A stretch of 63,344 nucleotides of DNA, the filler included, from Squatina squatina (taxonomy: Eukaryota): the NCBI GenBank assembly GCA_031763465.1. It is 4 parts of 4 records of this genome, joined end to end, with 100 filler letters (N's around TTAATTAATTAA, not from the genome) between each part and the next. Parts side by side here need not be neighbours in the genome. Positions count along the whole stretch, not along the records: positions 48,919 to 63,344 come from JARFOE010000013.1; 3 more parts are not named here. One strand, given 5' to 3'. Shown piece by piece: positions 1 through 63,344 of this stretch. The translations under genes were made by a program, and so were the position numbers. The notes under the pieces were generated by a model, which saw only the letters and a list, made by a program, of their open reading frames with translations, was not told the origin of the DNA and searched no databases. How positions within the stretch are numbered: position 1 is the stretch's first letter; each line of letters begins with the position of its first letter.

Positions 1-1233
1 CCTCAGCAGCAGTGCAACCACATATTAAATCGGGCCCATTATGAAGACACGTTTTAAAAAAAGACAAAATATGCCACTTAACATAATGCTGTGAAACAAT
101 ATACAAGGCATGCTATGTAGGAAAGGAATCAAGACAGGAAAGTTAAAGTTTGGCTGAAATAATAAAACTTTGTTGTGTTAACAACTTCTTGGATTCATGC
201 AAGTCATACATGACAAATGCAATTTTAATATCAAATGAGATATCAAAAAACATGAAATGTAACAGAAATGCAAGTGTTTTCTCTGTGTTCTATGTAACTG
301 GGTCTGTAGTAATGACTGATAAAATATCTATTTGGTTTTTTTAAATCAAGTTCTAAGGAGCAACATGCACTTAATGTCAGGGCAGAACAACAGCTCAACT
401 TCAGTGGGCACAATTTTCTAAACGTATCACAGAATAAATGTCTATCCCAAATGTAAAAATGGATCAGATTTTTTTATCATCTGTTAAATAACATTAACCT
501 TTATTGGAAGTGAACATTCTAAAAAATACATTNNNNNNNNNNTTGTCCATCAATTTTCTCCTCTTCTTTCCGGAAGGCACTGACACCTTGCTGGTAAATG
601 GTCCCATGGGCACTGATACCTCCCCCCAGCTGACCATTCTTTATGTATGAGCACTCCTCTCAGCTGAGATCAGCTAAATCAGCATAGGCCCAGGATCAAA
701 CTTGGAACCTTCCCGGTCTCTATGTCCAGTTACTTACTGGATAACTTCAGGGAACCACCGGAGAAGCTCACGTTTGTCACCATTTTAATGTTTTCATGTA
801 GATGTTTGATTTTGCTTGAAATAGGTGAAAAAAGTTTTCTTTAAATGCCTGATATTACAATATATTGGATCCATGAATACAAACTGTAGGTGGTCAGGTT
901 AGTTGGTTTTATACAAAGTGAATGACATTCAGACGATCAATGCCGTTACCTTGATAGTGATTGAAAATAATTTTCAAAGGCATTTTGACGTAAGGAGATA
1001 ATACTCCAGTTTAAATGCTTCTATTTGTGTTTAAAGAAGAAAAATGAAAAATATTTTAATCCGATGCCAAATTGAACATTTTACATCCATGTGATATCTT
1101 TGACTTGGTCCTGTATTTACAGCAATGAAAACTNNNNNNNNNNNNNNNNNNNNNNNNNNNNNNNNNNNNNNNNNNNNNNNNNNNNNNNNNNNNNNNNNNN
1201 NNNNNNNNNNNNNNNNNNNNNNNNNNNNNNNNN

Positions 1234-1831
1234 AGGGAAATCATGTTTGACAAATCTAGTGTTTTGAGAGTGTAAGTGACAGGGTAAATAAGGGGGAACC
1301 AGTGGACATAGTATATTTGGATTTTCCAAAGGCATTCAAAAAAGTGCAACACAAGGGGTTGTTACACAAGATTAGGGCTCCTAGGATTAGGGGTAATATA
1401 TTAGCATGGATTTAAGATTGGTTAAAGGACAGAACAAAAGGAATAAACTGGTCATTTTTGGGTTGGTAGTGGTAGGTTATATCTAGTGGAATGCCGCAAG
1501 GATCAGTGCTTGGGTCTCTGCTATTTACAATCTACATCAGTGACTGAGAGGAGGGGACAGAGTGTAATACATCCAAGTTTGCTAACAATACAAAACTAGG
1601 TGGGAAAATAAGCTGCGAGGTGGATTCAAAGAGGTTGCAAAAGGATATAGACCAGTTAAGTAATTGGGCAAGAAGGTGGCAGATGGAGTATAATATGAGT
1701 AAAGAAGAAATTATTGACTTTGGTAAGAATAGAAAAGCAGAATTTTTTTTCTTAAAAAAAAGGAGAGACTATTAATTGATGGTATTCAGATGAATGTGTG
1801 TGTTCTTGTACACGAATCACAGAAAGTTAAC
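1234..1831 (+). mobile_element. CR1 LINE reverse transcriptase fragment
   Basis: Degenerate GKSCLTNL...VDIVYLDFxKAF...GxPQGSVLG...SKFA motifs. Confidence 0.9.
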
Positions 1832-2107
1832 NNNNNNNNNNNNNNNNNNNNNNNNNNNNNNNNNNNNNNNNNNNNNNNNNNNNNNNNNNNNNNNNNNNNN
1901 NNNNNNNNNNNNNNNNNNNNNNNNNNNNNNNAATTCATGGCAAAGCAGATCTTTAGGAGAGTAAATCTATCTTTCAACCACAATAAAAGCAAGCATAGCT
2001 TCTCCAGGGATCTTGCATGCTGTCTAGAAGATGGAGCTCTGGGAACTATCTAATTTAGTATACAACAACAGGATACCCTAAACAGCAGTATTATTTTATT
2101 CACTTAC

Positions 2108-2183
2108 CCCTTTGGCATCAATCACTCCTGGGTTAGCATTGAACTTTACAGTTTTAAGTCTGGATCGTTCTTTCCTTTCGACT
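2108..2183 (-). CDS. DLG2: DLG2 SH3-HOOK exon (76 bp)
   Basis: ctccAG acceptor, (R)VERKERSRLKTVKFNANPGVIDAKG, donor GTAAGT. Phase matches the preceding SH3 exon. Confidence 0.95.
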
Positions 2184-3050
2184 CTGGAGATACAGAACGA
2201 TGAATGGTCCATCAGAATAAAATAGCATATTTGGACTCAAATGGTTCAGACGAGTTCTGGAGAATTTAAATTTGATGGATAGCAGAATAAACAACCTGAC
2301 TGCTATAATTTTTACACAAAGATTTTAAAATTAAAATCACACCCCTATTTTACCCAAGTATTGTGAGATTTCCTGACATTTATATGATCGTTAGATATGG
2401 AATCATAATATGATACTTAACACTCCTGACCCATCATCTGGCAGCTCAAAGTTACATTAACAATATACCCAACAGGTCAACATTCATTTTAAAACCATTG
2501 CCATGTTCTTCATGGGTTTAGCCATTTTCCAGGTCAATAGATTAGCAGGATGGACAGAGTACCTGCATACAGTGAAGACTGTAGAGGAGGACAACCTGCC
2601 AAGTGGCCATGATTGCTTTAATGTAATATAATCCGATATAGATATATTTAAATATTTCCAATAAAACACTTAGGGTGTCCAATTCGAGTGCCCTGAGTTT
2701 CTGGCGCTAACGGACGAATTGGGGAGCGGTAAGTTCAGGTCTTTGAAAAAAATTTTTTAAATCAAGCAATTCGACACTTAGAAAAAAACTCACAGGCAGC
2801 TTTAAAANNNNNNNNNNNNNNNNNNNNNNNNNNNNNNNNNNNNNNNNNNNNNNNNNNNNNNNNNNNNNNNNNNNNNNNNNNNNNNNNNNNNNNNNNNNNN
2901 NNNNNNNTATTTTGCACTGCTCCAAGCATAAATGTAACCTCAGTAGCTAGGGTATGGAAAATTGGAGGAGCAAACATTTATCACAATAAACTAGTCTTTT
3001 CAAAATTCAGTTGTTCAGCAAATAGGAGATAAAATTCTTGATTTATTAAC

Positions 3051-3227
3051 CTTCTTTTGCTTGGTATGACACCCATCTCTTCACTGTCTCCTTCAGGTGT
3101 AACTCTTCGTGCCTGCCACCATTCATCATCAGAGGCATTGATAACATGCAAAATGTCTCCATATTTGAAGCTAAGACCTTGACTTGGAAGACCACTGTCC
3201 TTGGTTTTGTCATAGTCAAACAGAGCT
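3051..3227 (-). CDS. DLG2: DLG2 SH3 domain exon (177 bp)
   Basis: [58 protein letters not shown] bounded by ttttcAG and GTTAAT. FKYG and GDSEEMG point to DLG2 rather than DLG1/3/4. Confidence 0.96.
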
Positions 3228-4654
3228 CTGAAAAACATATTTCAAGTGGTTTTAAGAGTGTTGCATTTATATCTACACAAAGTTATTTGTTGTTGTTTTA
3301 AGCACACATTATTATTTAAATTCAAAATATACTGATAGTGTTTTCTGTTTATTTCCATTTTTGATGCTTAACAATGTACAAATGACAGCCTCATGACACA
3401 TACTCATTTCATAATCTATGTGCTAGTCACACCTGTGAACAGTTACAGTAAAACCTCACCAGGGAATGGAGTCATACACGGGCACCACAGAGATTGCCTC
3501 GGAGAAAAAGATTGCTGTTTGCAGGAACTGCATGCCACTTGGTTGATTGGAAGCAATGATGAGTTATTGAAATACCTGTTTTATCTCATGTTGCTACTGT
3601 TTGGCATTATTTCCGGGGATGTACAGACTAAGAAGAGGAGATATACACCTTCCAATCAGGTAGTTCTGTGTTACCGTCTTCACTCTTCATGCTCCATGGC
3701 ATGTGCTAATTTATTCTTTTCCAAAAAGTGAGTGTTTTTCTTTGCCTGTTTCAGTTTGCCATTCTACCATATTTATAATTGATCTTTTTAATTGATAATT
3801 TTCGTGAGAGGATGACAAATGAGTTTGAGGTTTCTAGGCTTTGTGTGTTGCTTTTAGGCGTAACATCATCTTGTCATCCAGTATCTTTGGAGGACTCTTT
3901 AAACAAGTGCATTGAGGAGTCCTAGCTCGGGTACGGTAGCATAGTGGTTATGTTANNNNNNNNNNNNNNNNNNNNNNNNNNNNNNNNNNNNNNNNNNNNN
4001 NNNNNNNNNNNNNNNNNNNNNNNNNNNNNNNNNNNNNNNNNNNNNNNNNNNNNNNAAGGTAAGTAAAACAAAACAAAAAAAACTTGCCTTGCTTGTTTTT
4101 ATCCGTGGGTTCCTGTCCACAATTCAGTGCCAGGTCGAACGTGCAGGTTTGCCGCTCCCTTGGTGGTCCAGATAGGTCCCCTTTATATATTGCAGAGCAT
4201 GCTGCGATGGCTCTTCCCTTTAGGGAGGGAGGGAGCCACTGAACACGGCAGCGCTGCAAGGCCCAGTGAATCGCGCTGCCGAGGTCTCCGCCCTGCCTGC
4301 GTCCATTAGCGCTCCAAGGAAGTGGAGCACTTGGTTTTGCACGCCACTTCCTTCTTGAGCGCAAACAGCAATTTTAAAAAAAAAGTTTGAAATCATTAGT
4401 GCCTGGCGCTAACTTTTAAAAATGAGCATCCCAAACAGGACGAGTGAATTTCTCCCCCTAAGTGCAATAAAAGAGCTCCAATTATTGGTTAGCTCCCACC
4501 CACATATGCAAGCTCAACATAATTAGCAAGTTAAAAAAATAAAATGGGGCCACGGAACTCTACAAGTTTTGTTTCCAGCCCATCGTTCAAGCAAACAATT
4601 TTTATTTGTCTGATTAATTTTCCTGTGAAAACATTCCAGATAGTAGCTGTTTAC

Positions 4655-4706
4655 CTGTGCAGAAGTAAGAGTTAATACTCCACAAGCAGCACAGACACAG
4701 ATGCAT
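4655..4706 (-). CDS. Candidate internal alternative first exon of DLG2 (MHLCLCCLWSINSYFCT)
   Basis: ATG at 4706, 17 codons plus 1 nt, then a CAG/GTAAAC donor. Non-repetitive context upstream of the SH3 exon. No homology confirmed. Confidence 0.25.
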
Positions 4707-7700
4707 GTGTTCCAAATTACAGCCTTTTTCTGGTAGTGGGATAGATAGAACACGCTTTGTTCTGAATAGCAATGGAGTTACTACTGGCCCTTAAAAGTTT
4801 TTGAAAGTCTACCCTCCCCCACCCCATGGCTGCCATCAATACATCCTAATTTGGATGATACTCTCAGTATATTAAACTAATAGACTTCTCTTATCAATGT
4901 CTCCTCTTAAAGTGCTGCACAGACAAAATATGTAACTGCACCAATATGTAAATCAATGTATTTTTAAAGAAAATAAAAGGCAGGTGATAAAACTAAACTG
5001 GCCTAAAATTGGAAAAATCAAATCACTGCAAGCATTTTCAAAATTTCAGAAGGATATGGCTACTGATACATATATGTATGTAATTTGTAACAAAAAGCAG
5101 TCTCCTTTAGCCTGCAGGGATCCATGTCCTTGTCCACTAGTCTCTGTATTATTGGCAATGGCACATAAACCAAGTGATTAAGTTAAAGTTGACAGCAACT
5201 CAGTAAATAGCAGTATCAGTCTATAATTCCAGACATCAGTTTATGACTGCATCCTACTTAGTCAGTCTGCCTGAGTGAGAACTGCTTAGCTTTTTATGAA
5301 TAAACACTCATTGTAAAATGTGTATTTGCCCGTAACCCTCACCTTTCAATAGGCAATGCTTATTATTTGTTGACAAAATGACTTCTCAGCAGATAGAAGG
5401 CACCATTGTACATGATTTTGCTCCTGTGGTATTTGCAGAATATTTTAATATTTATTTTGAGGCAAGAATTATTTTAATGGATATAATACAATGATAATAT
5501 AATGGCAATTTAGTCATGAGATACTTCAAATTAAAAAATTGACTACATATCAAATCACAGTTACTCCCTGTGACGCTTGGGAGCCGAAATTGGCCCTTTT
5601 ATTAGCCTCGTTAGCATCTCCGAGGGGTAATAAGGCGGCTATAAATGATTCTCGTCTGGGTGGGGTGTGATCTCGCCTCCCAGAAAATTGTCCGGGAGGT
5701 CATGGAGGCACTAGGCCCTTATCGCTGTGGCCCGTGATTAGCGCCCTGCTGATTCCTCACCATCCCGCGGCGACCCCTTTGCGCCCTGTGAAGGGAACTG
5801 GCCCATGGAACACAAGGTCTGCGGGTGGCAATGGCACCGACAGCGTTGNNNNNNNNNNNNNNNNNNNNNNNNNNNNNNNNNNNNNNNNNNNNNNNNNNNN
5901 NNNNNNNNNNNNNNNNNNNNNNNNNNNNNNNNNNNNNNNNNNNNNNNNGAAAAAATCATCAATTCCTCTCCTGAAAACAAGCCTACCTTCCCAATTATGT
6001 TTGAATCTTCCCAGTAATAACCAGGAGCCAGGGCTATCCTGTCACAGCAGCAGCAGTACAGCTCAAGAAGGAATGACCCATTAAAAATGTGCAGTCAAAC
6101 CCGGTGTCATTTGACCAAGTTGAAGCATCAGTGTTTTCTGTTATTTCAACTCGTCATCCTATCACTGCAGTCTGTGGCGGCACATGATGGAATGGTTTAA
6201 TAGCTCATAACATCAAACAACGAAAGCCTTTAAATGCTGACAGCAGCTTTTTACTGCAGTCGGTAATCATTATTCGACTTTATTTCATATATCCTTTTCA
6301 CCTGAGGGATAATAGTTTCATATGTTCATTCAGGCTACCAAAGCTATTAATTGTTTTCCACTAATGCTCAACTGTGATCCCCCCCCTACCCCCGATAGTT
6401 AGCATGCTCCATTTTAATTCATTTGTTTACAGGTTTCTAAGATTCTAAGATCAGAAGAAGGAATGAACAAGGATTTTTAAAACACAATTATTTGCACAAG
6501 GAAAAAAAATCTGCATTTAAAACAACAATGGGCCTTGTTTTATACTTTGGATGTCAGGAATGAACTTGGCACTGACTGTGCTGGGGATGCACAATTTTGT
6601 TTTTCATTTTAATGCTAAAGGACTGAACAGGTGAATTATATGCAAATTAAAAAAATATATATANNNNNNNNNNNNNNNNNNNNNNNNNNNNNNNNNNNNN
6701 NNNNNNNNNNNNNNNNNNNNNNNNNNNNNNNNNNNNNNNNNNNNNNNNNNNNNNNNNNNNNNNACTCTATTTCTATATCTCTATTTTTGCCAGCAGTTAT
6801 CTGTGCACACCTGACATAAAAACAAATCAATAAAGAAAAATTGCTAAAACATACACACAAAGTCAAAGACATGTGTAAAACCTAAACACCCTAGTTGGTA
6901 TTCAAGTACACCACTTCTTCCTCTCACTCTGATCTAATCTGTTTTGCTTGCATGTATGTCAGCTTTGAACATTAGTTACATTTACCAAATTAATTATAGA
7001 AACATATTATTCAATCAAGAGAGCATGATAAACAAAATGCAATATCCACAGAACAAATTGCACAGGAAAGCTTTTGCAAGTTATACTGCTTACAAAATAT
7101 CATTAATCATTGCCTATGCAAAGGAGAGGAAAACAAAGAGTGCCATAACATGGATCAAATCATGTCCAACCAGACTATTAAAAGACAAATTTGTTAGAGC
7201 GCTGGACGCTGGAGCAACTTACTGCTGATTCAATAATCACATCGTTCACTACTTAAATTTGAGTTGCTGCTTATCTGATCTTAATAAAATCATATCCAGA
7301 AGATTTCTTCTTGAAAAGGAAATGTTACAACTTAACATTTAAAGCCATGTATTAACTCTATAGACTTACCAACAATTTGTTATCCTAATTCTTGAACAGA
7401 ACAGGAAATAAACACTTCACAGTTTGCTGAAGAGACACTAATTGAGTTCAGAATGCTTGCAACTCACTACACCAATTCCAAAAACAGTAATTGTAATCTG
7501 CAATAATATATAGAGCTCAGACTGCCGTTATTTTGTTGAACTTAATGTTATTTCATTCCTACAAACGACTAAACATTTTTTTTCTTAACCAGTACCTCCC
7601 TGCATCTTCTACATGGGGTACCGTCGGTCTGCCATCTGTTACATTTCTTCACAGATCTATACAAATAAAAATATTTGCCACAAGACAAATTGTTATCTTA

Positions 7701-8096
7701 CTTCAGTGAACATACAGTATTGCATGGAAGATCAACAGATTTCCACCATTTCACTGCTGCCGGTATCATTTGTCTTTTAATTTGTCTGGTTGGACTTGAT
7801 GAAGATGGAAAAAATACAAGGGTAATTTATTTCAAATTGCCCCCATACTTTCTAAAATTCAATAATTTAACTAACACTTTACAGTTGCCCAAAGCAAAGT
7901 TAAAGCATTCTGCGTATGAATTGCCTGCTCATAATATAATGTAGAGCAGATGATGTATTCTCCTCGGCATATCATTGACAGATGCCTTGTTTTAACGAAA
8001 TATGATTTAAACCAGACAGTGTACCTACTTTCTAACCAGCTGCAATGGCAAGCCTTTTATTTCAGTAAAACAGACATCTTTTTGTCCAAGCTCATT

Positions 8097-8232
8097 GGGG
8101 TGGATCTTGACTTTGTGTGATATTTATTGCGAAATGTAATTCTAGGTAAATAAAAATAGGGAGCGTTGTTAAATGGGCTGCCGACTCGCTATCACCCATT
8201 TTACACTATTGCACAAAGTTAAGATCTACCCC
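8097..8232. mobile_element. MITE with ~26 bp terminal inverted repeats
   Basis: GGGGTGGATCTTGACTTTGTGTGATA ... TATTGCACAAAGTTAAGATCTACCCC. Confidence 0.8.
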
Positions 8233-8233
8233 G

Positions 8234-8335
8234 TTAGGTTTAAGTGTGTGCAGTTTTAGTCTCCTAATCTGAGGAAGGACATTCTTGCTATTGAGGGAGT
8301 GCAGCGAAGGTTCACCAGATTGATTCCCGGGATGG
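8234..8335 (+). mobile_element. CR1 LINE fragment
   Basis: Degenerate CVQFxSPxLRKDILAIEGVQRRFTRLIPG. Confidence 0.8.
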
Positions 8336-8459
8336 NNNNNNNNNNNNNNNNNNNNNNNNNNNNNNNNNNNNNNNNNNNNNNNNNNNNNNNNNNNNNNNNN
8401 NNNNNNNNNNNNNNNNNNNNNNNNNNNNNNNNNNNACAATAGAGGTCACCTTTAAACAA

Positions 8460-8750
8460 CTAGTACGTAATTGATAACATAACGTAGCTCACCTGTAATC
8501 AATAATCAGTACAATATGCTTACCTATAATCAATCTATAATCAACACAACAAAGATCAACTCTAATCAGTACAGCAGGGCACATCTATAATCAATATTTA
8601 ATACTACTGGCTCACTCATAATCAATAATCAATCAATAATCAATACAACAGGGCTCACATATAAACAATAATCAATACAATGGGCTGAGCTACAATCAAT
8701 AATCAATCAATAATCAATGCAACGGTCCACATATATAATAAATCAATAAC
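8460..8750. repeat. Minisatellite, ~31-39 bp unit (tataatcaataatcaatacaacagggctcac)
   Basis: About 8 degenerate tandem units visible. Confidence 0.8.
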
Positions 8751-10944
8751 AAAGAACGAAAGGGCCTTCACATACAGCACTGATGCTGACAACCCCAAAT
8801 CCCACCATCCACACTTGCAATCCTGTTCTTATGATTGCACTGTACTCATCTTGATAACACCATTAAAATAAAGCTTTGAATCTCCTTCAATCAGATAGCA
8901 TTTATGATAACAGTATCAGAATAATACAGGGCTTATGAATCAAACTGAAAATGTCGTCGGGCTTCGGAAAGGTTTCCTGACATAAGCTGAATTTTCTGCA
9001 GGACAGAAAACATTCTGTCATGGAAACCAGACTCAAGTATCTGACAAAGAGCACTTTCAGATTCTAAAACCACTGGAGTGATACAAAACATTATCACAGT
9101 TAATTTCATTTAATACTGTATATGTGTATACATGTACGCACTTTATGACANNNNNNNNNNNNNNNNNNNNNNNNNNNNNNNNNNNNNNNNNNNNNNNNNN
9201 NNNNNNNNNNNNNNNNNNNNNNNNNNNNNNNNNNNNNNNNNNNNNNNNNNTCGAGGCTGACTGAGGCTGTGATATAGTTATGCAGGTGGCAGCCTTCCAG
9301 TATTTTGCTCAGCACTTCTTTGAGGTGTAAACCTGGACAATTAGTGTCACCTTAGCTATTGACACCAAGGGTCACAACCGTCAAGCCCAATCAAGCCTTC
9401 ACAATATCTATATGCATACACTTCCACCGGGGTAACAACTTGGTGAACAGGAGAGGAATCTTTGGTTGTTTTACCCCTCCCAATCCTGATAACATTGAGG
9501 CTAATTGTAGGCACAGACCATACATAGAAACTGGGACAACCTCCCACAGTGCCACACTTAATTTTTAAAAATTACTTTTATTGCTCCACAACACTAGAGT
9601 GCTGCACAGAACATTAACAGATTCATTTTTAAAATGCTTTACAACAGGGACTTGTTTCCCCTGAATGCTAGCTGAAGGGATTTTGTGATTGCAACATATT
9701 TTCAATTACAAACTTGGAATAATTTCCAACCCATGTGAGAAAAACACATTCTAATGTCTATCACCGTCTACAGAAGCATTGCTTCACAACAAATTACATA
9801 ATTTCTCTGCAAACTAATTTTCATATCCAATCATATAAGTACAGGAAAATGATTCAAGATTGCTTTGGCCTATTCTAAAACTGTCACCTGGTGATTAGAT
9901 TAGGTAAGTAGCCCCCCAATGCCTCAGATGGTAAATGCATTGGTTAGTGTGGAACTTACCCATCCATTCCATAAAAGTACTTGGTTTAAACCATGGGCTG
10001 TGCTGAGTTTATCTCAGGTGAGGCAGAGGTAGAAGAACTAAAATAGGCCTTAGAACCGTATGGTTATCAAGGGGAAAGATTGGTTCGGTTTCCTGCTTCA
10101 GATAACTAGAAAGTGTGCACATGGGCATCAGGTGAGGGCAACGTTTGTAATAAGCTTGCATTTCCTGTCCGACATATCAGAGTCTGAGGCAACCATTTAG
10201 TGTGCAGAAAACGAGTGCTGNNNNNNNNNNNNNNNNNNNNNNNNNNNNNNNNNNNNNNNNNNNNNNNNNNNNNNNNNNNNNNNNNNNNNNNNNNNNNNNN
10301 NNNNNNNNNNNNNNNNNNNNCACCATAATTCGCTGGAACTTTGGGACTGCTCCACCAATATCCTTGCCAAAATCGATAGTGGATTTAGGCCTTCATTTCT
10401 TGGAAGCTCCACACTGGAATAATGTCGCAGATCATTGATTCGCCAGTACTATGGCAAAAGTTTACAGCAAATTCAGGCTCAATAAGGTGTAGATTTATAC
10501 AAGAAAGTATTTTGCTTTTCAGTGTCAAGGGCACTAAATATAAAGACCTGGGCTAGACATCAACTGGGCACAGAGAATGATCATTGCGCCTGAACAGGTA
10601 GGCTCAAGGTGCACCCGAGATGGAAAACATGGCTCCTCCTGGCCTACAAGGAACCTATAAATATATTTTAAACGTCACTTTTTGCTGACGGGCCAGAGAC
10701 TGCATGGGCCATAGTCGGGCCCACGGTTAAAATGGCAAGCACATCCCGAAGACATAATCGGGTCGCAACAATGCCATTTATATTAAGCTTCCACTCCTCT
10801 GGGATGTTGACCCTCCCATGTCTAAATTCAAGTAAAAAGTGGGGGCACCAGAATGTCTCAGGAACGCAGCGAGAATCCCCTCACCACCTCACCGCTCACC
10901 GTTCCCCGCCTTCACTGTTGCCTTCAGGCATTGGGGATTAAAAT

Positions 10945-11130
10945 TATAGAATCATAGAATGTTACAGCTTATGCCGACTCTTTAAAAAGAGCTATTCAAT
11001 TAGTCCCACTTCCCTAATCTACCCTCAGCCCTGAAAATTTTTATTTTTCAACAATTTATCCAGTTCTCTTTTGAAAGTTAGCATTGAATCTGCTTCCACC
11101 GCCCTTTTTGGCACTGAAAAGCATTCTGAA
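10945..11130 (-). mobile_element. CR1 LINE 3' end
   Basis: atagaatcatagaa tail followed by CR1 3' UTR-like sequence. Confidence 0.7.
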
Positions 11131-13050
11131 AGAAATTCCACAGACTGCACGTCTAAGTGAATTGCAGTTTATCAATGGGATATAAGCAGGGAGGCCAGTT
11201 CTGCAGGTAAACAGGAGCTTCTCATTTTCTCTTTGAAAGCTACTCATGGAGAGATTTGAAAAATGTCTCTACAATTGTGCCCATCAGATACGGGAATGGG
11301 ACTCAAATCAATGGTTATTTTGCTGTTATCTGTAAACTGATTATGGGACATGTGTAGGCAGAACTAAAGAGGCTACCTTGAAAGGATCAAAAGGAATAAA
11401 ATTATTGGTCTCAGACGGTGATTCTTGCACTCCATATAATTGGGTATCACTTAGCTCTAGTTTCTCTATTGTGCTGATAGCCCCGATTGGATCCCTACCA
11501 CGCATATTGTGAATCGGTATTGAGATCAAAATATGCTATCAACAAAATTAAATATGACGAAGTAGCACACACTAATACCTGTTCTACATAGATACAAAGT
11601 CTATCTGGTCTATTTCCATTTTGATGTAATCAACTACGGGTGTCTTCAGGAAAGAGCTTCCAAGTTCTTTTGCTAAGGATCAGAGGTTGCACAGCTCTGA
11701 ATCTCAGTGGCACTGTTCAGGATTCTTAGAACATTTCAGTTAGCAATCAATCTGCTGTCATGAAGAAACCAATAATAAACTGTGGAGACAGCTGCGCAGC
11801 AGAACTGTATTTTAGAAAATCGACAAAGAACCTAAAAATCAAGAGTACTGTCAGTTAAAATTAGGAGAGCTGCTGACTAGAGGGTACATTTAACACTTTA
11901 AGGTTAGTCCAAATTTAGAACTAAAGTAGAAAAAAAGATTCACAAAATAAATCAATGTAAAAACCTTACCTGCTGGGCCACTAAGAAGCTGAGACTCAAA
12001 CTTAACATTAGGTAGGCTACATAAACATTTGGTGGTAGAATTTTACATCCCACTGCTGCGTTGACCATTTGACCATATAATTCCTGAGTGATAAAGTCAC
12101 GAATAAGTACCTTGATTGAATGGAGGTGCAGGAGGAGAAATTGTGAAAGGGAATTATGAGTTCAATTGGGAACTGCATTGATGTATGAATTGCAATGCGC
12201 TCCCCATGATGCTATTTGTTCCGATTCAATTAGTGGAAAATCAGTGAACAAACATCATGAAGCAGTGTACCCAGTAATTAGAAAAAGCTATATATTTCTC
12301 ATTATAGAAGATATTAGGGAGAATCAAAATATTATGCATAGGTGGTACTGTCTTTCTGTTTAAAAAAAAGATACATAATTATAAATCTGTGGGTTAGGCG
12401 ATGGGCTTGACGGTTAAAACTTATTTTTAAATTTATTTAATGGAAATAGCCTGAAGTAATACTGACTGTAATCACTACTGTTACCACTGGTTACTGCTTG
12501 GTTATTTCANNNNNNNNNNNNNNNNNNNNNNNNNNNNNNNNNNNNNNNNNNNNNNNNNNNNNNNNNNNNNNNNNNNNNNNNNNNNNNNNNNNNNNNNNNN
12601 NNNNNNNNNAAAATGCAGAGTGCATGGCTACAAAGAGGATGATTAAGGTGCAGATTGTAATTACGTCCAAATAAAAGTCCACCCCCATATACATGCCCTA
12701 GCAATTCATAAATTGATAAACAATGATAGAAAATCATTCATACAAACAGCAGATGTTCTCAAAACAGGCAAAATGCATCGTAGTATGAGCAGTTAAACAA
12801 AGTATTCATCTCACAGCATTCCTGGTAAGCACATCAAATGGAGCTAAAGTAGAATGCAACAACTGTATCAGCAAAGCCATAGAAAAGTGTGTTGAAGCAA
12901 ATAAGAACGTCAAAACAGCTGCACATTGTACACAGTTTTTATGCTCTCCCACACAGATTTTGATATTTCCTGAGACTATTTTTTACAAAACATATATAAA
13001 TTCGAACCAAAATTAAAGTACACACAAAACAATGCCCACTGAGAAGTTAC

Positions 13051-13195
13051 CTGTCGGTGTCACCTTCTCCAAGCATGTGTTTTGGAAGAGGAGAATATCT
13101 TCCTGACGAGATCTGTGGCAGTGAGATCTTGTAATCCAGTGTATCATTATTCCCAGGTGAGGAGAGGATGTGATTCTCCATTGGAGGGCAATAAG
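13051..13195 (-). CDS. DLG2: DLG2 PDZ2-PDZ3 linker exon (145 bp)
   Basis: tttttAG acceptor, YCPPMENHILSSPGNNDTLDYKISLPQISSGRYSPLPKHMLGEGDTD, donor GTAACT. Resembles DLG2 YSPPMENHLLSGNNGTLEYKTSLPPISPGRYSPIPKHML. Confidence 0.92.
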
Positions 13196-13842
13196 CTAAA
13201 AAAAAAGACATAAACAAAAACAAGCCTGTTTGTTTTTAAAATTCTTAAAGAAGCACGCTTGGCAGACACAACACATTTCTGCATTGTATGTGTTAGCTGT
13301 TTAACCATAAATTGAAAATGAAAAATACTTGAATGCTATATTTTACAGGGGGTCCTAATAGACGTGATGCTAAATATGTATAACCAATGCAATGCAACAA
13401 CCAACAAAGTTACTTGAATGTTGAACCAAATAGCCAAAGTACGAGAACATTTTTTTTCCCTCCCAAAATGTATCACCTCACTCTTCTTCACATTTAATTG
13501 TATCTGCCGATGTCACTAATCAGTCTGTCTTCCTGAAGTCTTTTACAGTCCTTCTTGTTATTTTCCAAACCCCCATTTTTTGTGTGATCAGCAAATTTCG
13601 AGATTGTACTCCCCATGCCCAAGCACAAATCATCTTTTCTTAACATTGACTTCATAATCCCAAAAAAGCTGCTGAATTTGTATAACGTCCTTTGGTTTCC
13701 TTCTGTCTATTCCCAAGTAGATTATAAATATAACTACTTTTGNNNNNNNNNNNNNNNNNNNNNNNNNNNNNNNNNNNNNNNNNNNNNNNNNNNNNNNNNN
13801 NNNNNNNNNNNNNNNNNNNNNNNNNNNNNNNNNNNNNNNNNN

Positions 13843-15210
13843 GTGAGGTATTACATTTTGGTAAGAAAAATAAGAAGGTCACATATTACTTAGAAAATAA
13901 GAATCTAAATAGGGTAGAGGAACAAAGGTGTCTGGGAGTACAAATACTCAGATTACTAAAAGTACCGACATAGGTTAATAAGGACATATAAAAAGCAAAC
14001 AAAGCACTAGGGTTTATTTCCAAAGGGATAGAATTGGAAAATAGTGAAGTTATGCTAAACTTGTATCGAACCTTGATTAGACCATACTTGGAGTACTGTG
14101 TGCAGTTCTGATTGCCATATTATAAAAAGAATACAGAGGCACTGGAAAGGGTGCAAAAAAGACTGACAAGGATGATAGCTGAAATGTGAGGTTAGACTTT
14201 TTCAGGATAGGATGAACAGGCTGAGTCTCTTTTCTCTTGAACACAGAAGGCTAAGGGGTGACCTAACAGAAGTCTTGCAATTTATTAAAGGTTTTGATAG
14301 GATAGTCACAGAGAGAGTGGCCAAAATTTTCTCCAGGGAGACAGGTTGGGGCAGGAGGCATCCGAGGCAGGTGGGAAACTCCCGGGAGTCCAGTTTTCCT
14401 GCAAGTCCTGCTGACTTTAATGGCAAGGCCTGATTTGAATGTGAGGCCTTGGATTCCCACTTGTAGCCAGCCAGATTGAGAGGCTGACTGTGGGTGGGTA
14501 GGTGTCAGTTGCGGAGAGGGAGTGAGGGGTCGGTCCTGAGGAGGGATGTATGGGGGTGATCGGGGAACGGCTGGCTCGGTTGGGGATCATGGAGGAGTGG
14601 GGGTCGGCGAATGGCTGGCTTGGTCGGGGATTGCAGCGGAGGAGCCAGGGAACGTCAGGGCAGGATCGTGGGGGGAATGAGGAAACGGCAAGGGATGATC
14701 GGGGATCACAGGGGTGACGGCGAATCGAAGTGGAGNNNNNNNNNNNNNNNNNNNNNNNNNNNNNNNNNNNNNNNNNNNNNNNNNNNNNNNNNNNNNNNNN
14801 NNNNNNNNNNNNNNNNNNNNNNNNNNNNNNNNNNNCTGTTTTGCCCCATTATCGCTCCTCGGAGGCGCTAACGGGGCGCAACCGGAGCTGAATTTCTAGC
14901 CCATTGTTTCCAGTAGCAGAAGGGTCGGTAACCAGAAGACACAGATTTAAGATAATCGGCAAGAGAGCTGGGGCTGATGAGGAGAATTTTTCTTACACAG
15001 CGAGCTGTTGTGATCTGGAATGCGCTGCCTGAAAGGGTGCTGGAAACAGATTCAATAGTAACTTTCAAAAGGGAACTGGATAAATAATTGAAAAGTAAAC
15101 ATTTTGCAGGGTTATGGGGAAAGAGCAGGGATTAATTAGATAGCTGTTTCAAAGAGCCGGCACAGGCACCCTGGGCTGAATGGCCTCCTTCTGTGCTGCA
15201 TGGTTCTGTG
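13843..15210 (+). mobile_element. CR1 LINE 3' part interrupted by a GC-rich DNA-transposon insert (14317-14902)
   Basis: EVLHFGKKN...LEYCVQF...LFSLEHRRLRGDLTEV, resuming at 14903 with tgtttccagtagcagaagggtcggtaacc and the CR1 3' UTR. Confidence 0.88.
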
Positions 15211-15437
15211 ATAAGCCAGGATTGGACCTTCATGCTCTGATTGGCTCAGTACTGCACCACACGGTGCATTCCGCCACTTGAGCCCGCCCATTGCTTTTTG
15301 TTGACACTGAAGTGAATAGTTTAATTTCTGGGGTTCACAGACTGTAAGTAGTCAGTTCTGTTGCGGAGACAGCTCACCATCCAGACTTTACAACTTGGCT
15401 CAGTTTTTAGCGTTTTCGACTTCGAGTGAGAAGGTCA

Positions 15438-15660
15438 CAGGAACATAACAACAGCCCCTTGAGCCTGCTCCACCGTTCAATTCAATCATGGCCGATCTTA
15501 ACTCCGTTTACCCGCCTTTGCCCCATATCCAACAAAAATCTATCAATCTCAGCCTTGAAAATTTCAATTGACCCTGGACGCCCACGGCCTTTTGAGAAAG
15601 AGAGTTCCGGATTTCCACTCCCCTTTGTGTGAAAAAAGTGCTTCCGATTTCATTCCTAAC
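15438..15660 (-). mobile_element. CR1 LINE 3' end
   Basis: caggaacata...cagcccctcgagcctgctcc-type CR1 tail. Confidence 0.75.
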
Positions 15661-16059
15661 TCTCATTTTCAGATCACAGGTTCAAGCCCCACTTGAGCAC
15701 GTAATCGTGCCTGACAGCTGCAGTACNNNNNNNNNNNNNNNNNNNNNNNNNNNNNNNNNNNNNNNNNNNNNNNNNNNNNNNNNNNNNNNNNNNNNNNNNN
15801 NNNNNNNNNNNNNNNNNNNNNNNNNNCGTTGCGCGCCAACCCTCCGCGGAATTCACCGGGCAAGGCACAAACGCCCAAGGTGAATTCCCCGGGATGTGAG
15901 ATGGCTGCCTCCCGGCGTCATTTTGTGCTTTTTTGCCCCGTAAGAATCCCTCGGAGGCGCTAATGAGGCGAAATCTGAGCTGAATTTCTCCCCCTATAAG
16001 TTGTGGTATATCCAAAGGTTAACAGTAAGGGCCTACTGTATCAATGTATTTGCAAACCA

Positions 16060-16390
16060 CAAATAAAAAGAAAACGTCAGAAAATACTGGAAAATCGTAG
16101 CACATCTGTAAAGAAAAATGGTGGTTAATGTTTCAGGTGTAACAGTTCAAAAACCTGTTGGCTGTCAAATAAACCTATTTACTATTCTCTATGACAGGAG
16201 ACAGCATCTGACCTTTGACTTTTACCTGTTTTCCGTTTCTCTCATCTTTTATTTTGTTCAGTTCTGATAAGGACTCACGTCTCTTCCAATTTTGACAAAG
16301 GGTTTACATATAAAACATTAAACTCTCTGTTCTCTTTGTAGATGCTGATGGACCTGCTGTGCAGTTCCAGCATTTTCTCTTTCTATCTGC
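16060..16390. mobile_element. Inverted-end repeat (Penelope-terminus-like)
   Basis: agaaaatactggaaa...catctgtaaagaaaaa on the left and its inverse tctctttgtagatgctg...ttccagcatttt on the right; another copy at 58500-58640. Confidence 0.5.
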
Positions 16391-16469
16391 AAACTACATG
16401 TTGTGCTGCGTCAGTTTGCTCAAAGAGAAACAATTACATGAATTGAAAAATAATCATCCAAATAGTTTA

Positions 16470-16598
<129 letters not shown>

Positions 16599-17599
16599 TC
16601 AGACAAGGAAATGACAGAATTTAATTTAATCACTTTTATTGACAAAACCCAGAGGTAAAGTCTATCTATAACAAGGTTATATGGTCCAAAAAGGACATGT
16701 TGTGAAGTCTGGAGGGAGAATTTATTACAAATTGTATGGAAAAGTCTACTGTCCTGTGCCTACTTACCAAACAGCCTCACGAGGCTTTTAAGGGGTCAAC
16801 AAAGATTAACGGCCCCCAACTGGGTTGCCCTGCATTTCAAACTTAGGCACACGAATAACAGTCATATTTGCACTGGATTTGCACTGGTAACTTAATTATG
16901 GGAATTGGTCTTTTTGAAAAAAATTTTCAGATGGGGTCTAAATTCAGTTCAAATCCAGTGTAAGTTGGTGCTGGACCAGCCTACTTAGGGAGTAAGTCCT
17001 TGAACTAATTGATCACAATCACTCAGTTGCAAGTCCAGCTCAGCCCTTAAAGGGGATGTTTGCTGATAGAAAATCATTGACTCGGACAGTGGACATTTGT
17101 GTCANNNNNNNNNNNNNNNNNNNNNNNNNNNNNNNNNNNNNNNNNNNNNNNNNNNNNNNNNNNNNNNNNNNNNNNNNNNNNNNNNNNNNNNNNNNNNNNN
17201 NNNNCTTTTGTATAATTGTCTGAAGGATTTGGTCAGCCTGTCTTCCTCAAATCAGTGAGTCTGCTTGCCACCTTCAAAGACAGATAGCTAAGCCGGAACA
17301 CTTCCATAGATGGCAACAAAAGGAAAGGAATATATAAAATATTACTTATATTATAATTTAGGGCAACAGTTACAAATTATTTGCTATTTTCTACTAAATG
17401 AGAATCTAACTAAGTATGGACAATGTTTGTTGGGTAGGACCAAGGTAATAGGCGTTGGGAAGAGGATGGAAGTTGGCAGTTCAACTTCAGTAAAAGTGTG
17501 TGGCATGTTCTGGGAATAAAGACAATCTGAATTTTCATTGTAAAAACAAAATTGGTCAGTGGTGGATACCTCCATTACAGGAGCTCTTGCTGAGAGTTC

Positions 17600-17770
17600 C
17601 ACATCAATTTCCTTGCCTGTACATCAGTTCAATCCTCTTTCTGCGAGTCTCCAGTTCTTCCTCATCGTCCTGCTGTATGTTCACCCTTCATGGGATGTCA
17701 AAATTGTGCAGCATGCAACAGACTAATGATTTTGGAGACTTTAGCTAGACTGTCCAGCTGCATGCAAACT
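17600..17770 (-). mobile_element. Harbinger DDE transposase C-terminal remnant
   Basis: KVSKII...CCMLHNF followed by acidic DDEEE, the HARBI1-type C-terminal motif, with a frameshift. Confidence 0.55.
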
Positions 17771-18369
17771 AAGCAATCCAAATAACAGAACTGCTGTTTC
17801 AACTTTCTTATGGTGTAAAAGTGGTGAAATTCAGTACGTTATTTCATTTTAATAACATTGTTATTTAAATGTGGGTTGTACTTATCTGTAGCACTACTTC
17901 CTTTCTGCACCAAAAATCACCAAATTATTTGCCGGCCATGCCTCATAAAAATTAGGGCTTAAAAGTAAAATTTAAATAATTTTTAGTCAGTAATCCATAA
18001 CTTTTGGAACAAGCGTTGGATATTGAATCAGGTGAATAAAGTCTTGCAGTACATTCATACTACACTTTCAGTGTTGGTACAAAGTGGCTTTGGCCTTGAG
18101 CCTGGAGAATAAATCAGATTCTGAAGTGAAGCAGAGCAAAACTGTTCCTCCTCTTCTTCAGGCCCTGACACCAGATTCAGAATGCATTTATACTATAACT
18201 GCAGAGAAACAGTTTTGCACCTATCCTGCAGTGTAAATGCAACCTAAATTGTCATTAAAAAATCCGTATTCTATTTATCAACCCCTCTTGTGACCTTGTG
18301 ATTTCTGTAAGAAGGAAACCAACAATTATTGCATTTTGAAACAGAAATTTTGTAAAAAAAAATGCTGTA

Positions 18370-18580
18370 ATGAATTGACCAAAAATATGAAAAGCAAAAA
18401 ATAAACTAATGACTAAAATATTTTTCCTGGACTAAAATAAAAATGACTAAAATATGGAAGGAAAAAATTGAACTAAAATAATTACATTTCTTCCAAAGAC
18501 CATAATAAAAATAAAATTCAAAGTCCAGAAAACACACTAAAACTAAAATTAAAATAATTTCTACAACTAAAATTACATTG
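18370..18580. repeat. Degenerate (G)ACTAAAA multimer, probable DNA-transposon subterminal repeat
   Basis: Several gactaaaat/aactaaaat units within about 200 bp. Confidence 0.5.
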
Positions 18581-21212
18581 GTCTGGACTTACTTTTCTAG
18601 ATATACATATGAAGAAAGGATAGCTGGGCAGAGTTGCCAGACTCTATAAAATCACACCCGAGTATGTGTCACTACTGTGAGCATTTTCCAGAGAAAATGT
18701 TTACACTATAATTGCAGGTAGAGAAAAGAGTAAAGGGAAATAATTGTGGGCAGAGGGGGAGTTAGTTAATGGCAACGTGATTTTTACAACATAAAAATGT
18801 TTTGCTTTGAATGTTCTCTGGCACCATATGTAATATATTTGGCACAATTTCCCCCTTTTCTCTTTCCATCAATTTTCTCTTCTATCCTCTTATTCACCCA
18901 AAGCTATTGACCACTTGCTTGGTTCCACTGGCACCATTTTTCATGTGTGAGCTTGTCCTTCTCATGCTGTCCTCACAAATGCACTGCCATCAAGAATTGT
19001 GCTCCCCTTGGTGTCAAAATGGTCTTGTCTTTCATTTGTTCTTCTGCTTCTCCTTGGTGACAGTATCACCTTGGCTGCTCTTGAGGTACAAATGGTTCAT
19101 TTGATTGCAGTGGCCGTCCTCTCATGACAGCTTGGTCTTGGGAAGGGCATGCTGCAGGCTACATTTCTTGACTTTTTGACTAGTCAGCCTAGTCTTGCCT
19201 CCTACTCATCACTTGTGTGGAGCTGTAAAGGGATAGGCCTGATGCCTGACATTTGATGCAGTCCTAAAAATTCACACACTAAGCTGGTCAGCTCCAGTCA
19301 TTGCCATTCTACTGGGCTCAGAATCTGTCAGGATTGATGGTCCTAACTGATCCTGAAAGCCCTGCGAGAAAGTGACCTATATTTTGGCCCCAATTGCCTG
19401 AAAGCGAGAACACAAGGTTCTGTCTAACCTGTTTCCCTAGTTTCCAAGCCTGCAATCTGTGCAAAAACGGAAACAGAATTAAATTCATCCACTCTTGGCT
19501 GGTTAGCAGGGCCAAGTAAAATGGAGACACTGTAGGTTCTCACCTGCTATCGTAAAACCTCCCTTCAGAATGAACTGAAACTGGGGTCACTCAGCAAAAG
19601 CAACTATACTGTAAATTCTCATCTAGGTTAAATAATCTACTTATCACAACAAATACATGATAGCGCATTAATGGTTTTAAAAATCTAATTACATTTGATG
19701 GTTTAAAGTCATCTTGTAAAAGCAGTCATTTAAATTTTATTTACCAAAAAAATTGAAAAAAAGTGCTTCCAGTAAAAATAATTCTGTTGCACTAGATGTA
19801 CAATGCTACCGTTGATTCCTTTCCAATGTGAGGAATGCATATAAGATAAGTTAATTCTATCTCCACTACAATGGAAAATGGCTGATTGAATGTCTCAGTG
19901 CTGCAGCACTTTTGTTTTTAACAGTTGATATAATTTTCAACAGTAATACACAGCAAGTACTAAATACTACAATTTAAAGAAAAAAGACAGTTACATTTCT
20001 GGATAGCAGCCAGATAGAATTTCTTCAATTAGAAATGGAACCCATGGTGAAAAGGATGTAGTGGATGTAAATATGCAGAACCCCAGTAGATTTAAATACC
20101 CATCGTGAGCAGCTGTGAACAAGTCATGCTCAATTTATTGAAATAATAGTTGAATCTTAATCAGGCACCAAATGCTATTTTTCACAGGATGCAAATATTT
20201 AAATTGCACTTTCAAGAATTTTAATAAATAGCTGCTTGCCATCCAAAACTTAACAAGAAAGATTTATTAAAAGAGAAGCGGCATATGTGTGGTTCAGCAA
20301 ATTTCCTTAATTTGCAGTACATATTTATCTACAAGGATAAAATGAGACCCCTTTGACAGGGTAGTGGCAACACATTCTGGAGGAATACATTGTAGAATGG
20401 TATGGTAGGTCATGGGTTTGTGCTCATAGTTCTCCACTTATAGAAATACAAGACAGAAAATGTATGATTAAACCCAGACTGCTCATATGACCCTCCCAGT
20501 AGGCAATTATACATTGGCATCAAAACAAGCCACCTGACTGGCCCTATTAATAAGAGAAATGGCAAATGATATATGTAAGTGAGGCAGGGGAAAAGAGGAG
20601 ATTTGAAGGTAAAACAAATCGTGTCACATGTGTCACAATTATATGTACTAAACACTGAAAATTCTTGAAATGCTCCCAAAAAATCACCACTGCCTAAGTG
20701 TATGTACAGAATTTATTTGAAAATTAGGAAGAAAACAACTGCATGAAAACAGCATTAAACCAGCAAGGAATAACTCCTTTCCACATCTCTCAGAAACATC
20801 TCAAAGTACTTCTCATACAAAGTATTAAAGTTGCTGTCAAGATCCTAGAAACAGCAATATGACAAATGAAGTTAATCTGTAACTGGTAATGCTGGTTTAG
20901 GGAAGAGCGTTGCCAGGATACTGGGAGAACTCTCCTCATTTCATTGAATGGTTTCACAGAATATTTAACGTCCACTTGATCCACTGGAACAAGCAGAGGT
21001 GGCCTCAGATTAACATCTCACCTGAAGAATGGTTCCTCAGACAATTCAACTACACTGCAGCATCTGCCTACATTACATGCTCAAGTCCTGGAGGTCAGCT
21101 TGAATCTACAGACACCTGGGGTCAAAACAAGAGTCTGATGAACTGAAGCAAGGGAACAACTCAAGATGCCAAAGTCAGCGCATACAAATGCATTATGACC
21201 TGAAAAGACAAA

Positions 21213-21722
21213 GGGGTCCCAATTGGTTAGCGCCACGTTGCCAGCATTAGGTGGCCAAAAAAGGGTCTGTTAGTGCCGGGTTCAGGTTCCTGCAGTGATG
21301 AGGCATTGGTCTCTTTAAAAAAAGATTTCAGTGGTGGCGCTAATGGGGCTTAATGGGGGCGCTATTCAGTTCAGCCGCAGCTCTTAGAGGGAAAAGCGTT
21401 CTGGACGTGACCAATTCCAGGAGCTATGTATTTGGTGCAAATCATTTTCAAGATCACTCCAGCCCTCAAAGGCAATGTGCAGCCTCTCTTTCTCTTCTGT
21501 GTGCTTTCTGGAAACTGCATGATGGCTGCTGCAACTCATGAACAGAGGACCAAGTGCTTTACAGAGTGAGGCTTGGAGACACTGGTGAAGACCCAGGGGA
21601 AACAGCTGTTCATGCCAATGGGGCGAAGGATGGCACCCCAGGTGAGGGAACTGTGGGTCAAGATCGCCCGGGAGGTGTCGGCAATTGATAGCCTGAATGG
21701 GACTCCGTCTCAATGCCACAAG
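21213..21722 (+). mobile_element. PIF/Harbinger transposon 5' end with degenerate Myb/SANT ORF
   Basis: GGGGTCCCAATT terminus; LETLV...LFMPMGRR...LWVKIAREVSA...TPSQCHK resembles the Harbinger Myb/SANT (NAIF1/MSANTD-like) domain. Confidence 0.7.
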
Positions 21723-22128
21723 NNNNNNNNNNNNNNNNNNNNNNNNNNNNNNNNNNNNNNNNNNNNNNNNNNNNNNNNNNNNNNNNNNNNNNNNNNNNNN
21801 NNNNNNNNNNNNNNNNNNNNNNACTCCATATACCCGCCTTTGGCCCACATCCCTTTTGGTGAACAAAAATCCAACAATCTCAGATTTAAAATGTAAAGAA
21901 ATGTGGGGAGTAGTTTTAACCTAATCCACCATGTCATAGAGTTTTCCACAGACCCCTTGAGTTGTTACTTCCTCAAAAATCTCAAGGAAGCTTATTTTAA
22001 ATTATACTTTTTATTTTTATAAAAACACGCAGCAATCCATTCTGTAGTATTGAGGTAATTACTGTGCCATATACTGCAGATTATTAAAGTGACTTACCAA
22101 GAAAAACAAAACTAGTCACAATACTTAC

Positions 22129-22449
22129 CTCTACCTGCTCATACCAGCTACTATGAGATGGACAAGTACATTCAGACCACCAGTCACAGTTAACACTCTT
22201 CATCTTAGACACGCTTTTGCTGGGGCTTTTCAGGGCACTATCACGCAGTGCAGTAAACTTGGTCCGATTTCGAGCTGTGGTAACTTCTGAAGTTGGCAGA
22301 GACTCGGTACTATAGTAGTATCCTTGTGGTTCATGCCACCAACCACAGGAGCAATGAGGTTCACTCACAACCATTGACATGGTTCTTGCAGCTTCTAAGC
22401 CATTTGGGCCTCTGCAGCAGCTGTGATGCTTATTTAGGTAAGTTGTCAT
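22129..22449 (-). CDS. DLG2: DLG2 (PSD-93) alternative first coding exon, Cys/His-rich SAP102-like N-terminus
   Basis: ATG at 22449, MTTYLNKHHSCCRGPNGLEAARTMSMVVSEPHCSCGWWHEPQGYYYSTESLP...DWWSECTCPSHSSWYEQ(VE). Resembles the human DLG2 isoform starting MNAYLTKQHSCSRGSDGMDAVRS...HCACGWQ. Phase-0 donors after 22135 (GTAGAG) and 22129 (GTAAGT). Confidence 0.88.
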
Positions 22450-22747
22450 GTTGCCACAATCAGCTTTCTGGCTGACTGATAAAAATCTTGGATACGAAAG
22501 CAGAGTCCTTTTACCTACTCTACACTACCACTGCTGCTGTTAAAGCAATGCACCGTGGGAGAAAGGCAGCAGAGCTGCACAGCATTATCTGCTGCCTGGT
22601 AGCTCTTCGTCGACAGATGACTCAACACACAGAGCAACTTGACAGCATCCTTGCTCTAGGCATAAGCAATCAATGCACTGTTCAGCCAGCTACAAAAGTA
22701 GACNNNNNNNNNNNNNNNNNNNNNNNNNNNNNNNNNNNNNNNNNNNN

Positions 22748-22759
22748 TTAATTAATTAA
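22748..22759. other. Artificial scaffold spacer TTAATTAATTAA
   Basis: 12-mer with stops in all frames, centred in a 100-nt N block; gene content changes across it. Confidence 0.95.
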
Positions 22760-24629
22760 NNNNNNNNNNNNNNNNNNNNNNNNNNNNNNNNNNNNNNNNN
22801 NNNTCGGCTGTGAGCATCCATGTTTGTATTATAGTTATAGTCTGTTTCCGAGTTAATAAAGACTTCTTATGTGCTGGAAGTCCCTCACTGATTCTGTGAA
22901 GACATAGAACCACGAACACGAAAGAGAGCAAAACTGAAGTGATGCATAACAACTACATAAACCCAGAGACTATATGCCAGCCTTGAAATCACCGTCCCAA
23001 AGTATATTTCTAAATATACAATTTAAATCACAATTCAAGACCGAAAATTGTAAAATCTACCCAACTGTGTGAACGTTGTTGAGGTGATTTGATTACGTCT
23101 TGGCTCAATTGTTCTGGATGAAGGCCGGTGTGTTCCATTCCTGAAGGGTAATCAAGGCTTGTAATCACTGCAAATGTATTGAGTGATAATCAACAGTTGA
23201 TTACTGAGTAATATGAATTGCTGTATGTTGTAAAATAATTAGTTCCTGAATCACACATATTGGGCATTTGCCACCATAACAATCGCTGGATTGGAAAGCA
23301 GTTCATTATTTATGAAGGCATCAAGACATTTCTCAGACATGATCAGTCATTATGTAAGTGGAAGTCTTTCTGTTTTGGTGATGCGGTTCGATGTCTGTGC
23401 CTGATACAGTCCGGGGGGAGTTGATTGAGTTGCATTTTGATATTGACTGCTGCTGTTACGCAGTAGTGCAACTTCACAACAAAATCAGCTAAGTGAAATC
23501 TTATTAACATTAATAAAAATGCATAATTAATAACCAAGCTCCAAATATTCATATATTTTGGCTCTAAACAACATTCAACTACTTTAGTGATGAGAGAGAC
23601 TCAAGGCACTTGAAACAAATGCACTAAAAGATGATCCTTCACTATCGATTATTTTCGACAAGCTAAGAAGTCATAAATTTTTAATTTGTGCCCATTTGCA
23701 CAAAGTCACTGATACTGCCAGCTGTTTTGCAAATTATTGAGAAGAAATAATTTTTTCCCTCTTTTGCAGCAATGNNNNNNNNNNNNNNNNNNNNNNNNNN
23801 NNNNNNNNNNNNNNNNNNNNNNNNNNNNNNNNNNNNNNNNNNNNNNNNNNNNNNNNNNNNNNNNNNNNNNNNNNCCACCTCGTGAGTTCGGCAGTAACGT
23901 ATCTGCATTAATTCATTCTTACTCTGAAATCCTGCATTTGAATTAAAAACACTTAGGCTCGGCTTTTTTGAATCACCTGGAGCTGCAAGAAGCAATTTCT
24001 TAAGCTGCCTCTTACTAACTTACTACCGAATGCAGCACAGCTTTGAAAACATCTCACGAGGTGGACGGCTCACTGCTGGATCACAGTCTCAAACTGCAGC
24101 AATGCAGGATTTCTTGCCACTTTTCCACCAAGCCAGTTCGCATCACCATGGATGTCTTCCTTCAGCCAGTACATTGGAGTGGAGGGCATGTTGGCCTGCA
24201 GAAGAGCTGTGGAAATCCCATAAAAATGGCATAAACGTCACCCACACCATTTTTCCTGGCGTTTCTGCGTGTCTTCCGGCCAAATTTACAGTGGACGATT
24301 CAGGGAACCCCTGTGGGAATTCACCCCAAATATGTATAGTTAATGCCAAGCTCTCACAGTAGGCTGAGGGGGCAGGAGTAGTTTAAGTGTTGAAGGAATG
24401 CTGACTGGCCAAAGGCACGTGAATTGCAGAGCTAAGTGACAAAGAGCGTCCTCCAAAGTATTGCAAAGTCACTTCCTATCCATAGTTCTAAAGGGAAAAA
24501 AACACAGGCAAAATGGCAATTAAAAATTGAAGATGCTGGATAAATAAATGGCACAGCTCCACCAGCTTCTGTAAAGAGAAAAAAAAGCTTCATCTTTCAG
24601 GTAGAGAGTAAACTGGAGAGGGAAGGTAG

Positions 24630-24888
24630 TTGGGTTGCCAAATCTGGCTGCATATTCCTGAAGGCTTCATCATATAACCTCCTGCCTCCAATTGGACCGC
24701 GCAGTCGAAGAGCCTTTTGTCCCATCTACAATGTTTTTACAAGTAATAATCAAAGGATATGAATAAAACACACAATTTATTTTGAATGCTCTGATGATTT
24801 TTCTCCTGGGTTTGCTCGCAGCAGTGTCCAGGAGATGAATCTTCAGCTCCAGGAGGCTCCAGGGCAATCCTGGAGGGCTGGCAAGCAC
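24630..24888. mobile_element. hAT-like MITE
   Basis: GGGTTGCCA left end and CTGGCAAGC right end with ccaggag subterminal motifs. Confidence 0.55.
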
Positions 24889-25743
24889 AGAAGGCAGGTG
24901 AGCCCCTTTATTGGACTCCAAAATGGCCTCCTCTTTGTACCGTCAAACTGAGAGAATTGAATGCTGTCTCTGACATCAGCAGCTGTGCACAGTTGGACAC
25001 AAACAAACAATCAGTATAATTGTAAGTGACCTTTCAGCTTATTCACAATTATAATTAGGGTGGATTTGTTCTTTGAAATTATGGCAGAGGCAACATGAAT
25101 TTGCATCATCAGTGCCCCACTGCATCAGCAAATAATATGTAATTTATGTCAAGCATATACCGCATTATACTCCAAGGATTGGAAACTCAAATATCTTTTA
25201 AGTAATACATCATAAGAAGGTTGAAATGGCATTTGCAACAATCAAAATCATTTTATTTTTTAGTTGATATGAAGCGGATTAGTACAGACCTTTTCTTACC
25301 AGTCTCTGAGCACAAAACAAGGCTAATCTTGCAATTATGTTTAAATCCGGCAAGTTGCCTTCAAGTCTGCGTGCATCAGAGTTTACTGAAAAGAAAGACT
25401 TGCATTTATATAGCGCTTTTCACGACCACCGGATGTCTCAAAATGCTTTACAGCCAATGAAATACTTTTGGAGTGTTGTCACTGTTGTAATAAATATACT
25501 GATCAAACAAATGGCCATTTGATATCGTTGCGAATGAGCACTTCTGGTCCAGGGTACAGCTCCTGACAGGTTTGGTTCGATGGGGAAGCCAATACTGCAA
25601 ACCCCACCCCCACCCCCACCCCCCGACCCCCGCTCAAGCCTCTNNNNNNNNNNNNNNNNNNNNNNNNNNNNNNNNNNNNNNNNNNNNNNNNNNNNNNNNN
25701 NNNNNNNNNNNNNNNNNNNNNNNNNNNNNNNNNNNNNNNNNNN

Positions 25744-25970
25744 GTGCCTTCTGTTGCCTAGGCCCCAAGCTCTGGAATTCCTTAAACCTCTCCGCCTCTC
25801 TACTTCTCTTTGCTCCTTTTAAGATGCTCCTTAAAACCTACCTCTTTGACCAAGCTTTTGGTCACCTGCCCTAATTTCTCCTCTGTCACATTCTGTTTTA
25901 TACCACTCCTGTGAAGCACCTTGGGATGTTTATTGCGTTAAAGGTGCTATTTAAATACAAGTCGTTGTTG
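25744..25970 (+). mobile_element. L2-type LINE 3' end
   Basis: AFCCLGPKLWNSL...FKMLLKTYLFDQAF and tail gtgaagcaccttgggatg...ggtgctatttaaatacaagt; a similar copy is at 33185-33395. Confidence 0.75.
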
Positions 25971-27813
25971 TATCCCTCTAATACAAAGCAGCAATGAATG
26001 GGCAACAGTATAAATTGGGTGAAGATTATGGTGGGATCCTACTTTCATTACTTTCCCTCTGTACTAACATCATGCAATTAACTTCGGCTAAAGAATCCAG
26101 GATTGCCTGATCTTTGTCTTCTTAATATTGTGTGCTCGGTGTCTTTTTCTGCTGACCTGATGTTGTTTAGTTTTTGTCTTTAAATTGGCATTAGATAATC
26201 CAAATACTTTGAAGTACAATGTATTCATAGGCACATGTGGCACTTTTTTCATCTGAGACTTTTTTTCATGATCCTTCCAGTGTACTGAAGAGGGAAGTAT
26301 AGAAAATGTGTACAACTCGACAGAAAGAAGCTGACAACATATAGAGATGTTCCAGCTATATGCCTTATTCCAGTCTAATCTATTATCACTTATACTGATG
26401 GCGTGTTATTTTCCAGAGTTAAATGCAGAAAATGTGTCAACCACGTAAGCTGCTATAAAGTAACATTAAGAGGTTGACTGAAATGGGCTTGACAGTTTGA
26501 AAAACATCTCAGGTTATTGTTTCCAGTATGGAATTATTTACAGAGGCTAACAGAAGATTGAAATATGAATGCTTCACTTAAGCTCACTCAGAAGATAGCA
26601 AAGTGCACAATATATATTTTGACAAAAAATAATTTAGCTTTATATCCCTTCAGTAGTACTCTCCAACTGGTGCTACTGTTTATTCTATGTGGTTTATAGC
26701 CATGAATTTAACATTTTATTGCTATATTCAAACATCTTGAAGCAGAATAGATGTCCATTTCCACTGCCTTGCAATGACATTAAGTGAGATTTGTGATTAC
26801 AAATAAGAAATGTATCCTCTTCCCTCACAGTTTATGAACAGTCATTGGAGAAGCCACAAAGGTTTCACATGAGTTTTGTGCATTTGAAGTGCTGTCAATT
26901 GAAATATTCTGCACGACACATAAATCATATATATTAAAATGCCAGACCCCATATCCTGCCAGCGAGCTCGTTTTGTTTAGTGTGTGCGTAATTAAAGAAC
27001 ATTGCACTTTTTTTATCCATTCGAAGTAAATGATGCACCCTTCCCATAAGTAGTTTTTCTCACCCTGTCTGCATTACAATTAGGTTGTACATTGTGTTGA
27101 TAAATCCAGGGATAGCTCTGCTGACAGGTGCATGGTATTGAAATACTCTGAATAATGGAATAAATGTTCAGTAACAGAGCAAAAGCTGATGGTTCTCGCA
27201 TTTGATTAATGTAGTCCAGTGAACTCTCCCTCCTCAATCACTCTATTTTCAAACTATACAAGATATGAGATTCCATGTGCGAGGCAAACCTTTCTTAGGA
27301 TTGTATCTTTGGGATGAAATTAAACGCAGCAGTTCTGTAACTCAGAGCTTAGTGGCCAATATATTGGATTTCCTGTTGTGCACAGGATCGATTCCAGAGG
27401 GAGAGAAAAAAATAACAAGTGGCTGTGTGTATGTTATAGTTTTAAACATCCAATAAGTCATTTTGCATTTCTGATTATATACGTTTAGGGTGACAGCATG
27501 CTTGCTGATCAAGATTTGCCATTGAAACTTGCACTTCTCAATTAGCTGAGCTTGCAACAACTTTACAATAGGTTTTGATGTGCAGACTCACATCAGAGGA
27601 TTGCAAGGTGTGGAAATATTATGATTTGTTTTTATTACAGGGCATACATTATCATTTCCCTCACAAACAACGCGCACAAAGCGGCACATATATTTGGTGT
27701 CTATCACCTGGCCAGCCACAGAAAGTCCAAACCAAAACATTTACAACAAACGTCAACCGCCTTAGGTGGGAAAGAGGTAGGACATGGGTTACAAAATACC
27801 TGCTCGTACTCAC

Positions 27814-27962
27814 TTCCAATGTCAGGTCGGAGTTTCTTGTCATATTCCTTCAGCAAATGGTTTAAAATCTTGGTCGTATCTCTATCCTGCAATTTTGGAG
27901 CCAGCACCCACTTCTGGTTGACTGTGAGGTCTTCGTACTCATCCTCCTCAATTTTTCTCGAA
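27814..27962 (-). CDS. GABRG3: GABA-A receptor gamma-3 subunit exon 2 (149 bp)
   Basis: cttacAG acceptor, [49 protein letters not shown], donor GTGAGT. Resembles GABRG3 [23 protein letters not shown]. Confidence 0.95.
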
Positions 27963-30532
27963 CTGTAAGGTGAGAAGATTATATTTCTGTTATTGCCTGC
28001 AGTCTCGGTGCTGGTGTGAATATTGGTGGCAGTCACCNNNNNNNNNNNNNNNNNNNNNNNNNNNNNNNNNNNNNNNNNNNNNNNNNNNNNNNNNNNNNNN
28101 NNNNNNNNNNNNNNNNNNNNNNNNNNNNNNNNNNNNNGTTTTAAACAATGCTTCCTCATCAAGACACTTAAAGTTGATAGTTTTAATGAAAGTGTTTGTC
28201 AAATCCTTAGTACTGAACAGATATTTTTGGCCAAAATTTCTCAGAATGTAATCCTAGCACAACCACTGGAATTACACCTGCTGGAATCCACCAGCATGGC
28301 ACCACTGAGTTTGCAGGGTCAACAGGAGGGCACTTATTTAGCATGTGGATGCTAGCACTATTCCGGTACATCTCTACCACTGGCCTGCCCCAGGCACTCG
28401 GTATCATTGGTCTCCACTTGCCAATATGGGAGTGAGTGTTCAGGCCCAACTCCTGCCAGATCCTCCTTAATAATAGGGGTTGATCTTTCCTAAGATCTCC
28501 TCTCTTTNNNNNNNNNNCTGCTTGCCTGGCCTGGACCCCACTGGTGGAGGCCAGTATGCCTCACCTCCCTCAGTGTACCGGCCTGCACTGATATGTTGAC
28601 TCCCAGTCTACCCTGAGGAGGAAAAACTGTGTGCATAGGGAGTCCCCACCCGTTTACCATTATTTCCTTTTTATAGGGAAAACGGAGGTCTTGACTGGGT
28701 CTCTGCCATTTACTAGAGTGGTCACCCAGTTGCCATCTAGGATTATGGTGGGAGACCAGGGGGACCCAACAGGAATTACAGGGCCTTTGCGTTCGCCCAT
28801 ATAAAGAACAAGATTATATTACAGCCTGTCATTTCCTCACACGTGATGGCTTAATTTGAAGAATGACTATCCTTTTGGCTGTTCTCTCTAGGCACAAAGG
28901 TAGTATCTCTTCAAATTATGTAAGAAATGGCTCAACTGAGTTGATCCTGTATTTTCTACCTTGGGGAATGTACAATCACATTTCCCCCAATCCACCAGAT
29001 TCAAAATAGTTCCCCTGTTATGGTACCAATAGTAAATCTTGCTAATATTTTTCAGTCGGTGTGTTATTGGTATAATTCCATCACCAGCATTGCCATGTTA
29101 AGAAATATACTCCTTTAACTGAGCTTTGGCCATACTATCATAATTGCTTTTTAGGTTTCCCATTCAGAACGATGCTTTCAAAAACAGTGTTAAGTAAAGT
29201 CATTCTATTTAGGTGTTGGTTGACAAAAGATGAAGGACGAGAAAAGATTAATTCATCTAGTGTTCCAACTCACCCAGCCTAGCATCCAACTGCATGTGAA
29301 TGTCTCAAATACCTTTTGACTCTATTATCTTATCTGAAAGATAATTCTAAACAAAAACAGCCTGAGGGAAAGGAAGGGGGAGGGGGGAAGCATTTGTAAA
29401 TAAATTGACACAGATGCCATCGCGTGCAATGATCAGTATTTTTTTTTACTTGTTTTCGTTGCACAAGATGTACTTATTTTCCGGAATCCTTGCAATTTAA
29501 GAGTGCATTTCTGTGGCCAGCTCTCCTAACAAACCGAAACAGCACGCATGTCCACATATCACACCGCTATCGACGCATTATTGCCGGACCCAGAACAAGA
29601 GAGGGAATAAAAGGTAATTGAGCGCAAATCAGCAACGCACCAAATGCCAAGCCAAGCTTATTTCCATCATTCACTTTATCAACAGAAAATGCCAGATCTG
29701 ACAGTATTGTAATACAATAAGCGCGGTTTATTTACTGCTGTGATAGACTCAATGTTGGCACAGGGGTGTATGCGCGCCTGTTCCCGCCGTATGGCCTCAG
29801 AAAGATTAATTTCCATCATTTCTCAAGTTATTATTAAATAATGATGATTATTACATGCTCAGTTAAACCTACTCCTGTCACCTCAGGGTTCTCACCATGG
29901 TACATAATTTTGTGTCATCTCTGATGGAAGATTTGCAGATTCAAAACTGCCCGTTGCATTTCGCAGAGTTACTGGGAGATGTTGAATTCTGATCTCCAGC
30001 GCTTAACTCTCGGTCGCTTTGATAAAAGACCACGCAATGCAAATCATTTTGTGGACCCTGCGAGCTCGCTTCTCTTTGAAGTATTTGAAACACTCAGTCC
30101 GAAGCCATCGGCTGTGTGCGTGGTTGGCCAGCCCGTTGCTTTAACTCGCTGCCCCCTTCTCATGCCTTTCACCGTCTAGCAGCGAACTCGCACCCAGTGC
30201 CAGCTCCCAATCTCGCCCTTCGCCCCCACTCCACCCCGAAAGCAAGGGAGGGCTGAAGCTCCGGGACCCAGTCTGAACACCTGTACAAAGACATCATAAA
30301 TTCAACTGCGACATCAGAGATAATGCTGGTGGTGGTGGGGGTGGGTTTGAAGCCAGATATCTAATAAGCCCACCGTTTACCATCAGCGTGCCCCAGCCGA
30401 TGCATTTCACAACTTTTGCATAAAAGGAAAGCATCCTGTATCTCAGTAGACCGAGCATGCAAGACAAACACAAAGAACCCACAACCATAAAGACAGGACT
30501 GTTCCCTTTAAAAAATATTAATACTTGCTTAC

Positions 30533-30585
30533 CACGCTTGGAAGACTGAAAGGAGTAAGAGAGCTGCCAGCAGTTTGGTTGGCAT
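30533..30585 (-). CDS. GABRG3: GABA-A receptor gamma-3 subunit exon 1 (signal peptide, 53 coding bp)
   Basis: MPTKLLAALLLLSVFQA plus TG/GTAAGC donor. Resembles human MAPKLLLLLCLFSGLYA; phase 2 fits exon 2. Confidence 0.9.
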
Positions 30586-31110
30586 AGCTGAGAGAGACGC
30601 GAAGGGGAAAACGAGCCGTCGGATTGCCGGAAAGTACACCAGTCGATATTGGAGAGAAAGAGATGGAGAGTTTCTTGCCTTCCCCGTGCAACCAGCAGCA
30701 GCCTCCCAGTATCTGTCACTTCGNNNNNNNNNNNNCACGGCACATCTGAGAGAGACAGAGCGATCCTTGCAGAGGCAGCCATAAATCACACATGCACCTC
30801 TTGACAGGTGTGAGCGTTTGGACAGCTCCAGCCTTTCCACCCAGCACCAAGTGTCTGACAGAGTGGAATGGCCCCTCCTAGGTCCAGAGCCCCGCTCTAG
30901 ACGTTCTCCACTTCATTCGGTTTTTTTGCATTGGGAGAGAAAGTGGCGGAGGAACGTTCTCCAAGTGGCTCCAATTCTCACTTTGCCCATTACTCCAACC
31001 GATGGCAGTCCCATTGGGTTAAGTGACGTCAGCTTTCACCGCAGGATTGTGCGGTTAGTTTGAGGAACCTTGCATTCTCCTGAAACGAGTATGAACGAGG
31101 TATCGACCTA
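30586..31110 (-). promoter_or_regulatory. GABRG3 5' UTR / proximal promoter
   Basis: CpG-enriched, repeat-free sequence directly upstream of the GABRG3 ATG; CpG enrichment continues into intron 1 (about 29400-30300). Confidence 0.55.
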
Positions 31111-31134
31111 TCTTTGACTATTTAACGGCGTCGA

Positions 31135-31401
31135 TGCGTGTAGATGTGAGTGTGACGGTGTAACTGTGCATGCGTGCTTGTGTGCCTGTGTGCATCTGAG
31201 TGTCTGTGTGACAGTGCATATGTGAGAGTGTGCATGTGTGACTGTACATGTGTGACAGTGTGCATGTGTGCATGTGTGACAGTGTGCATGTGTGGCAGGG
31301 TGAATGTGTGCCTGTGTGACTGTGTGGCAGGGTGAATGTGTGCCTGTGTGACTGTACATGTGTGACAGTGTGCATGTGTGCATGTGTGACAGTGTACATG
31401 T
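31135..31401. repeat. TG-rich minisatellite (gtgtgacagtgtgcat)
   Basis: Tandem degenerate units running into a gap. Confidence 0.9.
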
Positions 31402-32876
31402 NNNNNNNNNNNNNNNNNNNNNNNNNNNNNNNNNNNNNNNNNNNNNNNNNNNNNNNNNNNNNNNNNNNNNNNNNNNNNNNNNNNNNNNNNNNNNNNNNNN
31501 NATTATTTTTCACTGCAACCAACCTGTCCCCCAGTAGACTATCAATCCCAAATTAGCCTACCTGTGATTTTGTCCAGTATGCACTGGCTGAGCTTGAGTT
31601 CCCCTTCCTTGGCTGCCTGTGCTTTAATCATTTATGCTCTTTTACCAAATATCCAGACTTTTAATCCAGGGTTTCAACTCCTTCATCCATCTCAGGGTTT
31701 CCAAGCAAAAGTCGCCATGACAGTTCCTGCTCCATAGGCCTTACTTAATCCTCCTTCAGAGCAGGCACCAAAATCCATAACAAAAAGCCTTAAATCCTTT
31801 AATACTAAAACATGTTTTCAATGGTTGATGTATAGACCAGTAATTGAAGATCACATAATCCAATTGTGTTGTCCTCTGCAGCACACAGCATGTTCTGCAT
31901 CTGGCACACTGTAACTCTCCTGGTTATTTGGCATGGACTTCTCCACAGGTATGGAATTAATTGCCTCAATTTATTTGAACAGGAAGTAGATGATATGACT
32001 GCACATGATTGCTTCTCATAAGCATCCTTATGAGCTGGGGAACTGCGCCATTGCCAGCCTTCAGAGTGTAATGCCAAGAGTAGCTGCACCATAAATGGTT
32101 AGTGGCCCCATTGGTGACATTTGTATGAGTTTTACTATCTGAGGTCACTTCAAGGGTCGGTGTATAATAATTATGACAATTCTCACCTGTCTACAGTGCA
32201 CAAAACCGTTGGACTGTATGGAAGAGCTTTGTATTTGCCTTTAGTTAGCATCAAAATTGCGTGATGATGAGAATCCCTACTCGGTGGTCGGAAACATTTG
32301 TATCAAATTAATCCAAACAAGGTAAGAGCTTATTCCTCAATTGTGAAAGGGACAAGACGTAAAATATTGTACATCAAATAAGATCCTGCATGCTGTCTTG
32401 GTATGGCTATCTTCCTCCTCATTTAACAGCAGCTGAATGCAAAAACCACATCCTTCATGTTATTGTTCCCAATTGCTTTCAATAAGCCTTGGCAGAATTA
32501 CAGCAAGAAAATCTGTCCCTCTCATTGTTGTCTTTTTGCTGTTCTTAATTGAACAACATGGGCAATGATTTTCTTTGTGCCATAAAGTCTAACAAAATTG
32601 AAACCCTGTTTCACTACAAAGGAAACCTGCCCCCGTGTTTTTTTTAAAATTTCCGACGGCTGAATATTTGTTCATTCAAATAACCTGGACATGCCTTATG
32701 TAGTTTAATCTTACCTTAATTCTTTCTCATTGATGCTGTGAATTTTGAGCATTTTCTTCTTCCCCTTTTCAGTGGTNNNNNNNNNNNNNNNNNNNNNNNN
32801 NNNNNNNNNNNNNNNNNNNNNNNNNNNNNNNNNNNNNNNNNNNNNNNNNNNNNNNNNNNNNNNNNNNNNNNNNNNN

Positions 32877-33175
32877 AGCAGCAATGTGATAATGACCAGA
32901 CAATCTGTTTTTGTGATGCTGGTGGAGAGATAAATATTGGCCAGGACACCAGGGAGAACTCTCCTGGTCTTGTGAACAGCACCATGGTATCTTTAATGTC
33001 CACTGTGGTAGGGGCAACTGGGACCAAGGTTTAATATCTCATCCGAAAGATGGCACCTCCAACAGTGCAGCACTGGAGTGTCAGCCTAGTTTTTTGTGCT
33101 CAATTTGCTCCAATGGGCTGTGAACCCACAACCTTCTGAGTCAGAGGTGAGCATGCTACCCGCTAAGCCAGGGCT
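32877..33175 (-). mobile_element. Deu-domain SINE, core plus tRNA head
   Basis: gataaatattggccaggacacc core; B-box-like tgaacccacaaccttctgagtcagagg head. Confidence 0.75.
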
Positions 33176-34646
33176 GATTTAGGCCTCACTCTCTGGGATT
33201 CCCTCCTTAAAGCCTTCCATCTCTCTACCGCTCTTTCCTCCTTTAAGACCCTCCTTGAAACCCACCTCTTCTACTAAGCCTTTGATTACAAAAATATCTT
33301 TAGCTCAGTGCCCCTTTTTGTTTGATCACACCTCTGTGAAGGGCATTGGGACTTTTTTTGACATTAAAGACGCTCTATAAATATATGCTGCTATTTCTAA
33401 ATTTCTGTTTTTCTTCCTCTCCTAAGCATATGACGGAGTTCTTTGTGAATACATGGATGCAACCCATCATTCATAAATTCCAATCAGACAGGTGCAATTC
33501 CTTTTCACTCCAGAATCTCTGAGGCTCCTCGTTGGAATTTTGCCGTCTTTCCTATTTTCTCGGCGCCCTGATTCTTTTTGAAAACAATCTTGTTGGAAGC
33601 CAGCCTTGTGGCTGACCCCATGTCTAAATACAGTGACCCCAAAAGTCGTCTGGCCATGATCGCACCCACTAGTCCTCTCCAGTGCAGGATTTTCGGGGTC
33701 AGTGGGAGGGGATGTTTGCATGGGACCAGTGAGTTCCCATGTTACTGCAGCTGTATTTCTGACGCCTGCTTGCTCCATGCTGCTAGAAAATACACCATCT
33801 GACTTCCACCAGGGGGCCTATGGGGTGTTCAGGCTCATTCTGGCTCCCCCAGGAAACACGATGGAGTTCTCCCCTTGGCCCCCGATGTAAGAAGGCTTAT
33901 TCAGAATTTTTTTTTTTAAATAGGAGAAGTTAGTTCCTTATCTTTGGACCCAACTCAGTGGAGTCCACCTGCATCCTTCCGGAGGCTGGTATCACTCAAG
34001 ATATACAGACCGTCAGTTTTATACTGGGTCCCTTGTGAGTCAGAGAATTGGAGTTGGAGTTATGGCAGGGACCTGCAGATTTCGCAAGGAAATCGAGGGC
34101 CAATCCATCTTCGTACAGTTATTTGTCACCACAATAACAAAAATACTTTATTGGACTTTCACTAAATTTGTAATTTCCCTCAACAGATTCTTGGCTCCTG
34201 TCAGAAGCATTAAAGGGGATTATTTCTGCTGTTTGTAATTTATAGCTAAATTCTAAACATGTGTATGAAAAGCACATTTGAAATATCTGCCCACAGCTCC
34301 CCACCAGAAATTACCAGCACCTTTTTACAGGGTGTGATCCTCGCGGAACTGGGGAACATTTTTTAGCACCCACCACAGCTGTTACACCAGAGATGCACCC
34401 ATGACCAGAGATTATTTTTAGGGCCTGGATGTCTACTAGACTGACAGGCAGCAGGTGCTGCAAGATATGCAAATATATATTTTTAAATGCAACATTTTTT
34501 CTTCTTCCATTTTCCGACAGAAGCCACTGCATGGAAGTTAGGAGCAGGAATATGTCTTATTTCTCCCCCTTCCAAACTCAGAAATAATTAAATCATTTGG
34601 ACCAAAATAAATCTCAGAATCACACAGTGTCAGTTATTTACAGTAC

Positions 34647-34652
34647 TTTATT
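34647..34652 (-). terminator. Candidate polyadenylation signal of GABRA5
   Basis: AATAAA on the minus strand about 290 nt downstream of the stop, in AT-rich 3' UTR-like sequence. Confidence 0.45.
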
Positions 34653-34939
34653 TTCAACCTGCATACACAAAAGTCAGACTTCAATATTATTGTTCTTTAA
34701 TTGCAGCATTCTCAAAGAAATTGTTGTGCCCTGTTCTGCTTGCAGTTAAATATAGAAATTGTCAAAGCAAATCTGACATCATCTGCTTATGACATGCAAA
34801 AACTATGAAAAAAGGTCTGAAATATTTTGAAGAAACGTACAGTATAAAAGTATCAGGCGCTTAAAACCTTCCCTGCTTACATTGGTGTCTAAGAATATGG
34901 TCAACATACGGAGCACTGTACAGTGAATTTCTTGGATGG

Positions 34940-35137
34940 TTAATTTGGAGTAATGGCTTCTTTTATAACCGGCTCTCTGTTCAGATACGTTGCCCAGTAA
35001 ACTAAATTAAAGATTCCAAAAAGAACAGGAAACACAACCCTCGCCATTTTGTCAATTTTGCTGACGCTGTTGTAAGTCTTTTTACTTTCAGCAGCCTTTT
35101 CCTCTGCCCGCATTTGCACAGTCGTACTCTTTGAAAT
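34940..35137 (-). CDS. GABRA5: GABA-A receptor alpha-5 subunit last coding exon (TM4 and C-terminus), 5' part in gap
   Basis: [65 protein letters not shown], with TAA at 34940-34942. Lies tandemly upstream of GABRG3 as in the vertebrate beta3-alpha5-gamma3 cluster. Not in the supplied ORF frame. Confidence 0.93.
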
Positions 35138-35835
35138 NNNNNNNNNNNNNNNNNNNNNNNNNNNNNNNNNNNNNNNNNNNNNNNNNNNNNNNNNNNNNNN
35201 NNNNNNNNNNNNNNNNNNNNNNNNNNNNNNNNNNNNNAACAGACATTGCTGCGATTCAAAGCTGTTGGCCGTCTTCCATCAAAAATAATTGAGTTACGGT
35301 GTTTCACAACCCTGCATTATTGAAAAGTCTGCCTCTTCAAAAACAAATTTAATAAATTAAGAGTTAAAGCTTTGAAACAGCTTTAGAACTTAATCAAAAT
35401 TAAACTATTTCTATTTATCCATTTCACATAAACATCTTTGCAATTACCACAAACCTTTTTAATAACCTCATTCTTCATTATAACAGTTATAATTAAAGGA
35501 AAAAAGCATCTTAATTGCTGTTTAAGCAAAGCAATGGTAATGTAACACTTAAATCCACTAATTAGCCATGTTCACTGCTGCGCCTCGATGTTTAACATTT
35601 AGCACCAAACTATGAAAAGCTCACGTTTAGATTCCGTTCTTTAACATTTAACACATAAAGCTTCAGTTTATTCATGCCAGTATAGTTCTGTTTGCGATGA
35701 TGCAAGAATCTGTCAGTTAAATACTGACACTTCTTGTATTGCAGACTTCAGCTGCTGTCTCCAGCATAGATATCGCCATATATGCTGTGTCNNNNNNNNN
35801 NNNNNNNNNNNNNNNNNNNNNNNNNNNNNNNNNNN

Positions 35836-35847
35836 TTAATTAATTAA
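35836..35847. other. Artificial scaffold spacer TTAATTAATTAA
   Basis: Identical 12-mer inside an N block. Confidence 0.95.
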
Positions 35848-37069
35848 NNNNNNNNNNNNNNNNNNNNNNNNNNNNNNNNNNNNNNNNNNNNCAATCACTA
35901 CCCAGCCATCTGTGCTAGGAATGCGTGTATGGGGAAGTCAGGAGAGGTCAGGATTGGGCTTAGCAAATGAATAGGCTGCCAACACACACTGTCAAGGCTG
36001 CCACTTGAGTAATGGTCACTTGTAGAGAGGTGATGGAGGGTACTTGGTGACTGTGGACTTGTACCCCTAGCAAGGAGCCAATACCTCCAGGAGAAGAGAG
36101 AAGGGGAAAATTAGAATGGTAAACAAATTAAAAATGATGGGCAGTGACCCTTTAAGTGAGTTGATTCCACTATTGTTTACAGATGTGTTCATGACTTCCT
36201 TTACGCTCATATACTCAAAAGAATTGAAGGATATATAAAAATATTGATCCAGACATAATCCTGATCCCAGGACATTTCCATAAAAACTGATATCTTTCTC
36301 AGGATTTGAGTACATTACAGTTTGGTTTGACCTAGATCAGTATGTTTTTGGGAAGGGGGTGGAATAGATCTTGTCTGAGTTAGTTGAGCCATCATATTAC
36401 ATTATCACGGAGACGTGAAGCCTTTTGGAATGGCAGCAGCCAAGTCCTGAAATCTCTTGAAGTCGTTCTGAAAGGAATAATATTCTTTGTAAGACCACAG
36501 TCCTCGGTAAAGTGTGAAAGTCAACACATCAGGGATGTTAAAATGGCAAGGAAATGAGAGAACGAGAGTGAAATTCTGTCCACCCTGGGGCCTTTCAAGA
36601 TTCGTATGGCCTGATTCAAAATGGTATTAACAAAACTAGGTGGGGGGAATGGTGGTGAACTGAGAAAGGGATAAACAGAGAGGGGGGAGGGAGAGGAAGA
36701 TTAAAATAAAGTCAGTGTTGATAGATTCCAGAATAAATAAAATGAACGATTCAAATGATATTGTCACTGTAATATGAATATAGAAGGAATACTAGAAAGA
36801 TAGTGACAGCAAGAGAATGAGAATGGGTAACAGTGGGCAAGTGGAATTGTGAATTGCTTTAGGATGTCCTGAGGGCATGAAAGGCACTACATAAATGCGA
36901 ATCCTTTCTTTTAAGGGAAGAGGTAAAGAAAGAGTGTTCAGGCATACACACTGACATACTGAATCTATATCATTTTCTGAGTTCACACTCCCAATGAACG
37001 GCCCCACCCATTGACATTACATATTGAAATTCGACCTCTGCAGCTGATCTGTACAGTATTAAACATATC

Positions 37070-37620
37070 GGGCCTGAATTTGCGGTTGGAGGCTTCCTGA
37101 GGGCAGATGCCTCCGAACCGCAATAAAAGTACACACCTACCTGATGGTCCTAGATCCACGGGGACTCACTGAGACTCTATGTGTAGGCCTGCATAGAGGC
37201 CCACGTATCCCAGGTTCGCAAGCGCCCCTGGGATCACCTGGGCCAGATTTAATAGGAATCACCCCAAAAATACATTTTTTCAGCACTGAAATAAAAAAAA
37301 TCATTACATGTTTAAAATTAATTAAAATACAATTTAATTAAACATTTAAAACAAAAATTTTATTTTGAAAAATAAATTTAATGTTTTAAAGGGACTAAAA
37401 ATAACCGTAATGTATTTTACAGGTGTTTTAATGTTTAAATAATTGAAAAAAGTTATTTTTAGATTCATTTAAACTCTTATGCTGGTAAAAGCAGGCCTTA
37501 CACTTACTTTTACCAGGAATAAGAATTTCATGAGCACTTGCTAGGCAAATAGTCCAACTCTCCGCCTGCAGATATCCATTTATCCAGATTCTTGACAGAT
37601 CGCAAGTTCTGTGTTTTCAT
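37070..37620. mobile_element. GC-rich non-autonomous Harbinger-like element
   Basis: gggcctgaattt terminus. Similar GGG(C/G)nnAATT-ended, CpG-rich patches at about 2672-2807, 4060-4460, 5578-5848, 15826-15995, 28225-28790, 38395-38830, 48170-48420 and 53550-53780. Confidence 0.55.
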
Positions 37621-37624
37621 TCCT

Positions 37625-38070
37625 GGAATATAGGCATTGGTAGCAATGCCAGCATTTATTGCCCATTCCTAATTGCCCTAGAGAAGGTGCTGGTGAGCCG
37701 CCTTCTTGAACTACTGCAGTCCATGTGTTGAAGGTACTCCCACAGTGGTAGGGAGGGAGTTCCAGGATTTTGACCCAGCGACGATGAAGGAATGGCTATA
37801 TACCTACAAGTCAGGATGGTGTGTGACTTGGAGGGGAACTTGCAGATGATGGTGTTCCCATGTGCCTGCTGCCCTTGTCCCTCTAGGTGTTAGAGGTCGC
37901 GGGTTTGGGAGGTGCTGCCGAAGAAGCCTTGGTGAGTTGCTGTAGTGCATCTTGTAGATGGTACTCACTGCAGCCACAGTGCACCGGTGGTGGAGGGAGT
38001 GAATGTTTAAGGTCATGGAAGGGGTGCCGATCAAGCGGACTGCTTTGTCCTGGATGGTGTCGAGCTTCTT
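37625..38070 (-). mobile_element. LINE (CR1/L2 group) ORF2 3' end
   Basis: LNIHSLHHRCTVAAVSTIYKMH...RLLRQHLPNPRP C-terminal motif and 3' UTR ggcattggtagcaatgccagcatttattgccc. Confidence 0.75.
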
Positions 38071-39329
38071 NNNNNNNNNNNNNNNNNNNNNNNNNNNNNN
38101 NNNNNNNNNNNNNNNNNNNNNNNNNNNNNNNNNNNNNNNNNNNNNNNNNNNNNNNNNNNNNNNNNNNNNNCTCCTGCTCCTATTTCTTATGTTCTTATAT
38201 TATTTAACAGTTAGTCTCCTTGCATGCAAGTTTCTGAGGTTAAGTTAGAGTTACCGCCAAGGGTGTCGACTGCATGAGTGTAAATTCTTTAGTAAGGATT
38301 TGGGGTTCCAAATACTTTTCAGGATTTAGATGATGCAGATAAATTTGTGAAGGATCAACAATTGCTGGTGCAAAGTCTTCTGGGGGGCGGAGGAGAGAAT
38401 TTTCACTCCATCACACAGCAGAAAGTGGGTGGTGCGCTATACGACTTACCTCCTCCGATCCCACTGTCTTTCTGCAAGTCCCAATTATAACTTACTCTTT
38501 TTGCTGGTGAGAGGAAAACCCACCTGAAGGCAGCGGGATCCTTCCTTAAATATGCAGATCATGCTCCGATCACACCCTTGGGGTTCAATGGCAATATTAA
38601 TCAGAGATCTACATGGGGAAGCTCTCGTGGTACGAATTTGAGGTCTTCTTTCCAGCCATGTGACCGGTATGTGGTGTCCATTCTGTGCACAAAAACGCAC
38701 TTACAGCAATTTCTATCCCATTATTTTATCAGGCAAGTCACAGACTGCTCCATGACCATTGTCCATGTATTAGCGGCATCTGCCGGGTAGGCTGCATGTT
38801 TTTCCCTTGGTTTCTACCCCTGGGGTAAAATAATCACTCGCCTAAGGCTTTCGTAAGACAGTTTGTTTCAAAAACTGTGTTACTTTACCAAGGAAAAACA
38901 ATAACAAGACTGATATAGGAAGCTATTTCTTCAGTTAATTAAATAATATTCTTTCTTGTTTTTAATTTGTGCAACAAATCCAGACTGGAAGGAACTGTGC
39001 ACAGACAGAGAGCTTGTGAATTCTAGGCACCCAAAGTCAGCATTAAACACGCACAACTAGGCACCGTACTGTTTCATCAATCCGACTCAATTTCAACCTC
39101 AGTAGGACACATCCTGCTCCACCAGTGCAACATTTTAACTCACTCACACCAGCATCTGTGACCTCTCAGAGTGAGATTATCAACTTAGTGCCAAATTAAA
39201 GCTAGCTTTCAGATTTAGGCCCAAACCTAATGATTGAGACTGTCCAAACCCATTTTACACAGGATCCTTGCAGCCAATAATTGGAAGAAGCTTTCATCTC
39301 ATCTGTCTGAACAAGATTCAAAGCCAGAT

Positions 39330-39800
39330 AGCATGTTACAGCACAAAATCAGGCCATTCATTAAATCTACATCAGTCTTCTCCAATATGAGCTACCCAGT
39401 CTGACCCCACTCTCCTTTTCACTCCCCATACTCTTTATTATTACTCTTTTTCAACCTCCCAGCAACTCTATTTCCCTTCTACATGTACTTATGGAGTCTG
39501 CTTCAATTATGGTATGTGACATCAAATTCCACATTCTAACCGCCTTCCGTGTAAAGATTTTTATGAACCTCCCTCTTGTGTGATTATCTTAAATTTATGC
39601 CCCCTTGTTATCATCTTGTCAGCCAGTGTAAAAAATCTATCGTTATTCACCTATCATAATCTTGAAGCCGTCAATTAGGTCACTGCTTGACCTTGTCAGT
39701 CCTAATATCTCAAGTCTTTTCATAACTGTAACCTTTTATCATGGTAACATCGAGTGAATCTATGCTGTACCTTCATCATTGCTTTTATGTCCTTCCTATT
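39330..39800 (-). mobile_element. Old CR1 LINE 3' fragment
   Basis: Degenerate CR1 3' region (caaattccacattctaacc...cttaaatttatgccccc). Confidence 0.65.
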
Positions 39801-40249
39801 TGGAGAGGTTAAAGACCAATATGCACCTCATAGTTCCTCATCTATTTGGAACTGCTTTTAAGTGGAATGCTACTTCTCCTTATTATGTTGAAAAATTCCG
39901 TTAAATTTTCATCTGGCATATTCCTTATTCATTCCCAGTAGAATAAAACTTTGGAATAATTCATTGTTTGACTGCTGTTGATGTAACTGAAACATCTAGT
40001 AGTAAATTAAGAGACACTAGACTCCGCTCTATTTCCCTAGAGGTACCTGACTGTTGCATTTGTGCTGGGACCTAATTGTGTGGCACGCACAATATATTTC
40101 CAATTTCTTTTCTCCCTTACTCCACTTTTAAGGTATACACCGGGGCCAATTTTCCGAGTATGATCTGGTGTTAGGTCCTTCGCGTAGTGGTAGAGCTGAT
40201 CGGAAAATCATGGACTTGATGCTTGCAGTTTGCCAGCAGGTGAGGAACG

Positions 40250-40440
40250 TCAGTTATGTGGAGAGACTAGAGAAACTGTGATTGTTCTTAGAGCAGAAAA
40301 GGTTAAGGGGAGATTTGATAGAGGTGTTTAAAATTATGAGGGGCTTTAATAATGAGAAACTGTTTCCACTGGCAGAAGGGTCAGTAACCAGAGGACACAA
40401 ATTTAAGACAATTGGTAAAATAACCAGAGGGGAGGTGTCG
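40250..40440 (+). mobile_element. CR1 LINE fragment
   Basis: LEQKRLRGDLIEVFKIMRGF...LFPLAEGSVTRGHKFK. Confidence 0.88.
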
Positions 40441-43400
40441 NNNNNNNNNNNNNNNNNNNNNNNNNNNNNNNNNNNNNNNNNNNNNNNNNNNNNNNNNNNN
40501 NNNNNNNNNNNNNNNNNNNNNNNNNNNNNNNNNNNNNNNNAGACTAAGTATGGAACTAACAAAAGTGTGGTAAGAGATTCCCTGGTAGTAGTGGGGTAGT
40601 GAGCTAATGAGAGAGGCAGGTAATGTGGTGGTGCAGGTAAGCGGTCTTAGTAATGCATAGGATATGGGGTTGGGATTCAGTGATGCACCAAGGTCTTGCA
40701 CTGTTGGGTTTAGCTCAAATGACCAACCAAGGAGGATGAAGTAGTTTGGGGCAAGAGCATGGAGTTGGAGTTTTTGATGGTCAGAACCTAGCTAGATAAT
40801 GGGAGGGGCTTCATCCTTCTGGCATATATTTAACACTGTTTCAAAAAATATTTGATTCTTCCTTTTTCTTATGGAGTGGTACGGTTCCAAATATTCCAGC
40901 CCAGATCAGCTAACCCAGTTCTCTCTCCAGCTTATCCCTTCCTAACTGTTTTAATTTGACTTATTTCTTTCGCCGCCCTCTATTGTGACCCCCCTTCTCT
41001 CTATTTTGTCTCTTCATTTTACCTCTATTTTTTCTTTCTCAGAGTGGATTTCTCAACCCCTGAAAGTGAAAGTGCAAGCAGTTCAACAACGGAATGCTAA
41101 AGAGACCTAACCACAAAATGGTCATTTGAAAATCTAGTTCAAAATATCTGCCCCCAAGCTACTTCCAAGCATCAAAGGATGACTAAAAGACACTAGGCAC
41201 CAGCACAGGCATGATGGGCCGAATGGTTTCCTTCTGTGCTGTATGATTCTATGAGGTTCCCCACCCCCAGCATGTACTCTAAAAATTACCCCCTTGATGT
41301 TTTGACAGTACTCCAAAAGGCACAAGGCACTAATTACTGCAAATTAGAGCAACACATAACTATAGAGCAACACTGCCGCAATTGACTACAAATTTAACGT
41401 CAAAGATTTAAGTGCATCATTGGAGACTTCTGACCCCAACAGACTCAGCAACGGTTTCACACTTGAACATGGTGGCAATAATTCCAGCCCAATGAGGCAA
41501 AAAACATGTTGAAAACCCATATATTTCAAAGAAGATTGTGAATATTTACCCATGTGGCAAATGGGCAATTTGTGACACTGAACAGAGGCCACAGCGCATC
41601 TAGTCGTGTAACATACTTCCGTATATGTAGTGGTTTGTCTGTATACAAGTGCCATGACTATTCAGCTGTTGCTGTGGAGGGCTCCAATCTCTCCCTCTCT
41701 CTCTCTTTCACTTGCTGTTTTCCCTGAAATTCCTCATATACATCACCCTTCTTTTAAGCGTGTGTTCATCGTGTTATTGCCATTATCACACAGTCCCAGA
41801 ATTCAACACCATCAGCATAAATACTTGCTATAAACTTCTCCGTGACTTTGGAGTCCGAAAAGACACACACAGGAGAGAAGGAGAGGTCATAACAGTTTAC
41901 AATCTCATCATAAGACAAACAGAAAGGCCCCAGTTCTTGACAAAGACCCTAATTCCTTTTCTGTGAGGATACGCTGGTAGCATTTTTTTAAATAGAAAGC
42001 AGTGAAATCAGAGACAAATCAGCTTCTTATTCTGATGTGCTGTTGACAAGGTAGGATCCCTACACAGGTTAAAAAAAAAAGTAGATTTATTAAGCTGTGC
42101 AAAATAAAAATGATCCTAATTCTTATCCTAACTGAGACCTTCTAAGTAGGTGAGGATAGTTGCCCTGGATTTGAAATATATCAGCTGAGTCAAGTTTTAT
42201 AGTTTCTAGATCCACTACCAGCACTGGATAGCTGCAATTGTACACGAGTGTGAGGTAATATGATGACAGGAGTTTAACACTTCCCCGACTGGCTGAGCTG
42301 GCTCCCCTACTCAGTGAGTTGCAACTCATTGGAGGCCCACAATTCACTTTTTTCAAGTTCATAAAAAAAAAAAAATTCCTCTCACTTTATTTTTTCACTT
42401 GTTCCTTATTTTAGGTCACTCTACTCCATTTCTTCACCAATATCCAGGAAGGTAACCTGCCCTTGAACCTTTGCCAACGTTGACCTTGAACAGGGAAGCA
42501 AACAATGCCCAGGATGGCTTGACACCAATTTTACCTTCCATCCTGCGGCTAACCCCTTGGCCTCTACCCATGCTACCACCCCTAACTGGATGAAGAAAAT
42601 CAGGAACTGTGTGTGTGGCAAATTGTGGGTGTATCTGCATACTTATGCTGTATGGGATAGNNNNNNNNNNNNNNNNNNNNNNNNNNNNNNNNNNNNNNNN
42701 NNNNNNNNNNNNNNNNNNNNNNNNNNNNNNNNNNNNNNNNNNNNNNNNNNNNNNNNNNNNTATTAAAGAAGGTGGCCTCTGCAGACTACATTTAGTAACA
42801 GTCAAAAAAATCAAATCTAGCAAAGAATCCCTTGTGTTTTATGGAAATAGGACAGTGAGGTGACAGCTGCATCATTATGTTCCAAGAAGACTCTCACATC
42901 AACCCTTCACACTAACCAACAAAATAGGGATCTGGGCAACAGTGCGAAAATCAGTATTTCTAAATGATTGGAGAAAAGAAATGTTAAGAAATAAAAACTT
43001 CTAAAAACCATCAGCACAGGTTTTGAAGAGTGTGTTCCACCATCAAAAAAATATTTAGCATTATGTCTCATCCTTGGGATCCTTTGTCTCACTGTAAGGA
43101 CTCCTTTAAAATGAGAGGTTCACCATCATGATAAAAGTGACTCCACATCAGGATCCTTCTTAAATAGATTCTTTATTTGATTTGAAAACTAAAATGTACT
43201 ATGTTAAAGTGCATAACTGGTATTTTTAAGCATTTTTTTTGCTGGCTTTCAGAAGACGTCGATATTTCATTGCTTTCCAACATTAGCTCGCAATTATAGT
43301 ACACACTCAGCAAATATGTTAGAGTTTAGCACAAATGACACTGACACATGTGTAACAAAGATTATGATCCAGAGGAAAAAGTAAATTATTGAACAATTTT

Positions 43401-46400
43401 CTTCATCTTAGGAAAAGTCTCTATTATCTTCCCCTTACTAGGGATGGGAAGGCTGTTTGAGACCTGCCATGTCAGATGAGACACCTAATGCATGTACATA
43501 TGACCATGTTAGTCATTTGGCCATACAAATTGGTATCTTTCCTGATCATGGAACATAGGAACAGGAGTAGGCCATTCAGCCCCTCGAACCTGTTCTGCCA
43601 TTCAATCAGATCATGGCTGATCTGTACCTCAATTCCATTTACCCGCCTTTGCTTCATATCTCTTGATACCTTTAATAGGAACATTGGATATCTATCCCTG
43701 CACTCTCAACAATTTGAAAAAGCTGATCATTGATAACTACTGAAACTTCAAACTGCTGACGGCTCCAGGGTCAGCCTCCAGAACCAGAAGGACTGCCAGG
43801 CAGGTGGTGCCCAAGCTGACTGACAAACTCCACAGCTACCAGAGAGACGGAAGGCTGTTCCAAGTACAGTGTAGTGTAATTGGGACTGGCTGCACATTAT
43901 GCAGAGAGAGAAATAGCAAATGTCATTGTTCTGCTGGACTCATGGCATGGTGTTGTGAAATTGGAATAAGGAGACAAATGAGTCAAAGGAGAAGTGTATG
44001 CAAAACAGGCTGCGGACGAAGTAGTATGATAACCTCAAATTCCATAAACATTTTTTAAATCAAAATGAGCACAGCGTACATATTAATTGAAAATAACATT
44101 CTCAAAGCAGGGCACACACATTCAGAAACAGTACACATTCATATTCAGCCTCAAACAAAGTACAACCACACTCAGGTAAGACGTTACCAAGCACTTGTAC
44201 TCAAAATAGTAGCACACNNNNNNNNNNNNNNNNNNNNNNNNNNNNNNNNNNNNNNNNNNNNNNNNNNNNNNNNNNNNNNNNNNNNNNNNNNNNNNNNNNN
44301 NNNNNNNNNNNNNNNNNNNNNNNNNNNNNNNNNNNNNNNNNNNNNNNNNNNNNNNNNNNNNNNNNNNNNNNNNNNNNNNNNNNNNNNNNNNNNNNNNNNN
44401 NNNNNNNNNNNNNNNNNNNNNNNNNNNNNNNNNNNNNNNNNNNNNNNNNNNNNNNNNNNNNNNNNNNNNNNNNNNNNNNNNNNNNNNNNNNNNNNNNNNN
44501 NNNNNNNNNNNNNNNNNNNNNNNNNNNNNNNNNNNNNNNNNNNNNNNNNNNNNNNNNNNNNNNNNNNNNNNNNNNNNNNNNNNNNNNNNNNNNNNNNNNN
44601 NNNNNNNNNNNNNNNNNNNNNNNNNNNNNNNNNNNNNNNNNNNNNNNNNNNNNNNNNNNNNNNNNNNNNNNNNNNNNNNNNNNNNNNNNNNNNNNNNNNN
44701 NNNNNNNNNNNNNNNNNNNNNNNNNNNNCTGCAAATCTTTCCTAAGCAATGGCTCCTGTGAAAAGACTGCAAAACATAATTTGCATTCAACATTTGTATT
44801 TTTGGTTGCAACAGTTGAATATGGAAATTAAATCCAGGGTAAATAATGCACTTAAGAGGAATGGAGTGTATTAATTAATCCTGGCATCACTGACGGCTGT
44901 TTGGTGACAGCATTGCTGGATTCAAATGAGACTTAACCTTGGGTGAGACCAGTTAGCTAGCCTTTCTTCTCTCGTCTTCTCAAATCTAAAAATTGTTAAG
45001 TGATCTTTGTAGCTCAGCTTTCCTCACAGATTAATGTAAGAATGGCCTAATGCTTGCAAACGTGACTGCCTGTGACAGGCGTACAAACTCCTCAAAAGGA
45101 GGAATTTCCCAGATAAACACCCCTCCCCCATCCTAAAAAATCTGCTTGCTAAGACCTCCTTTAGAAGAAGCTAACCACTTAATCCTCAAAAGCTTGATTG
45201 CTGCAAAAAAAACGAAAAAAAGTTCCTTTTAGCGAGACAGCAGGTACGAGGCAGAAACGAGAGGGGATCGAGTCTTGGAGGCTGTTTTGATATTGAACCC
45301 TACAGGTGGTCGTCTTCCTACTCTGGCATGAGCCAGTAGGGTTGTTCTTTAGGCTTCTCTAGAGAACATTTAACGCTTTCTAGGGTTAGTTTAAATGAGG
45401 AGAGAAGTTTGGGGAATAAGAGCTTGAAATGCATAATTTAGAAGTTTAAACCAATGTCTCTTTGTCTCCCCCATCTCCTTTATCCCCCTCCCCTCAGTTC
45501 CTCTAACACTTCTTCCCCTGCTCCTTCCCAGTGCTGGGAAGACTTTGCTTTGGTGTTAAAGAGAGATTAACTGTATCGCTTTTGAGAATTAAGCTTCCTT
45601 TACCCAAACGCCTTTGAGCAAAGTGCTTCTGACTATCCATAAATATAACAGCAGAAATATTCCGAACATTTAAAAGATTTACACAGTTCAAACTTTTTAA
45701 NNNNNNNNNNNNNNNNNNNNNNNNNNNNNNNNNNNNNNNNNNNNNNNNNNNNNNNNNNNNNNNNNNNNNNNNNNNNNNNNNNNNNNNNNNNNNNNNNNNN
45801 TACCACAGTCTGATCGACTACACTCGTCATGCACGTTCAAAGCACTGCGCAAGCAGAAAATGAGAAGATGACAGGTTCTGATGGGTGAGCTCTGATGGCT
45901 CCGGGCGCACGTGTAATATTGCGCTGTTTGCGCACAGATGATCATTTACAGGCTCAGCAGTCCACCACTGCAGATTCCTAAAGGATGCCTGATTCTCATC
46001 CACCGGCAGTCATTCCATGTTTTAGAAACTAGCACTAACTTAGCCCAGCATTGTTAAACTTACTTAGACTGCTCTAATCTGCTTTTATTGAACTGGTCCC
46101 TGGATTCAAACTTTTTCCGATAAATCCGGATTTCCAAATCTCCATGGATTTCGAGTGTTTGTTTATCAAAGTATCCTTTAGAAAAAGGGCTTACTCTTTA
46201 AGATGAAAAAATGTGGGAAGCTAATGCAGAGACTTTCATGTCTATAGCACACTCGCTGTCCCTAAGCTCTGTTTGCTGGAGCAGCTGGGACGGCCTCTGT
46301 TGCCTCAGAGGGATTATCAGCCCCTCAGCCCGTAGCACTCTGCATACAATGGGAAATATGACAGCTCACTTAATCGCTTGACTCCCTAATCCGCACAGAT

Positions 46401-48621
46401 TTCTTGGGATTTATCATTTTATCACGGCTAAGTAAATACCTTTCCTTATGCTTTGTATTGTGAGTGGATAGTTAGTAAAGCATCCTTTCGTAATGCTGCT
46501 CTCCGCTCTCTCNNNNNNNNNNNNNNNNNNNNNNNNNNNNNNNNNNNNNNNNNNNNNNNNNNNNNNNNNNNNNCGGACAGCGTCGCCAGCAGATAGGAGA
46601 ATGCATAACTTGTAACACAAGTCTTGAATGACTCCATAATTAGTGAGAGCAAAACTCAAGTAGACTTAACTACATCATTTGAGTTTTGGGGGAAGTATTA
46701 GGACTGAGATGATTATGATTAAAAAAGAATATGTCTTGAGTGGAAAACCCAGTTCAACATTATAATTCAGCAGACCTATTTTAACTAAAATGATGAGCAT
46801 CACTCCAGATGGGCCCTTGAATATATTTTCACATCGATAATCAATCGCACTTATGTTTTTGTTTAGAATATACACATACTTAATCTTCATAGGAGAGAAA
46901 CAGCTGTTCATGCAGGTACAGTGTGTTAAATGGGAGTTAAACAGTTCGCATAATTTTAAAATACAATCGAGAATACACAACCTAGCTCCCCATGCTGTCC
47001 TGAAGCTTGGGTGCATTCACGAACAGTGCATGTATTCAACATCAGTAGGAAGTGATTTGGGCTTCGCGTGGTTACTAAATGCGAGAATAATTTGCTTCTG
47101 AAGGCCTGCACCTACTCCGAAGTGAAGTGGACTGAGATTCACTCACTAGAGTTGCTGTGCGAATACATCCTAAAATAGCGTGGCCGATCTAAAAGCACCT
47201 GTAACAATGCTGCTAAATCAGCTTAAAAGAAGCTAAGCTGGTATAAGTAGTGCACTGTGGACCAATCCCGCTATTTTCTGGGACTGCACAGTAAGCGTAA
47301 GCCCCAATTCACTGGTCACATCTGTAGCTCATAAATGGCATGAGGTCATTAGCAGGCATGGGAGACCATCGCTGTGGAGGTCAGTAAGGGATGATGTCAC
47401 TAGAAAAGATATCAAGAAGGTGCCAGATTTAAAGAGAAGTGCCAAGGTGAGAAATGAGAATAAGTGTGAATAAATTTGTCATTTTTGGAAGCAGCCATAT
47501 ATATGCAAGAATGCACTGATTGCAAGCGGCTATCAGATGAGTTTGCTTGCGTATTTTAGTATGCTTGATCTGAATTGATTAGCAACCTGCTGCAAATGCG
47601 ACACAAAGGGAAATAATGAACATGCAAAGTAGGATAAAAAGAGAACCTAGAATGATGCAACTAAGAAAGACTAAAAAGTGAATATAATTATTCACACACA
47701 CTTGGCTGACAAATACAGTGCGCTGTCAGTTCTCAAATACAATATAGGCAAGGTACTGCACATTGAAGTAAACTGTGCTTAAGGCATAAAACTGCCTATG
47801 ATACATAAGCCTTAACTTAATGGTCCTAGCAAAATCAGACCCGGAGCCAACTTAATTGTGGGCAAGCTCAAACTGTGAGAACAGAGGGCTGACCTCTATC
47901 CATTTTACAAGGCTGGCCCCTCCTACTAATATTAAGAGACTCTCTAACATGTGCAACTAATACAGGGAAGCATGTAATTGTCTGGGGAGAGGGAGGGAAT
48001 GCAGTGAGTCAGCAACTTTTAAAAGGGAGGAGATCTTTTGACGTAGGCAAAGTTTCCACTGTTTTGTAATAAGCAGCAAGTGCTTTGTGACAAAAAAATA
48101 GAGAAGTGTAAAGTGCCAAATAATGTCTGGAAGCAGATTTTAATGACTTTGAAAAAGAAACGCGTAATGGCCCGGATTTTGCTGTCAGTGGCAAAGGAAC
48201 GCTGATCGCTGTTCACCTTGCTGACAACTGCCCACAGAGTTCTTGTGGGCTTCTTAGCATAGATTTCCCCCACAGCACCCTGTACAGGGGATCTGAGCAG
48301 GACAAGCACCAGCAAGGCTCTTCTACCAATCAGATTGAAGAATCCTTACTGAGACACGTAGAGTCCAAACTTGGAAGAATAAAGCATACAAGTATAAATT
48401 ATTTGATGAATGTGCTGAAGTTGCAGTCAGTTTCAAAGGAAACTGCCATTATTACCCACTGCAAATTCAAGCCCATAGAGTTGCATAGCAACAGGCCATT
48501 TTGGCTACGCATTTATGCTCCACATGAGCATCCTCCCTCCCTGCTTCATCTAACCCTAATTAGCATATCCTTCTGTTCCTTTCTCCCTCATGTGCTTATC
48601 CAGCTTCCCCTTAAATCTCTC

Positions 48622-48818
48622 TCTCTCTTAGGCAGTCCCTTGGGTGTGAGGATGACTTGCTTCCACTGCGGGGTTGTGGGTTCTGAGGTGGCTGAAAAGT
48701 CCGATGTGGGATCCGCAAACACGGCCGCAGGTGGACAGGTGGTGCTTGAATGAGGCGAGTGGCTGGGATGCTCGTGTTGTTGTGCGCTCCTTCCGCTGCC
48801 AATGCTTGGTCTCCACGT
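48622..48818 (-). mobile_element. RTE LINE 3' end with C-terminal C2H2-like finger
   Basis: CGRVCGSHIGLFSHLRTH followed by a (GA)n tail; a related 3' end is at 62370-62442. Confidence 0.75.
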
Positions 48819-48862
48819 NNNNNNNNNNNNNNNNNNNNNNNNNNNNNNNNNNNNNNNNNNNN

Positions 48863-48874
48863 TTAATTAATTAA
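48863..48874. other. Artificial scaffold spacer TTAATTAATTAA
   Basis: Identical 12-mer inside an N block. Confidence 0.95.
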
Positions 48875-49015
48875 NNNNNNNNNNNNNNNNNNNNNNNNNN
48901 NNNNNNNNNNNNNNNNNNTTCCCCTGCATTATTTGTATTTAGTACTAAAAGTAATGATATAGATTGAAATCATTAAGTGCAAAAGTTCTCTACTAGCGGA
49001 ATACTGATGATATTA

Positions 49016-49276
<261 letters not shown>

Positions 49277-49377
49277 TCAGTAAATCAGTAATGGAAAGAT
49301 CCAGTCCTTACAAATCACTTGGTATCACTCTTCAATTGATTATGGTGCCTATTTGTTTGTAATGAATATAAATATTC

Positions 49378-49665
49378 AGAAGAAAGACTTGCGTTTATAT
49401 AGCGCCTTTCATGACCTCTGGGCGTTCCAAATTGCTATACAACCAATAAAGTACTTTTGACGTGTACTCACTGTTGTTAGGTAGGAAATGCAGCAGGACT
49501 GCTTGAACAGAAAGGAAGCTGGTGGAAGTGTCCTGGGACCGCTCAAGCAGAAGATTGAGGCAGAGCAAGGTCCCTATCAGCAATGAGATAATGACCAGAT
49601 AATCTGCTTCAGTGATGTTGGTTTAGGGATAAATATTGGCTAGGACACCGGGAGAACTCTCCTGC
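49378..49665 (-). mobile_element. tRNA-derived Deu-domain SINE (SacSINE1-like)
   Basis: agaaagacttgcgtttatatagcgcc tail and gataaatattggctaggacaccgggagaactc core. Other copies at about 20785-21150, 25390-25490, 36845-36905 and 62281-62368. Confidence 0.75.
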
Positions 49666-50627
49666 AAATTCTGTGCAAGTAGCTAATGCCAAGACACCAT
49701 TCTGACCCAAAATGACCCTATGAAGCAGCTACAAATGTTATGGGTTATTTAATATAAACCACACTTTCTATAAAACATTTTTTACTCAATACAAGTTTGT
49801 GTTTTACACATTGTTCTCTTGTTGGAAAAGATCTCCTCCCAATACTGTTCGGATTTCGCTGGAAATAGCGAACATAGGAAACCTTCCCTGTTAGATTCCA
49901 TTAACACAATGTAAGCCCTTTGAATTTAGATTCATTGTAAAACATGAGCCTGCAATCTTGGTCTGTTCGCTGTGTGTGGCATTTCTTTATGAATAACAAA
50001 CAGTCACTCTGGGAATCTTTACTTTAACATAATAAGAAAGAATGATGTGAAAAGTAAACCAAATCTTTTCAGTCACCCACAGTTCTGTGGGAACATCTAA
50101 CAAGGAGCCCAGGGGTTTGCAAATCCTTTGCATACGCAGAAAGAGAGAAAGAGAGCATGAATGTGTTTGAAGAGGCAAGCAATTACAGGCCGGCATGCCA
50201 GCTTTCCTCCCAGCGGTGTGGGTGCTGATTCCTTTTCATGTTGAGGGGATGTAAGGGCAACATTCCAACACTTACCTATAGGGCTGTACCTGTCATTGAA
50301 ATTTCAGATGAAGTGTGCTTTTTCTCCCGACTTGTGTGAGTGTGTGTATATTTTTCTGTTCTCTGTAAATGGACTAAAACATCTGAGAGATGGGCTGAGT
50401 GCAACTAATCTGCTTGGCATTGGGACAAAAATGCAGGATCAGGCAAAAAGAAGCTGCTGNNNNNNNNNNNNNNNNNNNNNNNNNNNNNNNNNNNNNNNNN
50501 NNNNNNNNNNNNNNNNNNNNNNNNNNNNNNNNNNNNNNNNNNNNNNNNNNNNNNNNNNNTGCAACTTAACGGACAAACATAACAACTTATTGCTAAGTGT
50601 TTGATGAGTGTTGACAAAGCCAAGGAA

Positions 50628-50890
50628 AAAGACAACTTGCATTTACATCACACTCTTTCACTTACCCAGGATATCCCAGAACATTTCACAGGCAATGAAT
50701 TACTTTTGAAATGTAATCACTGTTATGTAGGCAAACGTGGCAACTAATTTGCAGACAGCAAGGTCCCACAAACACCAACTGAGATGGATAACCAATTAAT
50801 CTGTCTTTAGTAGCATTGGGTGAGAGAAGAATGCTGGCCCGGACCTTGGAAAACACTTTGAACCGTGCCCTGAGATCCATCTGCATAGGC
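50628..50890 (-). mobile_element. Deu-domain SINE fragment
   Basis: acaacttgcatttac...caatgaattacttttgaaatgt...aatttgcagacagcaaggtcccacaaac. Confidence 0.7.
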
Positions 50891-51436
50891 AGACAGTCCA
50901 AACTAATCGCAAATGCAATTTATTCATTTTTTTTCCCAGGCTACTCAAACCTTTTGCAGGCTTTTATTTGTGACTGTAGGTCCGTTTACACTGAGAAGAG
51001 TCTACCAGCATGAAAGCTCCATTAACACTCGACAGAAAATGCTTCCTTGTATAAACGTCTTTTGAATTGCTAATACTGGTATGAACACATATAGGAAGTA
51101 TGTTTGCTTGGAGCAGTCAGAAGGTGGCTTTGAGGCATTGCAAAGAATTCCTTGCAATAAGACTGTTTTGCCTGTGCCACAAATCCAAACTTTCAATACA
51201 ATGGCTCAGAATGGTGCACCTTTACCCCCTGCAATGATCCCTAACATGGTTGCTGATGATTGTACATGTACAGGATGATCCCAGAACAGAACACTTCAAC
51301 AATTCAATGTATCTAAGTTGAGGTGAAGAGCACAAANNNNNNNNNNNNNNNNNNNNNNNNNNNNNNNNNNNNNNNNNNNNNNNNNNNNNNNNNNNNNNNN
51401 NNNNNNNNNNNNNNNNNNNNNNNNNNNNNNNNNNNN

Positions 51437-51745
51437 ATCCTGGATTGTGCTGAATTTGCTGATGTCAGTCAAGGAGCCAGTTGGAATTCTAGTGTTAGCC
51501 CCAGTGCCTCTACTTTAAGGAACATAAATCAGCTACGGTTCCTGCTTCTGATCACTTTCTAATGCTCCCCAGTGGAACTGCACGTGTAGATATTGGGTGA
51601 AGACAGGATCACATTTAGCTGTGGTGCTTCCCGCAGTCAAATAGCCTGGAAATATAATTGCAAAAACTCACATATTAATATCAGTGGGCACCTGGCACCC
51701 GTAGATGCTTGTCTCCAGGCGAGGAAGAGGGGAGAAAATTGGCAA
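51437..51745 (+). mobile_element. Second SINE-like family (unnamed)
   Basis: Shared core ggttcctgcttctgatc...ggtgaagacaggatc...gctgtg and purine-rich tail, also at 543-760(-), 9910-10160(+), 18840-18950(-), 35893-36125(+) and 60410-60645(+). Confidence 0.6.
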
Positions 51746-51770
51746 AGAAATAAAAGTAAAACTTCCTTAC

Positions 51771-51942
51771 CAAGCTCCACATCCTGGTCATCTGTAATAA
51801 TAAGAATAATGTTGGGTCTGATGTTTCTCCGGTCTCGCTGCACACGTCCTTTAAACCGCTGTGGTTTTAAGCTTGAGCCGAGGACTCCTATCAATTCAGC
51901 ATTCAGCACGACCAAAAGCAGAATAAGTGGTGAGAGTCTCAT
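51771..51942 (-). CDS. SULF1: Extracellular heparan sulfate 6-O-endosulfatase, first coding exon (172 coding bp; exon probably starts at 52014)
   Basis: [57 protein letters not shown] plus G/GTAAGG donor. The 57-aa length and VLNAELIG signal favour SULF1 over SULF2. ttacAG acceptor at 52015. Confidence 0.85.
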
Positions 51943-52807
51943 TATGTCAGCTTGTTTGAGACCACAATAAGGAAACAAGCTTTTCTTTGGTTTCACCGTC
52001 TCTTACCAAGTGATCTGTAATTAAAGTGGGACTAATTAGAAGAGTAAGCTTGAATAAAATGAAACTTATGAATGACATGAAGAGGTTAATAGCATCTTAA
52101 AATGAAGACATTTTCTGGAGTTTCAAGCTTTTTTAACCACAAAAAGAGTTGTCCTTCAAAGTGAACATTTTATTAAAGAATAGCTGTGATGTGAGATGCT
52201 GTATAAAAAAAAAACACCACAATAAACAAGAAACAGCAATATCTATTACAGAAAATCTTTGTCAGGCTACAGTGACACTGAAACATAGCAACGACCAGTA
52301 TAGAGCTACACCAGAGATTTCAGCTTCTCCTAAGACCAAGATGAAGCCATGAAATAGGTTACATATGTTTTAGATGAATTAACTAAAAATATTCACAATG
52401 ATTCACTGAACAATTCTCTTTTTTTATCCAAACGCCTCAATAAGTATCACTTTTATGAACCTATAGCTATAGCTATGATCTTACAATTAAATACTTAATA
52501 AGCGGTGGTAACTGGAATTTTCAGGTTTTTGATATTCAGCGTCAGAACACCGGCTTTGCACCTGCACACCATCAGTCCTTTCAGTGGAGCACAAATAACT
52601 TGTTTCATGGCTCGAGTCCAATCACGCAGTGGTGAACATTCTGAAACTACCTTTCCCACAAGAAACACATCGAGTGACAGTGATCGCCTTTCTCCACATT
52701 AGTGAAACTTCCAACTGTACATCACCCAGCAACGATCCAGTCAATATGAACTCATAATGCAATGAACTTTTGCTGAGCTCCTGTCATCTTATGGTGATGT
52801 GCAGACT

Positions 52808-52830
52808 ACACACATATATGCACACTCGCA

Positions 52831-52863
<33 letters not shown>

Positions 52864-52876
52864 CATACACACACAT
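52808..52876. repeat. (TA)n/(CA)n microsatellite
   Basis: Directly visible. Confidence 0.9.
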
Positions 52877-53334
52877 GCAATAATCAGAGCTCCCTCAGCT
52901 CCTACCATTCAAAGAGCCTTCATTCCATGAGTCCTAATATGTGCAGGAGGGGGAAGGCGGCTAATTTAGCCACAATCCTTCCAAATCCATCTGCTACAGA
53001 ATTGATTGATAGGGCCAAAGACCAAAGGTAACTTAGTCCACTTTGACATTTCCTGCATTCAGCTGTCACACTGGCAGTTTTACACATTTAAGAATTCATT
53101 TGGATTGAAAACTGAATGCGTGTATAGTTCAAAGTGATTAGTGACTTACCAAAAGACGATTTAACAAAGACATTGAAGGCAAGTAGGCACATTTATACCA
53201 CTTCTGTTCAAAGGGCAGAAGTCCATTATAATTTATAATTTAACATTTGTAAGCGCTGTTGTTTGTTGCAATGTTTTCATTGTTTCTGCTGTTGACACAG
53301 AGTGATTATAGTAATTGGGTATAATCTGCCTAAT

Positions 53335-53550
53335 CCGCTCTATTCTCTCCCCAAACAGCGGCAGCAATAGAAACACTGCCACAGGAAAATCAATGTCGAA
53401 AGACTCAAAGATCCTGCGAAGAAAGCCCAACTCAGCCAACGCCTCACGACAAACCTGACAATGCTCAATGAATTGGAGCCGCAGAGTGCCCACAGTTTGT
53501 GGTCTGCCCTTAAGTCTACCATAATCAGTGCCTGTGAAGAGACTCTTGGG
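53335..53550 (+). mobile_element. RTE LINE internal fragment
   Basis: RKINVERLKDP...WSALKSTIISACEETLG, typical of the region between the endonuclease and RT. Confidence 0.65.
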
Positions 53551-55089
53551 GACCCAATTGGAGAGCGCCGGAACAGGTCTTGCTCAGTGTGCGCTGGCCC
53601 CGGAGCGATGTGTTATAACCTGGAATTGGGGACTTTGACTCATTTCCAGTTCAGCGCAACGTGGCAATGCTAATGAAGTGTTGCCATGGTGCTTATCCCG
53701 CGCTGACCCCGTGAATTCTAGGGAGTGCAGGCTTGCATTGGTAGCGTGGCTAGTGCCTTAAAGGGGAGGGCCACTGAAGGGAGGACCCTAATTTCCTACA
53801 ACGTGATGCTGCAAAAATTAGAAAATGGGCTTTTTTGGGTCAGAATGGCTCAAACCCTGTGGAATGTTACTGACTTCAACAAATTGAACAGGCTCAGACC
53901 TCCTGGGGTCGAATGCTTTGTAATACTTTAACACCTTNNNNNNNNNNNNNNNNNNNNNNNNNNNNNNNNNNNNNNNNNNNNNNNNNNNNNNNNNNNNNNN
54001 NNNNNNNNNNNNNNNNNNNNNNNNNNNNNNNNNNNNNNNNNNNNNNNNNNNNNNNNNNNNNNNNNNNNNNNNNNNNNNNNNNNNNNNNNNNNNNNNNNNN
54101 NNNNNNNNNNNNNNNNNNNNNNNNNNNNNNNNNNNNNNNNNNNNNNNNNNNNNNNNNNNNNNNNNNNNNNNNNNNNAAAGAAGTATTTTCAGCATAAATT
54201 TGGACTGCAAAAAAAGCCCAGCAAATGTCAGTACAGTACTCACAAATTACCAAGATGCTGAGAAAACTAAGTATAAGATCCTTCAATAACACTTACTCTA
54301 AGAAAATAAACCAGGCCTCTGGAAATGAAAATCCTCAATCGCTGGGTGAGCTGGGCCTCACTGCCTGCATTTAGTGATGTACAGCAAACTTTGCAGACAT
54401 TGTTGACCCAACTACTGCAGTTATTCAGACTGCATTGAGTAAACACTGGCACCAATGACTTTAAATAAACCCTCACAGTATGTAGTTGCAAATGCCAGAC
54501 AATCATACCTCAGTGACAATGCGAAAGAAGGGAACTTCATTGCCAAAGCAACTGGCTTTAGGTTTGCGAATTCAGCCATACAGTTCTGCAGCCTGAAGCA
54601 TCATTTTTGAGCTGGAGAAGAGCCCGAGATACCTGGGATGAAGTTGTTCAGCTGTGAGAGACGAAGATCCAGATCACTCATCTTCAAGCATGGACAATTC
54701 TCCATTCAGTGCTGACCTTTTCAAACCTGACATCCCCACCCCGACTAGTTTCCTGCTGCAGTAGGAAATAAAGCTGCAGAATTAATACTGACAAAGTGTT
54801 GTGCTTGTCTTCAGGGACAAGAATGTCAGTATTTTTGTGCGGGATTCTGAGACAGCCTTCTGGCACTTCACAAATCTCTGAAACCCATTCCCTTAAATGA
54901 CAGCAGAAACACTGATGGCTTGTCAAACAATGGCCTTGCAGCAAGGAAATTTACTCAAAACCAAGTCAGTGATGGACGGATAACAGNNNNNNNNNNNNNN
55001 NNNNNNNNNNNNNNNNNNNNNNNNNNNNNNNNNNNNNNNNNNNNNNNNNNNNNNNNNNNNNNNNNNNNNNNNNNNNNNNNNNNNNNTTA

Positions 55090-55780
55090 AAAACATAGGA
55101 ACAGAAGAAATAGGAAAAGGGGTAGGCTATATGACTCCTGGAGCCTGCTCTGCCATTCAATGAGATCACGGCTGATCTTCTACTTCAACTCCCCTTTCCC
55201 ACTTTATTCCCATATCTCTTGATTCCCTTAGTGTCCAAAAATCTATCGATCGCAATCTTGAATAAACTCAATAACTGAGTAACCACAGCCCTCTGTGGAA
55301 ATAAATTTCTCCTCATCTTAGTCCTAAATAGCTGACCCCTTATCTGGAGACTATGAACTCAATTTCTAGAATGTCCAGCCAGGTGAGACATACCTTTCAG
55401 CATCTACCCTTTCAAACCCTCAAAGAACTTAATGTGTTTCAATAAGGTCACCTTTCATTCTTCTAAACTCAATAGAATATAAGCTCATTCTACTCAACCT
55501 CTCCTCATAACACAACCCTCTCTTTGCAAGAATCAACCTATTGAACTTTTGTTGCACTCCCTCTAAGGCAAGTATATCCTTCCTTAGGTAAGGAGACCAA
55601 AACTGTACACAGTGCTCCTGGTGCGGTCTCACCAAGACCCTATATAATTGCAGCAAAACTTCCTTACTCTTATACTGCAAACCCACTGCAATAAAGGTAT
55701 TTGCTTACCTAATTGCTTGCTGTACCTGCATGTTAACTTTCTGTAATTCATGTACAAGAGCACCTAAAACCCTCTGAATA
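55090..55780 (-). mobile_element. CR1 LINE 3' fragment
   Basis: YKSKEVLLQLYRVLVRPHQEHCVQFWSPYLRKDILALEGVQ...RRMKGDLIET plus 3' tail. Confidence 0.9.
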
Positions 55781-57557
55781 GCAACAACTACTAGACAGTT
55801 AATAACTGGTTAAAATAAACATCTTTACAAAATATAATTCACATTTTTGAAATACCAGACTCCAAAGAGTGCAACATTTTCTGAGTCACCACAACAATAA
55901 CATCAAGGAACTGGATAAAAACATGAAAATTTCATCAGCTGATATCACAATACACAGGGAGTTTTCAAAACTCCTCTTACCCAAATACAAAAGTAATGAT
56001 TCGAATTCATGATCAAAGTTAGAATGTATTGTTTTAAAGAAGCACTTCAAATCTGAATCTGTACAGTGATTAACATGGCAAGTCTTGCAAATAGAAGGTC
56101 TACTTACTGTGTTGAGTGGTTAGTGCAGCAAGGCTGCTTATTAAAAGTCACTACAAAACACAAAGCCATCACAACGGTTTCAATTTCTATCCTCAGTATT
56201 GGCTGCTGGAATTAAGCCACAGCATGAACTCAAAGCAGCAGTTAACATTGGGTAGGGTACAGCAAATAGTAGGACAGATACAGGAAGGAGATATCTAATA
56301 CAATTCTTTCTCCTCGAGCTTCAATAACGCAAATACNNNNNNNNNNAGTGGCCCACAAGGTCATTAATAATGCCACACTTTACTATCTAGCTGTCATCGC
56401 AGTATTCCATACTTTCATTTAGTCCTCACTGCTTTATCAAAGCAGCAGTTCCTTGCACAGGCACGAACGGCTGCCCCTTCGAATGATTTCCAACTGGAGC
56501 CAGTCAACATCATGTAAAATGCAGCTATATACAGCTATTACGTGGCTTCCTATTACCTGCTCTTTTCAAGTGCAATCCTATTCCACAGTATCTGCACCCA
56601 ATTAAGTCAGTTTGCTTTTTTGGCCATCTGCAAGTGCTTCCTGAATTCAGCACTGTTTATCTGATCTGCTACAGTGGCATATTTCTTAAGTATCCATTTC
56701 CTTCCTGTGTACAGGGATTTTCACGGCACAAGGCTGTGAGATTAGCAAATAAGAAAGTGAATCACACTGAACTGGGGTAGAAGTTTTACAAAAACAATGT
56801 TTTTCTCAAACAACAAACGTGGACACTTGAAGTAGAGATGATTGCTGAGTTTGAGCTAAACCCCAATGTTAAAAAGTCAGATTTGCATTGATCTGACACC
56901 CATATTTCAAGGTTCAAATTTAAACTATTTCAGATTTGGAGGTCACTCTCCCTTTTTGCTTGTTTATTCCCTACGGCTTGTAGCTCCACCCCAGCTAACA
57001 GTATTTCTTTCTGTCCTATCACAAGGTTTCCTACACTTGCAGTGAATAGTTACCATGTGCAGCCTGACACAGTAACAAATGCACAATTTTTTTTAAGTAT
57101 ACTATCTTATTTTTAATATTTTATTTCCAATAGTCTAATAATTTCAAAAAGAAGGCACGTTTCCATGGCTGATCCCTGGCAGTCTTATGGTGAATATGTA
57201 GGATAAATGTTCATGTCCAGTTAGTCCAGTAGAGTGGTGGTGATGGTATCACCAGGCAGCAAGGAAGTGCTGGGGATGGATGTCTAATTCAAGCTGATTT
57301 TGTGTTGGGCACTATGTACTGCTGGTGCCAAAGTGGGGTGTACATATTACATTTGAGTTGTCACATCAAACTGCAAGTTAAAAAGCCAGCAACAGACAGA
57401 ATACCAGCTTAAACAGGCATAAACAAATTAGAGAAAAAAAGTTTTGCCAAACATCTTGTTATTGAAGTCAGTGTCCCTTTAAATGCCCAGGTCTGGTAAA
57501 AGTTACTCGATTGTTGTTTGTTAAAGCTCTACGCTGAACAATGACCAATATCCTTAC

Positions 57558-57694
57558 TTGGCAATTACTGTTTCATTCTTGATGTCAACATTAGCACATT
57601 TATCAAGTCCTTCGAAGAATATGCGAGCTTGCGCCGGTGTGAGATCATGCAGCTTACTCAAAAGGTCAGAGCAACTGTTGAAAAGCTGACAAAT
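57558..57694 (-). other. Exon-like segment of unknown identity
   Basis: tatttacAG acceptor and GTAAGG donor; only one open frame, ICQLFNSCSDLLSKLHDLTPAQARIFFEGLDKCANVDIKNETVIA. Confidence 0.3.
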
Positions 57695-58715
57695 CTGTAA
57701 ATAGTCACATTTGACATATGTTAGGCAAAATTGATACTCTAAATGGTTCAAACAGAAAGCAAAATTGCATTTTGCAGTTGTGTCTTCGAGAAAAGTAGCC
57801 AAACGTTGATTTGCTTCAGTTACTCATTCCCTAGATGGAAATCCCAAGTTCACTGTGAAGAACTACTGATGAGTGGCTTATGGGACTTGTTTAACCATCA
57901 CCAAATTTGCCCAAATAAGGCTCCAAGGACAATGGCAAGGGCAGCGGCCATATGCACAGTACAAAGTAAGACAGAGGTTGACTTCTTTATAATAGAAGTA
58001 CAGACAGATAAGTCATTTACTGTGGTGAACAAGAAAGTGAAGATCAGAGATAAGACAGCAAAGGTAGATTTAGGTGACTTAGACAGGGAAAAAAATTTCA
58101 TTCACCCTACTTGTTGCATGTAGAAAGCTCTTCTTTCTTAACAGTGGCGNNNNNNNNNNNNNNNNNNNNNNNNNNNNNNNNNNNNNNNNNNNNNNNNNNN
58201 NNNNNNNNNNNNNNNNNNNNNNNNNNNNNNNNNNNNNNNNNNNNNNNNNTACCAATTTGCTACCCCCGCACGAACCCCTCAAAATTTACACCAGAACAGA
58301 CCAAGCAAACCCCCCACCCCCCAACCTTTTTCATCCAATCACAACAGCTTAATTAAAGCTTATATTTTGTTTCCGTGGATCAATAATCAACACAATTAAT
58401 GACAATAATTGAAGATATCCAACCAGTCAGGGCTCACTGAAATTTAAAAATTACATTTTATCCATTCACAATAATGCAAAGAAAATACAATACATGCAAA
58501 AATGCAAACAAAACGACAAAATTCTGGAAACACATTAATCAGTATCTGTGGAGAAAACAGGCAAGTTGACATTTCTGGTGCTGACCCTTCAGAACTACAT
58601 TTTCTCTTTGTTTCAGATTTCCAGCATCTGTAGTATTTTTTTTATTTTATATAAATATATTCTATTTGTTCTCCAATCGCCCAAATATGAATTTATACAT
58701 CTCATCTCATTAGAA

Positions 58716-59932
58716 TCACATGGTATGAGTAGACAGTGCAAACCAACCTTCTTCTTTCAATCTTTCTGGCTTCATTCTTTGAGTAACAGGTGTCCTGTTT
58801 CCATCACCTTTGTCCAGATATAGCAAGGAACTAGTTGTACTAGCATTATCTGTAGATCTATTTCTGTTTATTTTGCTAGCAGGGGAAGGTGTGGTGCCTG
58901 TGGAAGAGTCCAATCCATTGGGCAGCGGGATCAACACTTCCAATGTTCTGTTGCCAGTTCCTGTCCATATACCCTCAGGTGGAATAGGAGAAATAGGTGG
59001 TGAGGCAGAATCACCATAAACTTGTCTCTGCTGTTCAATCAAGTTCAAAAGTTTGCTGCGTGCTTCGGCACTCTGACGGTTCAGCTCAGTGATCCTCTGC
59101 TGAAGACTTTCAGAAGTGCTGGGAATGGTCTTTTCAATTTGCGGTGCAGGATTAGATAATTTACCTATTTTGAACTGATCGAGATGGGCTTTGAGAGCAG
59201 AATTCTGCAACTGTAGCTCAGTAATTTGAGATAACATCGCTTCATGTTTAAGCCACTCGTCCAAAGATAGATCTTGACTGCCTTCAGCTTCTGCCTTGCT
59301 CTCCTTTGTTCTCAGAATGCATGTTTCGGTGTCATCAACAGCTCCTGATTGTTGCACTGGGTGCATCTGAGGCAAATTAATAACAGGCAAAGTGACATTC
59401 GAGCTCATATGTCCTTCATTAACATTCCAAAACTTCTGCTGGGCAAGATCCTCGTAATCTTGCAGCTGGTTTTGGTTTTGTTTTGTCAAGTATTCTGTAG
59501 AGTCTTTTTCTCCTTGTAGTACAACTTGTGGCACTGAAGCTTCCTTATGAATTTGTAAATGATGAGCATCATTTGATTCCATTGATACATTATTAGGCAG
59601 AGGCCTTTCTTGAAACGAATGAAGTGTAGTTTGTGATCCAGTACCTACTTGGCTGTTTCTTTGTCTTGGGGGTGAAAGCAATACAGCAGGGCCAAATAGA
59701 TGTTCAGGTAAACTCTGACCTCTTCTAGCCTTTTCTAATAGATTCCCCTTGTATTGATATGCACAGGGCTGTTTTTTTACCAAACTTTCTAAAAGCTCCT
59801 TTCCAATGTTTGGTACAGTCCTTAAAATAGGTGTGTTTACTTTATCTGGGTTAGCGCAAATATGTAAACTCTCTCCTTCCACTGCCGGCTCCCTAACTTC
59901 ATGAGCAATGTTTTGTCTTGGCTTTGGTTCAG
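58716..59932 (-). CDS. SPICE1: SPICE1 (spindle and centriole associated protein 1) C-terminal ~400 aa, intronless; probable retrocopy, 5' end in gap
   Basis: Open frame containing LLSPPRQ, ITELQLQNSALKAH, RITELNRQSAEARSKLLNLIEQQR, SPPISPI, RTLEVLIP and ending EEGWFALSTHTM*. Matches the SPICE1 C-terminus ([24 protein letters not shown]...EEGWFALSTHVS). Confidence 0.9.
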
Positions 59933-61429
59933 NNNNNNNNNNNNNNNNNNNNNNNNNNNNNNNNNNNNNNNNNNNNNNNNNNNNNNNNNNNNNNNNNNNN
60001 NNNNNNNNNNNNNNNNNNNNNNNNNNNNNNNNTATCAAAAAGCCATGTCCCTAAAATGTCTTATGATGTTTCTATTGTTCTGTGACGGTTACCCTATGGA
60101 TCGTCAATCATGGAAAAATCACGAATAAAGCTTTGTAAGTTTGTGTACCATCAGTGTCTATGTGTCTTTCGGAGAGTTTGATGACTATTTAAAACAGTTA
60201 ACCAGTTTGTATCTAGTGTTAGGTTTTTGCATTATATAGTATTTCACCTCTATCTTTCTATTTCTGTGCATTATTTTATCTCAAATAACTGGACAGTAGT
60301 TTTAGCCTGTATGCAGTGGTCTAACATTGTGATATTTTCTATTGTTTGAGGTAACAGATGAATGCAGCGGGGATCTTGTGTCTTCTCCAGTAAGGAATTA
60401 GGGTTAATTGTTAGTCCTGGGTTACACTTACCCAAATTTGACAGAAAATAAAATTGTAGCTTTCAGTTCATTGTATAGTAATGAGAAGCAGGAACCTTGG
60501 CAGCTTCCAAAAGCAGAATGCAAGACCATGACAAGGTTCCTGCTTCTCATTATTGTTCAATTATCTCTACTGGAAATTGCACATGTACGGTATCAAGTGA
60601 GGACAAGATCAGGCTTTGCTGTGATGCCCTCCACAATAAAATAGCTTGCCAAAACACTCTTCCCATGAAGAATTGATAATGGAGGGTAACAGTGCCCATG
60701 GAACAGCATCCCAGAAAAATCCAACACCTTTAGTAGAGGGAAAAAGGGGGAGGAGGGAAAATTGGAAAAAAAAACAAGGTCCAGACTATTTAGAAAAGGC
60801 AGGGAGAGCTAATCCAATTTATTACTAGAATGCAGACCCCCATCAGGGCCAACATGTTTCACTATCTCCAGTGGTATAATGGGTGACATTTAAGGATACT
60901 GCAGCTTAAGCTGTGGCTGCTGCAAATCCCATTGGCCATGGCATTGCACGTTGACATGGTGCTTTGTTTGAATGTCCCAATCTATTGAGAACATTGAGCA
61001 GTCAATACTGCCAATGTTCACTGAGTGGATTTGTCCTAAGGACCTGTCAACAGGAATTATTTTCCCTAACAACAGAGCTCACGTTGTGAAGGTCACGGGG
61101 GGTTATGACCACATGAACTGTGTTATACACTCTCGAGTCTGGCAGTGTGTCATTTTCTCCATTAAAAATACTTCAGTTTCAAAACTTATGGCTTCTTGCA
61201 GAAACATTTGTGTGTATTTTCATTTCCCAGCAAAAGCATGACTTGACAATATTTGTTTCAGGAAGTATTGACAAGTGGAACTCAAAAACTTCTGTGGCAA
61301 AAAAACAGTACTGCATACCATATCTTCAGATACCAAGGTAGAAGGAGATTAGTCAAGTATACACTGGTCATTAACCAAGACTCAGATGAAAAAGCTGAAG
61401 TTATTTGCAAGCATCTGTGATGTAAACTC

Positions 61430-61655
61430 TGAGACACTCTCTGTCAGTGTGACTCTCTGTCAGTGTGCCTCTGTCAGAGTGTCTCTCTCAGTATCTTTCT
61501 CTCTGTCAATCGCTCTCTGTCAGTGTCTCTCTCTGTCAGTGTGTCTCTCTCTGTCAGTATCTCTCTCTGTCATTCTCTCTCTGTGTCCGTCTCTCTCTGT
61601 CAGTGTCTCTGTCAGTGTCTCTCTGTTAGTGTGAGTTTCATTGTCAGTGTCTATC
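61430..61655. repeat. (CTCTGTCAGTGT)n-type minisatellite
   Basis: Tandem degenerate units running into a gap. Confidence 0.9.
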
Positions 61656-61755
61656 NNNNNNNNNNNNNNNNNNNNNNNNNNNNNNNNNNNNNNNNNNNNN
61701 NNNNNNNNNNNNNNNNNNNNNNNNNNNNNNNNNNNNNNNNNNNNNNNNNNNNNNN

Positions 61756-62280
61756 TTTGTTAAAATCCATGATATACTCTTCCATTGATTAACAATCCAT
61801 TTTCTGAAACCTATCAAATTCTGACCATGCCTCATAGGCATTTAACAAGTCATTGTTTTTTGTAGATTTCATCCAGGAATTCTATTCGAAGGTCAAAGCC
61901 TTCATCGTTATCCAACTGATCTTCATCTATCTCAGAAAATATCTTGTTTCTGATTTTACTTCATTCAGGGAGTGACAATGCCAAGGCATTGTTTTCTCTT
62001 TGGTAGTGTCCACATGTCAACCTCCTTCTTCCACTGGTCATATGGTTCAAATACCGAGAACATCGGAGGGTAGACATACCTCGATGATATAAACTTGCTT
62101 TCTGCCATTTTTCACAATGGCCACTAGGCTTTCAAGTTTTATGTCCCCCAAAAAATACTAGTTTCTAACCTCCACCTTTAGGCAACCATTCTCTGCTACC
62201 ATGTAAAAATCAGATAGCCAGGTGGTGAAGAATGGAATACACAGCCTAGCCCTCAGTCGCTTACAAGCTTTTATTTAGAG
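61756..62280 (-). mobile_element. Ty1/Copia (GalEa-like) LTR retrotransposon 5' remnant: partial LTR, PBS, degenerate gag
   Basis: LTR ends in CA at 62202 with AATAAA upstream. PBS TGGTAGCAGAGAATGGTT (62184-62201) is complementary to the tRNA-iMet 3' end. gag from ATG 62108 reads MAESK...YDQWKKEVDMW...LPKRKQ...AYEAWSEFDRF...SMEEYIMDFNK with frameshifts and stops. Confidence 0.8.
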
Positions 62281-63344
62281 AGAAAGAAAAGACTGGCATT
62301 TATATAGCACCTTTCACGACCACCGGACGTCACAAAGTGCTTTACAGCCAATGAAGTACTTTTGGAGTGTCCTCTCTCTCACGCAGACCCTCGGGTTCGA
62401 GGATAACTTGCTTCCACTCCGGAGTTGTGGGTTCTGAGGTGGNNNNNNNNNNNNNNNNNNNNNNNNNNNNNNNNNNNNNNNNNNNNNNNNNNNNNNNNNN
62501 NNNNNNNNNNNNNNNNNNNNNNNNNNNNNNNNNNNNNNNNNNATATGCCCTAAACTCCCCTGAATCCCTTTAAACTTGAAGTCCAATAAGGTCCATAAAA
62601 CCACTTGAACTTTGCTTTTATAGGCTACGATGTCAACTAGCGGCCTTGGTTAAATTACACCCTTTCTACTCAGAACCAACCATCAATAGATTGGGACATC
62701 CCTGCTTTATAGGTGGCACTATGGAACAGTGTAATTTATTAGAAAATACATCTTTTAGTTGCCAAGTGCAATATTTCTAATAATTTTAAACTCTGCTCCC
62801 CATCTGCTACTACCAACAACTTGTTTATTGAACAATTCTGAATGACTTCCTTGTGTGCACTCAGAGGTTCAATATACAGTTTAGAAACTTTTTGTAACAG
62901 TTAACGATGCTAGAAACAGATGTCATCAAGCCTTTTAGCTCTCTAATGAGGCAGGAAATGAGCAGCAGTATAAGCACAGCTACTTGTAAATGGATGAGCA
63001 TCCATCTGCAGTTAATAATAATCAGTCTGTTTCACCAGCTACCAATGCTGCACGTGCAAACTCAGTCCTCAGGTGTCAGCTTACACTTGTTCAAAGCAGA
63101 ATGGAACGGCGTGTAACAATTTATATGAATAAGCTGCAGTTCAGCATGGTCGTTTCAAACATGATCTGTGTTTCCATGGCAACGCATATTACCATTTTTT
63201 GCAACTCACCAAGGCAAAGATATCACTGCAAAAACAAAGATACAGATGTGAGAATTGTATTCCAGAAGTGCTTGCCACCATAATTTGACGAACTTGCCGC
63301 AGTGGGCCAACATGGCAGCCAATTTTCACTACAGGTTACATCTA

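Follow-up and report, generated by a model that had tools for sequence, protein, structure and literature searches.

The replacement of a parent gene by its own retrogene is a known kind of process, and the locus described here, from Squatina squatina, raises the question of whether SPICE1, a gene for a centriole and spindle protein, has been replaced in this way in sharks and rays. Such a case would test, in nature, whether a retrocopy that depends on borrowed regulation is able to replace a gene central to cell division. We analysed a window of 63,344 nucleotides (the whole stretch of DNA, along which all positions are counted), a fragmented assembly of 46 pieces with a median of about 1 kb and with runs of N between them, mostly 100-N placeholders. 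The reading that we hold to be likely is that the window carries a real, functional and ancient intronless SPICE1 beside SULF1, an orphan retrogene dating from the shark-ray stem.

The open reading frame and its identity

The minus strand holds an intronless coding sequence for the C-terminal half of SPICE1 (58716..59930), comprising 404 stop-free codons at 59930-58719 and a TGA at 58718-58716. Its 5' end is cut by an N gap, the frame extending into the 100-N gap at 59933-60032. From base composition, the chance of such an open frame is about 8e-12, and the longest open reading frame (ORF) among 2000 shuffles was 198 aa, against 404 codons here; the second-longest N-free open stretch of the window is 209 aa. 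The best protein matches are shark and ray SPICE1 proteins, with identities of 82% to sawshark, 79% to sevengill and 75% to basking shark, followed by rays at about 60% and chimaera at 53%, while bony vertebrates score much lower. With sawshark SPICE1 the ORF pairs nearly end to end, over residues 444-847, and all gaps are in frame.

A Pfam search of the ORF, which represents the C-terminal half only, gave no significant match, PF15678 included; this family is listed on the full-length SPICE1 relatives. A tblastn search with the sawshark protein found no match to residues 1-443 anywhere in the window, and the placeholder gap at 59933..60032 is where the absent 5' half of the coding sequence, about 440 codons with a start predicted to be GC-rich, would presumably lie. 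The preliminary description, made from the sequence of the stretch, had proposed more than 400 stop-free codons with SPICE1 C-terminal identity, and the 404 codons at 82% identity to sawshark agree with it. Its term "intact" applies to the 3' half and goes too far beyond it, as residues 1-443 with the start codon lie outside the window; likewise, the end it gave at 59932 is right in location and two bases out of frame, the true frame starting at 59930.

In a quick tree, whose branching within sharks is not relied on, 21 elasmobranch SPICE1 sequences including the window form one clade (SH-aLRT 100) that is sister to chimaera and has one member per species; three further, redundant records were omitted (another isoform from sawshark, another catshark entry and a protein from the Logan skate). 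Judged by sequence, the ORF is the C-terminal half of a SPICE1 ortholog. In the bamboo and epaulette sharks, which sit on long branches, a large segment has been deleted in frame from the N-terminal half of the protein.

Position beside SULF1

Two SULF1 coding exons were located in the window, also on the minus strand: the first at 51769..52014 (acceptor at 52014, ATG at 51942, coding part 51942-51769) and the second, a coding match to residues 57-139, at 49016..49264. No SULF1 exons beyond residue 139 were found in the window. The ORF and these exons (51942-51769 and 49264-49016) thus share a strand, as had been described.

The scaffold by itself cannot prove a link between SPICE1 and SULF1 because gaps separate its pieces. 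Linkage was judged from contigs of equal length and from accession order in public records, not from coordinates, and by these measures the two genes are linked in 9/9 sharks and rays. Equal-length contigs were found in all eight comparable cases (basking shark, sevengill, both catsharks, whale shark, Atlantic stingray, thorny skate and Rhinoraja), and consecutive accessions in basking shark (XP_078396486/487), in both assemblies of the cloudy catshark (GCB74042/41, on one 690-kb scaffold, and XP_072323701/702) and, in GenBank, in the brownbanded bamboo shark C. punctatum (GCC38120/21). The synteny with SULF1 on which the preliminary description depended is therefore present throughout these species. 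In the three outgroups, on the other hand, SPICE1 and SULF1 lie on separate chromosomes of differing size: 81,177,816 vs 125,603,275 in the chimaera Callorhinchus, 813,524,174 vs 1,916,691,190 in lungfish, and 484,004,196 vs 347,033,364 in the frog Rhinoderma. As the genes are linked in elasmobranchs and unlinked in the outgroups, the move is most simply dated to the elasmobranch stem.

We also considered a scaffolding artefact as the source of the SPICE1-SULF1 link; it is ruled out by the linkage in other elasmobranchs together with the sawshark splice path described below.

Loss of introns across the 3' half

Splice junctions of relatives were read from differences between annotated isoforms of the same species, which are predicted annotations, rather than from exon maps. 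Loggerhead turtle isoforms, in which 75 residues are skipped, mark junctions at ORF residues of about 26 and 101; a junction at ORF residues 256-264 is marked by an optional block of 37 residues in axolotl and by single-residue shifts in gar and bowfin; a shortened leopard isoform marks one at residue 324, and a single-residue shift in emu one at residue 387. The window DNA continues in frame through all of these roughly five positions marked by six bony vertebrates. By these isoform records, several exons make up this region in ray-finned fish, amphibians, reptiles, birds and mammals; because the ORF runs uninterrupted across the junctions of other vertebrates, it is not an ancestral large exon. 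The contention that introns were lost relative to other vertebrates therefore stands, the non-mammalian bony vertebrates being spliced here as well. A large ancestral terminal exon, the candidate that would have made intron loss unnecessary, is ruled out by the junctions in gar, bowfin, axolotl, turtle, emu and leopard.

The 5' half of the gene

Intron loss in the 3' half could also come about if the whole SPICE1 gene had moved to SULF1 as DNA and had then lost its 3' introns through recombination with a partial cDNA, keeping those of the 5' half. We regard this as unlikely, although the window does display the 3' half only and cDNA-mediated intron loss is 3'-biased; in addition, whale shark SPICE1 is four residues short close to one of the ancestral junctions, possibly because an intron was annotated there. 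The scheme calls for two rare events, against a single one for retroposition, and two features of the 5' half weigh against it, namely the isoform records and the amino-acid composition.

An NCBI isoform suffix is attached to SPICE1 in 1/20 elasmobranch species, as compared with 52/63 bony-vertebrate species (hand count among the matches listed), which leaves 19/20 elasmobranchs without SPICE1 isoforms. The single exception is sawshark, where the isoforms diverge at the read-through tail and nowhere else. SULF1 isoforms occur in six of the eight elasmobranch species with an NCBI-named SULF1.

The content of glycine, alanine, arginine and proline (G/A/R/P) in the N-terminal part of SPICE1 reaches 0.40 in 19 elasmobranchs, against 0.26 for chimaera and 0.27 for 20 bony vertebrates; the ranges overlap slightly, the highest bony-vertebrate value (0.373) lying above the lowest elasmobranch value (0.366). 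The shift is seen across successive blocks numbered on the emu protein: elasmobranchs, bony vertebrates and chimaera have 0.56, 0.27 and 0.31 in block 49-96, 0.35, 0.24 and 0.24 in block 97-171, and 0.30, 0.19 and 0.12 in block 172-252, respectively. Changes toward G/A/R/P outnumber the reverse by 24 to 5 in the N-terminal part, as against 57 to 55 elsewhere in the protein. A GC-type shift extending over several ancestral 5' exon blocks, as in contiguous DNA, would be expected if former exons had been fused within one CpG island. Taken together, isoform names and composition hint indirectly that the 5' half may also be a single coding exon. A GC-rich character could moreover explain the absence of this half from the fragmented assembly.

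SPICE1 in chimaera

Chimaera SPICE1 lacks exactly the block that is skipped as one exon in stork and owl isoforms and that elasmobranchs have kept. This clean, exon-sized loss implies that an intron-bearing SPICE1 outlived the chimaera split, as would be expected had retroposition taken place in the elasmobranch stem. It thereby counts against the possibility that the introns were already lost in the common ancestor of cartilaginous fish, or on two independent occasions, such that the chimaera gene would itself be intronless and the SULF1 position would reflect a later move or a separate insertion. This possibility, which we rate as very unlikely, draws on chimaera SPICE1 records, none of which includes splice isoforms, despite the many models recorded for chimaera SULF1, and it could accommodate the missing block if the chimaera gene were a separate retrocopy made from an mRNA that had skipped this exon. 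It fits poorly with the chimaera protein being without the 5' G/A/R/P shift and with its gene being unlinked to SULF1. The newer Callorhinchus annotation divides SPICE1 into two parts where there seems to be a frameshift, close to residue 464.

Copy number, constraint and function

Copy number was counted from protein records, in which clusters are shown by one representative. No second elasmobranch SPICE1 was found among the best 120 of 434 matches (708-2020 aa) or among 34 matches of 222-707 aa. One SPICE1 protein per elasmobranch species, combined with a drop in scores from 381 bits in chimaera to 160 in paddlefish, suggests loss of the parent, and on these protein records the multi-exon SPICE1 was probably lost in sharks and rays. 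That this is instead an ordinary functional retrogene whose multi-exon parent persists in sharks and rays, unannotated or very divergent, is the least probable of the alternatives and remote in our estimation, for while the absence is read from protein records (best 120 of 434), each of the 20 annotated elasmobranch species has one gene, and a parent should score near chimaera, where nothing lies between 381 and 160 bits among those 120.

The retained copy shows the marks of selection. The window and stingray agree at 69/73 of the columns that bony vertebrates conserve, compared with 71/145 of the variable ones (Fisher p 1e-12; 355/404 ORF columns used), and by this comparison the ORF is under strong protein-level constraint. 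According to the accessible part of PMC6589576, human SPICE1 residues 444-855 do not localise alone, yet they strengthen spindle targeting, support the control of centriole number and carry Aurora kinase sites. We assume, by orthology, that the shark half has the same centriole and spindle role as in human.

The proposal of a functional retrogene in the preliminary description thus survives for an intronless and constrained 3' half; what has to be given up is a recent or species-specific origin, the ORF being an ortholog common to the 20 elasmobranch species seen. The two options it had offered, a SPICE1 copy within the SULF1 5' region and a replaced parent gene, are probably both true. A young pseudogene is ruled out by tree position and protein-level constraint.

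The proposed history

The orphan retrogene that we favour would have arisen as follows. Ancestral SPICE1 would have been multi-exon in this region, as indicated by bony-vertebrate isoforms and, for the chondrichthyan ancestor, by the exon-sized deletion in chimaera. A LINE-type reverse transcriptase, the presumed agent, would have copied a spliced SPICE1 mRNA, and the copy would have been inserted upstream of the SULF1 coding exons once chimaeras had split off but before sharks and rays diverged, a timing taken from the linkage. Its 5' end may have come to lie within a GC-rich, CpG-island-like promoter, to judge from amino-acid composition. Selection would then have kept the copy as a centriole and spindle protein, the constraint being measured and the function taken from orthology, and the original multi-exon gene would have been lost, as the protein records suggest. 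Finally, a donor in the last SPICE1 codons could splice into SULF1 leader exons, as predicted by the sawshark annotation and by matching sites in the window. Neither a poly(A) remnant nor a target-site duplication could be recognised at the locus, where the sole downstream A-run (58643) abuts a high-copy repeat and the 5' end falls in a gap.

The interval from the chimaera split to the shark-ray split spans roughly 400 to 270 million years ago. Placed phylogenetically between these splits, SPICE1 would represent an orphan retrogene of great age outside mammals, and the SPICE1-SULF1 insertion would constitute a rare genomic character uniting sharks and rays.

Predicted splicing between SPICE1 and SULF1

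A GT splice donor lies in the last SPICE1 codons (58742..58748, minus strand; exon end 58748, GT at 58747-58746), and its use would remove the conserved C-terminal WFAL motif. Both annotated sawshark SPICE1 isoforms depart from the conserved sequence just before WFAL, at the donor position. The 21-residue tail of sawshark isoform X1, a predicted model from this one species and the evidence for read-through, matches a path through the window at 18/21 residues with correct phase at both junctions. This path leads from the SPICE1 donor to a 43-nt exon at 56150-56108 (56108..56150, minus strand, with an AG acceptor and a GTAAGT donor), a putative SULF1 5' UTR exon that forms the middle exon of the SPICE1 read-through isoform, and on to the SULF1 start-codon exon with its acceptor at 52014. 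The order of SPICE1, the small exon and the SULF1 coding exon is the same in sawshark and in the window, and the sawshark predicted transcript joins them. No convincing match in the window was found for the tail of sawshark isoform X2 (best score 32, vs 62 for isoform X1) or for a variant SPICE1 C-terminus in zebra shark (best score 37, vs 62).

The read-through SPICE1 frame would end at a stop at 51995-51993, 50 nt ahead of the SULF1 ATG at 51942. A stop with many junctions downstream normally triggers nonsense-mediated decay, and the read-through RNA would probably be a minor, decay-prone form. A 1013-nt contig from a sequencing run of a relative (run X2, by our guess RNA) is colinear with 58325-59335 and unspliced through the donor; as it continues past the donor to 58325, the normal C-terminus with its own 3' UTR is apparently made too. 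The likely 3' UTR of this unspliced form occupies 58325..58715 on the minus strand and includes a high-copy repeat at about 58530-58640, marked by very high depth in bin 58453-58686.

More speculatively, the retrocopy may have rewired the front of SULF1, with its GC-rich promoter driving read-through RNAs into the SULF1 leader exons in all sharks and rays, SPICE1 functioning as a very large upstream ORF, or as an alternative first exon, for this heparan-sulfate-editing enzyme, and splicing serving to switch the C-terminal motif off, with chimaera perhaps carrying an independent, exon-skipped retrocopy. We put this forward tentatively and consider it rather doubtful. Should the read-through RNA prove both real and conserved, elasmobranchs would regulate SULF1 in a different way from the other vertebrates.

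Sequencing runs over the locus

Shares of 0.05-0.11 of the stretch were matched by 20 listed runs, none of them recorded as RNA, and four of the 22 listed runs (X1, X2, X6 and X21) were compared with the window. Run X2 has a depth of 6-9 over the SPICE1 ORF and zero on single-copy intron bins that are covered by the DNA run X6. In run X6 itself (55% of the run read, with a filter applied) the flanks are covered and the ORF has a depth of 0-3; in the runs compared, no genomic DNA of a relative spanned the ORF. Run X1 contributed a single 209-nt piece within the ORF with one difference, and run X21 matched on repeats only.

Comparison with known retrogenes

Orphan retrogenes have been described as 25 human candidates (PMC3548309) and as 10 mammalian families, 9/10 of them with CpG-island promoters (PMC4772013), as far as the available parts of these sources tell. 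The features given there are shared by SPICE1 of the window, which is intronless compared with its orthologs, relocated, intact in its 3' frame and constrained, with no parent found; the CpG-island promoters of the mammalian orphans likewise fit the GC-rich 5' end proposed for SPICE1 (PMC4772013, in the part available). Unlike the mammalian cases in that part of PMC4772013, elasmobranch SPICE1 belongs to cartilaginous fish, is large (about 850 aa) and has a parent whose loss is read from protein records.

The same portion of PMC4772013 also reports chimeric retrocopies formed with host genes, with 13 cases in human and 14 in mouse, for example mouse Taf9 in Ak6. SPICE1 resembles these in lying in the SULF1 5' region on the same strand and in sharing exons by splicing, according to the predicted model of one species. 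The cases published in that portion borrow upstream host exons, whereas the last codons of SPICE1 would splice into downstream SULF1 leader exons. Compared with SPICE1 / CCDC52 (PF15678) itself, the window holds a clear ortholog of the C-terminal half whose gene structure and locus differ, with no sign of a new protein function.

A literature search, whose scope lay outside supplements and most subscription journals, found no report of an intronless or retrogene SPICE1, and a retrocopy table could list the gene; judged by title and start of abstract, nothing was found on the evolution of SPICE1-SULF1 or on the locus.

Other features of the window

Exons of GABA-A receptor genes lie further along the minus strand, with a last exon at about 34945-35137 (Pfam Neur_chan_memb) and an N-terminal exon at about 27820-27930, which we take to be GABRA5 and GABRG3, in an order that fits their cluster. 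The last exon is about 14 kb beyond the second SULF1 coding exon (49016 to 35137). Between the two, pieces that are unrelated or heavily truncated have probably been joined in the scaffold, and the adjacency of SULF1 and the GABA receptor genes is not to be trusted.

Decayed fragments that, by translation, we take to be retroelement-like are located at 61756-62442, 57743-58123, 53371-53673 and 55429-55704, and read depth is high at 61729-62430, over the first of these. RFX drives ciliary genes, and a perfect RFX X-box-like palindrome is present at 63170-63183 as the sole such site in the window, with 0.03 chance matches expected for a pattern that was chosen after the site had been noticed. 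The site lies in single-copy DNA that is conserved in a relative, upstream of SPICE1 in scaffold order.
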